This document shows, piece by piece, positions 1-64,000 of a DNA stretch of 64,000 bases; position 1 is the stretch's first letter; every line of letters starts with the position of its first letter. The DNA is taken from contig CAXHJY010001531.1 in NCBI GenBank assembly GCA_964016885.1, positions 22,285-86,284 of the forward strand. The letters are read 5' to 3'. Below the pieces are notes generated by a model. It saw nothing but the letters and a program-made list of their open reading frames with translations, made no database searches and was not told the origin of the DNA. This DNA comes from Eledone cirrhosa. Lineage: Eukaryota. The translations under genes and the position numbers were made by a program.

Positions 1-42
1 TTTTACGTTCATTTTCCACACAAGCATATATATATATGTATG

Positions 43-149
43 TATCAAATGAAGCAATCGGGTAAAGGACTTGTATTTATCCCTGTAATTTAATGAGCTC
101 GTTAATTACAAGGAAAAACGCGAGTCCTTTACTGTTACTTCATTTGATA
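43..149. repeat. Imperfect hairpin next to a (TA)n tract
   Basis: tatcaaatgaag...gtaaaggact (43-71) pairs with agtcctttac...cttcatttgata (123-149); inner tgtaatt/aattaca also pair. Confidence 0.7.
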
Positions 150-346
150 ATTTAGCTCCTTATGAATTTCTCTGTTTGTTGAGCACAGTGTAATTTGAAT
201 GGTTATAGCCTGCCATTCCTAGCAGTTTTCTTTTTCCATTCAGGCTACTAGCTACTGTCTGACACGCGTATTTTTCCTTTTCTCTCCCCACGTACTACAG
301 ATCAGTTACCTAATTTCTATTTAGAAGTGAGGGACGTATTTTCTCT

Positions 347-427
347 ACACCTGCTGAAGATCCATGGGAAAATATGATTCTTACACTATTTTGGTGAAAG
401 ATTCTCTCTTTGACTCTGTACAGGTGT
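347..427 (+). ncRNA. Degenerate type I hammerhead-like motif
   Basis: Stem I acacctg (347-353)/caggtgt (421-427), CTGAAGA at 354, GAAA at 396. Stem III and the cleavage triplet do not fit cleanly. Confidence 0.3.
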
Positions 428-679
428 CATAGTTATGAAGGTGCATTTTCCATTTTAATTAATCTTTTTAATTATAATGCATTTCCTGTACCATTCGTAG
501 TTTTTGTTCTTCACTTTAGTGGTAATATTGCTCCTGTAATTGAAAACACATTCTCTTCACGTATTCTCCTCTCTATATTATATCATCATTTTACGTCCGC
601 TTTTCCCTGCTTGCAAGGGTGGGACGGGTCCTATTCAGCACAGCATCTCTCCACTTGTCATGGTCCTTCGTCATCTATA

Positions 680-915
680 AGGTGGTCGTGTTGGTGACAT
701 GACTTAAAATTACTGAGCCCACCCTGTTTAGGTGTTCATCTCGGTACCACAATAAAAAGCATCCTGTCTACACTTTAACCTGGTTGGTGTTAGAAAGGCC
801 ATCCAGCCTTAGAAACCAATATAAATTATAGATCTGTGTGAACATGTTGGTCTCATAATGTGACAACTCATCTAATCCATGCAAGCGTGAAAAACTGGAC
901 ATTAAATGATCATGA
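680..915 (+). mobile_element. RTE-3'-tail-related SINE/LINE-end fragment (similar copies near 6425-6900, 14255-14530, 17200-17550, 32110-32370, 45015-45180, 53040-53450)
   Basis: tggttggtgttag..aaggccatccagc..tagaaacc and ccatgcaagcgtg..ggacattaaatgat match the 3' UTR of the RTE at 30700-31010; ~40-45 bp internal tandem units. Confidence 0.6.
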
Positions 916-1310
916 TTATTATATATATATGCTGTCTCATTTTAAAAAGAACAGAGCAATTTGAAATCAGAGAAATTGTTCTGCTGAATTTCCTATTAAC
1001 TTTTAAATTATATTTTTTTAATATAAAAATTTTCAGAATTTTGCTTTTTATTTTTTATAAACTACTGCTCCTCTGTAATTTCTAGCTCAAAAATTCTTAT
1101 GTTAAGTTATATCTTATTACCAAGACTTCAGTAAATAACCAAAATATAGGTTGCAATATATAGGATTAGGAGTGTTAGCTGAAAGCCATATGACCAATAA
1201 AAATGGAATGAATTAGTCAACTAAGAAAACAAAAATTATACATATAGACATATATATATACACACAAACTTGGATCTATATATATATAATTATATATATA
1301 TAATTATATA

Positions 1311-1406
1311 TAATTGTTTCTACTTTTGTCACAAGGCCAGCAATTACCCAGTGTTTTACTGGTACTTTATTTTATCGACCCCGTAAGGATGAAAGGCAAA
1401 GTTAAC
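1311..1406 (-). mobile_element. tRNA-derived SINE family A, 3' fragment
   Basis: Reverse complement of gcctttcatccttacggggtcgataaaataaagtaccag...ctggccttgtg..aaagtagaaacaatt, seen in full-length copies. Confidence 0.8.
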
Positions 1407-1408
1407 AT

Positions 1409-1733
1409 AATATTATTCAAATGTTAACAAATGAAAAATATTCTCATAATCAAAATATATATTTTATTATACATATTTCAAAGGTACTATGATGTTTAAG
1501 TACGTTTTCATCAGACAAAATATATGATTTGATGTGACATACTGCTACGTTTTTCAGTATTGGCAGTACTGGAATTGAATAATCAAAACCGTAGGGGCAT
1601 GTCACGTATCAAATCATATATTTTGTCTGATGAAAACGTACTTAAACACCATAGTACCTTTGAAATATGTATAATAAAATATATATTTTGATTATGAGAA
1701 TATTTTTCATTTATTAACATTTTGAATAATATT
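1409..1733. mobile_element. Palindromic Penelope-type non-autonomous insertion (arms ~1409-1540 and ~1599-1733)
   Basis: ~130 bp inverted arms with few mismatches, one hammerhead per arm; unpaired tail 1734-1786 then (TA)n. Confidence 0.75.
1620..1680 (+). ncRNA. Minimal type I hammerhead ribozyme (antisense twin at 1461-1521)
   Basis: Stem I attttgt/ataaaat; CTGATGA 1627-1633; stem II aaacgtact/agtaccttt; GAAA 1662-1665; short stem III region tatgta; AUA triplet 1671-1673. Confidence 0.8.
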
Positions 1734-1810
1734 AAAAACTCCAGGAAAATACTGTTGAGTGCTTCTAATCTATTGTATTCTTTGGTTATAATTATATATA
1801 TATATATATA

Positions 1811-1825
1811 TTACTTTTGGGACAC

Positions 1826-1861
<36 letters not shown>

Positions 1862-1886
1862 CACACACGGGGTGTCCCAAAAGTAA
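1811..1886. mobile_element. Tc1/mariner-like terminal repeats flanking a (TG)n tract
   Basis: ttacttttgggacaccc (1811-1827) and gggtgtcccaaaagtaa (1870-1886) are reverse complements; cagggtgtccc-type ends are typical of Tc1/mariner MITEs. Confidence 0.5.
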
Positions 1887-2199
1887 CTATAACAGGAATT
1901 TATGAAAATTGTAAATATTTATTACTTCAATTCATTGATATCAGTGGTTGATGCTATAGAACGATCATACAAAATACATGTGGTTGAACTCGCAAAGTTG
2001 GCTTTAAAACCATTAATAATTACATAAATATGAAAAAGAAAGATAAAGCAAAATTAAGTAATAGAAAAAGGGGAAGAGGTAAAGAAGGGCAGATCTGGCT
2101 TTATGGGAAAGTAGAGGAAAGGATTATTATAACCTGATGATAATAATATATATATACACAAATGGACTCAACAGTGGTGATCTCTGAATTGGCAGCCGA

Positions 2200-3290
2200 T
2201 TGTAAGCTCTTTCAGCTTCCATGTCTTTCTTCTCAGTACAGAGGAATAAAACTGATGGATCAAGTTATAAAAGTGACAGAATGAGTGTTAGTTCAAATGC
2301 AGTTTGGTTTTGTGCCAGGAAGGAGGTTACAGATGCCCTCTTCTTAGTAAAACACTACAAGTGAAATTCTTGGCAAAGTGTAAGCCACAATACCTAACTT
2401 TCATTGATCTGGAGATGGCCTTTAACAGAGTACCATGATCTGTTGTCTGGTGGTCCTTCACAAAATTGAATGTAGATGAGGGGCTTGTGAGAGCAGTGTA
2501 AACCATGTGCAGAGGTGCTATCAGTAAAGTGATGACAGGTAATTAGTTTAGTGAGGAATTCAATGTGCTGGTAAGTGTTCATCAGAGTATAACTCTCAGC
2601 ACCCCCTGTTTAGTATAGTTCTCTAGGTCATAACAAAGTAGTTTAAGACTGACTGACCATTGGGAACTTTTGTATGCTGACAACCTGATTCTTATAGCTG
2701 AATCTGAGATTATCTAAATAAGTTCTTCTGGTGGAAACAGAACTTAGAATCAAAACAACAATGAGTAAACCTAGCAAATACCAAAGTTTTAGTAAGTAGG
2801 AAAGAATATTGGGCTGATATCATCACTGTTACCTGGGTGACTTTATCAACAGTGGAGGTGGATACACTGAAAGTATAGTAGCTAGAATAGGAATAAGATG
2901 GAAAACTGTTAGGGAACTATTATTGAGGACAAAAAAGGGCTTTTCATTATGGGCAAAATGCAGGATGTGTGTAAAGTGTAATATTGAATGGTAATGAGAC
3001 ATGGACTGCAGAAACGAGTCAAGTATTCTTTGATGGATGAGTAATGTAAATGTGGATCAACTGAGAGAAAAACTGAACATAAGAGAAATAAGATGTAGAG
3101 TACAAGGGAGAAGATTGTGATGGTATGGATTACCAAAAGAGGAAAACCTGAGGGGAAAGTGATGAGAGCTGATCTCGATACGTTGAACCTGAGTAGATGA
3201 AGGAACGCAATGAGTGGAGGGAGGCTGAACTGGAAAACCACCCATGAGATCATGGAAAAACGGATGTAAAATAACGATGATGGCGATACA
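2200..3290 (+). mobile_element. Decayed RTE LINE (RT to 3' end)
   Basis: Collinear similarity to 29200-31000 (atgcagtttggttttgtg; tgggaacttttgtatgctgac; ttacctgggtgac) with many indels; gatgat tail. Confidence 0.75.
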
Positions 3291-4329
3291 GTATGTGTGT
3301 GCGAGTGTATGTGTGTGTGAGTGTATGTGTGAGTGTGAGTATGTGTGAGTGTCTGTGTGTGCGTGTGTGTGTTTGAAAGGATTCGATTGTCTGGTATAGG
3401 AATTTTGAAAGAAAAAATAAACTAACTAGAAATACTTCGAAGAATCAAATTTTAAATAGTTATCAAAATAGAGAAAGCAGACAGAGAAGGAATTTAAGGG
3501 AAAAATACTAATAGCTTCTAATTAATGAGCTTTGGGAAAGAATAAATAAATCTAATTAACCTGTGAACATTAAAAAAAAAATAAATACTACATTAAAACA
3601 CGAACATATCTAACAGTTCACAGAAAGAGAATTTTCTGATTTCAGAGTTGATGGGGGTATAAACGTCAATGAAGGATGTATAGTATTCTAATGAAAGATT
3701 CATTGCTATTTATAATTAAAATAGTTTGAATCCATAACTGCTAGCATTTGCAGTTTCTTTTTTTATTTATTAAGCTCTGAGTGTGCCCAGTAGGGTATGA
3801 CCATAATAATGTTGAGACAATACACGGTACTTCTACAACTTCGCTGTCGGCTTTCAGGCACGAAATTATTAATTTTTTTTTTTTAAACAGTGTGTTATTC
3901 TAACCCTACCAAAAGTATGATAAAATCATATTAATGGATTTATAATTATGTAGTAGCGGTCGGTGGTTATTTGACAAGAGTGGAATTAACAGTAAAATTA
4001 TAAAATAATCGCTGATGTATGATGGAATCGAAAAAACGATGTCAGAGCGATGAAAAATGTCAGGAATTTATGTACATCTGTGTTTATTAATGTAAATGTT
4101 AGTAACGAACAAGTTGAAAACAGTAATAACAACAAAAATTGACCAGAGATGACACAGACAAATCAAAAACGAATGAAGAAAAAGAGAAATAAAATTAATT
4201 CAATTTCGTCAATCAAAATAAAATCAAAGAGACAGGACATAATAATGAATATATAGATAAAAATATAAAGTCGAATAATGAATATTAAATCTTCATTCTG
4301 TTTATTTAACGAACGTTAAATAATAAGAA

Positions 4330-4730
4330 TGAAAACATTAAATCTTTAAGACGGTGGGAGTTAGGGCATATTAAAATCAGTGTTTACATTTTATATTCAC
4401 TCATCTACGAATTTAAAAATAAATCAAACTAAAATAGACATACATATATAATGAAAATTACGATAATAATAATTAATACTTACTCTGCAGCTGCTTAATA
4501 TCACTAAGTCGCATCAAGAAGTAATAAAATGAGAAGGTCAGCAGGTCAGTTTTGCTTCCGTAATATTTGTATAGCCGAAAGAATATTATAATTAAAGTGT
4601 TACTGATAAACTAGTGAGATGGTGACGCGAAAATAAAGAAGGCTAAGAAGAACTACTTAAATATTATATGAAAGTCTGCGAGAACGTTAAATAATTTTGT
4701 GACAGTAAATTGCCGAAGCTGGCTAAGAAC
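4330..4730 (+). repeat. Unclassified dispersed repeat, second copy at ~57680-58060
   Basis: Shared blocks atgaaaattacgataata..aattaatacttactc, gctgcttaatatcactaagt, gagaaggtcagc.ggtcagtt, tgtgacagtaa.tt.ccgaagctgg. Confidence 0.65.
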
Positions 4731-5659
4731 ATGACAAGTAGACAGCTAGAGAAATAGTAGTAGGCTAAGCACATGGAAGTCCAAGACGCGTAAAAAAAAA
4801 CTGGCACCTATATAGGCATAATGGTCACGTGCCTATGATCAATTTTATAGTGGAGTGGGGTATATGTTTTGCTGTAAATCTATATATGCTCGAGAAAGAT
4901 CGAAGAACTTCCGGTAAAAACACATGGTTGTTAGTAATATTAGTCATCTTAACTATTGAATCATTGACCGGCTGATTTTAATTTATTTATTATCAGTGCA
5001 TACATCAGAGATTGAACAACTTCCTATTTCATTTACTACTATGTTTCAGTTCCACCCAATTAACAGTGTGAAGTGATAACTTACTATGTCTCTTTTGTTT
5101 AGACGTTTTTAATCCAGTAAACAACTCAATAAAAAAATATATCTTAAATGTTACTAATACTAATGTAGTTTGTTTCATCAACCGATTATCCCTGCTAGCT
5201 AACACATGATATATGACAGATCAATTAAAAAGAGTTTATATATTGAAGTATGGTACTAGGACTCAACAGTCATAGTGAGGAAAACAAATATTCGTTGACA
5301 TTTGGCAACCAGTGAATGAAAACAAAAAGAAAAAAAACACCTAACATGTATATGTGTCTGCATATTCACTTTTATTTGTTATTTACTCTCTACTGAGAAA
5401 TCCCACCACTTTCTCATACATACATGTCTATCCATTACAAGGTTAAATAATTGTTTCTAGCATGGGCACATAACCAGTTATTGAGGAGGGGGGGGTGTAG
5501 TTGATTAAATCGACCCTAGTACTCAACTGGTATTTCATTGAAGGATGAAAAGCAAAGTTGACAACATGATTTGAACTCAGAAAGAAGATGGACGTGACTA
5601 AACACTGCAAATTTTGTCTGGCATTCTAGCAATACTGCCTTTACATAATAAAATAATAC

Positions 5660-5989
5660 TATTATGTACTTTACATAAAGACCCCCTTCAGTCACAAATA
5701 ACCATGGGATTTGCACTTAGAAAGTTCCCCTCCAAGGCACAAGTCTGGGCAAGGTTGTTTGTGGAAGATCAGCACTTGCCCATGCATACCAGTCTCCCTT
5801 CTCCATGCCACCAATGGCTGATACAGCTTGACACCAAAGACATCGCAACTCATTTCTACAGCTGAGTTAACAAGTGCTAGAGAAATAAAGTGTCTTGCCC
5901 AAGGGCACAACGCATCACCCAGTCCGGGAATTGAACTCACAACCTTCCGATTGCAAGAACAATGCCCTAACCACTAAGCCATGCGCCTT

Positions 5990-5990
<1 letters not shown>
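5660..5990 (-). mobile_element. tRNA-derived SINE with CORE-like centre (related + copy at 7540-7865)
   Basis: Minus strand has A box tggcttagtgg, B box gagttcaattcc, then tgtgcccttgggcaagacacttta. Confidence 0.7.
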
Positions 5991-6021
<31 letters not shown>

Positions 6022-6564
6022 TATATATGTGCGTGTGTGTGTGCATGTATGTATCCCCTTCCCACTGATTCACATTCCTTGTCCAATCCATGTAAGCTTG
6101 AAAGATGTGCTCACTCTCTTTAAGGCCACATCCATGACCTGATGCTTCCTCTCCCACGGTCGTATGATAATGAAAATTATTCTCTACAGTGCTCAAGTAC
6201 ACTACAACTCATCGAAGGTGCATGCATAGTACATAGAATAATGTGCAAATGTCAGGATAGTGAACAGTGTACAAGTCATAATTACACACTCACACGTGGG
6301 GGGGGGGGGGATATCAGGCGTAGTGTTGTACCATGTGGAGTGCCTCCTCATTTTACACACCCACTCCTGTCAATGGCTCCCAAGCCTGGTGAAGAACAAC
6401 TAGCTCCCTTGGTGTTGTAACGAGGTATTACTGGGGCCACAATAAAAATACACCCAGACCACTATGTAAGGTTGTAGTGCTAGTTCCATGACAAAAAGCA
6501 ATCAATTCACGCTGTAAGGTGGTGGTGCAAGAGTCATGATAAAATATGCCCAGTAACACTTTAA

Positions 6565-6825
6565 GGCATGTGGCGAAGCATAGCGTTGTGGGTTCAATCC
6601 GGGGCTGGGTTGCATGTTGTGTTCTTGAGCAAATAACTTTATTTCATGTTGCTCCAGTATACTCAGCTGAAAATGAGTACTGACAATAGCTGGGATTTAA
6701 TCCTGCAATGGACCGGCATCCTGTTTAGGGGGGAGTCTTGTACTCTCAGTCGCTTCACACCACAGAGACCAGGATAAGCACTGGCCTGATGAGTCTCTCG
6801 GCTCGAGACAGACCTTAGACTTTAG
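6565..6825 (+). mobile_element. tRNA-derived SINE, CORE-like plus V-like domains (second copy 45745-46012)
   Basis: B box ggttcaatcc; gtgttcttgagcaa..acttta; cctgcaatggaccggcatcctgt; ggataagc...cagacctt tail. Confidence 0.7.
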
Positions 6826-7956
6826 TAGCACTTTGTAATGCAGTTGGATGGGAAGGGTATCCAGCTGTAGAAATCAAGCCAAAAATGAAAAGTTTGAGCA
6901 AGATGTGATCACCCCCACCCACACCTACCCCTGCTTATTAAATTTTGCTAATCCATCTAAAGCAAAATTTTCTTTAGACATTAAAAAACATGATACATGA
7001 CAAAAAAAAATGTACATTACTAGAAATCCCATGCGTTATAAAATAAATAGAATGGGTTGGGATCTCAATATGTAAACTAAACAACTAATTCTGGTTAAAA
7101 AAAAAAATAAACGGGGACAACCTAGAAAAATTACCGATAACCCCATCTCTATCCCAGTTATTCCACTCACCACCTCTATTATTTGGGACCTGAGAGTGCA
7201 TCAAGTGTTTGGGCACATCGTTTATACAGCTCTTGTTCTCCTAATATATCACATGTTCATACCATTGCAACTACCTCTCTTGCTCACTACATACAATTCC
7301 TCTTGTGCTTTGCTGCTCATGTACACTAACATGATGCATCCAAAGGAACATGTATATTTCATTTGAAACCTATATTTAGAGTTCACATCTCACTATCATG
7401 TAGTATAGCAACTCAAATACAAGCATCATACAATCTGCCCTTCACACTGAGAGAGAGAAGTCCTTTGTTATAATTTTGGTTACAATATTTTGGTACATCC
7501 AATTCGACTGCTAATGTGGCCACCTATTTTGACGACACCAGTAAGTGGCTTACTGGTTAGAGTGTTGGGCTTGCAATTGAGAGGTTGCGAGTTTGATTCT
7601 TGGACCGGGTGATGCGTTGTATCCTTGAGCAAGACACTATTTTACATTGCAACTCATTTCTACAGCTGAGTGAACTGGAGCAATGTCACTGGTGCCAAGC
7701 TGTATCAGCCATTGCTTTTCCCTTGGACAACATTGGTGGCATGGAGAGGAGAGACTGGTATGCATGGGTGACAGCTAGTCTTCCACAGACAAGCCAGGCT
7801 TCTTCCTCAGAGGGAATCTTTCTAGATGCAAAACCATGGTCATTTGTGTCCAATGGGGGCCTCTATTTCACTAGTAATTATTTTAGCAGCTCGGGGAGGA
7901 TGCCAGGCCAAATGTAAAGGGAAGTAACTTAACATTACAAGACATTATTTCTTGAT

Positions 7957-8150
7957 GGGCGGTGGATTGGCAGTATCGGTAGAGGGTCAGACGCCATGCT
8001 TTAACGCATTGAGTTATGGCCCCTGCCATTCTGAGTTCAAATCCCGCCGAGGTTAACGTTGCCTTTCATCCTTATGGGGTCGATAAAATAAAGTACCAGT
8101 AATGCACTGGGGTAATAGCTGGCCTTGTGCCAAAAATAGAAACAATTATT
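7957..8150 (+). mobile_element. tRNA-derived SINE family A, full length (other copies: 9908-10060 -, 12393-12615 +, 36535-36750 +, 55183-55369 +, 56384-56500 -, 56603-56820 -, 58467-58686 -, 59692-59910 +, 60050-60203 -, 61680-62040 -)
   Basis: A box tggcagtatcgg, B box gagttcaaatcc, conserved core gcctttcatcctta.ggggtcgataaaataaagtaccag, tail agaaacaattatt. Confidence 0.85.
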
Positions 8151-11100
8151 TCTTGATGCTCTACTGATTCTGATAGTACTCTGGTCATTCTGCATGACAA
8201 ATGTAGAAAAGGATTTGAATGAGTGATTTGATTTTATTCTCGTCAGAAACAACATAACCCATGGATTGATCGCCTGTTAATATCATAATATCAATGAATT
8301 GGCAGAGTTTTCTGTTATATATTTGTGTATGTGTGTGCATGCGCTAATTTTAGGTATAATTGTCATTATACCATCTTCAAGTGTGTATATTTATTTACAT
8401 ATTATTTGTCATGCATATATATGAACAAAATACTAGCTGTTTCTCACTTTATATATCCTGTTATATATCCTTTAAACGCATGCATGCATCCATGCATGTA
8501 TACATACATAAATACATACATGCATGATGGCTTCAAACTCTGCTAAGAGTATTGCAATCACTTGTCAGATTATAGAGTTTGGTGTACTTTTAGGCTACGG
8601 CCAGCCACACGAACCTGTATCATGTCCTGAACAAGCAATGCCTGTGCTTTGAAGGTTTTTTTTAAGAGGGGAAAGGCCTTGCACTCGACCAATCCCACTC
8701 TCTGAGCATCGAAAACACTACCTGAAAAGGAGAACTGGTCAACATCATCAGAGGCTTCCGAGTTTCCCTCTCCTAGAAAGTGTTGTGACAATAATTGGGG
8801 GCCTTTCATTCCCAGGTGTAAAAAAAAAAAAAGTATTATTTGGATGGCCGTTGTCTCTGCTGAGTTCCTCCGCCTATACATACATACACAGAGGCATTCT
8901 GTCATACAAAACTTGCCAAACAAAGGGTTGGGATGATGCTTCAGTTGTGTTAAAGACATGATAACCTCCCTAGTGTTGTTGATACAGTAAATGTACCTTG
9001 TATACTCTGTAAAGTGGTTGATAATAGGAAGGGCATCCAGCCACTGAAAACCTGTAAAAGGGTCTGGATGACTCTTCAGTTGTGTCAAAGGCATGACGGC
9101 CTTCCTAGATCTGTTGCCATGATAAAATGAATTTGATAGAGCACAGGAACATATGTATGTGGGATGCAGGCTCCCAGCCACAGTTTAGAGGATCACTTTT
9201 CCCCTTATTCAGAGGGATGAGAATACTTGACTCCCAACCCACTAGAACACAGTCTTCTGTCACCATCAACTTATAGATCTCTATCATTCTCTTCACACCC
9301 AAACTTTCTACTCTCTTTAAAATATCTCCAAAAATTCCTGTTAATTAAGGTAGTAGAAATGTATTAGAGAAGAAGAATATAAGGAAAAAAGTGAAGATTG
9401 ATGACATGCAGTTTGGATTAGTGCCAGAGAAAGGAAAATCTAATGCAATTTTTATTGGGTGTCAGTTTCAGAAGAACAGGGACAAGAGGCACAATTTGTT
9501 TTGGGGGTTTGTTGATCTGGTGAAAGATTTTGATAGGATCTATAGGAAGTGGTGAGATAGGCATTGAGAAAACAGAGTGGAGGAATGGTTGACTAGAGTA
9601 GTGATGATAATGTATGAGAAAGCATGTACAGTAAGGTGTTCCATTTTGTAAACTATTTGCCAATCATCTCATGTTGAGTAAGCCCATGTTCGAGTTCATG
9701 AAATAACGAAGTATGCCAAATTATAGGTCAATCAAATAATGTTTAGAGGTTGCACACTTTCACATCTTTTTATTTATCTGGCCTGTAGTATATTGTCCTT
9801 TCTGTTCACTTTATTGAATCCAATGAGAAAACCACACGACAGAATGAAATGAAATGAAAATAAGCAGAAGGAATACATTCTAAAAACACAATATTGGGAG
9901 AAATAATAATTGTTTCTACGTTAGGCACAAGGCCAGCAATTATCCAGTGTATTACTGGTACTTTATTTTATCGACCCCGTAAGGATGAAAGGCAAAGTTA
10001 ACCTCTGCGGGATTTGAACTCAGAATGGCAAGGGCCGTAACTATGCGTCAAAGCATAATAAGAGAGAAATATATTTTACGAATGAAATTTATAATCGGAA
10101 ATGGTCTCCTTCGACCTCTGGGGCACTTGTTTCTTTGTTCTGCAACAATTTTTAGGAGGAATTGTTTCTGATTTTCATCCATCATAGAATCATTAAACCT
10201 CTTTATGAGATAAATACCTCACTCAGCAGTATGATTCATAACTTTCAGACATCAACTGATGTTTTGATATTGCCGTCAGTTTATTTTATATCTCAAATTA
10301 TCAAAACTTAACGAGAATTTCAAAACCGCACAATCTAAACATAATGTGTTGATTACCTGCCTCGGCTTATAAACAGGGCTTCGATTTTTGCCCCTTTCTC
10401 CAACATGAAATAGGGTATCGGCTTATATTTGGATCGGCTTATATTAAAGTATATATGGTATTTCACGTATATTGTTTAATTCCCATTCAATTTATTGTAG
10501 ATTTTACTTGGGCCGAAACCTGTATAAGGCAGTTCTGCCATACCATATACAACAAATATTTTAGTAACGGAATTCTTTTTTTTTTCTAATTAAATTTATT
10601 AAGCATACAGAAAGAGAGCAACATTGGAAAGGACTATAAATGCAATAAATGAGAGAAAAAGGAGGGGAAGAACAAGGACTACTAGTCAAAGGAGGAAAGA
10701 AAGGGGGAAGGGGTGAGGGTGGCAGAATCTAAACCTAGATCAGAGCTGTTTTGGATGACAACAAATTCAACTCTTATTTATAGCCATCACCTCTTGTTTT
10801 ATTTATTCCTATTTTTGATATTCAGTGTAAATGAAAAACCTTACAAACAATGCTACACATTTTTCCAGAAGCATAAACAAGAAAACTGCATGAATTTCCA
10901 ACTCTTATTCATGCAATATAAAATTGAATATAATAATCAGTCTTATCAGTTGTAACCAAGCAACAGATAAAGTTTGTATTGAGGTATATTTATGGCAATA
11001 CCAAAGCTTAATTTTACTAGAAACTACAGCCTTTGAATTAGAAAGGTATTTCTGAGTCAGATGGTATCAAAGGAATTTTGGGTATAAATGCATATTTTCA

Positions 11101-11524
11101 AATAGAACAATCAGAATAGTCACTTAAATAATATGAAACATTAAACATTTTGATCACTAAACACATTTTAATCACCATTACATAGCCAAGGCTGATCCAG
11201 ATTCCTTAGTAGAATGATAGATCTTACTTTTAACAGAAGTTAGGCTATTAAAAAGCCAGGACAACCCAAATAAATTAAGAATTTAACCCTTTAGCATTTA
11301 CATTACTCTATAGCCTCTGAACAGTCTAGAACTAGATTTATAACATTATGTATCTCCAGAAATGCATTTCAATAACTCATTGTTTATGCTGTTAACAGTT
11401 ATATTTTTGGTGAAATTGCCCTTTCTTATAAACATCTGTACTTTTGTTGGTGGTCTGAAAAATTGGCAACACTCTTGCCAAGTGACAGATGAAACTGATG
11501 TAGTAATTAGAGATGGGTATAATT

Positions 11525-12023
11525 ACTCTATATACTTGCATATAAGCTGCTCTGAATATAAGTTAACCCCCTATTATATGTCTGAGAAATAGGCAAAAAT
11601 CCAAAACCTGTGTATAAGCCAAGGCATCTAATCAACATATGTTTAGATGGTACAATTTTGAAATTCTCTTGAGTGTAGAATATATTTATGAAGCTGTAAT
11701 ATTTTGATATCTAAAATGTTTTAAATGTCAGAGTATAGTTTTTGATTCAGAACTCCATTACGCACTGATTATTGTACCAATTACTGACTATTTTGAAGGC
11801 CATATTCATTCAAAGCATGTCAAAAATAAATTTCATGGCAAAAGTGAAACCGGTGTAATATTCACTTCCAAAGTGAAAATATTTTAGTACTTCCTGTACC
11901 TAGAATTTTGAAGTTGGTAAAAATTGATAAAATATTGACCTGAAATATAAATCTACTTCCCATTTTACCATCAATTCTTTTTTTGTCACATATTTCTCAG
12001 ATTATATATGAGTATATATGGTA
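11525..12023. mobile_element. Decayed Tc1/mariner (pogo-like) MITE; related pieces at ~10230-10460 and ~14580-14790
   Basis: Ends tactctatatacttgcatataag / attatatatgagtatatatggta are approximate reverse complements; an internal block recurs at 14.6 kb. Confidence 0.45.
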
Positions 12024-15000
12024 TTTTTTATTAAAAAGTACCCCATTTACTCTAACCTGCAATATATATTTTGAACAAATTTTTCAAACAAATCCTCTCC
12101 GAAAAGAGTAACTCTCATATTTTTAGGTTCCTTTTGGTCTCATGTCTTCATAATTAAGATGAATACAAGAAAGCTATTAGATTATCGGCTTTAGTGCTCA
12201 TTGGAACTACAGGCAAAATCTAGTGAAAACTGATTTACAGTACTGTAGCAATTTAACCCATTGATATTTCCGTATTTCTGAAATCATCCAAACTTCGATT
12301 GAAAGCTTTCAAAGCGTTTTTGTTTTTTGTTTTTTGCTGTAGTGCACTCATCCAAAACAATGGGGTGACACCTCTTTAATATTTATGATATTAGGGTGGT
12401 GGATTGGCAGTATTGGTAGAGCGTCAGATAACATTCTTTATGGCATACGGTTACGCCCCTTCATGATCTGAGTTCAAATCCTGCTGAGGTTAACTTTGCC
12501 TTTCATCCTCACAGGGCCAATAAAATAAAGTACCAGTAATGCACTGGGGTCGATTTAATCAACTTTTCCCCTCCCCATAAATTGTTAGTCTTGAGCCTAA
12601 ATCAGAAACCAATATTTGTGATATTCTAAATGCTTTGCTATTAACAAACTGGTGTAACATTGTTGACTAAATCCAAGCCAAAATTAAAAATATAATAGGT
12701 TGTTCAACTTCCGGGAATAAATCAGCAGCAATACATGAAAAAGTAGAAGTCAAATTTTGTTATTTTTCTGTTGTTGCACTTCAAGTAGTAGCTTAATAAA
12801 AAATGTTTTACTAAGAGCATCAAGAAGAAATAAGTCCTCTTCTTTGATAAGAAAATATCCTGTCAAGTATGTCATTTGGGTCCATTTTTCAGTAACATGT
12901 TTCGACAGGTTTTCAGTGTTATAGGAAATATTTTTAATAGTTCTGTCATTAAACCATTAACATGTAAAACTCACAAGTTTCCATGCTTGTCAGGTATTTT
13001 GCACACAGAGCTCAGGGATGATATAACTTTTTCAGATGCATAATCATGATTAAGATGATAATTAAACACACTACTCAACCATTACAGCTGTCCACAATTT
13101 TATCACTAAATTTTCTCTGCATGTCTTTTTGTAATCTTATTTTCCAGTATTTTTTACTCTCTTGTGCAATCTTTTTTTTCTATCATTCTCTCTATTTTTT
13201 CTTGGGATGGGGAGGGGAGCTTATTGCTTTGTCTTTTTTATGTGATTTAAACCATGTCAAAGCAGCTTTTTTTTAAATCTTCAACTGGGGCTCATCTTGC
13301 ATACATTTTGTTAGCACTCCGATACAGGTTTGTACACTAATACGTTCAAACTATATCTCATTGACTGAGTTTGTGGACAACCAAGTATATAGTGAATATA
13401 TTTTCCTATAACCTTGTTATTATGGACTAGTTTTTCTCCCAGTTCACTGAACAACCTGAAATATGAGTAAATGGTATTTTCATTATTCTATTGCCTCTGT
13501 ATTTCTTTGCAATTCTGTCATTTTTACTTTTCAACTGGTTGAATCTAAACCGACTATAAATTCAAGAATTTATTTTGAATTTGCTGCTATTAGCACAGTC
13601 CCTTCGCGAACATCAAGTCATTCTTCCAGGTATGACATCACTATTTGCTGCCGATTACCTTAGCTATTATGGTAGTAATTTCTGGGCACGCCAACTGGAT
13701 AAACAGCTTCACACTCTCTCACCATAATTAGTTATATCTACTGAAGAAGTGATGCAGAATTGGTTTGCATTGCTCAATGCAGCCACTGTGAATTGCAAAT
13801 TGCACTTGTTAAATCAGTCTGCATTCACAGAAATGTCAAGGTCTAGGACAGCCATGTATGACCCCATATTACAAATATACATTTTGTTAGCACTCCAACA
13901 CAGGTTTGCATGATAATACATTCAAACCTTATCTCATTGACTTTTATATATATATATACTGTGTGTGTGTGTGTGTGTGAGTGAGTGTGAGTGTGAGTGT
14001 GAGTGTGTGTGTGTGTGTGTGATTATAATGTAGTACTTTACTATTTTCTTTGTTAAGATGAGATGTAGAAATGTAATAAATAATAATTTCATATCTTTGA
14101 CTTTCTTATAATATTGAATATATATATATATACATTCATCTTCCACATCCTAACACTCCACCCTTCACATATGACCCATCACCAGATAAGTACCCTACCC
14201 CACCCTAGATCTACCTTTCCAGTCCTCATGCACTTCCACCACCTTAGTCATCAGTTCACACTGTAAAGTAGTTGTTTTGGTGCCACAACAAAAAGCGCCC
14301 CGTCTGACACCTACACAACCACTGTAAAGTGGTTGTGTAGGTGTCATGACAAAAAGCACCCAGCCCACACTATAAAGTGGTCATTTTGGTGCCACGATAA
14401 AAAGCACCCAGGACACACTGTAAATGTGATTGCTATTACGAAGGGCATCAAGCCATAGAAACCAAGCCCAAATTAGTTCTGTATGAGCAAGACATTATCA
14501 CCTGATCTGACTTGTATCACAATGGGACAACTTTATGTCATGAATTTTACCAATTTCCAAACATTTTGAACACATAAAAATATATTCACCTATAAAGTGA
14601 AACCAATGTAAAATTTATTCACCTCCTAGTAAAACCAGTGTAATATTCACCTCCAAAGCAAAAATATTTTAGCACCTAATTTACAAAGAATTTGAAGTTG
14701 GTGAAATCAGCAATATATTGACCTCGAATATAAGCTAAAAGTCCCCATTTTACCATCAATTTTTTTGTCACATATTTCTTGGCTTTTACTTCAAATGCTT
14801 CTGATTGATTGGACCCAAGGGCCAGGTATTGGAATTAAACCATGTACCAGATGAAATCTACCACACAAGAACAGCAGTGGGTTCTCTGACAGGCTTCCTT
14901 GATAGACCTAAGGCCATGGCAAAAAGCACTTGCCTAAGATATTGTACCATTTGATCAAATCTGAAACTACATATTTGCAAATCAAACTTCTTAACAACAC

Positions 15001-15183
15001 AGTCATGTATGTAACTATTTACAATTTACACTCATAAATCACTGCTGTATTTTCATGTTTATCACCTCCTTTAAAAATTATTTCTATTAATAACCAGTTG
15101 TTTTTGTTTGGAGAGGGTGGGATGAAGATAGGCAGAAGTATTCTAGCACTAAACAAAATGGGACTCTCAGCTGCTACTTTAGT

Positions 15184-15408
15184 TTAACCCATTAGCATTT
15201 AAACTGGCCATTTCTGGCCAGAATTCTCTCACCTCTTTCTGTTCAAACCAGCCAAAACTGGCCATACTGATGTTAAGTTGTTGTTTTCAAAATAAATAAT
15301 ATCAAAATCTCGTAAATTCGGTACTATGCAAGATAATTATGTGAAATAAAGTGTTTACCATGAAAATACAATAGAAAATACAGAGTAATGTAAATGCTAA
15401 AGGGTTAA
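15184..15408. mobile_element. piggyBac-type MITE with TTAA target duplication (opposite-orientation copy 48036-48236)
   Basis: TTAA-cccattagcattta ... taaatgctaaaggg-TTAA. Confidence 0.7.
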
Positions 15409-17781
15409 ACTAGAATTATCTAAACTAAAATGATAATTATCTAATTTGAAATTTACTGAATTTTGATTTTTTTTTAAATTGTTATTTATAATCATTTTGG
15501 ACAAAAAACAAAACCTGACAAAGGGCAGAAGAACTCATAAGAGTCAACAGCCATCTAAAAAAAAAAAAAAAAAAATCCTGGCAAATCAGTTCCAGCTGTA
15601 CGCATCGAAAGACTGGTGTAGTGGTTCTGAGACAATGCGGCTTTGCAGATGATCAATGCAAATTGACAATGGAAAGGCGCTCTTGCTCGAGTTAGAAGAG
15701 AACTACTAACCCTCAGGAGAATTAGCGGTCCCCGATTGTATTCAGCAACACAAACAAATATGAAGTACACCAAATCAAATGTTCCTAGGAGCGGCCTTGG
15801 TTCTTCTTATTTGCGAGTGTAAACTTGGCCAGATTAGAAATCAATAAAATAAGTAACAGCCTGAAATAAGTACTAAGGTTGATCAGCTTAAATCCAGTCC
15901 CACTTCATATCCACTAACTAAAATTAGTAAACGGAAAGGACTAAAAAAAAAAAAAAGAATACTATAATGCAAAGAGAGTTTTGCCTTAACAATACAATAT
16001 GTAATACACCAGACATTTCTGGCCTAACTCCACCAGTTGCAAAAAAGTACCATAGGATATTAAGATTGCTGCTGTAAGAAACATGGTGCATTGTACAACA
16101 GACAGGTTTTTTTAGAAAAATGCAACCCTCAAGGTGTATTTCAGAGAATGCTTAATGTAGGATCTATAGAGTATCTGTTGATTTTACAAGACAAGATATA
16201 TTGAATAAAGTTATATTGTTGTTGTTTAAGCTCAGATCAATCTGATTGAGCTGACCTATGATGAAAGGGCTATTGTTTAGCTCGAGATCAACATTGTATA
16301 GTCTGGCCTATAATCAAAGTTGTTCCAGCCATGACCATGTTGTTGCTGTTTACCTCCAGATTAGCCCTGATTGAGTTGGCTTTTGATCAAAGGTGAAAAG
16401 CTATGATCATTCGGTCTTTTTTTATGCAGAATGTATCCCCAACTACATTATCCATTATCCAATTTGTCTTTCCCTTTATTTAACTCTTTAAGTATCATAT
16501 GAAACCACAATAGCAAGACATTCTTAAAATGTAAAAATTATCACTATGACTGCACCACATTAATATTCAAAGTCGTTAATGCAAATTTTCACGACAATCT
16601 GTCCATTAGTAAAGATACCATAAACATTTGTAGTTACCTTTCTCCTTTGCCCTCATAGCAGTTTACAATGATACTTCTGCACCAGTTATTGGGTATGACA
16701 CCATCTTGTACTATTTGATTGATTATGTGCCTGACTAACTTGTAACCTACCATGCCAGATCATCCAACTGCCTTCCCTACTTTCATATTCTTAATTGCTT
16801 AGTATATCACACTGTTGTAAACTTTTACAGCTTATCCCTCAGTTGGACGGATCTACATGAAGTAAGCCCTCATGCTCCCTTTTATTCTCTGAAAACCTAC
16901 CTTCCTAATTGCATAATACGAAATGAAACAAACGTAGATGACACACTAGTCTGCACCAATCTTCTTTTCACTCCTCCCCATTCACTTATCCCAGTTTTAA
17001 TACCCTGCCCCCACCTGCTAAATATTCCATGCACATCGTTGATGTTTAACTTGCCTAATTGTCTCCCCTCCAAACCCTCACCCCTGATACACATCAGCCC
17101 AACCCACACATACGAGCAAGAAACCTGGACATGCTCTATATCTGATCTCACACAATGATGTTGATATGGAAAAAAAGGCACTAAATCCACCTTGTATGCT
17201 GATCCGGTGCCACAACAACCAAAACACCTAGATCATACTGCAAGGTGGTTGTGTTGGTGACACGAGAAAAAGCACCTTGTCCACACTGTAAGGTGGTAGT
17301 TTTGGTGACACAACAAAAAGTTCCTAGTTCACCCTGTTTAAGTGGTCGTTTCAGTGCCACAAAAAAAGAGCAGTCAGTCCATACTATAGCATGGCTGGTG
17401 TTACAATGGGTATCCAGTAGTAGAAACCAACAAAGATACAGATTTGTATGAGCATGCTGGTCTGAGAAAGATTTCTTTCATAAGGTGACAACCCATCTAA
17501 CCCATGCAAGTGTGAAAAAAAATGTATGTTAAATTAGGATAATGATGATGTTACTATATATCTGTCACACAAAAAGTCACCTTCTCTGTGAACCTACCTG
17601 TAATTCAACTACACATGGGTACAAACCTAGTGGTATAAATATCAAAACCAATTCTAGTAAGATTAAAAAATGAATATAGAAGGACAACACTAATGATTAT
17701 TAGACATTTAGTCTAGTGCTCTGTAGTTTCTGCCTCTCATTAGTGTGTGTGTGTGTATATATATATGTATATACTGCAGTA

Positions 17782-18352
17782 TATATGTCGGGTCACTCTT
17801 CAGTGCTACTGGTAACATGTAACCCAGTACAACCTGTCATATGGTCGGGTCGTCGGCAACTAAACCGGCAATCCCACCAAGTTTACTTGGTGAGGAGGGT
17901 GATTTTGGACACCCTGCAGGACAAAAAACAAAACTTGACAAAGGGCGGAAGAACTCATAAGAGTCAACGGCCATCCAAAAGTGTGTAAATATGTATATAC
18001 ACATGTACATATGTATGTATATGCGCAAGGACATAGAAATAGTCGGGCTGGACACCCGATCGCGTGGTTAAACCACTTGGAGTGACGGACCCTAGCCTTT
18101 GTCAGGGCATTCTTCTAGAAGGCAACTCAGGAAACTGGGATAACTCCGATATAAAACATGCGGCTCAGTAGTTACCGATGATGTTGATCTTTTCTTCTTT
18201 TTGTGTTATAGCTACTGTCGCTCAATGCACAGTCTTTCCTCACTTTAAAAAATATCTTCACACACAGGCATTGCACGATAGAATTAATTAATAATTTTTA
18301 ATAATGGTATATCGTGCAATGGGCATACTCGATAACGAGGGGGGCAGCCATC
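17782..18352 (+). mobile_element. ~570 bp non-coding retroposon with 13-bp TSD
   Basis: atatactgcagta at 17769-17781 and 18353-18365; internal block 17903-17980 recurs at 15493-15560. Confidence 0.55.
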
Positions 18353-18421
18353 ATATACTGCAGTACAGATTTGGTATAAATATCCAAGGGTAAGAGCATT
18401 CAGTCTATAGGATGAGTTAAG

Positions 18422-18605
18422 TATAATTAGTTACAACAGTTATATATACAGGTACTTAAGTTTGTTGGGTTATACACCCCAACTCATTCAGTCTGTTATA
18501 TAAGTCATCTTTGTTTATATAATAAACTGAATGAGTGAATGAGTTAGGGTGTATAACCTAACGAAACTTAAGTACCTGCATATGTCACTGTGGTAACTAA
18601 TTATA
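18422..18605. mobile_element. Palindromic Penelope-type insertion with variant hammerhead (CTGAATGA core)
   Basis: Arms ~18422-18501 and ~18516-18605; + arm has gttagg/cctaac stem II, GAAA 18563, palindromic cttaag, GUA triplet; abuts (TA)n at 18602. Confidence 0.6.
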
Positions 18606-18619
18606 TATATATATATATT

Positions 18620-18735
18620 TAATGTATAATAAACAACACAGTATAATTACTCCATTACCCAAGGTTTCTCGAATAGGACGAACACAAGAGACGTCCACAT
18701 TCGTTTGTCAGATGAAGCAATATATATATACTATA

Positions 18736-18747
<12 letters not shown>
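18620..18747 (-). mobile_element. Hammerhead-bearing inverted arm (partner 21070-21197)
   Basis: Apparently exact reverse complement of 21070-21197 over ~125 bp. Confidence 0.8.
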
Positions 18748-18832
<85 letters not shown>

Positions 18833-18877
18833 CTATATATATATATATATATATGTGTCTATATATATATATATATA

Positions 18878-18936
<59 letters not shown>

Positions 18937-18977
18937 CTATATATATATATGTCTATATATATATATATATATATATA

Positions 18978-19018
<41 letters not shown>

Positions 19019-19031
19019 CTATATATATATA

Positions 19032-19092
<61 letters not shown>

Positions 19093-19111
19093 GTGTCTAT
19101 ATATATATAAA

Positions 19112-19150
<39 letters not shown>

Positions 19151-19196
19151 CTATATATATATATATATATATATGTGTCTATATATATATATATAT
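18735..19196. repeat. (TA)n-TGTGTC compound satellite
   Basis: TA runs punctuated by (tg)tgtc. Confidence 0.95.
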
Positions 19197-19197
19197 A

Positions 19198-21063
19198 ACG
19201 TTGAATAACTTTGAATAACTTTGAAATGTTTTGGCCAGTATTGGCCCAGGCCATGTCTAACTTAATAGCACCACCTGGCGAAGTCTTTCAATTCAGGATT
19301 TGGGCACCATGGCCCATTCGAGAAGAGAATTACTGTTTGCGGAGACATATCCGGGTGTGGGTGGTTTGTCCGGGATTACTTGGAGGAATTTGTCCAAAGA
19401 CTTCTTGAATTTTGTGTGGTCAGTTTCTGTTTTGACGTGTCCTGGTGTGATGTTGAAGAGAGCAGGGCCGATTGAGGTGAAATAATTGTGCCGTATTGTT
19501 GTTATGAGTTGCGATTTAGATTTTTGAATGGGACGGATAGCACGGGGCCCAAGCCTTGGGTGTATCTTGAAGGCGATGCCAACATCATTTGGGCAGTGAT
19601 GATGGAACATTTTCCACATCATGCAGATAATATAACGCTCACGGCGACGTTGGAGTGAGTAAAGTTTCAGGTTTTCCAATCGACCCCAGTAGTCAAGGTC
19701 TGACATGCCATCTATCTTTTTCGTGATTGCCCTTTGAGGAGCTTCAAGTTTCATGATACTTTGTTTCGTGTGGGGAGACCACAGTGGACAACAGTATTCA
19801 AGGTGTGGTCGGGCGAAAGTAGAGAAGAGAAGGATAATGGTGCGGGAATCTCTCGACTGGAAGGTTCTGAGGATCCAGGAACACATTCTGCGGGCCATGT
19901 CAACTTTGCTGCTTATATGCGTGGTCCAGCTTATGTTGCTGTCCACGGTTACTCCCAAGTCTCTGATGTTGTTAGATGCCACGAGAGTTTCCCCGGAGGG
20001 AAGGGAGTACGGGAGTTTCAGAGCATCCTCTTTTCCAAAGTGGATCAGTTCGAATTTGTCTTCGTTCAGTAACATGTTGTTCTTTTCTGCCCATTGGGTA
20101 ACAGCCAGTAGGTCTGACTGAAGGCTTATCCGGTCATCCACGCCATTGATGACCTTTTGGAGCTTGGAATCATCAGCGAAAATTTTAATGTTGCTGTGTT
20201 TGATGATGTCAGTGATGTCATTAATATAGATGATGAAGAGAAGTGGGCCCAACACAGTGCCTTGTGGGACTCCACTACTGACTTTGGCTGGGCTTGATTT
20301 GACTCCCTCAACTACAACATGTTGGGTTCTGTTTGACAGGAAGCTCTTGATCCACTGCAGCAGCTTTCCAGTGACACCAATATTGGACAGCTTTCTCAGT
20401 AGAATGTTATGATCAACCCTGTCAAAGGCCTTGCTGAAATCAAGGTAGATAACATCAGTGTTGGAACCCTCTCCCAAGGCTCTCAAAATGTCATCAAAGT
20501 GATGCAGTAGTTGCGTCAGGCAATCCCTTCCATTACGGAATCCATGCTGGTTGGAGTTCAGCATATTGTTACTCTCAAGGAAGTGGGTCATTCGCGATCT
20601 CACCACTCGCTCAAATACCTTAATGATATGAGAGGTGAGATTGGACGGTAATTCACGGCAAGGGATTTGTTTCCCTTTTTGAAAACTGGGACAACAGACT
20701 GGGATAGAAGGTTTTCTGGCACATATCCAGCATCCAGTGAGTTCCGCCACAGATTGGCAAGAGGAGAAGCAAGTTGGTGTTGACACGCCTTCAAGACACA
20801 AGCAGGGAACCTATCGGGACCTACTGCTGAATTATGCTTGATTTCCTTTATTGCCGCCAAGACATCAGGGGCGCCAAACGTTATGTCCGATAAGGTGTAA
20901 TGGGGAGTAACATCGCCGATACAGCCCAGATCGGCCATATCAGGATTGCTGAAAACAGAGCAGTATTGTTTCTGCAGTATCTCACCCATGGTTTTAGCAT
21001 TGTCTTGAAGAGTGCCATTTTCATCAATTAGAGGGCCAACAGTAGAGCCAGTGATTTTGTGTT
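19198..21063 (-). mobile_element. 5'-truncated CR1/L2-group LINE, RT with one frameshift (~20640)
   Basis: ORFs 20600-21112 and 19293-20801: GPDRFPA, PVFKKG..NYRPIS, QHGFR, YLDFSKAFDRVDH, GVPQGTVLGPLLF, FADD, RPHLEYC; tandem ttcaaagtta tail at 19199-19226. Confidence 0.9.
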
Positions 21064-21096
21064 TATATATATATAGACACATATAGTATATATATA

Positions 21097-21170
21097 TTGC
21101 TTCATCTGACAAACGAATGTGGACGTCTCTTGTGTTCGTCCTATTCGAGAAACCTTGGGTAATGGAGTAA
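21097..21170 (+). ncRNA. Type I hammerhead-like motif with G8>A core change (antisense twin 18647-18720)
   Basis: 9-bp stem I ttgcttcat/atggagtaa; CTGACAA 21106-21112; stem II cgaat..ggacg/cgtcc..attcg; GAAA 21149; ccttggg; GUA triplet. Confidence 0.6.
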
Positions 21171-21193
21171 TTATACTGTGTTGTTTATTATAC

Positions 21194-21195
<2 letters not shown>

Positions 21196-21237
<42 letters not shown>

Positions 21238-21375
21238 TATATATATATATATATATATATGTGTGTCTATATATATATATATATATATGTGTCTATATAT
21301 ATATATATATATGTGTGTCTATATATATATATATATGTGTCTATATATATATATATGTGTCTATATATATATATA

Positions 21376-21426
<51 letters not shown>

Positions 21427-21511
21427 CTATATATATATATATATATGTGTCTATATATATATATATGTGTCTATATATATATATATGTGACTATATATAT
21501 ATATATGTGTC

Positions 21512-21542
<31 letters not shown>

Positions 21543-21559
21543 CTATATATATATATATA

Positions 21560-21600
<41 letters not shown>

Positions 21601-21617
21601 ATAAATATATATATACA

Positions 21618-21656
<39 letters not shown>

Positions 21657-21790
21657 CTATATATATATATATATGTGTGTGTGTCTATATATATATATAT
21701 GTGTGTGTCTATATATAAGTATGTGTGTATATATACACTCAAACATATATATAGACACACACATATATATATCATCATATATATATATAT
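21196..21790. repeat. (TA)n-TGTGTC compound satellite
   Basis: Same unit and polarity as 18735-19196. Confidence 0.95.
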
Positions 21791-22573
21791 CATCATCATT
21801 TAACGTCCATGTTCCACGCTTGCATGGGTTTGGACGGGAGTTTTCCCACTTGAGGCAAGAGTGGTTGTCTTGCTCGCATAGGACTGTCTATGTTTCTACA
21901 GCTGGAGGCCCTTCCTAACACCAACCACATTTACAGTGTGGGGCTGGCAGGTTCTTACCGTGTTGCCTACACGGCCACATTACAGCGTGGACTGTGTGTT
22001 TTTTTGTCGTGACACCTACACGATCTCATTTGTTTTGGCCTGGATGTTGTGGCACCAACATAACTTTACATTGAAAGGGGCGGTGTGGATGGGGTGGGGG
22101 TGGTGGGACGGGGGTGTATTTTGTTAGAGATGCCTACTGACTGTAGTAGGTTTTACTTTGTATTTAGGTAAGGCGGGTCTTCTCTATTACTGAGTACCGC
22201 CAAAGATCTCGGTCCAGTGACATTGTCTTGGAGAGGTATAAGTGTGTGAGGTCGGAATTTATCAGGTCGTCCCAGGTTTTTCTGGGTCTGCCTACTCCGT
22301 GGCTACCGTCTATCTTTATTGCCCTGCACTTTTTTATACAGCTGTCATCTTTCATGCGCATCACGTGACCATACCAACGTAGCCTTCTCGTGAGTAAACA
22401 ACATCTGATCCCTCTTATTTCTAATTTTTCCCTTAGTTCGTTTATGCTTTGCCGTTCACGTATTTTACTATTACACATCCAGCGGAGCATGCAAGCTTCG
22501 TTCCTCTCTAGTCTGCATATATCCTCTGCACACAATGCCCAGGTCTCACTGCCATGCAACATTGCTGTTCATA
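21789..22573 (-). mobile_element. RTE LINE 3' fragment, same family as 28249-31010, inverted
   Basis: ORF 22164-22562 ([11 protein letters not shown]...[12 protein letters not shown]...EKTRLT) nearly identical to the C-terminus of ORF 28498-30615; 3' UTR and (gat)n tail present. Confidence 0.9.
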
Positions 22574-22682
22574 CATATATATATATATATATATATAGAC
22601 ACATATATATATATATATATATATAGACATATATATATATATATATATATAGACATATATATATATATATATATATAGACAC

Positions 22683-22713
<31 letters not shown>

Positions 22714-22800
22714 TATATATATATATATATAGAGAGACACATATATATATATATATAGACACATATATATATATATATATATAGACACATATATATATAT
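22571..22800. repeat. (TA)n-GACAC compound satellite (opposite polarity)
   Basis: TA runs punctuated by gac(ac). Confidence 0.95.
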
Positions 22801-22807
22801 TTTTTTT

Positions 22808-23365
22808 AATTTTCTTATTTTACGTCTTTCATATAATTGTTCTGCATCCCCCTGCATAGAACCACAAAGGTACTAAGACATAACATATATATTTGCTAAC
22901 ATGGGTGTACATCTGTACACATATGTTGGTAGATGTACTAATTCTCTATATTTATCTCCAAATTATTTGTTGAGCAAAACTTGCCAAAATTTACTGCTGA
23001 TTCATGGTAGTAGTAGGCTCTTGTCATAATACCACCCCGCTCCTAACTGATTAACCTCAGTGTCACATGATTGATTCTTTAGAATCTGCCACTGATCAGA
23101 GGCAGTGAATATTTTCAGTGCTCCGGAATTTAGTCCTCGCTAGCTTTATTCCATCCACTGAATTATTATTATTTTTATATGGGTTCCTAGTGTCCGCGCA
23201 TCGCCTGGGAACTTAGCTGAGAATAGACTCCCTGATGACGTAAGGAATTCTCTATAGTTATATTATGTAACTATATTTATCCCCTTACAGAAACTAATTA
23301 GTTGGAGTGAAAATTTTAGTAAGTAGATTTTTAATTTTTAAAATTTTCTTATTTTACGTCTTTCA

Positions 23366-23369
<4 letters not shown>
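22808..23369 (+). mobile_element. ~560 bp non-coding hammerhead-containing unit bounded by 28-bp direct repeats (PLE-derived or retrozyme-like)
   Basis: aattttcttattttacgtctttcatata at 22808-22835 and 23342-23369; no coding capacity; hammerhead near the 3' end. Confidence 0.65.
23227..23308 (+). ncRNA. Type I hammerhead ribozyme
   Basis: Stem I actcc/ggagt; CTGATGA 23232-23238; stem II gtaagg/ccttac with inner hairpin tatagtta/taactata; GAAA 23290; palindromic ctaattag; GUU triplet. Confidence 0.8.
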
Positions 23370-23870
<501 letters not shown>

Positions 23871-24946
23871 CTAAGGCGGGTAAAATTCAAGAGATCCATG
23901 GACGAGTTCTCTCCAGCGGTCTCTGTTCCTCATTATCGCTGCCATGTCCTGCATCTCCAACAGACCAGTGTCTGTCCTTAGGGCATCAACATACGTTAAC
24001 TTTGGTCTTCCTCTTCTAGTGTGTCCATGTAGGGGCTCCCACAGGAGCACTGAGTGCAATGTCAACTCTGGATGTCGGTGAGCATGTCCAGCCAACCTCA
24101 GTCTCCTCTGTGTCACTTTTGAGCTGACTTTTGGGATGCTCCCATACAGCTCTGAGTTTTTCATCCTCAGTGTATACTGATTAATGTTCAGAGCCATCCT
24201 CAGCATTCTCGTGTAGCACCCATCCACCATCTGAGTGAGTTTCTTGGTCAGTGTCCAAGTCTCAGACCCATACAGCAGCACAGACTCCACTACAGCAATG
24301 AAGAGGCGGATTTTCAGATCTCTACGAAGGTCCGACTTCCACACCGATCTCAAGCTGTGGCACGCCGCCCAGGCCTTTCTCTTCCTCTCAACCACATCAT
24401 CTTCCGTATTCCCAATCTTTGCTCCCAAATACAGGAAGTCCTCAACCAATTCCAGCAGCTTCCCGCCTACATTAGTGATCCCCTCTGGCTTCTCAACATT
24501 CTCTACCAGATATTTTATTTTAGTCTCATTCATTCTCAGCCCCACACTCATCGACACAGTCTCAACCTCCCGCATTAAATCCTCTGCCTCCTTCACTGTA
24601 TTTGTCACCAAAACTATGTCGTCGGCAAATTCAGCATCTGATACCTTTTTCGCCCTAACTCTCCTGCTCTGAGCCGGTGCTACAGTAAAGCCAGAGTCCT
24701 GATGTTTCTCCAGTGCAAGGCGCATACAATAGTCCACTACGATGATGAAAAGGTAGGGACCCAATGTATCTCCCTGGAGCACTCCAGCCAGTATCTCAAA
24801 GAACACTGTCATCCCATCAGGTGTAATGACTTGGGCTTTGGTGTTGGTGTAGAGCAGTGATATCAGGTCCACTATCTTCTTGGGGATTCCATAAGCCTGT
24901 AAGATCTTCATCAGGCAGTAACGGTCCACAGAATCAAAGGCCTTCA
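23871..24946 (-). mobile_element. RTE-clade LINE fragment (second family), open RT C-terminal part
   Basis: Last ~358 aa of ORF 23871-28385: [53 protein letters not shown]. Confidence 0.9.
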
Positions 24947-24959
24947 TATATATATATAG

Positions 24960-25006
<47 letters not shown>

Positions 25007-25215
25007 TATATATATATATATATATAGACACATATATATATATATATAGACACATATATATATATATATAGACACATATATATATATATAGACACATATA
25101 TATATATAGACACATATATATATATATATAGACACATATATATATATATATATAGAGACACATATATATATAGAGACACATATATATATATAGAGACACA
25201 TATATATATATAGAG

Positions 25216-25256
<41 letters not shown>

Positions 25257-25405
25257 TATATATATATAGACACACATATATATAGACACACATATATATA
25301 TAGACACACACAAATATATATATATATAGACACACACACATATATATATATATATAGACACACATATATATATATATATATAGACACACATATATATATA
25401 TATAG

Positions 25406-25452
<47 letters not shown>

Positions 25453-25467
25453 TATATATATATATAG

Positions 25468-25514
<47 letters not shown>

Positions 25515-25569
25515 TATATATATATATAGATATATAGACACACATATATATATATATATAGATATATAG

Positions 25570-25664
<95 letters not shown>

Positions 25665-25753
25665 GACACATATATATATATAGACACATATATATATATA
25701 TATAGACACATATATATATATATATAGACACACATATATATATATATATATAG

Positions 25754-25838
<85 letters not shown>

Positions 25839-26326
25839 TATATATATATATATAGACACACATATATATATATATATAGAGACACATATATATATATATA
25901 GAGACACACATATATATATATAGAGACACACATAATATATAGACACATATATATATATAGACACATATATATATATAGAGAGACACATATATATATATAT
26001 AGAGACACATATATATATATATAGAGACATGTATATATATATAGAGACACATATATATATATATAGAGAGAGAGACACACACATATATATATATATAGAG
26101 AGAGAGACACACATATATATATAGAGACACATATATATATATAGAGACACACATATATATATATAGAGACACATATATATATATAGAGACACACATATAT
26201 ATATATAGAGACACACATATATATATATAGAAACACACATATATATATATAGAGACACACATATATATATATAGAGACACACATATATATATAGAGAGAC
26301 ACACATATATATATATATATATAGAG

Positions 26327-26397
<71 letters not shown>

Positions 26398-26486
26398 TAT
26401 AGAGACACACACACATATATATATATATATAGAGAGAGAGAGACACACATATATATATATAGAGACACATATATATATATAGAGAG

Positions 26487-26519
<33 letters not shown>

Positions 26520-28108
26520 GACATATATATATATATATAGACACATATATATATAGAGAGACACATATATATATATAGAGACACATATATATATATATAG
26601 ACACACATATATATATATAGAGACACATATATATATATATAGAGACACATATATATATATAGAGACACATATATATATATATATATAGACACATATATAT
26701 ATATATAGAGACACATATATATATATATAGAGACACATATATATATATAGAGACACACATATATATATATAGAGACATATATATATATATAGACACACAT
26801 ATATATATATATAGAGACACACATATATATATATAGAGAGACACATATATATATAGAGAGAGACACACATATATATATATAGAGAGACACACATATATAT
26901 ATATAGAGAGACACACATATATATATATAGAGAGACACACATATATATATATAGAGAGACACACATATATATATATAGAGAGACACATATATATATATAG
27001 AGACACACATATATATATATATAGACACACATATATATATATATAGACACACATATATATATATATAGACACACATATATATATATATAGACACACATAT
27101 ATATATATATAGACACACACATATATATATATATATATAGACACACATATATATATATATATATATAGACATATATATATAGACACATATATATATATAT
27201 AGACACACATATATATATATAGAGACACATATATATATATAGAGACACATATATATATATAGAGACACATATATATAGAGAGACACACACATATATATAT
27301 ATATAGAGACACACATATATATATATAGAGAGACACACATATATAAATATAGAGACACACATATATATATATAGAGAGACACACATATATATATATATAG
27401 AGAGACACACATATATATATATATAGAGAGACACACATATATATATAGAGACACATATATATATATATAGAGACACACATATATATATAGAGACACATAT
27501 ATATATATATAGAGACACATATATATATATAGAGACACATATATATATATAGAGAGACACATATATATATATATATAGAGACACATATATATATATATAT
27601 AGAGACACATATATATATATATATAGAGACACATATATATATATATATATATAGAGACACATATATATATATATATAGAGACACATATATATATATAGAG
27701 AGAGACACATATATATATATAGAGAGAGAGACACACATATATATATATATAGAGAGACACACATATATATATATAGAGACACACATATATATATAGAGAG
27801 ACACACATATATATATATAGAGACACATATATATATATAGAGACACACATATATATATATAGACACACATATATATATATATATAGAGACACATATATAT
27901 ATATAGAGAGAGACACATATATATATATAGAGAGAGACAGACACATATATATATATAGAGAGACACACATATATATATATATAGAGACACACATATATAT
28001 ATATATAGAGAGAGAGAGACACACATATATATATATAGAGAGACACACATATATATATAGAGACACACATATATATATATAGACACACATATATATATAT
28101 AGAGACAC

Positions 28109-28141
<33 letters not shown>

Positions 28142-28177
28142 CACACACATATATATATACATACACACACACACATA

Positions 28178-28248
<71 letters not shown>
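24946..28248. repeat. 3.3 kb (TA)n-GA(GA)CAC compound satellite
   Basis: Direct reading; spacer drifts from gacac to gagacac and gagagagacac along the array. Confidence 0.95.
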
Positions 28249-28250
<2 letters not shown>

Positions 28251-31010
28251 TAAATCCCTCCCCCATGAAGAATGCAACTCCCAACATAGACTGATAATTA
28301 GCGACCTCATAGTCAGGACGAGACGTACTCGACAACAGAAGAGGACTATCCTCAGGAGGAAAATATGGAAGTTAAAGGACCCCACAGCCAGGAATAAATT
28401 TCAAAGCATATTACTTGATGCTTTCGACAGTAAGGAAGAACATTTAGAGTCGGACAATATAGAGGGAGAGTGGGAATTTCTGAAAGCAAACCTGCTGTTG
28501 GCGACAGACGAGGTCTGTGGCTGGAGCAGGCCTGTAGGCAGGAGGAGAGTAACATGGTGGTGGAACAGTAAGGTGGAGGGGTCAATTAAGGCCAAAAAGC
28601 AGGCTTGGAAAGTATGGCGGGATGGGGGAAGTAGAGAGGACTATCAAGTGGCCAGGAGGGAAGCTAGGAGACAAGTGTACTTAGCAAGAAGGGAAGCTGA
28701 GGAAAGAAAGTTCAAGCATGTTCTACAACGCGATGACCAAAAACGTGAGGTGTTCAGGATTGCTAGGCAATGCGTCAAGGAAAACCGTGATATTGTCGGG
28801 GAGAAGTGTGTACTAAACGACGATGGCACACTTGCCATCACCGACGCTGATAAGAAGGTAGCTTGGAAGTGTCACTATGAAAGGCTTCTAAATGAGGAGA
28901 ATAATTGGGAGAAAGGCAGTCTCCCCCATATCGACCCAATAGAGGGACCAGCAGTGTTAGTCGAGGGGAGTATAATAAGTAAGGCAATCAAGGATATGAA
29001 GACTGGTAAGGCGGCTGGGCCTTCGGAAATAGTTGCTGAGATGCTGAAGGCATCTGGCACGGTGGGACACACCATGGTCACCCGCATAGTTAACCAAGTC
29101 GTACAAAACGGGGTTGTTCCGAAGGACTGGCATAGCAGCATCATCGTTAACTGTTATAAGGGTAAAGGAGACGCCCTAGATAGGAGTAACTATAGAGGCA
29201 TTAAATTAATCGACCAGGTCATGAAGGTCACGGAAAGAGTAATAGCGCAGCTAATCAGAGAGAGAATTGACCTAGATGAAATGCAGTTCGGGTTTGTGTC
29301 AGGCAAAAGTACCACAGACGCTCTTTTCATAGTACGACAACTACAAGAGAAGTACCTAGCTAAAGGTAAACCCCTCTACTTAGCTTTTGTCGACTTGGAG
29401 AAAGCCTTCGACAGAGTCCCCCGCTCCATTATCTGGTGGGCTCTTAGAAAACTAGGCGTTGACGAATGGCTTGTGAGGGCTATACAAGCCATGTATAAAG
29501 AAACAGTCAGCAAGGTTAGAATTAACAACGAATATAGTGAAGAGTTTAGCGTAAAAGTCGGCGTCCATCAGGGCTCTGTTCTCAGTCCACTACTATTTAT
29601 TATTGCCCTTCAGGCCATAACAGAGGAGTTCAAGACAGGCTGCCCATGGGAACTCCTATACGCAGACGACCTGACACTCATAGCGGAATCAATGGCCGAG
29701 CTAGAGAAGAAATTCCAAACATGGAAGCACGGCCTAGAGTCAAAAGGACTTAAAATTAACCTGGCTAAGACCAAAGTACTAGTTTGTAGGAAAGAAAACA
29801 AGGCGGCGGTCCCTTCTGGGAAATGGTCGTGCTCGGTGTGTAGGAAAGGCGTAGGTAGAAACTCCATTTTATGTCCTAAATGCAAAGTATGGGTGCATAA
29901 AAGATGTAGTGGGATCACAGGTAGGCTAACTAAGAACATAGATTTTACATGTGGCCGGTGCTCTGGTGCAATAAGTAGCAGCAAGTGCCCACAAACTACT
30001 AGCTCTTTCAATTGCGCAGAGGGTTCTATAGAAATAGTGGACAGCTTCCGTTACCTGGGCGATAAAATCAGCAGTGGGGGAGGGTGCTCTGAAAGTACTG
30101 TAGCTAGAGTCAGAACTGGTTGGAAAAAGTTCAGAGAGCTTATACCACTATTAGCTGCTAAAGGGTTCTCACTAAAAATGAAAGGCAGGTTGTACGATGC
30201 CTGCATACGAACAGCAATGCTGCATGGCAGTGAGACCTGGGCATTGTGTGCAGAGGATATACGCAGACTAGAGAGGAACGAAGCTTGCATGCTCCGCTGG
30301 ATGTGTAACAGTAATATACGTGAACGGCAAAGCATAAACGAACTAAGGAATAAATTAGAGATAAGAGGGATCAGATGTTGTTTACTCGAGAGAAGGCTAC
30401 GTTGGTATGGACACGTGATGCGCATGAAAGTCGATAGCTGTATAACAAAGTGCAGGGCAATAAAGATAGACGGTAGTCACGGAATAGGCAGACCTAGAAA
30501 AACCTGGGACGAGCTGATAAACTCCGACATCACACACTTACACCTCTCCAAGACAATGTCACTGGACCGAGACCTTTGGCGGTACTCAGTAACAGAGAAG
30601 ACCCGCCTTACCTAAATATATAGTAAAACCTACTCCAGCCAGTAGGCATCTCTAACAAATACACCCCGTCCCACCACCCCCACCCGATCCACACCCCCCC
30701 GTTCTATGTAAAGTTATGTTGGTGCCGCGCCATCGAGGCCGAAACAAATGAGATCGTGTAGGTGTCACGACAAAAAAACACACAGTCCACGCTGTAATGT
30801 GGCCGTGTAGGCAACACGGTAAAAACCTCCCAGACCCACACTGTAAATGTGGTTGGTGTTAGGAAGGGCATCCAACTGTAGAAAACCTGCCAGACAGTCC
30901 TATGCGAGCAAGACAATCACTCTTGCCTCAAGTGGGACTACCCCCGTCCAAACCCATGCAAGCGTGGAACACGGACGTTAAACGCTGATGATGATGATGA
31001 TGATGATTAT
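28249..31010 (+). mobile_element. 5'-truncated RTE LINE with an uninterrupted frame 28249-30615 (APE end, RT, PHD finger) plus 3' UTR and (gat)n tail
   Basis: Frame is open upstream of the listed ORF ([16 protein letters not shown] = APE C-terminal motif); [54 protein letters not shown]. Confidence 0.92.
28498..30615 (+). CDS. RTE ORF2 reverse transcriptase (partial, transposon-encoded) with C4HC3 PHD-type finger
   Basis: 705-aa ORF with RT motifs; CxxC-x10-CxxC-x4-HxxC-x14-CxxC at 29830-29961. Confidence 0.85.
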
Positions 31011-31763
31011 AACGCCCTTCAAGCATGGCAATGAGTATCATAGAAATGAAAAATGAACTAACAAGCCTAATAGCTGAGAAGAGGAAGCTGTTGAGAAATG
31101 TGGTACTTAGATTTTCTTTAAAAAAAAAAATGAAAGTGTCAAGAAGCTCATAATGAGTTGTTGTTAATGTTGACTGAGAAAGGCATTCATTGATAACTTC
31201 CCTCTCCTCAAGCTAATGCTGACAGAATAGTAGTGGAAAAGAGCAGAAAGAAGCAGTTCTATATAATGTCTCTACACCATTATATAAGATATTTTCTTTC
31301 AATTTTATTCTCACTTCATATAGGAATAGTGCTGAATAGATAACTTCTGCAAACAGACAATGTTTATTCTATTTAAATTGAAACCCTACAGTGTTAGGAA
31401 CTAATTTAGCTGTGAGATTTATATTAATCAGATCAACTTTAAAGATATTTTTTCTTTGATTTCTATGCTGACATATATCACTGGATTGATTCTATGCACA
31501 AATTTTAAATTCATACCAAGGATATGGTATGTGCTGACGTTCGTTTCTTTTTTCTCGTACACATTAGTAAAAGTAAAAGATCAACAACTGTAAACTGAAA
31601 CCTCACCAAGTAGTCATTATGGCAATTAAATTTTGATTACCTCCACAATACTTGAATTATAATTTCTAGAAAGTTTTTTGTTTAAGATTCTGCAACTAAT
31701 TTCACATTTTAATGAACACAAATTAAACTGACCTTCCTTACATTTACCAATCAACCATAAATT

Positions 31764-31927
31764 AAGTCATGGGCAAACTGCAGCCTGCGAGCTATTTGCG
31801 GCCCATTTGGCTTGCTGAATGTCACGTGTAATCTCAAAATTGCCTTGAATTATTTTGTAGTGCGGCCTGCCTTATGATGAGCCACATTCTCTGCAGTCCA
31901 TTACTAAAAAAAGGTTGCCCGTGCCTG
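31764..31927. mobile_element. hAT-like MITE remnant
   Basis: catgggcaaactgcagcc ... ggttgcccgtgcctg termini. Confidence 0.45.
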
Positions 31928-32858
31928 CATTAATCTCCGATATAGAATATTTAAATTTTAAAATCTATTCTACTTGGTAGTTTGAGATTACAATTTTACA
32001 TTCATATCGTTTTTCTTTTGAGCTTTTTTCACATGATAAAGACTGGGATTATTTTACAAATTTTACCAAGACTGAATATTCCAGAAACAGTTGGTTTGAG
32101 ACTGATATTATCATCATCATCATTTAACATCCATTGTCCATGCTAGCATGGGTTAGATGGATTGTCCACTTGAGGCAAGTTGGGTCAGATGACTGTGTCT
32201 TGCTCATATAGAACTGTTTCTAGCTAAGTTTCTTCAGCTAGATGCCATTCCTAACACCAACTACATTTATAGTGTGTGTTGGGTGCTTTTTGTCATGACT
32301 CCTACACGACCACTTTGCTGTGTGGGCTGGATGATTTTTGTCATGACACCTACATGACCACCTTACAGTAGATATATATACAACAGATTATAATCAGGTA
32401 TGACTGGTTAAGAAATTTGATTCACAATCATGTGGTCCCAGGTTCAATCCCACTGTGCACAATTTTGCGAAAATCTCTTCTCCTATAGCCTTGGATCAAC
32501 TGAAACCATATGAAATTAGGTAGAAAGAAACTAAGCAAAAGCCCAACTTATTGATTTTTCAGAGTTTTTCAACCACAGCCACCTCTTATTCCAGCCCCCA
32601 CCACTATTATTTGGGACCCAAGAATACTTTTAATGAAGTCCATTCTGTTTGAAGCATTTGAACCTGGTCTTTGGTCAGAGAATAACTTGATTGAGTTGTT
32701 GCTCTTTCTATGCTAGAAAGCCATTAATAATGTCCCTTCCACCTCCTCTCACCTATCACCACTAATATGTATGAGCTACACTGAACTTATGTAACATAAA
32801 AAATTGCTGGTAGTTTCTGAATAAGCAGCCTACCCTCTCCTGTAATTTTTATATTTTA

Positions 32859-33147
32859 CTAGATGAGGGCAACGTCTTCTCCCTCTTTCTGTCACACACT
32901 CTCCCTCACCTTCCCTCTAAACAAATGGCGTTTCTTTTTCTCTCTCTAATTATGTACATCTCTTTTGCTTGGCGCTCTCCCACTCTCTTCTATATAGATG
33001 AGGGTGACGTCGTAACTTTCTGTCACCTCGAAAACACACGGCGTTCCTTTTTTCTCTATCTATATACATAGCTCTCGCTTGGCACTCCCCCTCTATCTAT
33101 AAAGTGAGCGTGACGGACGGACAGAAACAACATTCTTATAATATAGA
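32859..33147 (-). mobile_element. Short non-autonomous Helitron-like element
   Basis: Minus strand starts A|TCTATATTATAAG, has tctgtccgtccgtc, ends CTAG|T; internal ~135 bp duplication. Confidence 0.4.
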
Positions 33148-34656
33148 TTAGATTTTTCAAAAATTGCTTTGGATTACTAAAATTACGTTTTTGAAATAAA
33201 TAAAATAAATAATAAAACTTTGGAAATTTTCATTTTTTTAACAAGCAGCTAATAACCTTTTAATTTTTAAATCTTTTTATTTATTTATTTGTTTATTGTT
33301 TCTGAATTACGTATTAGACATAAAAGAAATTCAATACTTAACCCCACCCTATTCTCTCTTTCGGAGTACATAAACAACTATAACTTTATTACGTTGGATT
33401 TTTTTTTTTTTGACAGTTTTTCCTTCAATGATTCTACCAATTTTTTGGGGAAACAATAATACTAATAATAAAAAGGGTATAGAGGCGAGGGTGATTATTC
33501 CGAAACTTTGCCAAATTGATTCAAATATAATTCCTCACTTTGCAGTTGTTTTCTTATTACCTTACATTTATTTTATCTTCTAAATGTAACCATGTTTTTC
33601 ATGCTACAAAATTATAGGTGATTTTTTTCATTATTATTACACCCGTCTTATGGAGTTCTTGGGTGGGGGAACGGTAGAAAACGAGTAATTTTACAGCGGT
33701 TTTGAAGGCTATATTCGTTCAAAACACAAAATATCAGGAAAAACATAAATGTCACCTTCAAAATTCTAACGAAACCTATAAACTAACTACCCTTCAAATT
33801 ATTACATTTTTTTAAACTATTACACAAATTTCAGTGATGGGTGTAATAATAAAAATTTACTAATTATCTTTCCATATGCACAATCCTTAAAACGTAATTA
33901 CCCGGGGTAACGCTGCGAGCGTGCTGGCTTGCCTAAAAAATTAGAGAGGTTTCCTAGTGCTCCCGCGATATTGTTATCTTTTGCTCTGGCTGCGGTTCGT
34001 TTGTCCACCCCTTTCATCTGCCTTTTGTTGTATGTGGTTCTAGATATGTATTATATGCTTGTGTGTTTTTTAAAATGTTTTCCTTTCACTTTCCTTTCTT
34101 TTTTTCTCTTTTTATTTGTAATATTATGTTGACGGTTATGCCTTAATAAACACATAATTTCATATTACTTTTCTAAATACCGTCAATCCTTAAGACTATT
34201 TTACCAGACGAAAACTCATAAAAGCGATTTCGTCTTATTGGATATATGACACTCATTCAATTAATGCACTGTCGGACAAAATTGGCCCTCATGACCTTGT
34301 AGTTGGTCGATGTATTTGAAGAAATTCAAATCTTTTCCTCTAACTTGCCCTCTGCCCTTGCGTCCAGGCTGACATGATGGAGAAGGACAGCGAGGGAGAC
34401 GCACTAGAACAGCAACACCACCTCACGGGACTTGTACCTGCGGGCAGCCACCCACTCCGCTTCAAAAGCAGTGAGCAGAGATGTGGTCCGGGGCCAAGAA
34501 CGCCGTGTCACTTCAACTATGTCATCTCCCTCGCCCTATCTTTCTTTCCTATTCTTCTAAGTGTTCCTTTCAGTTTTATCTTGCAGTACGTTGATTTCTT
34601 ACATTGGCACAAGGTGATCGCGACGTCAGTAACAAGGCCGCAAACAGTGCGATGAA

Positions 34657-35225
34657 AATATTGATTTCTAACTTAAGCACAAGTCCAGCAAATTCGGAAG
34701 AAGGAACATTATTTTATCGATCCTACGGGGGGTGGATTGGCAGTATCGGTAGAGGGTCGGACGCCATGCTTTCCAGCATAGTTACGTCCCTTTACGATCT
34801 GAGTTCAAATCCCGCCGAGGTTGACTTTGCCTTTCATCCTTACGGGGTCGATAAAATAAAGTACCAGTAATGAACTGGGTAATTGCTGGCCTTGTGCCTA
34901 AAGTAGAAACAATTATTTTATCGATCCTAAGGGCGGTGAGTTGGCAGTATCGGTAGTGTGTCGGACATGCTTTCCAGCATAGTTACGTCCCTTTACGATC
35001 TGAGTTCAAATCCCGCCGAGGTTAACTTTGCCTTTCATCCTTACGGGGTCGATAAAATAAAGTACCAGTAATATACTGGAATAATTGCTGGCCTTGTGCC
35101 AAAAGTAGAAACAATTATTTTATCGATCCTGGAAGGATAAAAGGTAAAATTGACCACAGCAAAGAGCCAAAACAAATAAATATCTTTTATCGGACGTAAT
35201 ACGAATTCTGCCAATCCACCTCCTT
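34657..35225. mobile_element. Two tandem + strand family-A SINEs (34725-34911, 34929-35113) nested in an older - strand copy
   Basis: attattttatcgatcct repeated at 34708, 34912 and 35114. Confidence 0.8.
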
Positions 35226-35989
35226 AAGTACCAACAAAATATTAACACCAAGAAATAAATGATAAATGTAAAGTAAAGTTAACATTTTGTTGTTATGTTT
35301 TTGAATGGCTCTAAAAGGACTCTCCTACGATATTGCTTCAGTTTTAACATAATCTCAGATTAAGTTACTTGCCAGACGAATACAATTTCGGGAAACAGTG
35401 AATTGATTTCAACCCGAACATACTCCTCATTGCTAACACATTTTCTTACAATTACAGTAACCTCGAACCATCTTGAAGCACAGCCTATAGTTTGGGTCAT
35501 TTAATAGTTTAAGCGTAGATTGTTTAACTTATTTTGGTTAAACTTTGAAAAAACAAAATTGCCTTCAGATTTTTATTTTGCTAAAAAGATATTTTTTAAA
35601 CTATAAAATATACTTTTAACAATATAACGAATCCCAATCCAATGCTTTATAAATGTAATTATATATTAATTACAAGGATAAAGAACACAAATATCTTGTA
35701 ATAGTTGTATTGGTTTTCACAATAATGAAAGTAATGTGTAATTCAGCCTATACTAATGAAAGAATTACTACTCTAGATTTACTTTTCTGGAAATTTTAAT
35801 TACAGTTATTTAAATTTATTAGGAATGAACATGTACTTTACAAACGTAAACAAAATATATTTATACACGCCAAATGCAAACGATATATAAATTTACAAAT
35901 TGTTTATAATTCTTTCAGCATGAAAATATAAACACATATAATAAATACAATTAATTATAGCTATGAACCTCAAATATAACGCACAAAAA

Positions 35990-36345
35990 TATATGACCAA
36001 AGCGAGAGAAAAGGGGAAACAAAAACAAACCATCAATTCACCACCAAGTGCGACAATCGGCCGCACACCACACCACAAGGGTCAACGAAGATTTTTGAGG
36101 CAAGCCAACACGCTTGCAGCATTACTGTGGGTGATTGCGAGGCTAAAGCGCTGAACTAACCAAGCACCCTCACAGGCCATCACCTGACACTTCGATAAAG
36201 CGAGTCGACAACGGTGACAAAAGCTTCGTTGTCAGCGACCCAGCTCAACCAAACGTCTCGAAGGTCACAGATTGGAAAAAGATAGTTGTTTGATCGGAGT
36301 GTCGGCGACCCGTCTGAGTAGGGAACCCCCGCGAGGTTGGGTGGC
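35990..36345 (-). mobile_element. CRE-like non-LTR retrotransposon 3' remnant (restriction-like endonuclease end)
   Basis: Minus strand across a stop and a frameshift reads FQSVTFETFG*AGSLTTKLL..SGD / EGAWLVQRFSLAITHSNAASVL. Confidence 0.6.
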
Positions 36346-37975
36346 TGCACTTCTGCCATCTTGCTCTAGGCCCAATTCCCCTCCTCACTCTTTTCTGCTA
36401 CACCAGAGCTCTTGTCATTCACTCCCTTTCCTGTTCTTTTTCTTCTTTCTTTCTCTCCTTTTTTTCTATATTTCCCTATTCTTTCTTTCCTTTTGTTACC
36501 CCTTCTTTTTTGATTAGTTATATATACATGTAGGACTGTGTATTGGCAGTATCGGTAGAGGGTTGGAAGCCATATTTTGATGCAGAGTTACGGCCCTTTA
36601 TGATCTGAGTTCAAATCCCGCCGCGGTTAACTTTGACTTTCATCCTTACGGGGTCGATAAAATAAAGTACCAGTCACGCACTGGAATCGATTTAATCGAC
36701 TTTCCCCTCCCCAAAATTGCTGGCCTTGTGCCTATATAAGAAACCATTATTTAGTGGTAAAATAAACTTCTGGGACTCGGCTAGATTTGCCTCCCTTTCG
36801 GGATTACCAGTAAAGTAAGCTTAAAAAGCATGTTTGTTTATCTTGCCGAGACCGGCTACGTAGCCTATTTCGTAAATTTTAATATCATTACAGTGCTTTT
36901 AAAACTCTCGCGTAATTCATTTCACACCCATGCACAAAGTACTTTTATACTCCTAACACATTAAAAACTATAAAAGCTGTAAATCTAACTTTAATTAGTT
37001 TACGATTAAAAGAATTATTCTTTTACAAATTCTAAATCTGATGTTCAGAACATAAACAATCGAGGACGTTTGTTTTAAAGAGCATAACAAATAGAGCGGG
37101 GGGCGAAAAAATGCACTCTTAAACGAATAAGGAAGTCATAGACACTACTTATAGTACTCATAAATTTGAAATAAAAAAAAGAAGGAAAAATAAAGACATC
37201 TTATTTTCTATATATATGCATAATAAAATATGAACCAGCTTGTTTTGGTTTTATTGTCTTGGTTGTTTGTATGAAACCCGGATATCAACTATTGGAAAGA
37301 TTCCCATTCTGAAATCTAAGTTAATAAATTCATTAATTTATTCACGCATTATTTGTATGTGCACGTTTGTTTGTGTGTATGTGCGAGTGTGGGTGTACGT
37401 GAAGGCGTTAGTCAATCAATACACTTGTTCATTCACCAGTGTCTTCAACCATTCGTCAGTTAATATCAAACAATCAATGAGTTCAAATATTAAGTTGGAC
37501 ATATCCAGCAATAGTAATCTACCATCATCATCAGGGACAGGAAGAAACACGCCCACACAAATCTCTGCTGATAAATTTGATCATTCATAGACAACCTATG
37601 ATTACGTTTCTAATAATAACACACGTTTCTAATTCGATATTTCCTGTAAGTATATATATATATATAGTAATAATAATAAATTTGAAGACTAAAATCCAAA
37701 GAGGGCTCGATAAGGATAAATATATATCAAATATATAAGAACCGTAGAGCAAATATTTATTAAAATAACAGATTAAAGTTTAAGCAAAGAATCGCTGCTT
37801 TCACCCTTAACGGGATCTTCTGAAACTAACAAAGTCAATCTGTAAACGCAGAACTGGATATTTCAAAAAACGTTGCAACCGGAGGAAGACAGGAAGACGA
37901 TACTTTGGTTCGTGGAAACGTTCGCTGGCTAAGAACGAGAAAAAACGAATATAATACGTCATTAAAACACTCACA

Positions 37976-39277
37976 GTGGTTAAGGATTTCGAAGTTGATG
38001 TCATCCTCAATGCCCGTAAGTCGGTGATTAATTTCGACGACTCTATTTGGATTAAAAAATCCAATAGTACCCCATTCGACGTGAGTATGGGCGCCAGTGA
38101 TTCTGCGGAGGTTACTGATCTTATCGGCCTTTTCCTTCTTTTCTCTATCAAGGACGAATTCCCCAACGCGGGTGGTGGTTTGTACCGTGACGATGGTCTT
38201 TTGACCATGGCTAAGTACGGATCTCGTGCTTGCGACAGGTTCAGAAAAGAACTCACAGCCTTCTTTAAAGGCTTCAACCTCTCTATACAGGTTGAGGCCA
38301 ATCTCTCGGTCGTTAATTACCTCGACGTTACCCTCAACTTATTGAATGGGTTGTATTACCCGTATAGAAAGCCGAATGATACGCTTAATTACATAAGTAA
38401 GCATTCCAACCATCCTGCCAGCATAACCAAGAACCTAGTAAGAAACGTTTCGTTGAGGCTTTCCCGTCTTTCCACCAACGAGCGTATTTTCAACGACCAT
38501 TCCACTTATTACAATGAAGCTCTTGCTCGAAGTGGATTTGTCGATAAGGTAGCATATACAGAGTACGAAAATAGACCTAGAAGAAATAGATCCCGTCGCA
38601 TTTGTTGGTATAACCCACCATATAATATGGAGGTGGCCACACCATTAGCTAAGATCTTTCTTTCCCTTATTACGAAGCATTTTCTACCTACACATAAATA
38701 TAGTAAAGTTTTTAATAGAAATACTATTAAAATTTCTTACTCTACGACTCCTAACCTTGCACATAACATCACAGCTTCAAATTTAGCTAAACTACCTAGC
38801 CGTAGGAACACGTGCAACCCTGTAGTTAGTACTAACTGTAATTGTAGGAATCGGGTTGATTGCCCCCTATCCTGGAAATGCCTCTCTAGTAACATTGTCT
38901 ACAAATGTAAGGTTGTAACACCCACGTCCCGTAGGGCCTACATAGGGTTAACCGCCAATAGATTCAAGCAACGTCTTTACATGCATACCCATTCTTTTCG
39001 TTATCCTCTAGGAAGGAATATGACGTCACTTTCAGTTTATATCTGGAGTCTAAAAGACAACCACACCCAATATAAGTTACACTGGGAGATCCTAGCTAGG
39101 GCTAGATCGTATAACGGAAATAAAAGACCATGTGACCTCTGCGCCGCTGAGGCCCTGGAAATACTCTACGCTACAGACCACTTCTTAAACAAAAAATCTG
39201 AGGCAATTTCGGCTTGTAAACATAAATTGCACAAAACTTTCCTGTATTACAGCCCCACGTTATACCCTAACGGATAG
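37976..39277 (+). CDS. PLE reverse transcriptase (C-terminal part) plus GIY-YIG endonuclease, Naiad-like
   Basis: FDVSMGASDSAE, GLYRDDGL, NYLDVTL, WYNPPY, CNCRNRVDC (CxCx5C), NIVYKC..YIGLT..FKQRLYMH, CDLC..E. Confidence 0.88.
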   Translation: MVKDFEVDVILNARKSVINFDDSIWIKKSNSTPFDVSMGASDSAEVTDLIGLFLLFSIKDEFPNAGGGLYRDDGLLTMAKYGSRACDRFRKELTAFFKGFNLSIQVEANLSVVNYLDVTLNLLNGLYYPYRKPNDTLNYISKHSNHPASITKNLVRNVSLRLSRLSTNERIFNDHSTYYNEALARSGFVDKVAYTEYENRPRRNRSRRICWYNPPYNMEVATPLAKIFLSLITKHFLPTHKYSKVFNRNTIKISYSTTPNLAHNITASNLAKLPSRRNTCNPVVSTNCNCRNRVDCPLSWKCLSSNIVYKCKVVTPTSRRAYIGLTANRFKQRLYMHTHSFRYPLGRNMTSLSVYIWSLKDNHTQYKLHWEILARARSYNGNKRPCDLCAAEALEILYATDHFLNKKSEAISACKHKLHKTFLYYSPTLYPNG

Positions 39278-40182
39278 TACGATCTATACGTGGATATTTT
39301 ACGTCTCGATGTGGGAGCTAAGTATATGTTTTGTTTATACCTTTACTTATTTGTATAGGTAAGTATATATTATCTGTATGTTTTGTGAAGGCACGTATAT
39401 CTTCTCGTACGTATATTTGATTGTTATGGCGTATAATTTTTTTATATATTCTGGTACATATGGTTCGGCTATGTGTATACGGGAGTTTTGCGTCTGTGTG
39501 AGTATGCAGGTTCGTACGTATGTAGGGCGTGTGTATATGTGTACTTCATGTTTTGGTTGACTTACGTCTCCGAACATTCGTGTATTTACATGTAGGTATG
39601 TGTGTGCGCTTGTTATATACGTATTTATTTATTTATATACGTTTATATAATTATTTATTTATTTGTATACACGCTTACACACACACACATATTTATATGT
39701 GCGTGGTTTTATTTACCTATGGTATGTTTTTGCGTATGCTTGTGTATGTACGTTTCTGTTTGCGTGTATGTATTTATTTATTTCTATTACTTCTGTATTG
39801 TATTTATTTACTTTGTTCTTAACTCCGTAGCGGAGATTCATTCGGTCTCCTAGTTAGAATTAAGTCTACCACTTCTGCTATACCATTTAGTGGTTTTGTC
39901 TTTGCGTGCTATTGTTCTCCACGCTCCACATATGACGTATTATCTTCGTTTTTTTCGTTCATCGCCAGAGAACGTCTCTATGAACCACCTAAGAGAACAT
40001 TAGTCTACGACCTCTTTTATACCATAAACGTGGTTCTGTCTTTGCGCGTAATTGTTTTTCACCGCTCCTATTAATGACGTATTATATTCGTTTTTTCCCG
40101 TTCTTAGCCAGCGAACGTTTCCACGAACCGGGTGCAACGTTTTTTGAAATATCCAGTTCTGCGTTTACAGATTGACTTTGTT

Positions 40183-40233
40183 AGTTTCAGAAGATCCCGT
40201 TAAGGGTGAAAGCAGCGATTCTTTGCTTAAACT
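40183..40233 (+). ncRNA. Type I hammerhead-like motif with CAGAAGA core (antisense twin 37777-37827)
   Basis: Stem I agttt/aaact; CAGAAGA 40188-40194; ccc/ggg stem II; GAAA 40208; stem III gcag/ttgc; CUU triplet; lies in the PLE terminal repeat. Confidence 0.65.
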
Positions 40234-40249
40234 TTAATCTGTTATTTTA

Positions 40250-40292
<43 letters not shown>

Positions 40293-40871
40293 AAAGTATG
40301 TATGTATGTAAAGAGAGATGTAAAATCGTGACAGCTGCGCCAAGAGGTTTCAGCTTGTGTCTCAGAACCGCAGACTCTATTTATATATATATCCTTATGT
40401 GGTTGATGACTGATAAAAAGGAGTACTCAATACGGAAGTAGAGTTTTAATATTCATTTTATTAAGGCTAAATAGGGCCATGAACCAGTGATAAACAGGTG
40501 AAACTGCAGAGTAACAAGATTCACTATTTATCCTTAATAAAAATGAATGTATATAGAAACAACATTTTTTTAAGAGAGGCAGATGTTTCTGTGTGTGGTT
40601 GAGGAGTGCCAATGGAAGAATTGCTGTTAGGCTCTTGCCAACAGGGCCGGAGTTATTTTGCTAAGTGCTACATCTCACTACTTGCTTGAACAGGTCAAAG
40701 TGATGCTTCTTGTCTGCAGAACCAGAGTCGGAATGACCCAAAGAAAAACTTATTTTACTTCACGCCAAGCTGGCTGGTCTCTCCAGGCAACTGATGTCAA
40801 CCGAGATTAAAAAAAGACCAGCCAGATGTCATTCGAGGTGGTGGGGAGGCAGTATGTGCAAAGAGATTGTG

Positions 40872-40973
<102 letters not shown>

Positions 40974-41215
40974 AAAGAGTCAGGACCTCGGCAGCTGAGC
41001 TCCGGCCGTTTCGACAGCTAAATCCGAACTAAGCCACCAATACTGACTCTTTTTCTTGTTACCCACTCTACTACCCTAGTATTGAGTACTCTGGTGCATT
41101 ATGGTCCACATAGAATCTTACCACCCCTCTTTGTTATGTATAGAGAATTAAGCTTCGAACATAGCTCTATACAAATATGTATTTGAATTTCGTATTTCTG
41201 AAGAAATATGGTATA

Positions 41216-44200
41216 CTAGCAGTTTAGCCCGGCGTTGCTCAGGTTTGTTCATTTGCTATGAAAAGTTACACACAGGTAAACGTGGCTTGAAAGCGAATAA
41301 GCTTATCAATTAAGTGCATAAAGCAGTTGAACCGGTTATTAAAAGTTACGAACCAATTAGCATTTTGGACAATCAATGATGGGTTTATAATCTTCCAATA
41401 GCAAATTTAGCAGACCAAAGTTGCAAGATGGTGGCCCTGATGCCGCTGGGTGTCAGCTCTGTCCGCCATGGGTGACCCTACCAGGAAATAGTTTTCCAGA
41501 CGGCATAGCTCCAATGCCTGCACCAACATCTACAGCACCTCTTTGTAGACGATATTGCGTGTCATCTCTTGAGGAGTGTAAGCAAAAGTCCATTCCTGCT
41601 CCCTACGCGGGAACAGGCAACATAAAGTTGGCCATGGGAGAGGCATGGCTCCCCCAAATGGATGCCCGCCACCGACAATGTTTGCCCTTGTGACTTGTTA
41701 ATGGACATGGCAAAACATGGTCTCACCGGGAATTGGGATCGCCGGAAATCGAATGGGATATCTGATGCCGAGGGGAAAAGGTTCATCCTTGGAATGAAAA
41801 CATTCTCCCGCACCCCGTTACAATGGTGGCCTCAATCAAGTGGGGTGCCAGTGACTTGACGACCATGCGAGTACCGTTTCACTGCTTTGGTGGACGCAAG
41901 TTCCTTATTAGCATAATGGGACAGCCAACCCTAAGCTTAAGAATGTGAGGTGGGAGCCCTGGGGGCTCAAGGGAATTTAATAACTCAACCGGATAATTAA
42001 CGATATCGTAGGGGTCTGACGTCCAGTCGATAGATTTGAAGATGTGCTCTTTACTGGGAATCTTCTCAATCAGCTGCTCGTTAATAAAATTAACCATGGC
42101 ATTTTCGGAGGAAGGATGGCTTTTTCGCTGAGTCAATCGAGGTTTTTAAAGTTAGATGAGACATTAGGAAAAACTGCTTCCCAAAGGTCAGAAGGGCCGC
42201 TCACAATGTTGCACAGGGAGTCGATTGCTATGCCGCCCTTGTCATCTGCAGGGACCTTGCCCTCACCAAGTGCTAAAATGATCTGAGCAAATGCTGCAGA
42301 CATGTTGACACCATGCAAATGAGCACGCATATTTGTGCTCAGGTACAAACTCCTCACCTGGGGCGACAACATGGACGACTTAAGGCAGGCACACACTTCA
42401 TCAGCTCTTGTCCCTTTGGGGATGCAGGCAGCGATTGCTGAAAATCCCATAGGAGCCGTAGAATCCCTAATGTCTTTCCGGTCCTCGTCCAATGCCTCAA
42501 GGGCACCCTTGTGTACCATTGTGCATTCATCCCAAACAATGAGACAACATTTTTTGAGAACCAGAGCTTCGTGTGAGCTCTTGCTGATATTGTATGTTGG
42601 TGTCTCAGTTTTTACTAAATCCAAGGGGAGTTTAAAGGTTGAATGTGCTGTCCTGCCTCCCGGCAGCAAAGTAGCAGCGATCCCGGACGATGCAACGGAC
42701 AACGCAATTTTTTTCTCCTGACAAATCTTAGTGAGAATCAATTTTGTTACAAAAGTTTTTCCGGTACCCCCAGGAGCATCAAGAAAGTAAATACCCCCAG
42801 TCTGATTTTGAACCGCGTCAATGATAGTTAAATAGGCCAACCTTTGGTCCGAAAGAATTTTGGGCTCATTTTCCTCTAAGTATTGGGAAAGAGATTTGAT
42901 GTCATATGCTGTTTCCCGCAACAAATCCGGGACCAACGTGTTAGATTCCTCTCTGACGGCAAGCCATACATCACCAATTCACTCCCACCCATGTCGAGGA
43001 GGGTGTCCTCGATATCAATGAGTGCCCTGTTGTAGATAATGTCGCTGTAACCAACTTCCACTGAAGAATACTGCAGATGAGCCAGGCGCAGGAAGTCCTC
43101 AGACATGAAGTCTCTGTACTTGACCCATAAAGATTTGGGATCACCCAATTCACACTTTTAAAGCAAAATGGCAAAGAGTTCCTGTAGACTTTTAGGTGAT
43201 TTCAACAAAGTTCCCTCTACTAAAGTGGAATCCCATTGCGAATCATCTTCCAAAAGACCACGCTTAAAGCAGGCTTCCCGGTACGTATCACATATTTCTC
43301 CATCAACAGTTTTGAGGTCCTGAAAACTTTGTGGGCCTACAACTTCATGCAGAAGAAGGCGGAGATGAAAGCACTCATGCTGACTTGGGGGCACAGTGTA
43401 AACCCTTCCAAGACAGCTGTCAAATTTTACACCAGGATGTCTTTCAACAGCCTGACCTGACTTTCTTCACACCCAAGTGTTTTTCGCCCATATAAAGAAG
43501 GATCGAACCTGGGGGTACACAATTGTTTGTGCAAATGTATCGAACTGGCAAAGTTTGAAGGAACCCGTCAGAGTGGTCTCTTTCGGATCGGTGGCCAACT
43601 TGGCGGCGGTTTTGTCCGTAAAGTAAACCCTTTGCCCATTTTCCAAATGTACCACAAGCTGTATGATGGCGGGGTGCCGTTGGTGTAGGGGTAAACCAAA
43701 TAGGCGCCAAAAAGCTTCATTGCTACTGATGTACCGCCCCGCCAGGTATTGTGTGACCTCGTCCCTGCTATTTTCAGCTTGAAATGCGAACATTGCGGCA
43801 TCAGAGCCCTTATTTACATATTTGCATATGTATTTTATCGACTTGACCGAGTTGCAAAACTCAACGTTGATGTGGGCGTTGAACATCTTCAAGAGAAGCG
43901 GGCAGTAAGGCACCACCCATCTATTGTCGACTTGACCTCCCTTTATTGTTGTGGTGAAGCCACTGTTTTCGGGCCATCTCTGCCTGTACAGGGGGTACCC
44001 ATCGCCACCAGTCTGAGTCTCGTCAACAAATTTTTTTGGGTGTCCCTTACTGCACGACCCCCCTTTCAGATACGTGTGATGCTCATTAGGACCCGACGCA
44101 CACGGACCATGTTAGCTTTGACGATGTCATGTAATTCCTGGTCAGTTGCTGGGTTAGGGATTTCAGCTGAAATGAAGCTGTTTATGGCATTTTAATTGAT

Positions 44201-44765
44201 TTTATCAACTAACCAAATCAAAATGTGAGCATGTGGAAGCCCTCGTTTTTGCCATTTGACGGTGAACATGTCACATTTTACAGCACCAAATACCTTTTGA
44301 TTAAAGCCATGAGTTTAGCCAGTTTCAGTCTAAACACTCTGGCAATGAGGTCATGTCTGTTCGAATAATTTTGCCCAGGAAAAAGTTCACGGGTTACATT
44401 CCGATCCATATGTCTATAGCATTAATCTGTTATACGAAGTGTTATTTTGTGGGTTGTTATTACCAATAAGCCGATTGAAAATGCCCCAGATAAGTCGTAT
44501 GTCAATACGGAACGCTCCACTGCAGTGTTGTCATATAGGGAGTGAAGAGCAACATAGAGAGTAAAGCAGTTAAATTATAGAGAGGGGGAATGATCATGAT
44601 CGATTTTTGCCCTTATTGTTGATGGATTTGAAATGTTTTTGCTTCATGACCTTTTCCTGACTTAAAGCAATAATTGTCCTGACTTTGAATAGAATCCGTT
44701 GGAAATTGTGGACATGAATCTGTTACAAACCTTAACACACACATCCTCAGATTTATATATATAGA
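41216..44765 (-). mobile_element. Internally deleted Helitron with frameshifted Rep/PIF1-helicase and both termini
   Basis: 5' A|TCTATATATATAAA at 44765; 3' hairpin cctgagcaacgccggg then CTAG|T at 41216; WQKRGLPHAHIL (HUH), [46 protein letters not shown]. Confidence 0.92.
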
Positions 44766-45389
44766 TAAATAAACATTTAGAAAGCCAACACACTGGCAGG
44801 TAACACCACCAGGTGGTGCCTGGCAGATGCAAGGGGGACAATCGTCGATGCATTTCAAACTCAACTGGTTCTCGTCAGGATGATCTCTCCCACTTTTGCA
44901 ACTGCCGGACTTTGAAAACTGGCGAAAATATATAGTTTTTTCATCTGTGTAAATAAATGAGGTGACTGATCTCATTTGCATATGAAGTTATCTATCTATC
45001 TATCTATCTATCCACCATCATCATCATCATTTTATGTCTGCTTTTTCCCTGCTTGCAAGGGTGGAACGGGAACTGATTCTGGCTTGATTTCTACAGCTGG
45101 ATGCCCTTCCTAACACCAACCTCATTTACAGTGAGTGCTGGGTGCTTTTTTGCCGTGGCACCTCCACGACCACTTTGCAGCTGAGTAAACTGGAGCAATG
45201 TGAAATAAAGTGTCTTGCTCAAGGAAACAATACATCACCCGGTCTGAGAATTGAACTCACAACCTTTTGATTGCAAGGCCAATGCTCTAACCACTAAGCC
45301 ATGCTTATAATATATACGTATGTAGTTGACGGACGAGCGAAAAGAGTACTCAAATGAATGTGTGTGTGTGTGTATATATATTCTTTGGG

Positions 45390-46460
45390 AGGGTCATGAT
45401 GCCAATAAAAAACACATGCACCTATTGGATTTCACTTCAATTTATTAATCAATTTCCTAGTCAGTTTAATAACTGGATGGTTGTTTAGTTGTTGATTGTC
45501 ATAAAAAATCTTTCGTCACATATTCTGTGACCTCCTCTGACTCTTTTTGATGTTATTCTGTGTCTTTCCTTTGTTCTTTCTTGCACCATCTTGTTTTTGC
45601 AAGCTGTGTACTTGGGCTGTGCATGCCTTATATGTATTTTCTCTCTTTCCTACTTGTCACTAGTTGGTTATTTCTATCTGTATGTGCCTGATTTATTTTA
45701 TTAGTTTAGTTCTTGTGTGTCTTTGTATGTCTTTATATTGTTTTAAGTTACTAAGAGTGTTGGATTTATGATCATAATGTCATGGGTTCGATTCCTGGGT
45801 TGCATGTTGTGTTCTTGAGCAAAACACTTAATTTCATGTTGCTCCAGTATACTCAGCTGAAAATGAGTACCAGCAATAGCTGGGGGTTTAACCCTGCGAT
45901 GGACTGGTGTCCTGTCCAGGAGTGAGTTTTGTACACTCAGACGCTTCAAGCCATGAAACCAGGATAAGCATCAGCCAAATGAGCCTTCTGGCTTAAGACA
46001 GACTTTAGACTAGGTTGTGAGGTTGTTGCTATTCTACTCATGCTTTCTATATAGTTTTGATCAGAGTTCATTTATGTTTGCCACTTCAGTAATCATTGCA
46101 TCTGTTCTGTGTGTGGATATAATTTTTATCCCAAAGTTCTCTAGTAAGCTTCTATGTTCTATTCTGGCATGTTATTGGAGAACTGATGAGTTTTTTTCAT
46201 CTTGGAGTTCTCGCCAGTGTTCTTTTATCCTTTTCCTATGTCTCACCTATGTAAGTCGTGTTCCTATTCCTACATTGTCTCTCTGTACACCTTATGCTAT
46301 ATACTACATTTCTAGATCTAGTTACTCTGTAGACTATACATCTTCTATTGGTGTGGGGGCGGGGGGTCTCAAATGGGTATGTTCTGCTAATGAGGGATTT
46401 TATGGGAAAACTTGGTTTTTCAACTATCTTAATATTTGATTTTAACTTGTCTAAAACCTA
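45390..46460 (-). mobile_element. Decayed second Penelope-like element (GIY-YIG plus 3' UTR), interrupted by the SINE at 45745-46012
   Basis: Minus strand ~46310-46180 reads NVVYSIRCTERQCRNRNTTYIGET* / RIKEH; hammerhead-like CAGAGGA..gtcaca/tgtgac GAAA at ~45490-45545. Confidence 0.7.
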
Positions 46461-48339
46461 AATCTGTATGCTAGCTCCCCCCCCCCTCCTTTTTTTTGCA
46501 CATTTATGGCATTTATATTTCTTTCCAATACTGCTCTCTTTTTCTCTATGCATATTTGAAATGTTATGTATACAAATGTGAACTTCAGAAAATAAAATTA
46601 CTTTTTTCACAATGGTTTAAATTATGAAATTGTCTTTGAAAGAAAAATCTAACAGCAACCAACAGACAGTTGCAAATCAGACTGAGCATTTTCAGCTGCA
46701 GCTAAATCACAGAATTTAGATCAACTCTGTCAGAACATTCACTAGTCTTTGTTGCCTTCAGTATATATTTCAAAATGTATAAATTATTAATAGTTGGCTT
46801 TTTGTTTTTAATTTAACGTCATGTACTACATGAAACTACATTAACAAGATATTCTTGAAAAGTTTAAAAGAGAATTTTGATTACTCCAAATTTTCACAAA
46901 GATCTCTCTACTAGTAAAGATACTATACATATTTGAATTAACAAGCCTGTTTTTTAATATTCTGTACTAAGAGATAAACTATTTAATTTGTTTTACTTTA
47001 TTTGAATTTTAAAATGTTTCTTTCATTTATACATCTTTTACATTGGCCGATTGTTAATAATTCAAAAACATTTCTATTAAAATAAACTCATGTTTTATAA
47101 TAGATTTGGTTATTAAAGTAAAGGATAAATTTTCAACTATTTTTACTTATTAAACTAGTCACTTTAGAATATCAAAAGAAAAAAAACATTTTTTTCAGGA
47201 AATACTGGTGTCAATATTGGTGTTACAAATTCATTAGTATCAAATAATAGGATTAAAAATTTTGGAATTTTATCATTGCTAATGTATATACATACCAGAA
47301 TCAGCCATAACTGTAGCATTGTGCATTGCTTTGATTAGAAAATGTCACCATGAAGTGAATATTGTTGATATTGAAAAGGAAGTTGAGTGGGGCAGAGGGT
47401 AAGAAAATAAATGCAAATTGCAGAAACTAAAAACTGCAGTGAGGTTATGATATTTCTTGAACAACCTAGTCTTTCATCAACACTAATGCATCAGAAATGA
47501 ATGTAGACAAGCCTGCCAGTTAATCAGAAGGAGAATTAAGTGTTTTCTGAGAACTAAAAGTGTCTTGTAAAGAATATCATATTTAATTCCATTAGTGCAG
47601 AATTAATTTATTCAGCTGATGACATGTACTGTTTACCAGAAACTACTATATATCATAAGACCAAATATTTCATTCTACTCCAGATTAAGCTCATCAAAAA
47701 CAAATGGCAGATATAGTTCATTATGTTGATATTGATTTTAAGGAAAACAGAATTTTCATAAAAACAGCCTTTTCAATAGCTGGAAATTTATTGAACAAAA
47801 TTTATACAAAGATGAAAATATTAAAAAAAGGATAAAAACAAAATTAAGAAAGGGAAAAGAGGGGGAAAGGGGAAAGGGTAAAGAAGAGCAGATCTGGCTG
47901 TATAGGAAAGTAAAGGAATAAAACGAAAAGATGTTGAAAACATGGTGAAAGTAATTTTAAACAACTTGAAAAGATGAAATGACATAGGAATGTTGTCAAT
48001 CTCATTACTATGATAAAGCCACAGTTATTGCTGGTTTAACCCTTTAGCATTTACATTACTCTATATATACTATTTTACTTTCATAGTTAAGGCTTTACCT
48101 CACATAATTATCTCACATAATATCAAAGCTATGAGATTTTGATATTATTTATTTTGAGCTTAACATTGGCTGATTTGAACAGAAAGAGGCGAGAGAATTC
48201 TAGTCAGATATAGCTGGTTTAAATGCTAAAGGTTTAGAAAGTGGTGTTCAACTGAAGATTAATGCAAAGTTACTTTTATAAAAGAATCAAGTATATATAG
48301 AAATAGAGAAAATGACATCTGAATGAGTATCCTCCACTT

Positions 48340-48700
48340 CCAATTAACCTCTGGGTCCAGGCCAACAGGATGGAGAATATATTGCCCTGGAGAACAGTGA
48401 GGGAGATGTACTGGAACAGCGACTCCACTTGTGGGGCTCGCACCAGCGGGTGGGCAACCCTGCTCCGATAGCAGTGAGTAGGAATGTGGTCTGGGGGCCG
48501 AGAACGCTGGAAGTTTCCACTGCTACAGGTTCTACCACAAACCTATCAGAGAGCAGTTGATATTTGGACAGTTTGCTCTCTTTGGCCTGGTGGGCAGCAG
48601 AGCCTAGGCCGGTAGCCAAATGCACCAGGTTGCCACTAGAGTTGGTGTCACAGTATGAGGGCCCTCCGCAACAGAACAGGTAGATTATCATGCCATCCCA
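48340..48700 (-). mobile_element. CRE-like non-LTR retrotransposon 3' remnant
   Basis: ORF 48344-48691: AAHQAKESKLSKYQLLSDRFVVEPVAVETSSVLGP, a restriction-like endonuclease C-terminal signature. Confidence 0.65.
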
Positions 48701-49942
48701 TCAAATTGTTTGAAGTGCAATCTACAAGCCATGATTGTATTGGTGAGAACTTTACTTGGAGCAACTGAGTCACTTTAGTCATTCCTTCCCTGCACTCAAC
48801 ACTCTATTGATAAAAGCTGAATGTTGCCATATGAATTGTTGTTAAGTTTTAATATGATACTTGATAGAGTTTCAGAACAAAGATGGAAAAGTTAGTTCAT
48901 GTATAGTATGATATCATAGGAAATCTTTTGAAAATGATGCTTAATGATCAAACTCAAACTTCTGAAAATATTTTAAATCTTGTATAGAAAGATGTCAGAT
49001 AGAATGCTTTATGGTATTTGTTCCAGTTCTCTGCTCTCTGAGTTCAAATGCGGCCAAGGCCAACTTTGTCTTTCATCCTTTCAAGACTGATAAAAAAAGT
49101 ACCAGTCTAGTACTGGGGTCGAATCTTCCTCTATATTTCTTTCTCACTCTCTATCCTTCTCTGGAAGAAATCTGTTGTACTCAGGCCTGGAGAATAGACG
49201 GGCTCCACCAGAATTAAAATGACCAAGAAACACTGTATGTCAATACAACACCCCAAGGATCCCATCAGGAGTTATGCAGTGGGGGTGGTAAATAAATAGA
49301 AGAATGAAGCATGAAGTGGATGTACTATTGTGAGGAGAAATAAATGACAAGACTTCTAGGATGATAAATTTTAAAAGATATGTAGACAAAATTAAAAAAA
49401 CAATCAGGTGTATAAAACTAATAAAGTTAGTTGGTAAATGCTAGAATAATGGTGCAAACAATCTTAATATAGGCATTCACAATGTCAGCAAAGTAATCAA
49501 ATAAAGCATCCAAGCAAGCAAGTATGTGACTGACACAAAAAATTAAATAGGTCAGCAATTAATGTCTAGAAAGACACACACATATATATCTGTGTGAGAG
49601 AGAGCGAGAGAGAGCAAGAGAAGGGAAGAGCATTTGGCTGTAGAAAGCCTGCATAGAGAAAAACGGATGCAAAAACAATGATGATTATGTTGATTATGAT
49701 TTATTTCACCATCATTTTAGACACATTTCCATACTGGCATGGGATGGATGAGAATTTATTTGAGGCAATATTCTACAGCCAAATACCCTTCCTGATGCCA
49801 ACCTTTACTTATCAAATAATGTCCTGATAATCACACAGCTGATCTATGGGACCTTTCTTTATGAGTTATATAAACAAAAGTCACCGTCTGCACAAGAAGT
49901 GTTAAATGCAGAGTGAAACCAAAACCACACCCCTCTCTCTCT

Positions 49943-49992
<50 letters not shown>

Positions 49993-50369
49993 TGAATGGC
50001 TTCTGTTCAGTTTCTGTTTACCAAATTTACTCACATGGCATTAATCAGCCTAATAACAGAGTAGAAAACACTTAGCCAAGGTGCCGCATAGTGAAGTAGT
50101 ACCTGAAACAATATGTGTGTGTGTGAGAGAGAGAGAGACAGGCAGCTCTATAGTGCTTTAGTGTTTTCTTAATAAGTGGTTCCCTGGGTGCTTTAGAGTG
50201 AATGCTAACTTCATGCCCAAAGTATTATGGTGAGAACTAACTTCATGAGGTACTTATAATAAATTAACTTTATTGTTTCACTTACTCTAACACTAAACTA
50301 TTTTTATTTACTCAGGAGTAGTTAGTAGTAAGAACCCTAATGTCATAAACTTTCTCCAATCCTGGGAAA

Positions 50370-51220
50370 GCTCTAGAGAAGAAGTTGATAGCTTCTGTTA
50401 GCTAGGTGACCAACTTAACAGTGGAGGAGATTGCTCTCAAAATATAGTAGCTAGAATAAGAATAGGCAAAAAAAAGTTCAGGGCATTACTACCCTCGTTG
50501 ACAGCAAAACTTTTATCTTTATGAACAAAAGGGCAGTCATATGATGCATGAGTGTTAAGTGCAATGTTGCACGGAAGTGAAACAAGCAGTAAATACAGAA
50601 GTTATATGAAGGCTAGAAATAAATAAAGTGAGCATGCTTTGATGAATAAGTGATGTTAATGTACACGAATGGCTAAGCTGTAAGAAAAATTGTGTATAAC
50701 AGAAATCAAATGTAGTTTGCAAGAGAGAAGTTAGTGCTGGTATAGATGATTGTTGGATGAAGAAGTTTCAGGAGGTCCCAGTGGAAGGAAGCTGCAGTAG
50801 GAGGAAGGCCAAGAAAATCTGGTCAGAAGGAGATGATGGTGAGAAGCTGCGCTGGAAAAGACCCATTCAACCTACACCAGCACAAAAAAAAAAACAGAGA
50901 TAAAAAAGATGATGAAGATGGTGATAATTCAATACAATATACCATTTAAGTGGAATCTGAGGTGGCGTGCAGGAGAAAAGACATGTGAGGCATACGGATG
51001 ATGATCGATGGGTGAAGAAGTGCCAGGATATGCCAGTGAAAGGAAGCCGCAGTAGCAGTAGACCAAGAAAAATCTGGATAGAGGTGGTGAAAGCTGATCT
51101 CAAATCACTGAGACTCACAGAAATGAAACACGGTCAGTGGAGAGATGCCGTGATAAGAAGGACCCACCCAACCCATGTTACGTGGAAAAATGAACGGAAA
51201 AATGATGTTGATGATACCAT
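50370..51220 (+). mobile_element. Decayed RTE 3' fragments (two tandem ends)
   Basis: gatagcttctgttagctaggtgac, cacggaagtgaaac, RPRKIWIEVVKADLK, cccatg..cgtggaaaaa..gatgat tails. Confidence 0.7.
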
Positions 51221-52133
51221 GTATAATTTACCTGTAACTCTAAGACAAAAATAATTATTTAGATGTCGGTTGATTAACTTTCAACATTTTGTAACGATTT
51301 AGCAGAAAATATCTAAAAACTCATTTGTTAATTCAAATGTTTATTGTATTTGTACTACTGGATGGTTCAATATGAACATTTGCAGTTAACTACAAACTTT
51401 AATTTTTACTGTGACGCAATTATACGGCCGATTTGTGCTTTTCTAGAATATCTTGCTAACGTGGTTTCATGTGGTACAGGACATTAAGAATTAAAGTTAT
51501 GTGCAAGTTATGTAAACATTATGAGTTAGTACATTCAGCTGGAACTATATCAAAACAAACAATGAATTTTTAACCATAAATATACATGATGAATTTCAAC
51601 TGTATAACTATTGTTATACTGCAAATAGCAAATGTGTTCAGACGCTTTCAACAATGAGTGTCCCTGTGGTTCGATCAACATAACAGTCTGTTCATGAAAT
51701 TAACATATAAATAGCCAAGCATTCCACAGACACATGTACCCTTAATGTAAATCTGGGCCATTGAATTATGTAATGTTTACGTGAAATTAAAATTTTAAAG
51801 AAAGTTTCCCACCCGGCCTTCTGATGTTTTTAATCAATATTTAACCCAGTCCCTGCAACAGCCATGGGATACTACATCTATGATGGATAATCTGCACAAC
51901 GTCAAGTGCTTTAGTTTTTTTTGCATCATAGTTACCCATTGGTAACTAACATAACATAAATGGTATATATATATGTAGAATAACAATAAATTGTTAAAGG
52001 CAATCCGATAAGAGTTTGCGAAAACAACGTCTCATGGACAGTTTAAGCACACGGTAATGTGTGACTCAACAAGATGTTTACTATGGTGACAATTGTGCTT
52101 GTATTCCTATGTAAATATATCTTGGAGTAATAA

Positions 52134-52344
52134 AAAAGTTAAGAATAACATGGTTGGCAAAACAAACAAGGAAATTTATTTATAGTCTTACAATTGTTTC
52201 CATGGTAGAATTGTCTATAAATGTATTGTAAGTTGATTTTTACTTCTCCAGTATTTAGCAATTTAGAGACAAATCTACCATGGAAACAATTGTAAGACTA
52301 TAAATAAATTTCCTTGTTTGTTTTGCCAACCATGTTATTCTTAA

Positions 52345-52349
<5 letters not shown>
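52134..52349. mobile_element. Inverted-repeat Penelope-type insertion carrying only the 3' half of a hammerhead
   Basis: Arms 52134-52222 and 52261-52349; GAAA-caattg-TA at 52283-52294; abuts (TA)n. Confidence 0.6.
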
Positions 52350-52389
<40 letters not shown>

Positions 52390-52435
52390 TAAAATATGTT
52401 TTGAAACAGTGAGCAGGTTTGAAATTAGAAAATAG

Positions 52436-52760
52436 AATAGCTTTCACCATATTTTTTGACTAAAGAAATTTTAGTCTGATAATGGGGTTTAGAACCCTCA
52501 GATAAATGGAAAAAGATGAGTATTGACGTACATGGAAGTCGAACCCACATCTTTGGTTATCCAGACCACTGTGCTACCATTTACACCAACACATCAGGGT
52601 GATGTATTGGTGTAAATGGTAGCACAGTGGTCTGGATAACCAAAGATGTGGGTTCGACTTCCATGTACGTCAATACTCATCTTTTTCCATTTATCTGAGG
52701 GTTCTAAACCCCATTATCAGACTAAAATTTCTTTAGTCAAAAAATACGGTGAAAGCTATT
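52436..52760. mobile_element. Near-perfect palindrome of two head-to-head tRNA-headed units
   Basis: 161-bp arms (52436-52596, 52600-52760), 2 mismatches by eye, ggg spacer, (TA)n on both sides. Confidence 0.85.
52601..52672 (+). pseudogene. tRNA-like sequence (tRNA-Gln-like layout, non-canonical anticodon loop); antisense twin ~52524-52595
   Basis: Acceptor gatgtat/gtacgtc, A box tggtgtaaatgg, tggt/acca arm with loop ctggata, T arm gtggg-ttcgact-tccat; T5 at 52682. Confidence 0.7.
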
Positions 52761-53779
52761 ATATATATATATATATATTATATATATATATACAATAATT
52801 TTAATGAGACAGACAATTAGATATCGCGTAGGGTCGCTGTTTTCCCCACACTCAATGATTTTACAAAATGTATGTTGCAAGTACGAATTTTTATGTTAGA
52901 CTAGACACAATATGTTACATAGTGGATAAATGGATTAGTGTGGGAACACAAAAAAGACTCCAAACTATAATATAGTTTCGTTTTAGTATCCTGAGAGCAG
53001 CTGGTGCATTAACAAAATACCACACACAATATATATCATCATCATTATTGTTTGACATCCATTTTTCACTGCTTGCAGAGACTGAATGTATCACCACAAA
53101 CAGGTCAGTACCCAAGCAGAGCCTTTGACCTCCAAGTGGGTCGGGGCCTGACATACAATCATGCACCAGATCAAGTGCATTTTACCATGGAACCAACACT
53201 AGGGAGGTTGTCATATCTATGGCACAACTGAAGAGTCCTCATGACTCTTTAGAAAGTTTTGTATGATTGAGTGCCCTTCCTATCACCAACCACTTTACAG
53301 AGTGTACTTATCATGTAGATCACCAACACTAGAGAAGTTGTTGTACCACTGACACTACTAAAGAGTTCTCTCCACCCTTTTGGCATGGTATCTACAGCAG
53401 GGTGTCCTTCATATCGTCAACAACCTTACAGGGTGTACTGGGTGCATTTATCATAGTATTGGCATGAGAAAAGTTGTGAATATTGACTCAACTGAAGCAA
53501 CAATTCAGAGATATCAATACCATTATGATATTTGTTCAACAAATATTTTACAAGGTGTGACTCAATAATCCCAACCATGAAACTTACAAAAGCTAAATAT
53601 TTAAACAAAAATAAATCATGCTGACAGGTCAGGAAACAATTTGGAGTTGTTGGAATTTGATAATACTGACAAAAAAGCAGTAACCTTGGAAACTGCCATT
53701 ATTGGTAAAGTCGACCTAGATCAACAACAATCTTGACCTATGAATAATGAGAAACTATTATCATAGTTTCTCATTATTC

Positions 53780-54640
53780 ATCTGATCGACCTTCGTTATT
53801 TCTATCTTCTTCACCCATTTATTCCTGAGTGTCATGGGGCCAGAGTCCTCAAACACTACTTCCTGCGGGTTCTGTCAGAAGCAACTATCTCCAACTGATC
53901 TGGCTGGATCCCTAGGTGAGACCAGCCAAGCTGGATGTTATCCAACCATGTTGCTCATTGGTTTTGCTTGTATAATCTGTCCAATGATTCTTTTCCGAGA
54001 CATTCTAACAACATGCCCATAGAATCGGAGCTGTGATCTCTCAATGCGGAGAAGTAGCAGCTCTAACTGGAGTGACTCTCTGATCTGAGCTACACACACT
54101 ATCAAGTAATGTTACTCCAAAGACCCTTTGGTTATAGCTATGGTACTGTAAATCATTCCTATCAGTTTGTAGATCCCATCATGGGTGTATGCTCTAAATA
54201 GCTGGATCAAGTATAATCAACCGGAAACATGGAGTGGTCAAACGTGGGTGAAACATTGTATAGAAAAGTTTACAATACAACTGTCATCTAATAAAAAAAG
54301 CTTTCATTATTTTAATGATAGTGTGTGTAGCTCAGATCAGAGAGTCACTCCAGTTAGAGCTGCTACTTCTCCGCATTGAGAGATCACAGCTCCGATTCTA
54401 TGAGCATGTTGTTAGAATGTCTCGGAAAAGAATCATTGGACAGATTATACAAGCAAAACCAATGAGCAACATGGTTGGATAACATCCAGCTTGGCTGGTC
54501 TCACCTAGGGATCCAGCCAGATCAGTTGGAGATAGTTGCTTCTGACAGGACCCGCAGGAAGTAGTGTTTGAGGACTCTGGCCCCATGACACTCAGGAATA
54601 AATGGGTGAAGAAGATAGAAATAACGAAGGTCGATCAGAT
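53780..54640. mobile_element. Tail-outward inverted duplication of an RTE 3' end (325-bp arms, 211-bp spacer)
   Basis: Arms 53780-54104 and 54316-54640; encode LLRIERSQLRFY.HVVRM; related single copy at ~62320-62595. Confidence 0.85.
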
Positions 54641-54752
54641 TATCATAGTTTCTCATTATTCTACGGGGTCGATAAAATAAAGTACCAGTAATACACTGGG
54701 TAATTGCTGGCCTGGTGCCTAAAGTAGAAACAATTATTTTAAAAAATTTGTC

Positions 54753-54784
<32 letters not shown>

Positions 54785-55806
54785 ACACCTGAAATATCTT
54801 TATACTATGCCAACAGAACACATAAAGACACTTGCTGAATGTCTCTTCATGATAATAATTGAACTCTTGAAGTAGCCAGGCAGCTTTAAGTCAAGGGTTA
54901 CAAACTACTTTTTTATGGCCTGCCGCATAGTTTTGTTTTCACCGTTTTCAAAGTATTTGCAATATAATTTATTGCAATTTACTCATGAAATACAATTAAA
55001 TGGGAAAAATAGATTTATCAAAAGTGAAAATGGGAAAAAGGGAATTTATTGAAAGTGAAAACAGAATTATGGAAAATGTTCCCTACGTTTTGTATTAATT
55101 CATATGTCTTGCTATCATATTCACATTGATGGGAAAACAAAATAGCAACCTTTCAGCTGTATTACAGATTAGCATTATGACTGGGATTGGCAGTATCGGT
55201 AGAGGGTCTGATGCCATGCTTTGCAGCAAAGAGTTACGTCCTTTTATGGTCTGAGTTCAAATGCCATTGAGGTTAACTTTGCTTTTCATCCTTGCGGGGT
55301 CAATAAAATAAAGCACCAGTAGTACCCTGAGATAATTGCTGGTCTTGTGCCAAAAGTAGAAACAATTATAACTGGAGGAAATCACCCTACCTCAGCTCAT
55401 CTCATGTTTATCCCACTGTGCCTCTTTCCTAAGACATAAATGACCCTTTTCAGCTCATGTCTCAAAAGCCATTGGTTGAGATATGTTATGGACCTGTCAA
55501 ATTCCAGTATTTTTAGTATTTCAATACCTCAGCATGCACTGTAATAGTACCTAGGTCTGTTAATCATTCAACTATAAAAGGCCAGGCAAAACTGTTGACA
55601 ATTGTTGCATCCCAAATAGGACAGCAGTGTCCAACCTGCATCTGTTGCTAATTACTATAACATGTTTCGTGATGATATCGCTGACTTTCCCTATCCTCAG
55701 TAATATGTAATTTTTGTATAGAATATGCTTTGAACTTGTGTATTATTTCTTTCAATAAAAATATCTAAATCAAAGATGAATTCAAAGATAAATTCATAGT
55801 TAACCT

Positions 55807-56369
55807 CCACTAATTTCAGTGGGAAATATTTTTTCCTCTTTTTTTTTTGTTATCAATTAAACTTATCCCATACGTTGCAAATCGCTTCCCCGCCCCCGGA
55901 ATAGGGAGGAGGCGGAACCCCCTTCCCTCACCCCAAGTTTTATTTACCATTTTTCCCCCCTCGTTTTTTTTTTTTTTGTGTTCTACCAACTAATCTTACA
56001 TGCGAACATGCTGCAAATGACTTTTTTGTTCCGGGAAACAGAGAGTGAAGGGGGACCTTCGGAATTGCCCTCCTCCCGGAGTGCTCTTTACTTCCCAACC
56101 CCAACGGCTTTGCGGTATGTTTGGTACTAAAATTAGTTGGCAGGACACGAAAAAAAAAAAAAAGAAATAATATATAAATATAAACAAGTGGAAAATGAGC
56201 AAAGAAAACTCCGGGGGGGGGGGGGGATCCAAAGGTGCTCCCTTTTCTGCTGGAAAAAGTCCTTTGCAGCATATTAGGAGGGAAATTTAATTAATAGCAC
56301 ACGAAAATGAAAAAAAAAAAAACGAAAAAAAAAAAACACGAAAAAATTATTTCCCAGTGAAATCGGTGG
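55807..56369. mobile_element. ~560 bp imperfect foldback (MITE-like)
   Basis: ccactaatttcagtgggaaata / tatttcccagtgaaatcggtgg termini; inner gtgttctaccaactaat/attagttggcaggacac and aacatgctgcaaa/tttgcggtatgtt. Confidence 0.65.
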
Positions 56370-59300
56370 CGTGTATTTCTATAATAATTGTTTCTACTTT
56401 TTAAACAAGGCCAGCAATTACTCCAGTGCATTACTGGTGCTTTATTTTAAAGACCCCGTAAGAATGAAAGGCAAAGTTAACCTCGCCGGGATTTGAACCC
56501 CCTTCCCCCCAAACAAAAATATGTAAAAAATGTACTTTTTCATATCTGTAATCAGCATATTTGGAAGTATATACATACTAACAATTAAGATCGAGCTATT
56601 GATAATGATTTCTAATTTTAGAACAATGCTATCAATTTTAGGGGAAGAGAAAGTCGATTATGTGTAACAGTACTTTAATGGTGTTATATTTTATCGAGTT
56701 CGGAAGGATGAAAAGCAAAGTTGACTTCGGCGAGATTTGAAACCAGAACGTAGAGAGCCGTAACTAAATGCCGCGAGGCATCTAGTCTGTTGCGCTAACG
56801 ATTTTTGTTAATACACTGCCTGGTTGAACTATTAATAACTGGGGGGAAAACATAGGGGTTAGTTGGGGTGACGATCCGACACTCCGTCAATTAATGTTAT
56901 AAATGTCACTCATAGGCTATGTGAAAACTAGCTGAGGTTTCTCATCAACTCGTGTCTTTATAACCAGCAATTTTACTTTTGAAATATCACAAAGACAATT
57001 ATTTATAATATATACGATTTTATAAATGAAGGTTGTCGAAAGAAAAATCAATAACTGTAGTATGAATGAATAATTTATATGAGTGCAAAATAGATAGACC
57101 AATCGAAATAGCGAAACATTGATTGAAAAGGCGGTTACTTATAGAGAGTTGTGTACAACTATTTCACTGCAAAAGCAAAATAATTAGATGTTCTGATATA
57201 TGATGAAGTGGATAGCGATACTATGCTAATGAAAACAAAATAGGTAAAGTTATAGAACAACCCACTCGATTTCAGTGGAAAAAAACATTTCTTTCTTGGT
57301 TTTTTTTTTTCGTGTCTCCATATATTTCATATATAATACATAATATAATACAAATGTAACAATTTAAAAAACAGTGATAAAGAAAGATATTGTTTTCGTT
57401 TTTTTTTTTTTGTTTTTTTTCTCGCTTGGATAATTTATTTTTGAGCATTATATTTCTGAGGTACCTAGCAATAATTAATTATATTTATTATATATGTTTA
57501 TATTTGTATTTATATTTTCATTCAGTAATGAATGAATGATAGGTGTAAAGGAAGAAAAGAAAGGGGGCCGATACAACTGAATTCATAGTTTCTTGAATCA
57601 AATGAAAAGATTAGAATACGATATTTTGAGAAAACATCTAATACTAAATATAAATATATTGAGCTGAGTAATAAATATTAGATAATTTTTATTACGGTGG
57701 TAGAAAAGTGATATGACATAAAATCAGTGTTTATATTTTATTTTCATTTTACACTTACACACATCTGCGAATAAAAAAAAAAAGATTAACCCCAAAATAG
57801 ACATAAACATCTAGTTAAATATATAATGAAAATTACGATAATAACAATTAATACTTACTCGGGAGCTGCTTAATATCACTAAGTAGTATCAAGAAAAAAA
57901 TATGTGAGAAGGTCAGCGGGTCAGTTCAGCTTTCGTAATTTGTATAGCCAAAAGAACATAGTAATTATACTACTAAACCAGAGATAGTGACGCGAAAACA
58001 CAGAACATCGACGTTAACGTTAAATGGTTTTGTGACAGTAAGTTACCGAAGCTGGGCTATGAACAAATACCACACACAGACAGATCTAGACTGCCGGCGG
58101 CGAAATAGTAATATACAAAGTAGAGAAGGCGGGGAGGGACATGAAAGTCAAAATTGATGTGGTTGAGTGAGAGAGATAAAAAGATAATGAGAGACAGATA
58201 CAGACAGAGAGAGATATCGAGAGACACAGAGATAGAGAACAAAGATTTGACACTTTCAGGTTATGGTAAATTAACATTCTTCTAATTTCTAACATTTATT
58301 GTGTTAAGGATTTTAATCTTAATGTTGTATCAATCGTCTAACCTTCTCTTGGTCATTTATTATTGACTTAAACTCTACTTATAAATACTATTTTTATTGA
58401 TTAAGCAGTAGGTGGGAAAATGGAAAGCAAGTCTTGCAAGTGTCGATAAGTCGACCGCCACTATAATAATTGTTTCTAATTTAGGCACAAGGCCACCAAT
58501 TTTGAGGAGGGGAAAGTCAATCAAATCGGATCCAGTGCGTTACTGGTACTTTATTTCATCGACCCCGTAAGGATGAAAGACAAAGTTAACCTTGGTGGGA
58601 TTTGAACTCATAATGTAAAGGGCTGTAACTATATGCCACAAAGCTTATTGGTCGACGCTCTACCGATACTGCCAATCCACCATCCTCGTATAATGATCAG
58701 TGAAATTTGAATTCAGAAAAAAAAAAGAAAGAAAATGAAATACTATAAGTCAGTTACTTCTTTATACCGTTTCTACTCTCCAATTATCGAATAATAATAC
58801 CAAATAATATTGATTTCTTACATTAGCATTAATTAGACGAAATTTGAAGTCAGCACGTAAAAATATGTAATTAAATACTGCAAAACAATTACGTCCGTCA
58901 CTATTGTATCTATCATCCCACTGCTTGTAGTACTAAATACTATTAAAGTTCATTCATACTTTTTGTTCATTCATAGTTTTTGTTTATCAATTGGTAATTC
59001 TCCATCGTAAAGGGAGGGGTGAGGACAAGGCAGCTAAATTTTTTTTTTTTTTTTTTCTAAATTCTTGGCAAGAATTAATAGAGGGCAATGTTTGAGATAT
59101 AGCTAATGTAAAACTGGAGGCCTAGTTTCGGCGTGGATTAAACAATAAAAATAATTTCACATTGACACAAGCCACACATTTTGGAAGAGGCGTGTAGTCG
59201 ATATTGACCCGAGCCTGTTACCAGGCAACACAGTTTGATGATAATATTAATCATGATGTTTAACATCAAATCAGTCCTGATCAAAAGCAAGCCTTTAATC

Positions 59301-62300
59301 AAAAACTTTCTATCTCGATTTTTTTTTGCACGTCATTGTCTAACGAGCTAGTCATACTTGGGTGTGATTTAAGGAAAATTTAACTGTTATTTTTTGCAGG
59401 TCGAGTGGCTACTTGAAGGCATCCTTGTTGGCTCGATTAGTTTTGAAGGGATGGCAGGTGTAATCAATTTAAACGTTCTCTCCAAGGGAATAAAACCACA
59501 GGCATAACAAAGCTACAGTTTTGGCGAGGTCAAAAGACATCGGGGGGAAAAAAAAACATACTTTAAATGTTTTTAATGGATTTTCTTATAATTTTATAGA
59601 TATGTCTTAAATAATTTACCCCTTTTCATAAATAATTTGTCCCTTTTCAACGGGACAAAATGTGGGTTTATTATTTCTGTGTGAAGTATATAGGGCGGTG
59701 GATTGGCAGTATCGGTAGAGCGTCGGACAACATACTTTTCGGCATATAGTTACGGCTCTTTACGTTCTGAGTTCAAATTTCGCCGAGGTTAACTTTACCT
59801 TTCATCCTCACGGGATTGATAAATAAGGTACCAGTAATGCACTGGGGTCTATCTAATCACCATTTTTATCCTCAAATTGTTAGCCTTGTGCCTAAAATCA
59901 GAAATCATTATTTTTTGCCTTTCATCCTTACGGGGTCGATAAAATAAAGTACCAGTAATGTACTGAGTAATTGCTGGCCGTGTGCCAATAGTAGAAACAA
60001 TTATTTTTTTAGTGAGTTTTTTCCTGGATCCGTATGTACAACGGGACAATCAATTAAATCGACCCTAGTGTATAACTGGTGCTTCATTTTATCGACCCCG
60101 TAAGGATGAAAGGCAAAGCTAACCTCGGCGGGATTTGAACTCAGAACGCAAGGGACCGTAACTCTATACCGCGAAGCAGGGTGATCGACGCTTTACCGAT
60201 ACTAACACAGGCGTCTCCCTTGCCGTCCTCCGGGGAAACGCTTTCTCCATTCTGTGTGGCGAGGCCCCATCACATATCAGTCCACTGAATCAAGTTTTAA
60301 AAATTTACTGCTGGAAATGCAGTCCAATGTTATGGTTCTTAATTAGTTCATTTATTAAGTTGTGATTGCGAGATAACAAGGAATGATAAAGAGGGAGACA
60401 TATTAGGCATTCCCCACGTTGCAGCTAACTCGAGTTACGGCAACTCGGGTAAATTTTAACAATATAAAAAATACACTTTTTTCTTGGACAAACGTGCTTC
60501 TTGGCACATCACGTGGCATCATTGATAAACTATGCAGATACACATACAGCAGATACCCCTACTTTTGTCAACTGGTGTCGCTAAAATAAAGAAACTTTGA
60601 TAAATCGGCACGAAAGCGACATTAATTTTACATTTTAAAAAAACATATCCTCTGAAAGATGAAATTATATTTATGATCAGGGCCTCGTTCTTAAAAGGTA
60701 GCAGGAGCTCTGTTTGAAATGGAGGCCCTGCTCGAAGAAAGGGCCCCGTTCGAAGAAGAACTTAATTGGTCTTTAAGAGATGTGACTTAATACTTCAAGG
60801 CATTTAGTAGTTCTACTGTAACTACAAAATAGGAGAGAGGGGGGGGAGTAGAATGTGTGTGTGTGTGTGTATTTGAAAGAAAGATAGTGTATGCGGGTGT
60901 GTATTTCCAAGAGAGAGAGAGGGGGGGGGGGGAGAAAGAGATAGTGTGTGCCTATGATTTAAAGAGAGAGACAGAGAGAGTGTGTGCGCGTTTGAAAGGG
61001 AAGAAAAAGAGAGTGTATTTGACAGAAAGAAAGAGATATAGAGATAGTGTGTATGTAGGTATTTATGTGTGCTTAAGTGAAGTGACAACAGAAAGTTAGA
61101 TACTGATGTGATAACAGCAGCAGTATACATCCATCCATCCATATATAGATATGTATGTATGTATTAGAAACACGCCTACTTATATTACTAAATATTGTAA
61201 GATCACTTTATGTTGCAGTTTCCCATTATGCTATTTATAGAGATAGTATTTCCAACGTATTTAAGTTTAGTGTTATAAATAAAACATTAATGTTTATATT
61301 ATTAGTATTAAAGGCAATTTTAAAATGACATTCTTTAAATGCATCGATGTATTATGGAACCACAACCAGGACCGGATTTAGACCCCAGGACAATTCAGGG
61401 TTGGAAGGCCTTTCATATACGGAAAAAAAAAAAATTAGAATACACACCAGACCCCCAATTTTACATATCAAAGTCGACTGGTGCAAGTAATTGGAATTGA
61501 AAAGTTATACATATAGATAATAAATTTTCCACACTAGCATATGTGGGATGGGTTGTTTCAATCCGAGACCAGACATATTGGAGCGACCTCATCTTGCAAG
61601 TGTCATTTATGTTTTAGGAAAGAGGCACAGTGGGATAAACATGAGATGAGCTGAGTTAGGGGTGATTTGTTCCAGTTATAATTGTTTCTACTATTGGCAC
61701 AAGGCTAGCAATTATCCCAGTGCATTACTGGTACTTTATTTTATCGACCCCGTAAGGATGAAAGGCAAAGTTAACCTCGGCAGGATTTGAATTCAGACCG
61801 ATACTGCTAATCTACCACCACTATAATAATAGTAAGCACAAGGGCCACCAATTGCGGGAGAGGGAAAAGTAGATTAAATTGACCCCAGTGAGCAATTAGT
61901 ATTTTATTTTATCGACCCCCGTAAGGATGAAAGGAAAAGCTAACCTCGGCCGAATTTGAAATCAGAACGTAAAGGGCCGTAACTCTATGCTGCGAGGTAG
62001 AGTGTCCGACTCTCTACCGATACTTCCAATCCATCGCCCTCCTCTTTCTAATAATGATTTCTTTTATAGGCACAATAAAAGGAAAACCAACAATACACAT
62101 GATTTTTTATAATTTTTCTTTCAAGAGTTCTAAAGTTTGGTATTCGGTTCCCTACAGTTAGTGCAAGTGACATTAGTAACATAATGTATGCTAAGATGTC
62201 ACTTCTATATTTCGAAGATTCTTTGAGGGTAAAACTAACCAATAAAGAATGGTTTCATATTTCAAGAAGTAGCGAATACAAGCAACCGAAACGGGGTTCC

Positions 62301-62593
62301 TCCGAAAGATCTTTGGACTAACATTACTTGGAGATCTGAGAGTCACACCTGGTAGAGCCGCTACTTCTCTGAATTGAGAGATCACAGCTCCGATACTATG
62401 GGCATATGTTTAGAATGTCTCAAGAATCGCCGGACAGATTTTACAGGCAAAACCAACTGGCAGGAGGCCCAGAGATAGACTCCGAGCAAGATGGTTGGAT
62501 AACATCCATGAGCTTGACTGGTCTCGCTTGGAGTCCAGCCGAAGCAATAGGAGACAGTTGCTTTTGATAGGACCCGCTGGAAGGAGTGTTTGA

Positions 62594-62773
62594 GGGAATA
62601 ATTTGGAGAAGAAGAAGATTTATGACAGAAAATATGGGACATTATATCATCAAAGCTTCTCTAACATATCTATAAATAAACACGGGAATAATTTGGAGAA
62701 GAAGAAGATTTATGACAGAAAATATGGGACATTATATCATCGAAGCTTCTCTAACATATCTATAACTAAACAC
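62594..62773. repeat. Tandem duplication, 2 x 90 bp
   Basis: gggaataatttggagaagaag...ctataa.taaacac twice, 2 differences by eye. Confidence 0.9.
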
Positions 62774-63110
62774 TTATCACATGTGTCGTTTATAACCATT
62801 CTTGAAGTCTAGGAAAACACGGTATAATTCGTTTTGACACTGAAAGTATTTCTCACAGAGGGTGAGGAAGCCAAGGTTCTGATTAATATTACTTTCATTG
62901 GTGAAAAATAAGAAAAAGAAATAGGTGGAGGACAAAGAAGAAGAAAAAGAAGAAGGATAATATTAATAATTTCTTTATTAGCTAAAAAAGCCCCGAACGA
63001 TGGGGACATTACAAAAGTCGGTATACAAAGTAGCAGGGGGTTTATATTAAATATTATAAAATGAAAAACAGCAGGTAACGATAAAATGCCAACAAGAAAT
63101 ACCCAACCCC

Positions 63111-63114
63111 TATA

Positions 63115-63170
<56 letters not shown>

Positions 63171-63498
63171 ATATATATTATATATATATATATAATATAT
63201 ATATCATATATATTATATATATATTATATATATATTATATATATTATATATATATTATATATATTTTATATATATTATATATATATTATATATATTATAT
63301 ATATTATATATATATTATATATATATATATATTATATATATATATATTATATATATATTATATATATATATATATTATATATATATTATATATATATATA
63401 TATATTATATATATATACATATATATTATATATATATATATTATTTTTATATTATATATATATATAGATTATATATATATATATTATATATATTATAC

Positions 63499-63531
<33 letters not shown>

Positions 63532-63534
63532 ATA

Positions 63535-63579
<45 letters not shown>

Positions 63580-63623
63580 ATATATATATATATATATATT
63601 ATATATATTATATATATATATAT
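63111..63623. repeat. Irregular (TA)n/TTA low-complexity tract
   Basis: Almost purely A/T. Confidence 0.95.
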
Positions 63624-63994
63624 GATATACGATATTAAACAAATGGAAACTATATTTATTTCATTATACATATTTCGGGGATACCATATTAAAAATATGG
63701 CATGCCTTCGTCAGATAAAATACAATATATAAACAGTTTTATAAATAATTTTGACGTACCATAAATATGAGCGACCATTATGTAGGAAGCTGGTTTGGTA
63801 GACTACCAAACCAGCTTCCTACATAATGGTCGCTCATATTTATGGTACGTCAAAATTATTTATAAAACTGTTTATATATTGTATTTTATCTGACGAAGGC
63901 ATGCCATATTTTTAATATGGTATCCCCGAAATATGTATAATTAAATAAATATAGTTTTATAAATATAGTTTCCATTTGTTTAATATCGTATATC
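63624..63994. mobile_element. Palindromic Penelope-type insertion, 1-nt spacer at 63802
   Basis: ~178-bp arms; right arm has a 14-nt internal duplication; hammerhead in each arm; abuts (TA)n. Confidence 0.8.
63882..63947 (+). ncRNA. Minimal type I hammerhead ribozyme (antisense twin ~63657-63722)
   Basis: CTGACGA 63890-63896; long stem II atgccatatt/aatatggtat; GAAA 63928; tatgta; AUA triplet; stem I tattttat/at(t/g)aaata. Confidence 0.78.
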
Positions 63995-64000
63995 TACTCC

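Follow-up and report, generated by a model that had tools for sequence, protein, structure and literature searches.

The palindrome at 52386–52792 of the 64,000-nucleotide stretch of Eledone cirrhosa DNA analysed here (hereafter the window) is a real, high-copy, tRNA-bearing non-autonomous element with the insertion scars of Penelope-like elements (PLEs); it works like a retrozyme or the Schistosoma repeat Sm-alpha but is classed here as neither, and it is not a standard SINE. On balance, we favor the view that it is a 5′-shortened head-to-head copy of a non-coding unit of ~240–285 nt, a retrozyme-like parasite of PLEs that target (TA)n. That PLEs mobilized it in some form, a hammerhead-bearing variant included, we regard as likely. 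Each unit runs from a leader through a tRNA-like module and a body to a tail, and the family is multi-copy, polar and (TA)n-ended, occurs in tandem and fold-back forms, and has a 16-nt leader–trailer helix.

The palindrome and its tRNA-like module

An earlier note, made from the letters alone, had described two 161-bp units lying head-to-head 3 nt apart, each opening with a cloverleaf bearing A and B boxes followed by T5, with a 50-bp tail on one side only and (TA)n on both flanks. All of these features were recovered in this copy (Table 1). The arms, 52436–52596 (−) and 52600–52760 (+), match at 159 of 161 positions, differing only at 52590/52606 and 52449/52747, and are separated by GGG (52597–52599). 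Within the tail, 52395–52435 agrees with the family, and the remaining 9 nt are unlike the family's 11-nt end. Because the inversion does not extend into the flanks, a fold-back artefact of the reads is less likely, and the palindrome is confirmed as real. Read support for its junction, a check the note had proposed, came in part: no read among the records listed spans the exact junction, but a sibling junction at the same place is bridged (X1 record 8, 9 gaps; runs are described below). The note had also reported neither a TSD nor an RTE tail. We likewise found no LINE-type tail and no LINE 3′ similarity of the element within the window, and no TSD at the palindrome ends, where one is unreadable because the target is a TA repeat.

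Table 1. Features of the palindrome, in window coordinates.
Feature	Position	Strand	Remarks
Left (TA)n	52349..52385	.	Likely target microsatellite; common to neighboring palindrome 52130–52353
One-sided 3′ tail	52386..52435	-	50 nt; left arm only
Left arm body	52436..52523	-	Trailer, T5, two hairpins, GAAAGCTA
Left tRNA-like cloverleaf	52524..52595	-	Rfam 41.3 bits; ARAGORN
Junction	52596..52600	.	T(−1) of either arm around GGG; right arm start = −4
Right tRNA-like cloverleaf	52601..52672	+	Rfam 43.9 bits; non-canonical anticodon loop, variable in family
Pol III A-box-like motif	52608..52619	+	Sequence; consensus as in the accessible text of PMC8969392
B-box-like motif	52652..52660	+	T at C61 position in both arms
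Trailer	52676..52691	+	16 nt, contains T5 (52682–52686); complementary to leader's proximal 16 nt
Two body hairpins	52696..52738 (52696–52713, 52720–52738)	+	Folding
GAAAGCTA	52751..52758	+	Hammerhead 3′ half look-alike, palindromic AGCT; 5′ half not found
Right (TA)n	52760..52792	.	Tail-less short arm terminates here

Both arms score as tRNA against Rfam RF00005 (cut-off 29 bits) and are the only tRNA calls that ARAGORN made in the window, as Ser(GGA). The cloverleaf has a folding energy of −15.0 kcal/mol, at most 0.6 from the minimum-energy fold. The anticodon loop, CTGGATA, departs from the canonical form (U33, purine 37), as the note had remarked, and loop position 33 deviates in 41% of X9 reads. 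The long variable arm of a Ser tRNA is absent; U37 and a variable loop of 4 nt therefore indicate that this is not a working Ser tRNA. At B-box position C61, 93% of X9 reads have C, making the family majority canonical. Selection on the cloverleaf was not seen across ten variable positions, six falling in loops and the other four in stems, as taken from 40 of the 79 variant rows. Elsewhere, a weak tRNA-like match (28.5 bits) lies at 45244–45301, within a third SINE-like family. The note's structured ~80-bp body held up only locally, in that its two hairpins stand out but the unit as a whole is no more stably folded than its shuffled versions (z −1.27 and −1.39). Rfam miRNA matches over the palindrome all fall under their own cut-offs and reflect the hairpin.

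The family in public reads

We aligned four of 11 listed public runs to a reference that covered the tail and the left arm and extended, as a stub, 34 nt into the right arm: X9 (raw RAD reads, organism A), X1 (contigs, organism A), X4 (contigs, organism B) and X5 (contigs, organism C). Since X1 may be the source sample, X9 serves as the independent run. Matches were found in 2972 of 12,467,656 raw RAD records of X9 and 3499 of 17,142,217 contigs of X1, as well as in organisms B (9 contigs) and C (5 contigs), with aligned records 80–100% identical to the reference stretch. The family is clearly high-copy in organism A; the reads give no copy number. Motif scans returned no matches in metagenome contigs, viral contigs or prokaryote genomes.

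The 3′ end of the family is fixed. At 52395, 315 X9 reads depart from the reference, traverse a common 11-nt end and enter (TA)n (agreement 0.64), and one organism-B contig (X4) likewise runs from the tail end into (TA)n. The inner, tail-less end was not seen to recur at one position among the loose ends listed, a further 314 rows lying outside that listing, over a region where coverage is thinned by AATT RAD sites at 52423 and 52467, at which X9 reads accumulate.

Beyond the tRNA start, a leader continues in three X9 loose-end rows (385, 344 and 195 reads; total 924), 58 X1 contigs and one organism-C contig (X5). The loose end behind 52596 opens CCCATC in 385 reads, whereas the third row (195 reads, agreement 0.98) may derive from a single locus. 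The conserved leader is at least 30 nt long. In the two larger rows (behind 52596 and 52581), its proximal 16 nt are the reverse complement of the trailer, T5 included, and leader variants swap A to G opposite U, which leaves the helix of the tRNA-sense strand intact. Since most reads that reach the start of the tRNA extend into the leader, the tRNA is internal and the palindrome is the exception. The note's description of the element as tRNA-headed thus fails for most sampled copies, in which the conserved leader precedes a tRNA region that in a SINE would stand at the element's 5′ end.

The notion that copies are usually palindromic fared no better: depth over the inverted stub is ~4–7, against 538 in the adjacent bin, so that only a small minority of sampled copies reach the stub, and summed X1 depth declines toward the 5′ end. 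Because PCR libraries under-represent perfect palindromes, and RAD covers few loci, the share of palindromes may be higher than the reads show. The GGG spacer equals the last three letters of the leader, from which it follows that the ends are not RNase P cuts. The note had suggested ends defined by RNase P and Z, which this copy does not support; the arms instead begin at −1 and −4, inside the leader, and their 3′ ends lie ~90 and ~140 nt past the RNase Z site. A reading of GGG as a non-templated addition by the RT was rejected for the same identity with the leader.

Six of the 15 joints listed (of 21) change strand, one of them resting on a single read start. Two strand-change joints with 3-nt gaps (52525/52529 and 52530/52534) are present in both X1 and X9, and another joint connects 52532 to 52597. 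From the depth step there, we infer that these fold-back joints are head-to-head rather than tail-to-tail. Head-to-tail tandems occur in three records (X4 record 11, X5 record 16 and the X1 joint from 52576 to 52395), where a tail end upstream of the next tRNA gives units of ~285 and 242 nt with leaders of at most 72 and 48 nt. Family variants over 52461–52562 include internal 51–63-nt duplications and 39–75-nt skips of the body.

Both arms of the palindrome carry the family-minority letter at four positions, including T at C61 (product of minority shares 0.001), and were therefore copied from one template or one source locus. Their two mismatches, one of CpG-decay type, are consistent with later mutation. 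Taken with the reads and the (TA)n joins, the arms support the note's central proposal, in that the family is non-coding and non-autonomous, is arranged in PLE-type geometry and ends in (TA)n.

Neighboring elements and competing explanations

About 12 kb from the palindrome, the ORF at 37955–39277 (within 37640–40300) belongs to a 5′-truncated Hydra-clade PLE. Pfam and PDB did not recognize this ORF; we assign it to the Hydra clade because RWK and DKT motifs are present in its homologues (~700 aa), and its own frame contains CxCX5C, CxxC and CxH, the motifs that the accessible text of PMC8557442 gives for this (TA)n-inserting clade. The element carries an inverted pLTR and, on one side only, a tail of ~90 nt; (TA)n flanks it at either end, and its hammerhead-like core reads CAGAAGA. 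Comparing body and tail with PLE 3′ ends, as the note had proposed, yielded no significant similarity among the window's elements, neither to this pLTR (22 of 300 shuffles score equally) nor to four other PLE-type ends.

Several other inverted structures lie in the window, which is rich in repeats. Four of its six structured hammerhead matches fall in inverted pairs (shuffles 0–2), and these four come from 1408–1734 and 18602–18753/21064–21215. The latter two are inverted repeats, 99% identical and hammerhead-bearing, that bracket (TA)-rich arrays together with a LINE fragment encoding an RT. At 1408–1734, 18422–18605 and 63624–63994 lie head-to-head palindromes that combine hammerhead motifs with (TA)n and represent three or more unrelated families; a core motif is present in the last, and the first two have a clear one-sided tail. 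By eye, 18422–18605 and 52130–52353 contain partial or variant motifs. The palindrome 52130–52353, which adjoins the one described here and has the left (TA)n in common with it, retains the hammerhead 3′ half only (GAAA and a palindromic stem III). A PIF1-like helicase with adjacent frames at 42133–44111 is likely a decayed Helitron.

In our judgement it is unlikely that the element is an ordinary LINE-mobilized SINE whose tail is of (TA)n type and whose 5′ end is slightly extended, with this copy inverted and duplicated during or after insertion. Such an origin would account for the A and B boxes, the fixed 3′ end and the ragged 5′ ends, and for most sampled copies not being palindromic at the tRNA start. 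LINEs in the window also abut (TA)n, as at 24946–28247 and 18720–23870, where LINE fragments directly adjoin long complex (TA)/(CA)/(GA) arrays. Moreover, an RTE-like 3′ end at 53780–54640 is inverted-duplicated (325 bp, 99%, around a 211-bp spacer), indicating that the geometry is not exclusive to PLE cargo; a 23-bp direct repeat flanks this locus at either end, and a 42-bp palindrome lies to its left. Against a LINE origin stand the lack of LINE 3′ similarity in the window, the conserved leader of at least 30 nt, the tandems, the several fold-back joints and the one-sided tail. Among 36 pieces from three ordinary SINE-like families, in addition, none had a head-to-head twin, the three flagged neighbors being tail-to-tail or internal self-matches.

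Slightly less credible again is a true or decayed retrozyme, mobilized by a PLE, in which the part of the leader outside view would supply the CUGANGA half of a type I hammerhead and the tRNA and hairpins would form a large insertion in stem-loop II ahead of GAAAGC. The family does have GAAA followed by palindromic AGCT, in GAAAGCTA, 60 nt from its end, and the other PLE-type palindromes terminate 42–72 nt past their GAAA. The 9-mer GGTGAAAGC is identical in the Hydra pLTR, but it also occurs at 51086 in an unrelated RTE-like end, and the reads of organism C vary within GAAA. A structured hammerhead was found neither in either arm nor in the visible 210 nt of the unit, ~18–42 nt of leader at most lying outside view, a stretch that leaves some room for this explanation. 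The pairing of a distal leader motif, itself a blurred consensus, with the zone ahead of GAAA was matched or bettered by 475 and 545 of 2000 shuffles. Two further candidates were rejected: CTGAGGG as a hammerhead core, its U varying in 52% of X9 reads, and an antisense hammerhead, by inspection and by structured hammerhead search. For the full unit, the evidence on a hammerhead leans negative.

Least likely by some way is a satellite or an element of foldback, MITE or Helitron-like type that acquired a tRNA and multiplies at the DNA level, with no RNA intermediate. The palindrome is MITE-like and its TA flanks fit Tc1/mariner-type targets, but the family is polar with a fixed 3′ end and ragged 5′ ends, palindrome centers vary, the two ends differ and palindromic copies are the minority.

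Proposed mobilization and relation to known elements

PLE insertions, in the accessible text of the papers describing them, show 5′ truncation, an adjacent inverted copy, partial tandems, a one-sided tail and (TA)n targets (PMC8557442, PMC3846280, PMC11167929). Here we found an adjacent inverted and 5′-truncated copy, a tail at one end, a microsatellite target, and partial or full tandems (three records). The agreement of palindrome, tail, (TA)n and tandems with the signature outlined in those parts of PMC8557442 and PMC3846280 supports mobilization by a PLE. An anole PLE, according to the available portion of PMC11167929, cuts AT-rich DNA in vitro, extends both strands and inserts without need for hammerhead cleavage, its tail being the stretch between two RT start sites.

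We hypothesize that the A and B boxes drive Pol III transcription starting near −4, just 5′ of the cloverleaf. RNA of the body and tail would arise if some transcripts ran through T5, or if transcription began in an upstream tandem unit, the scheme put forward for Sm-alpha. A PLE RT/GIY-YIG protein, the nearest candidate being that of the Hydra-clade element, would nick (TA)n and prime the cDNA. The inverted arm would be made in the same event, most likely by fold-back across the 3-nt loop, and the tail on one side would correspond, as in the anole PLE, to the stretch that separates two starting points of the RT. The tRNA module could then act as the promoter and possibly take on the RNA processing that hammerheads perform in retrozymes. 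T5 would halt Pol III 14 nt past the cloverleaf; Pol III transcription from the unit, which would need read-through of T5, is possible judging from the motifs. A Pol III transcript from the unit's own boxes cannot include the leader, which counts against our favored explanation. More tentatively, these may be ribozyme-free Penelope parasites that carry a tRNA mimic in place of a hammerhead; the mimic would supply the internal Pol III promoter, RNase P and Z of the host would cut multimeric read-through RNAs to mobilizable monomers, and the leader–trailer helix would be a switch; we hold this extended version to be rather doubtful.

Two groups of known elements come close. Sm-alpha is a tRNA-Gln-derived, Pol III-type, hammerhead-bearing tandem SINE-like repeat in which an upstream unit is thought to transcribe the next, in the accessible text of PMC6765202 and PMC2770079. 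Like Sm-alpha and Sj-alpha of Schistosoma, the family described here has, within a unit a few hundred nt long, a tRNA-derived promoter of Pol III type and is both tandem and dispersed, a likeness of description. Unlike Sm-alpha, which has an active hammerhead, none was found here, and the inverted PLE-type insertions, one-sided tail and (TA)n ends of our family do not figure in the available accounts of Sm-alpha. Retrozymes are proposed PLE-dependent SINE-like elements (PMC7229834, PMC7761336, PMC4209133, PMC8969392, bioRxiv 10.64898/2026.07.22.740005, each as far as its accessible text goes). Animal non-LTR retrozymes, as outlined in PMC7229834 and the bioRxiv report, are likewise short and non-coding, occur as tandems or monomers, and have been proposed to move by means of PLEs. 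However, the same partial sources define retrozymes by a type I hammerhead per unit and similarity to the pLTR, neither of which is shown here, and the unit described here has a tRNA module.

The family further resembles Hydra and Naiad PLE insertions and non-autonomous Chlamys (MRC1), as portrayed in the portions available, in its 5′ truncation, inverted copy, tandems, tail and (TA)n. It differs in having no RT/EN ORF, no 3′ similarity to an autonomous family among the window's elements, and a tail of 41–50 nt compared with the 30–40 nt given there for PLE insertions. With tRNA-derived SINEs, as characterized in the accessible part of PMC8969392, it has in common A and B boxes in a tRNA-derived region and a non-coding body. 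It departs from them in the leader before the tRNA, the T5 after it, the lack of a readable TSD or LINE tail, and the tandem and inverted forms.

The note had ventured that such an element could be undescribed. Sm-alpha and the retrozymes partly anticipate it, but searches of the literature accessible to us, which covers neither most subscription papers nor Repbase/Dfam nor the octopus repeat library, turned up no tRNA-bearing, hammerhead-free PLE-type element. Nor does the available text of mollusc and butterfly repeat papers (PMC13282606, PMC8967140, PMC10294476, PMC6685494) mention such a family, though the Zenodo library of PMC13282606 may include it under an automatic label.

SINEs are defined as partners of LINEs, and the known parasites of PLEs are marked by hammerheads. 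A Pol III/tRNA family with PLE scars would extend both definitions. If the ribozyme-free tRNA-mimic version is true, this class would form a lineage of SINEs dependent on PLEs rather than LINEs, and one that may have originated repeatedly across animals. The element would also offer a short natural RNA with which to learn what a PLE protein recognizes in trans, and how inverted arms and tails form.
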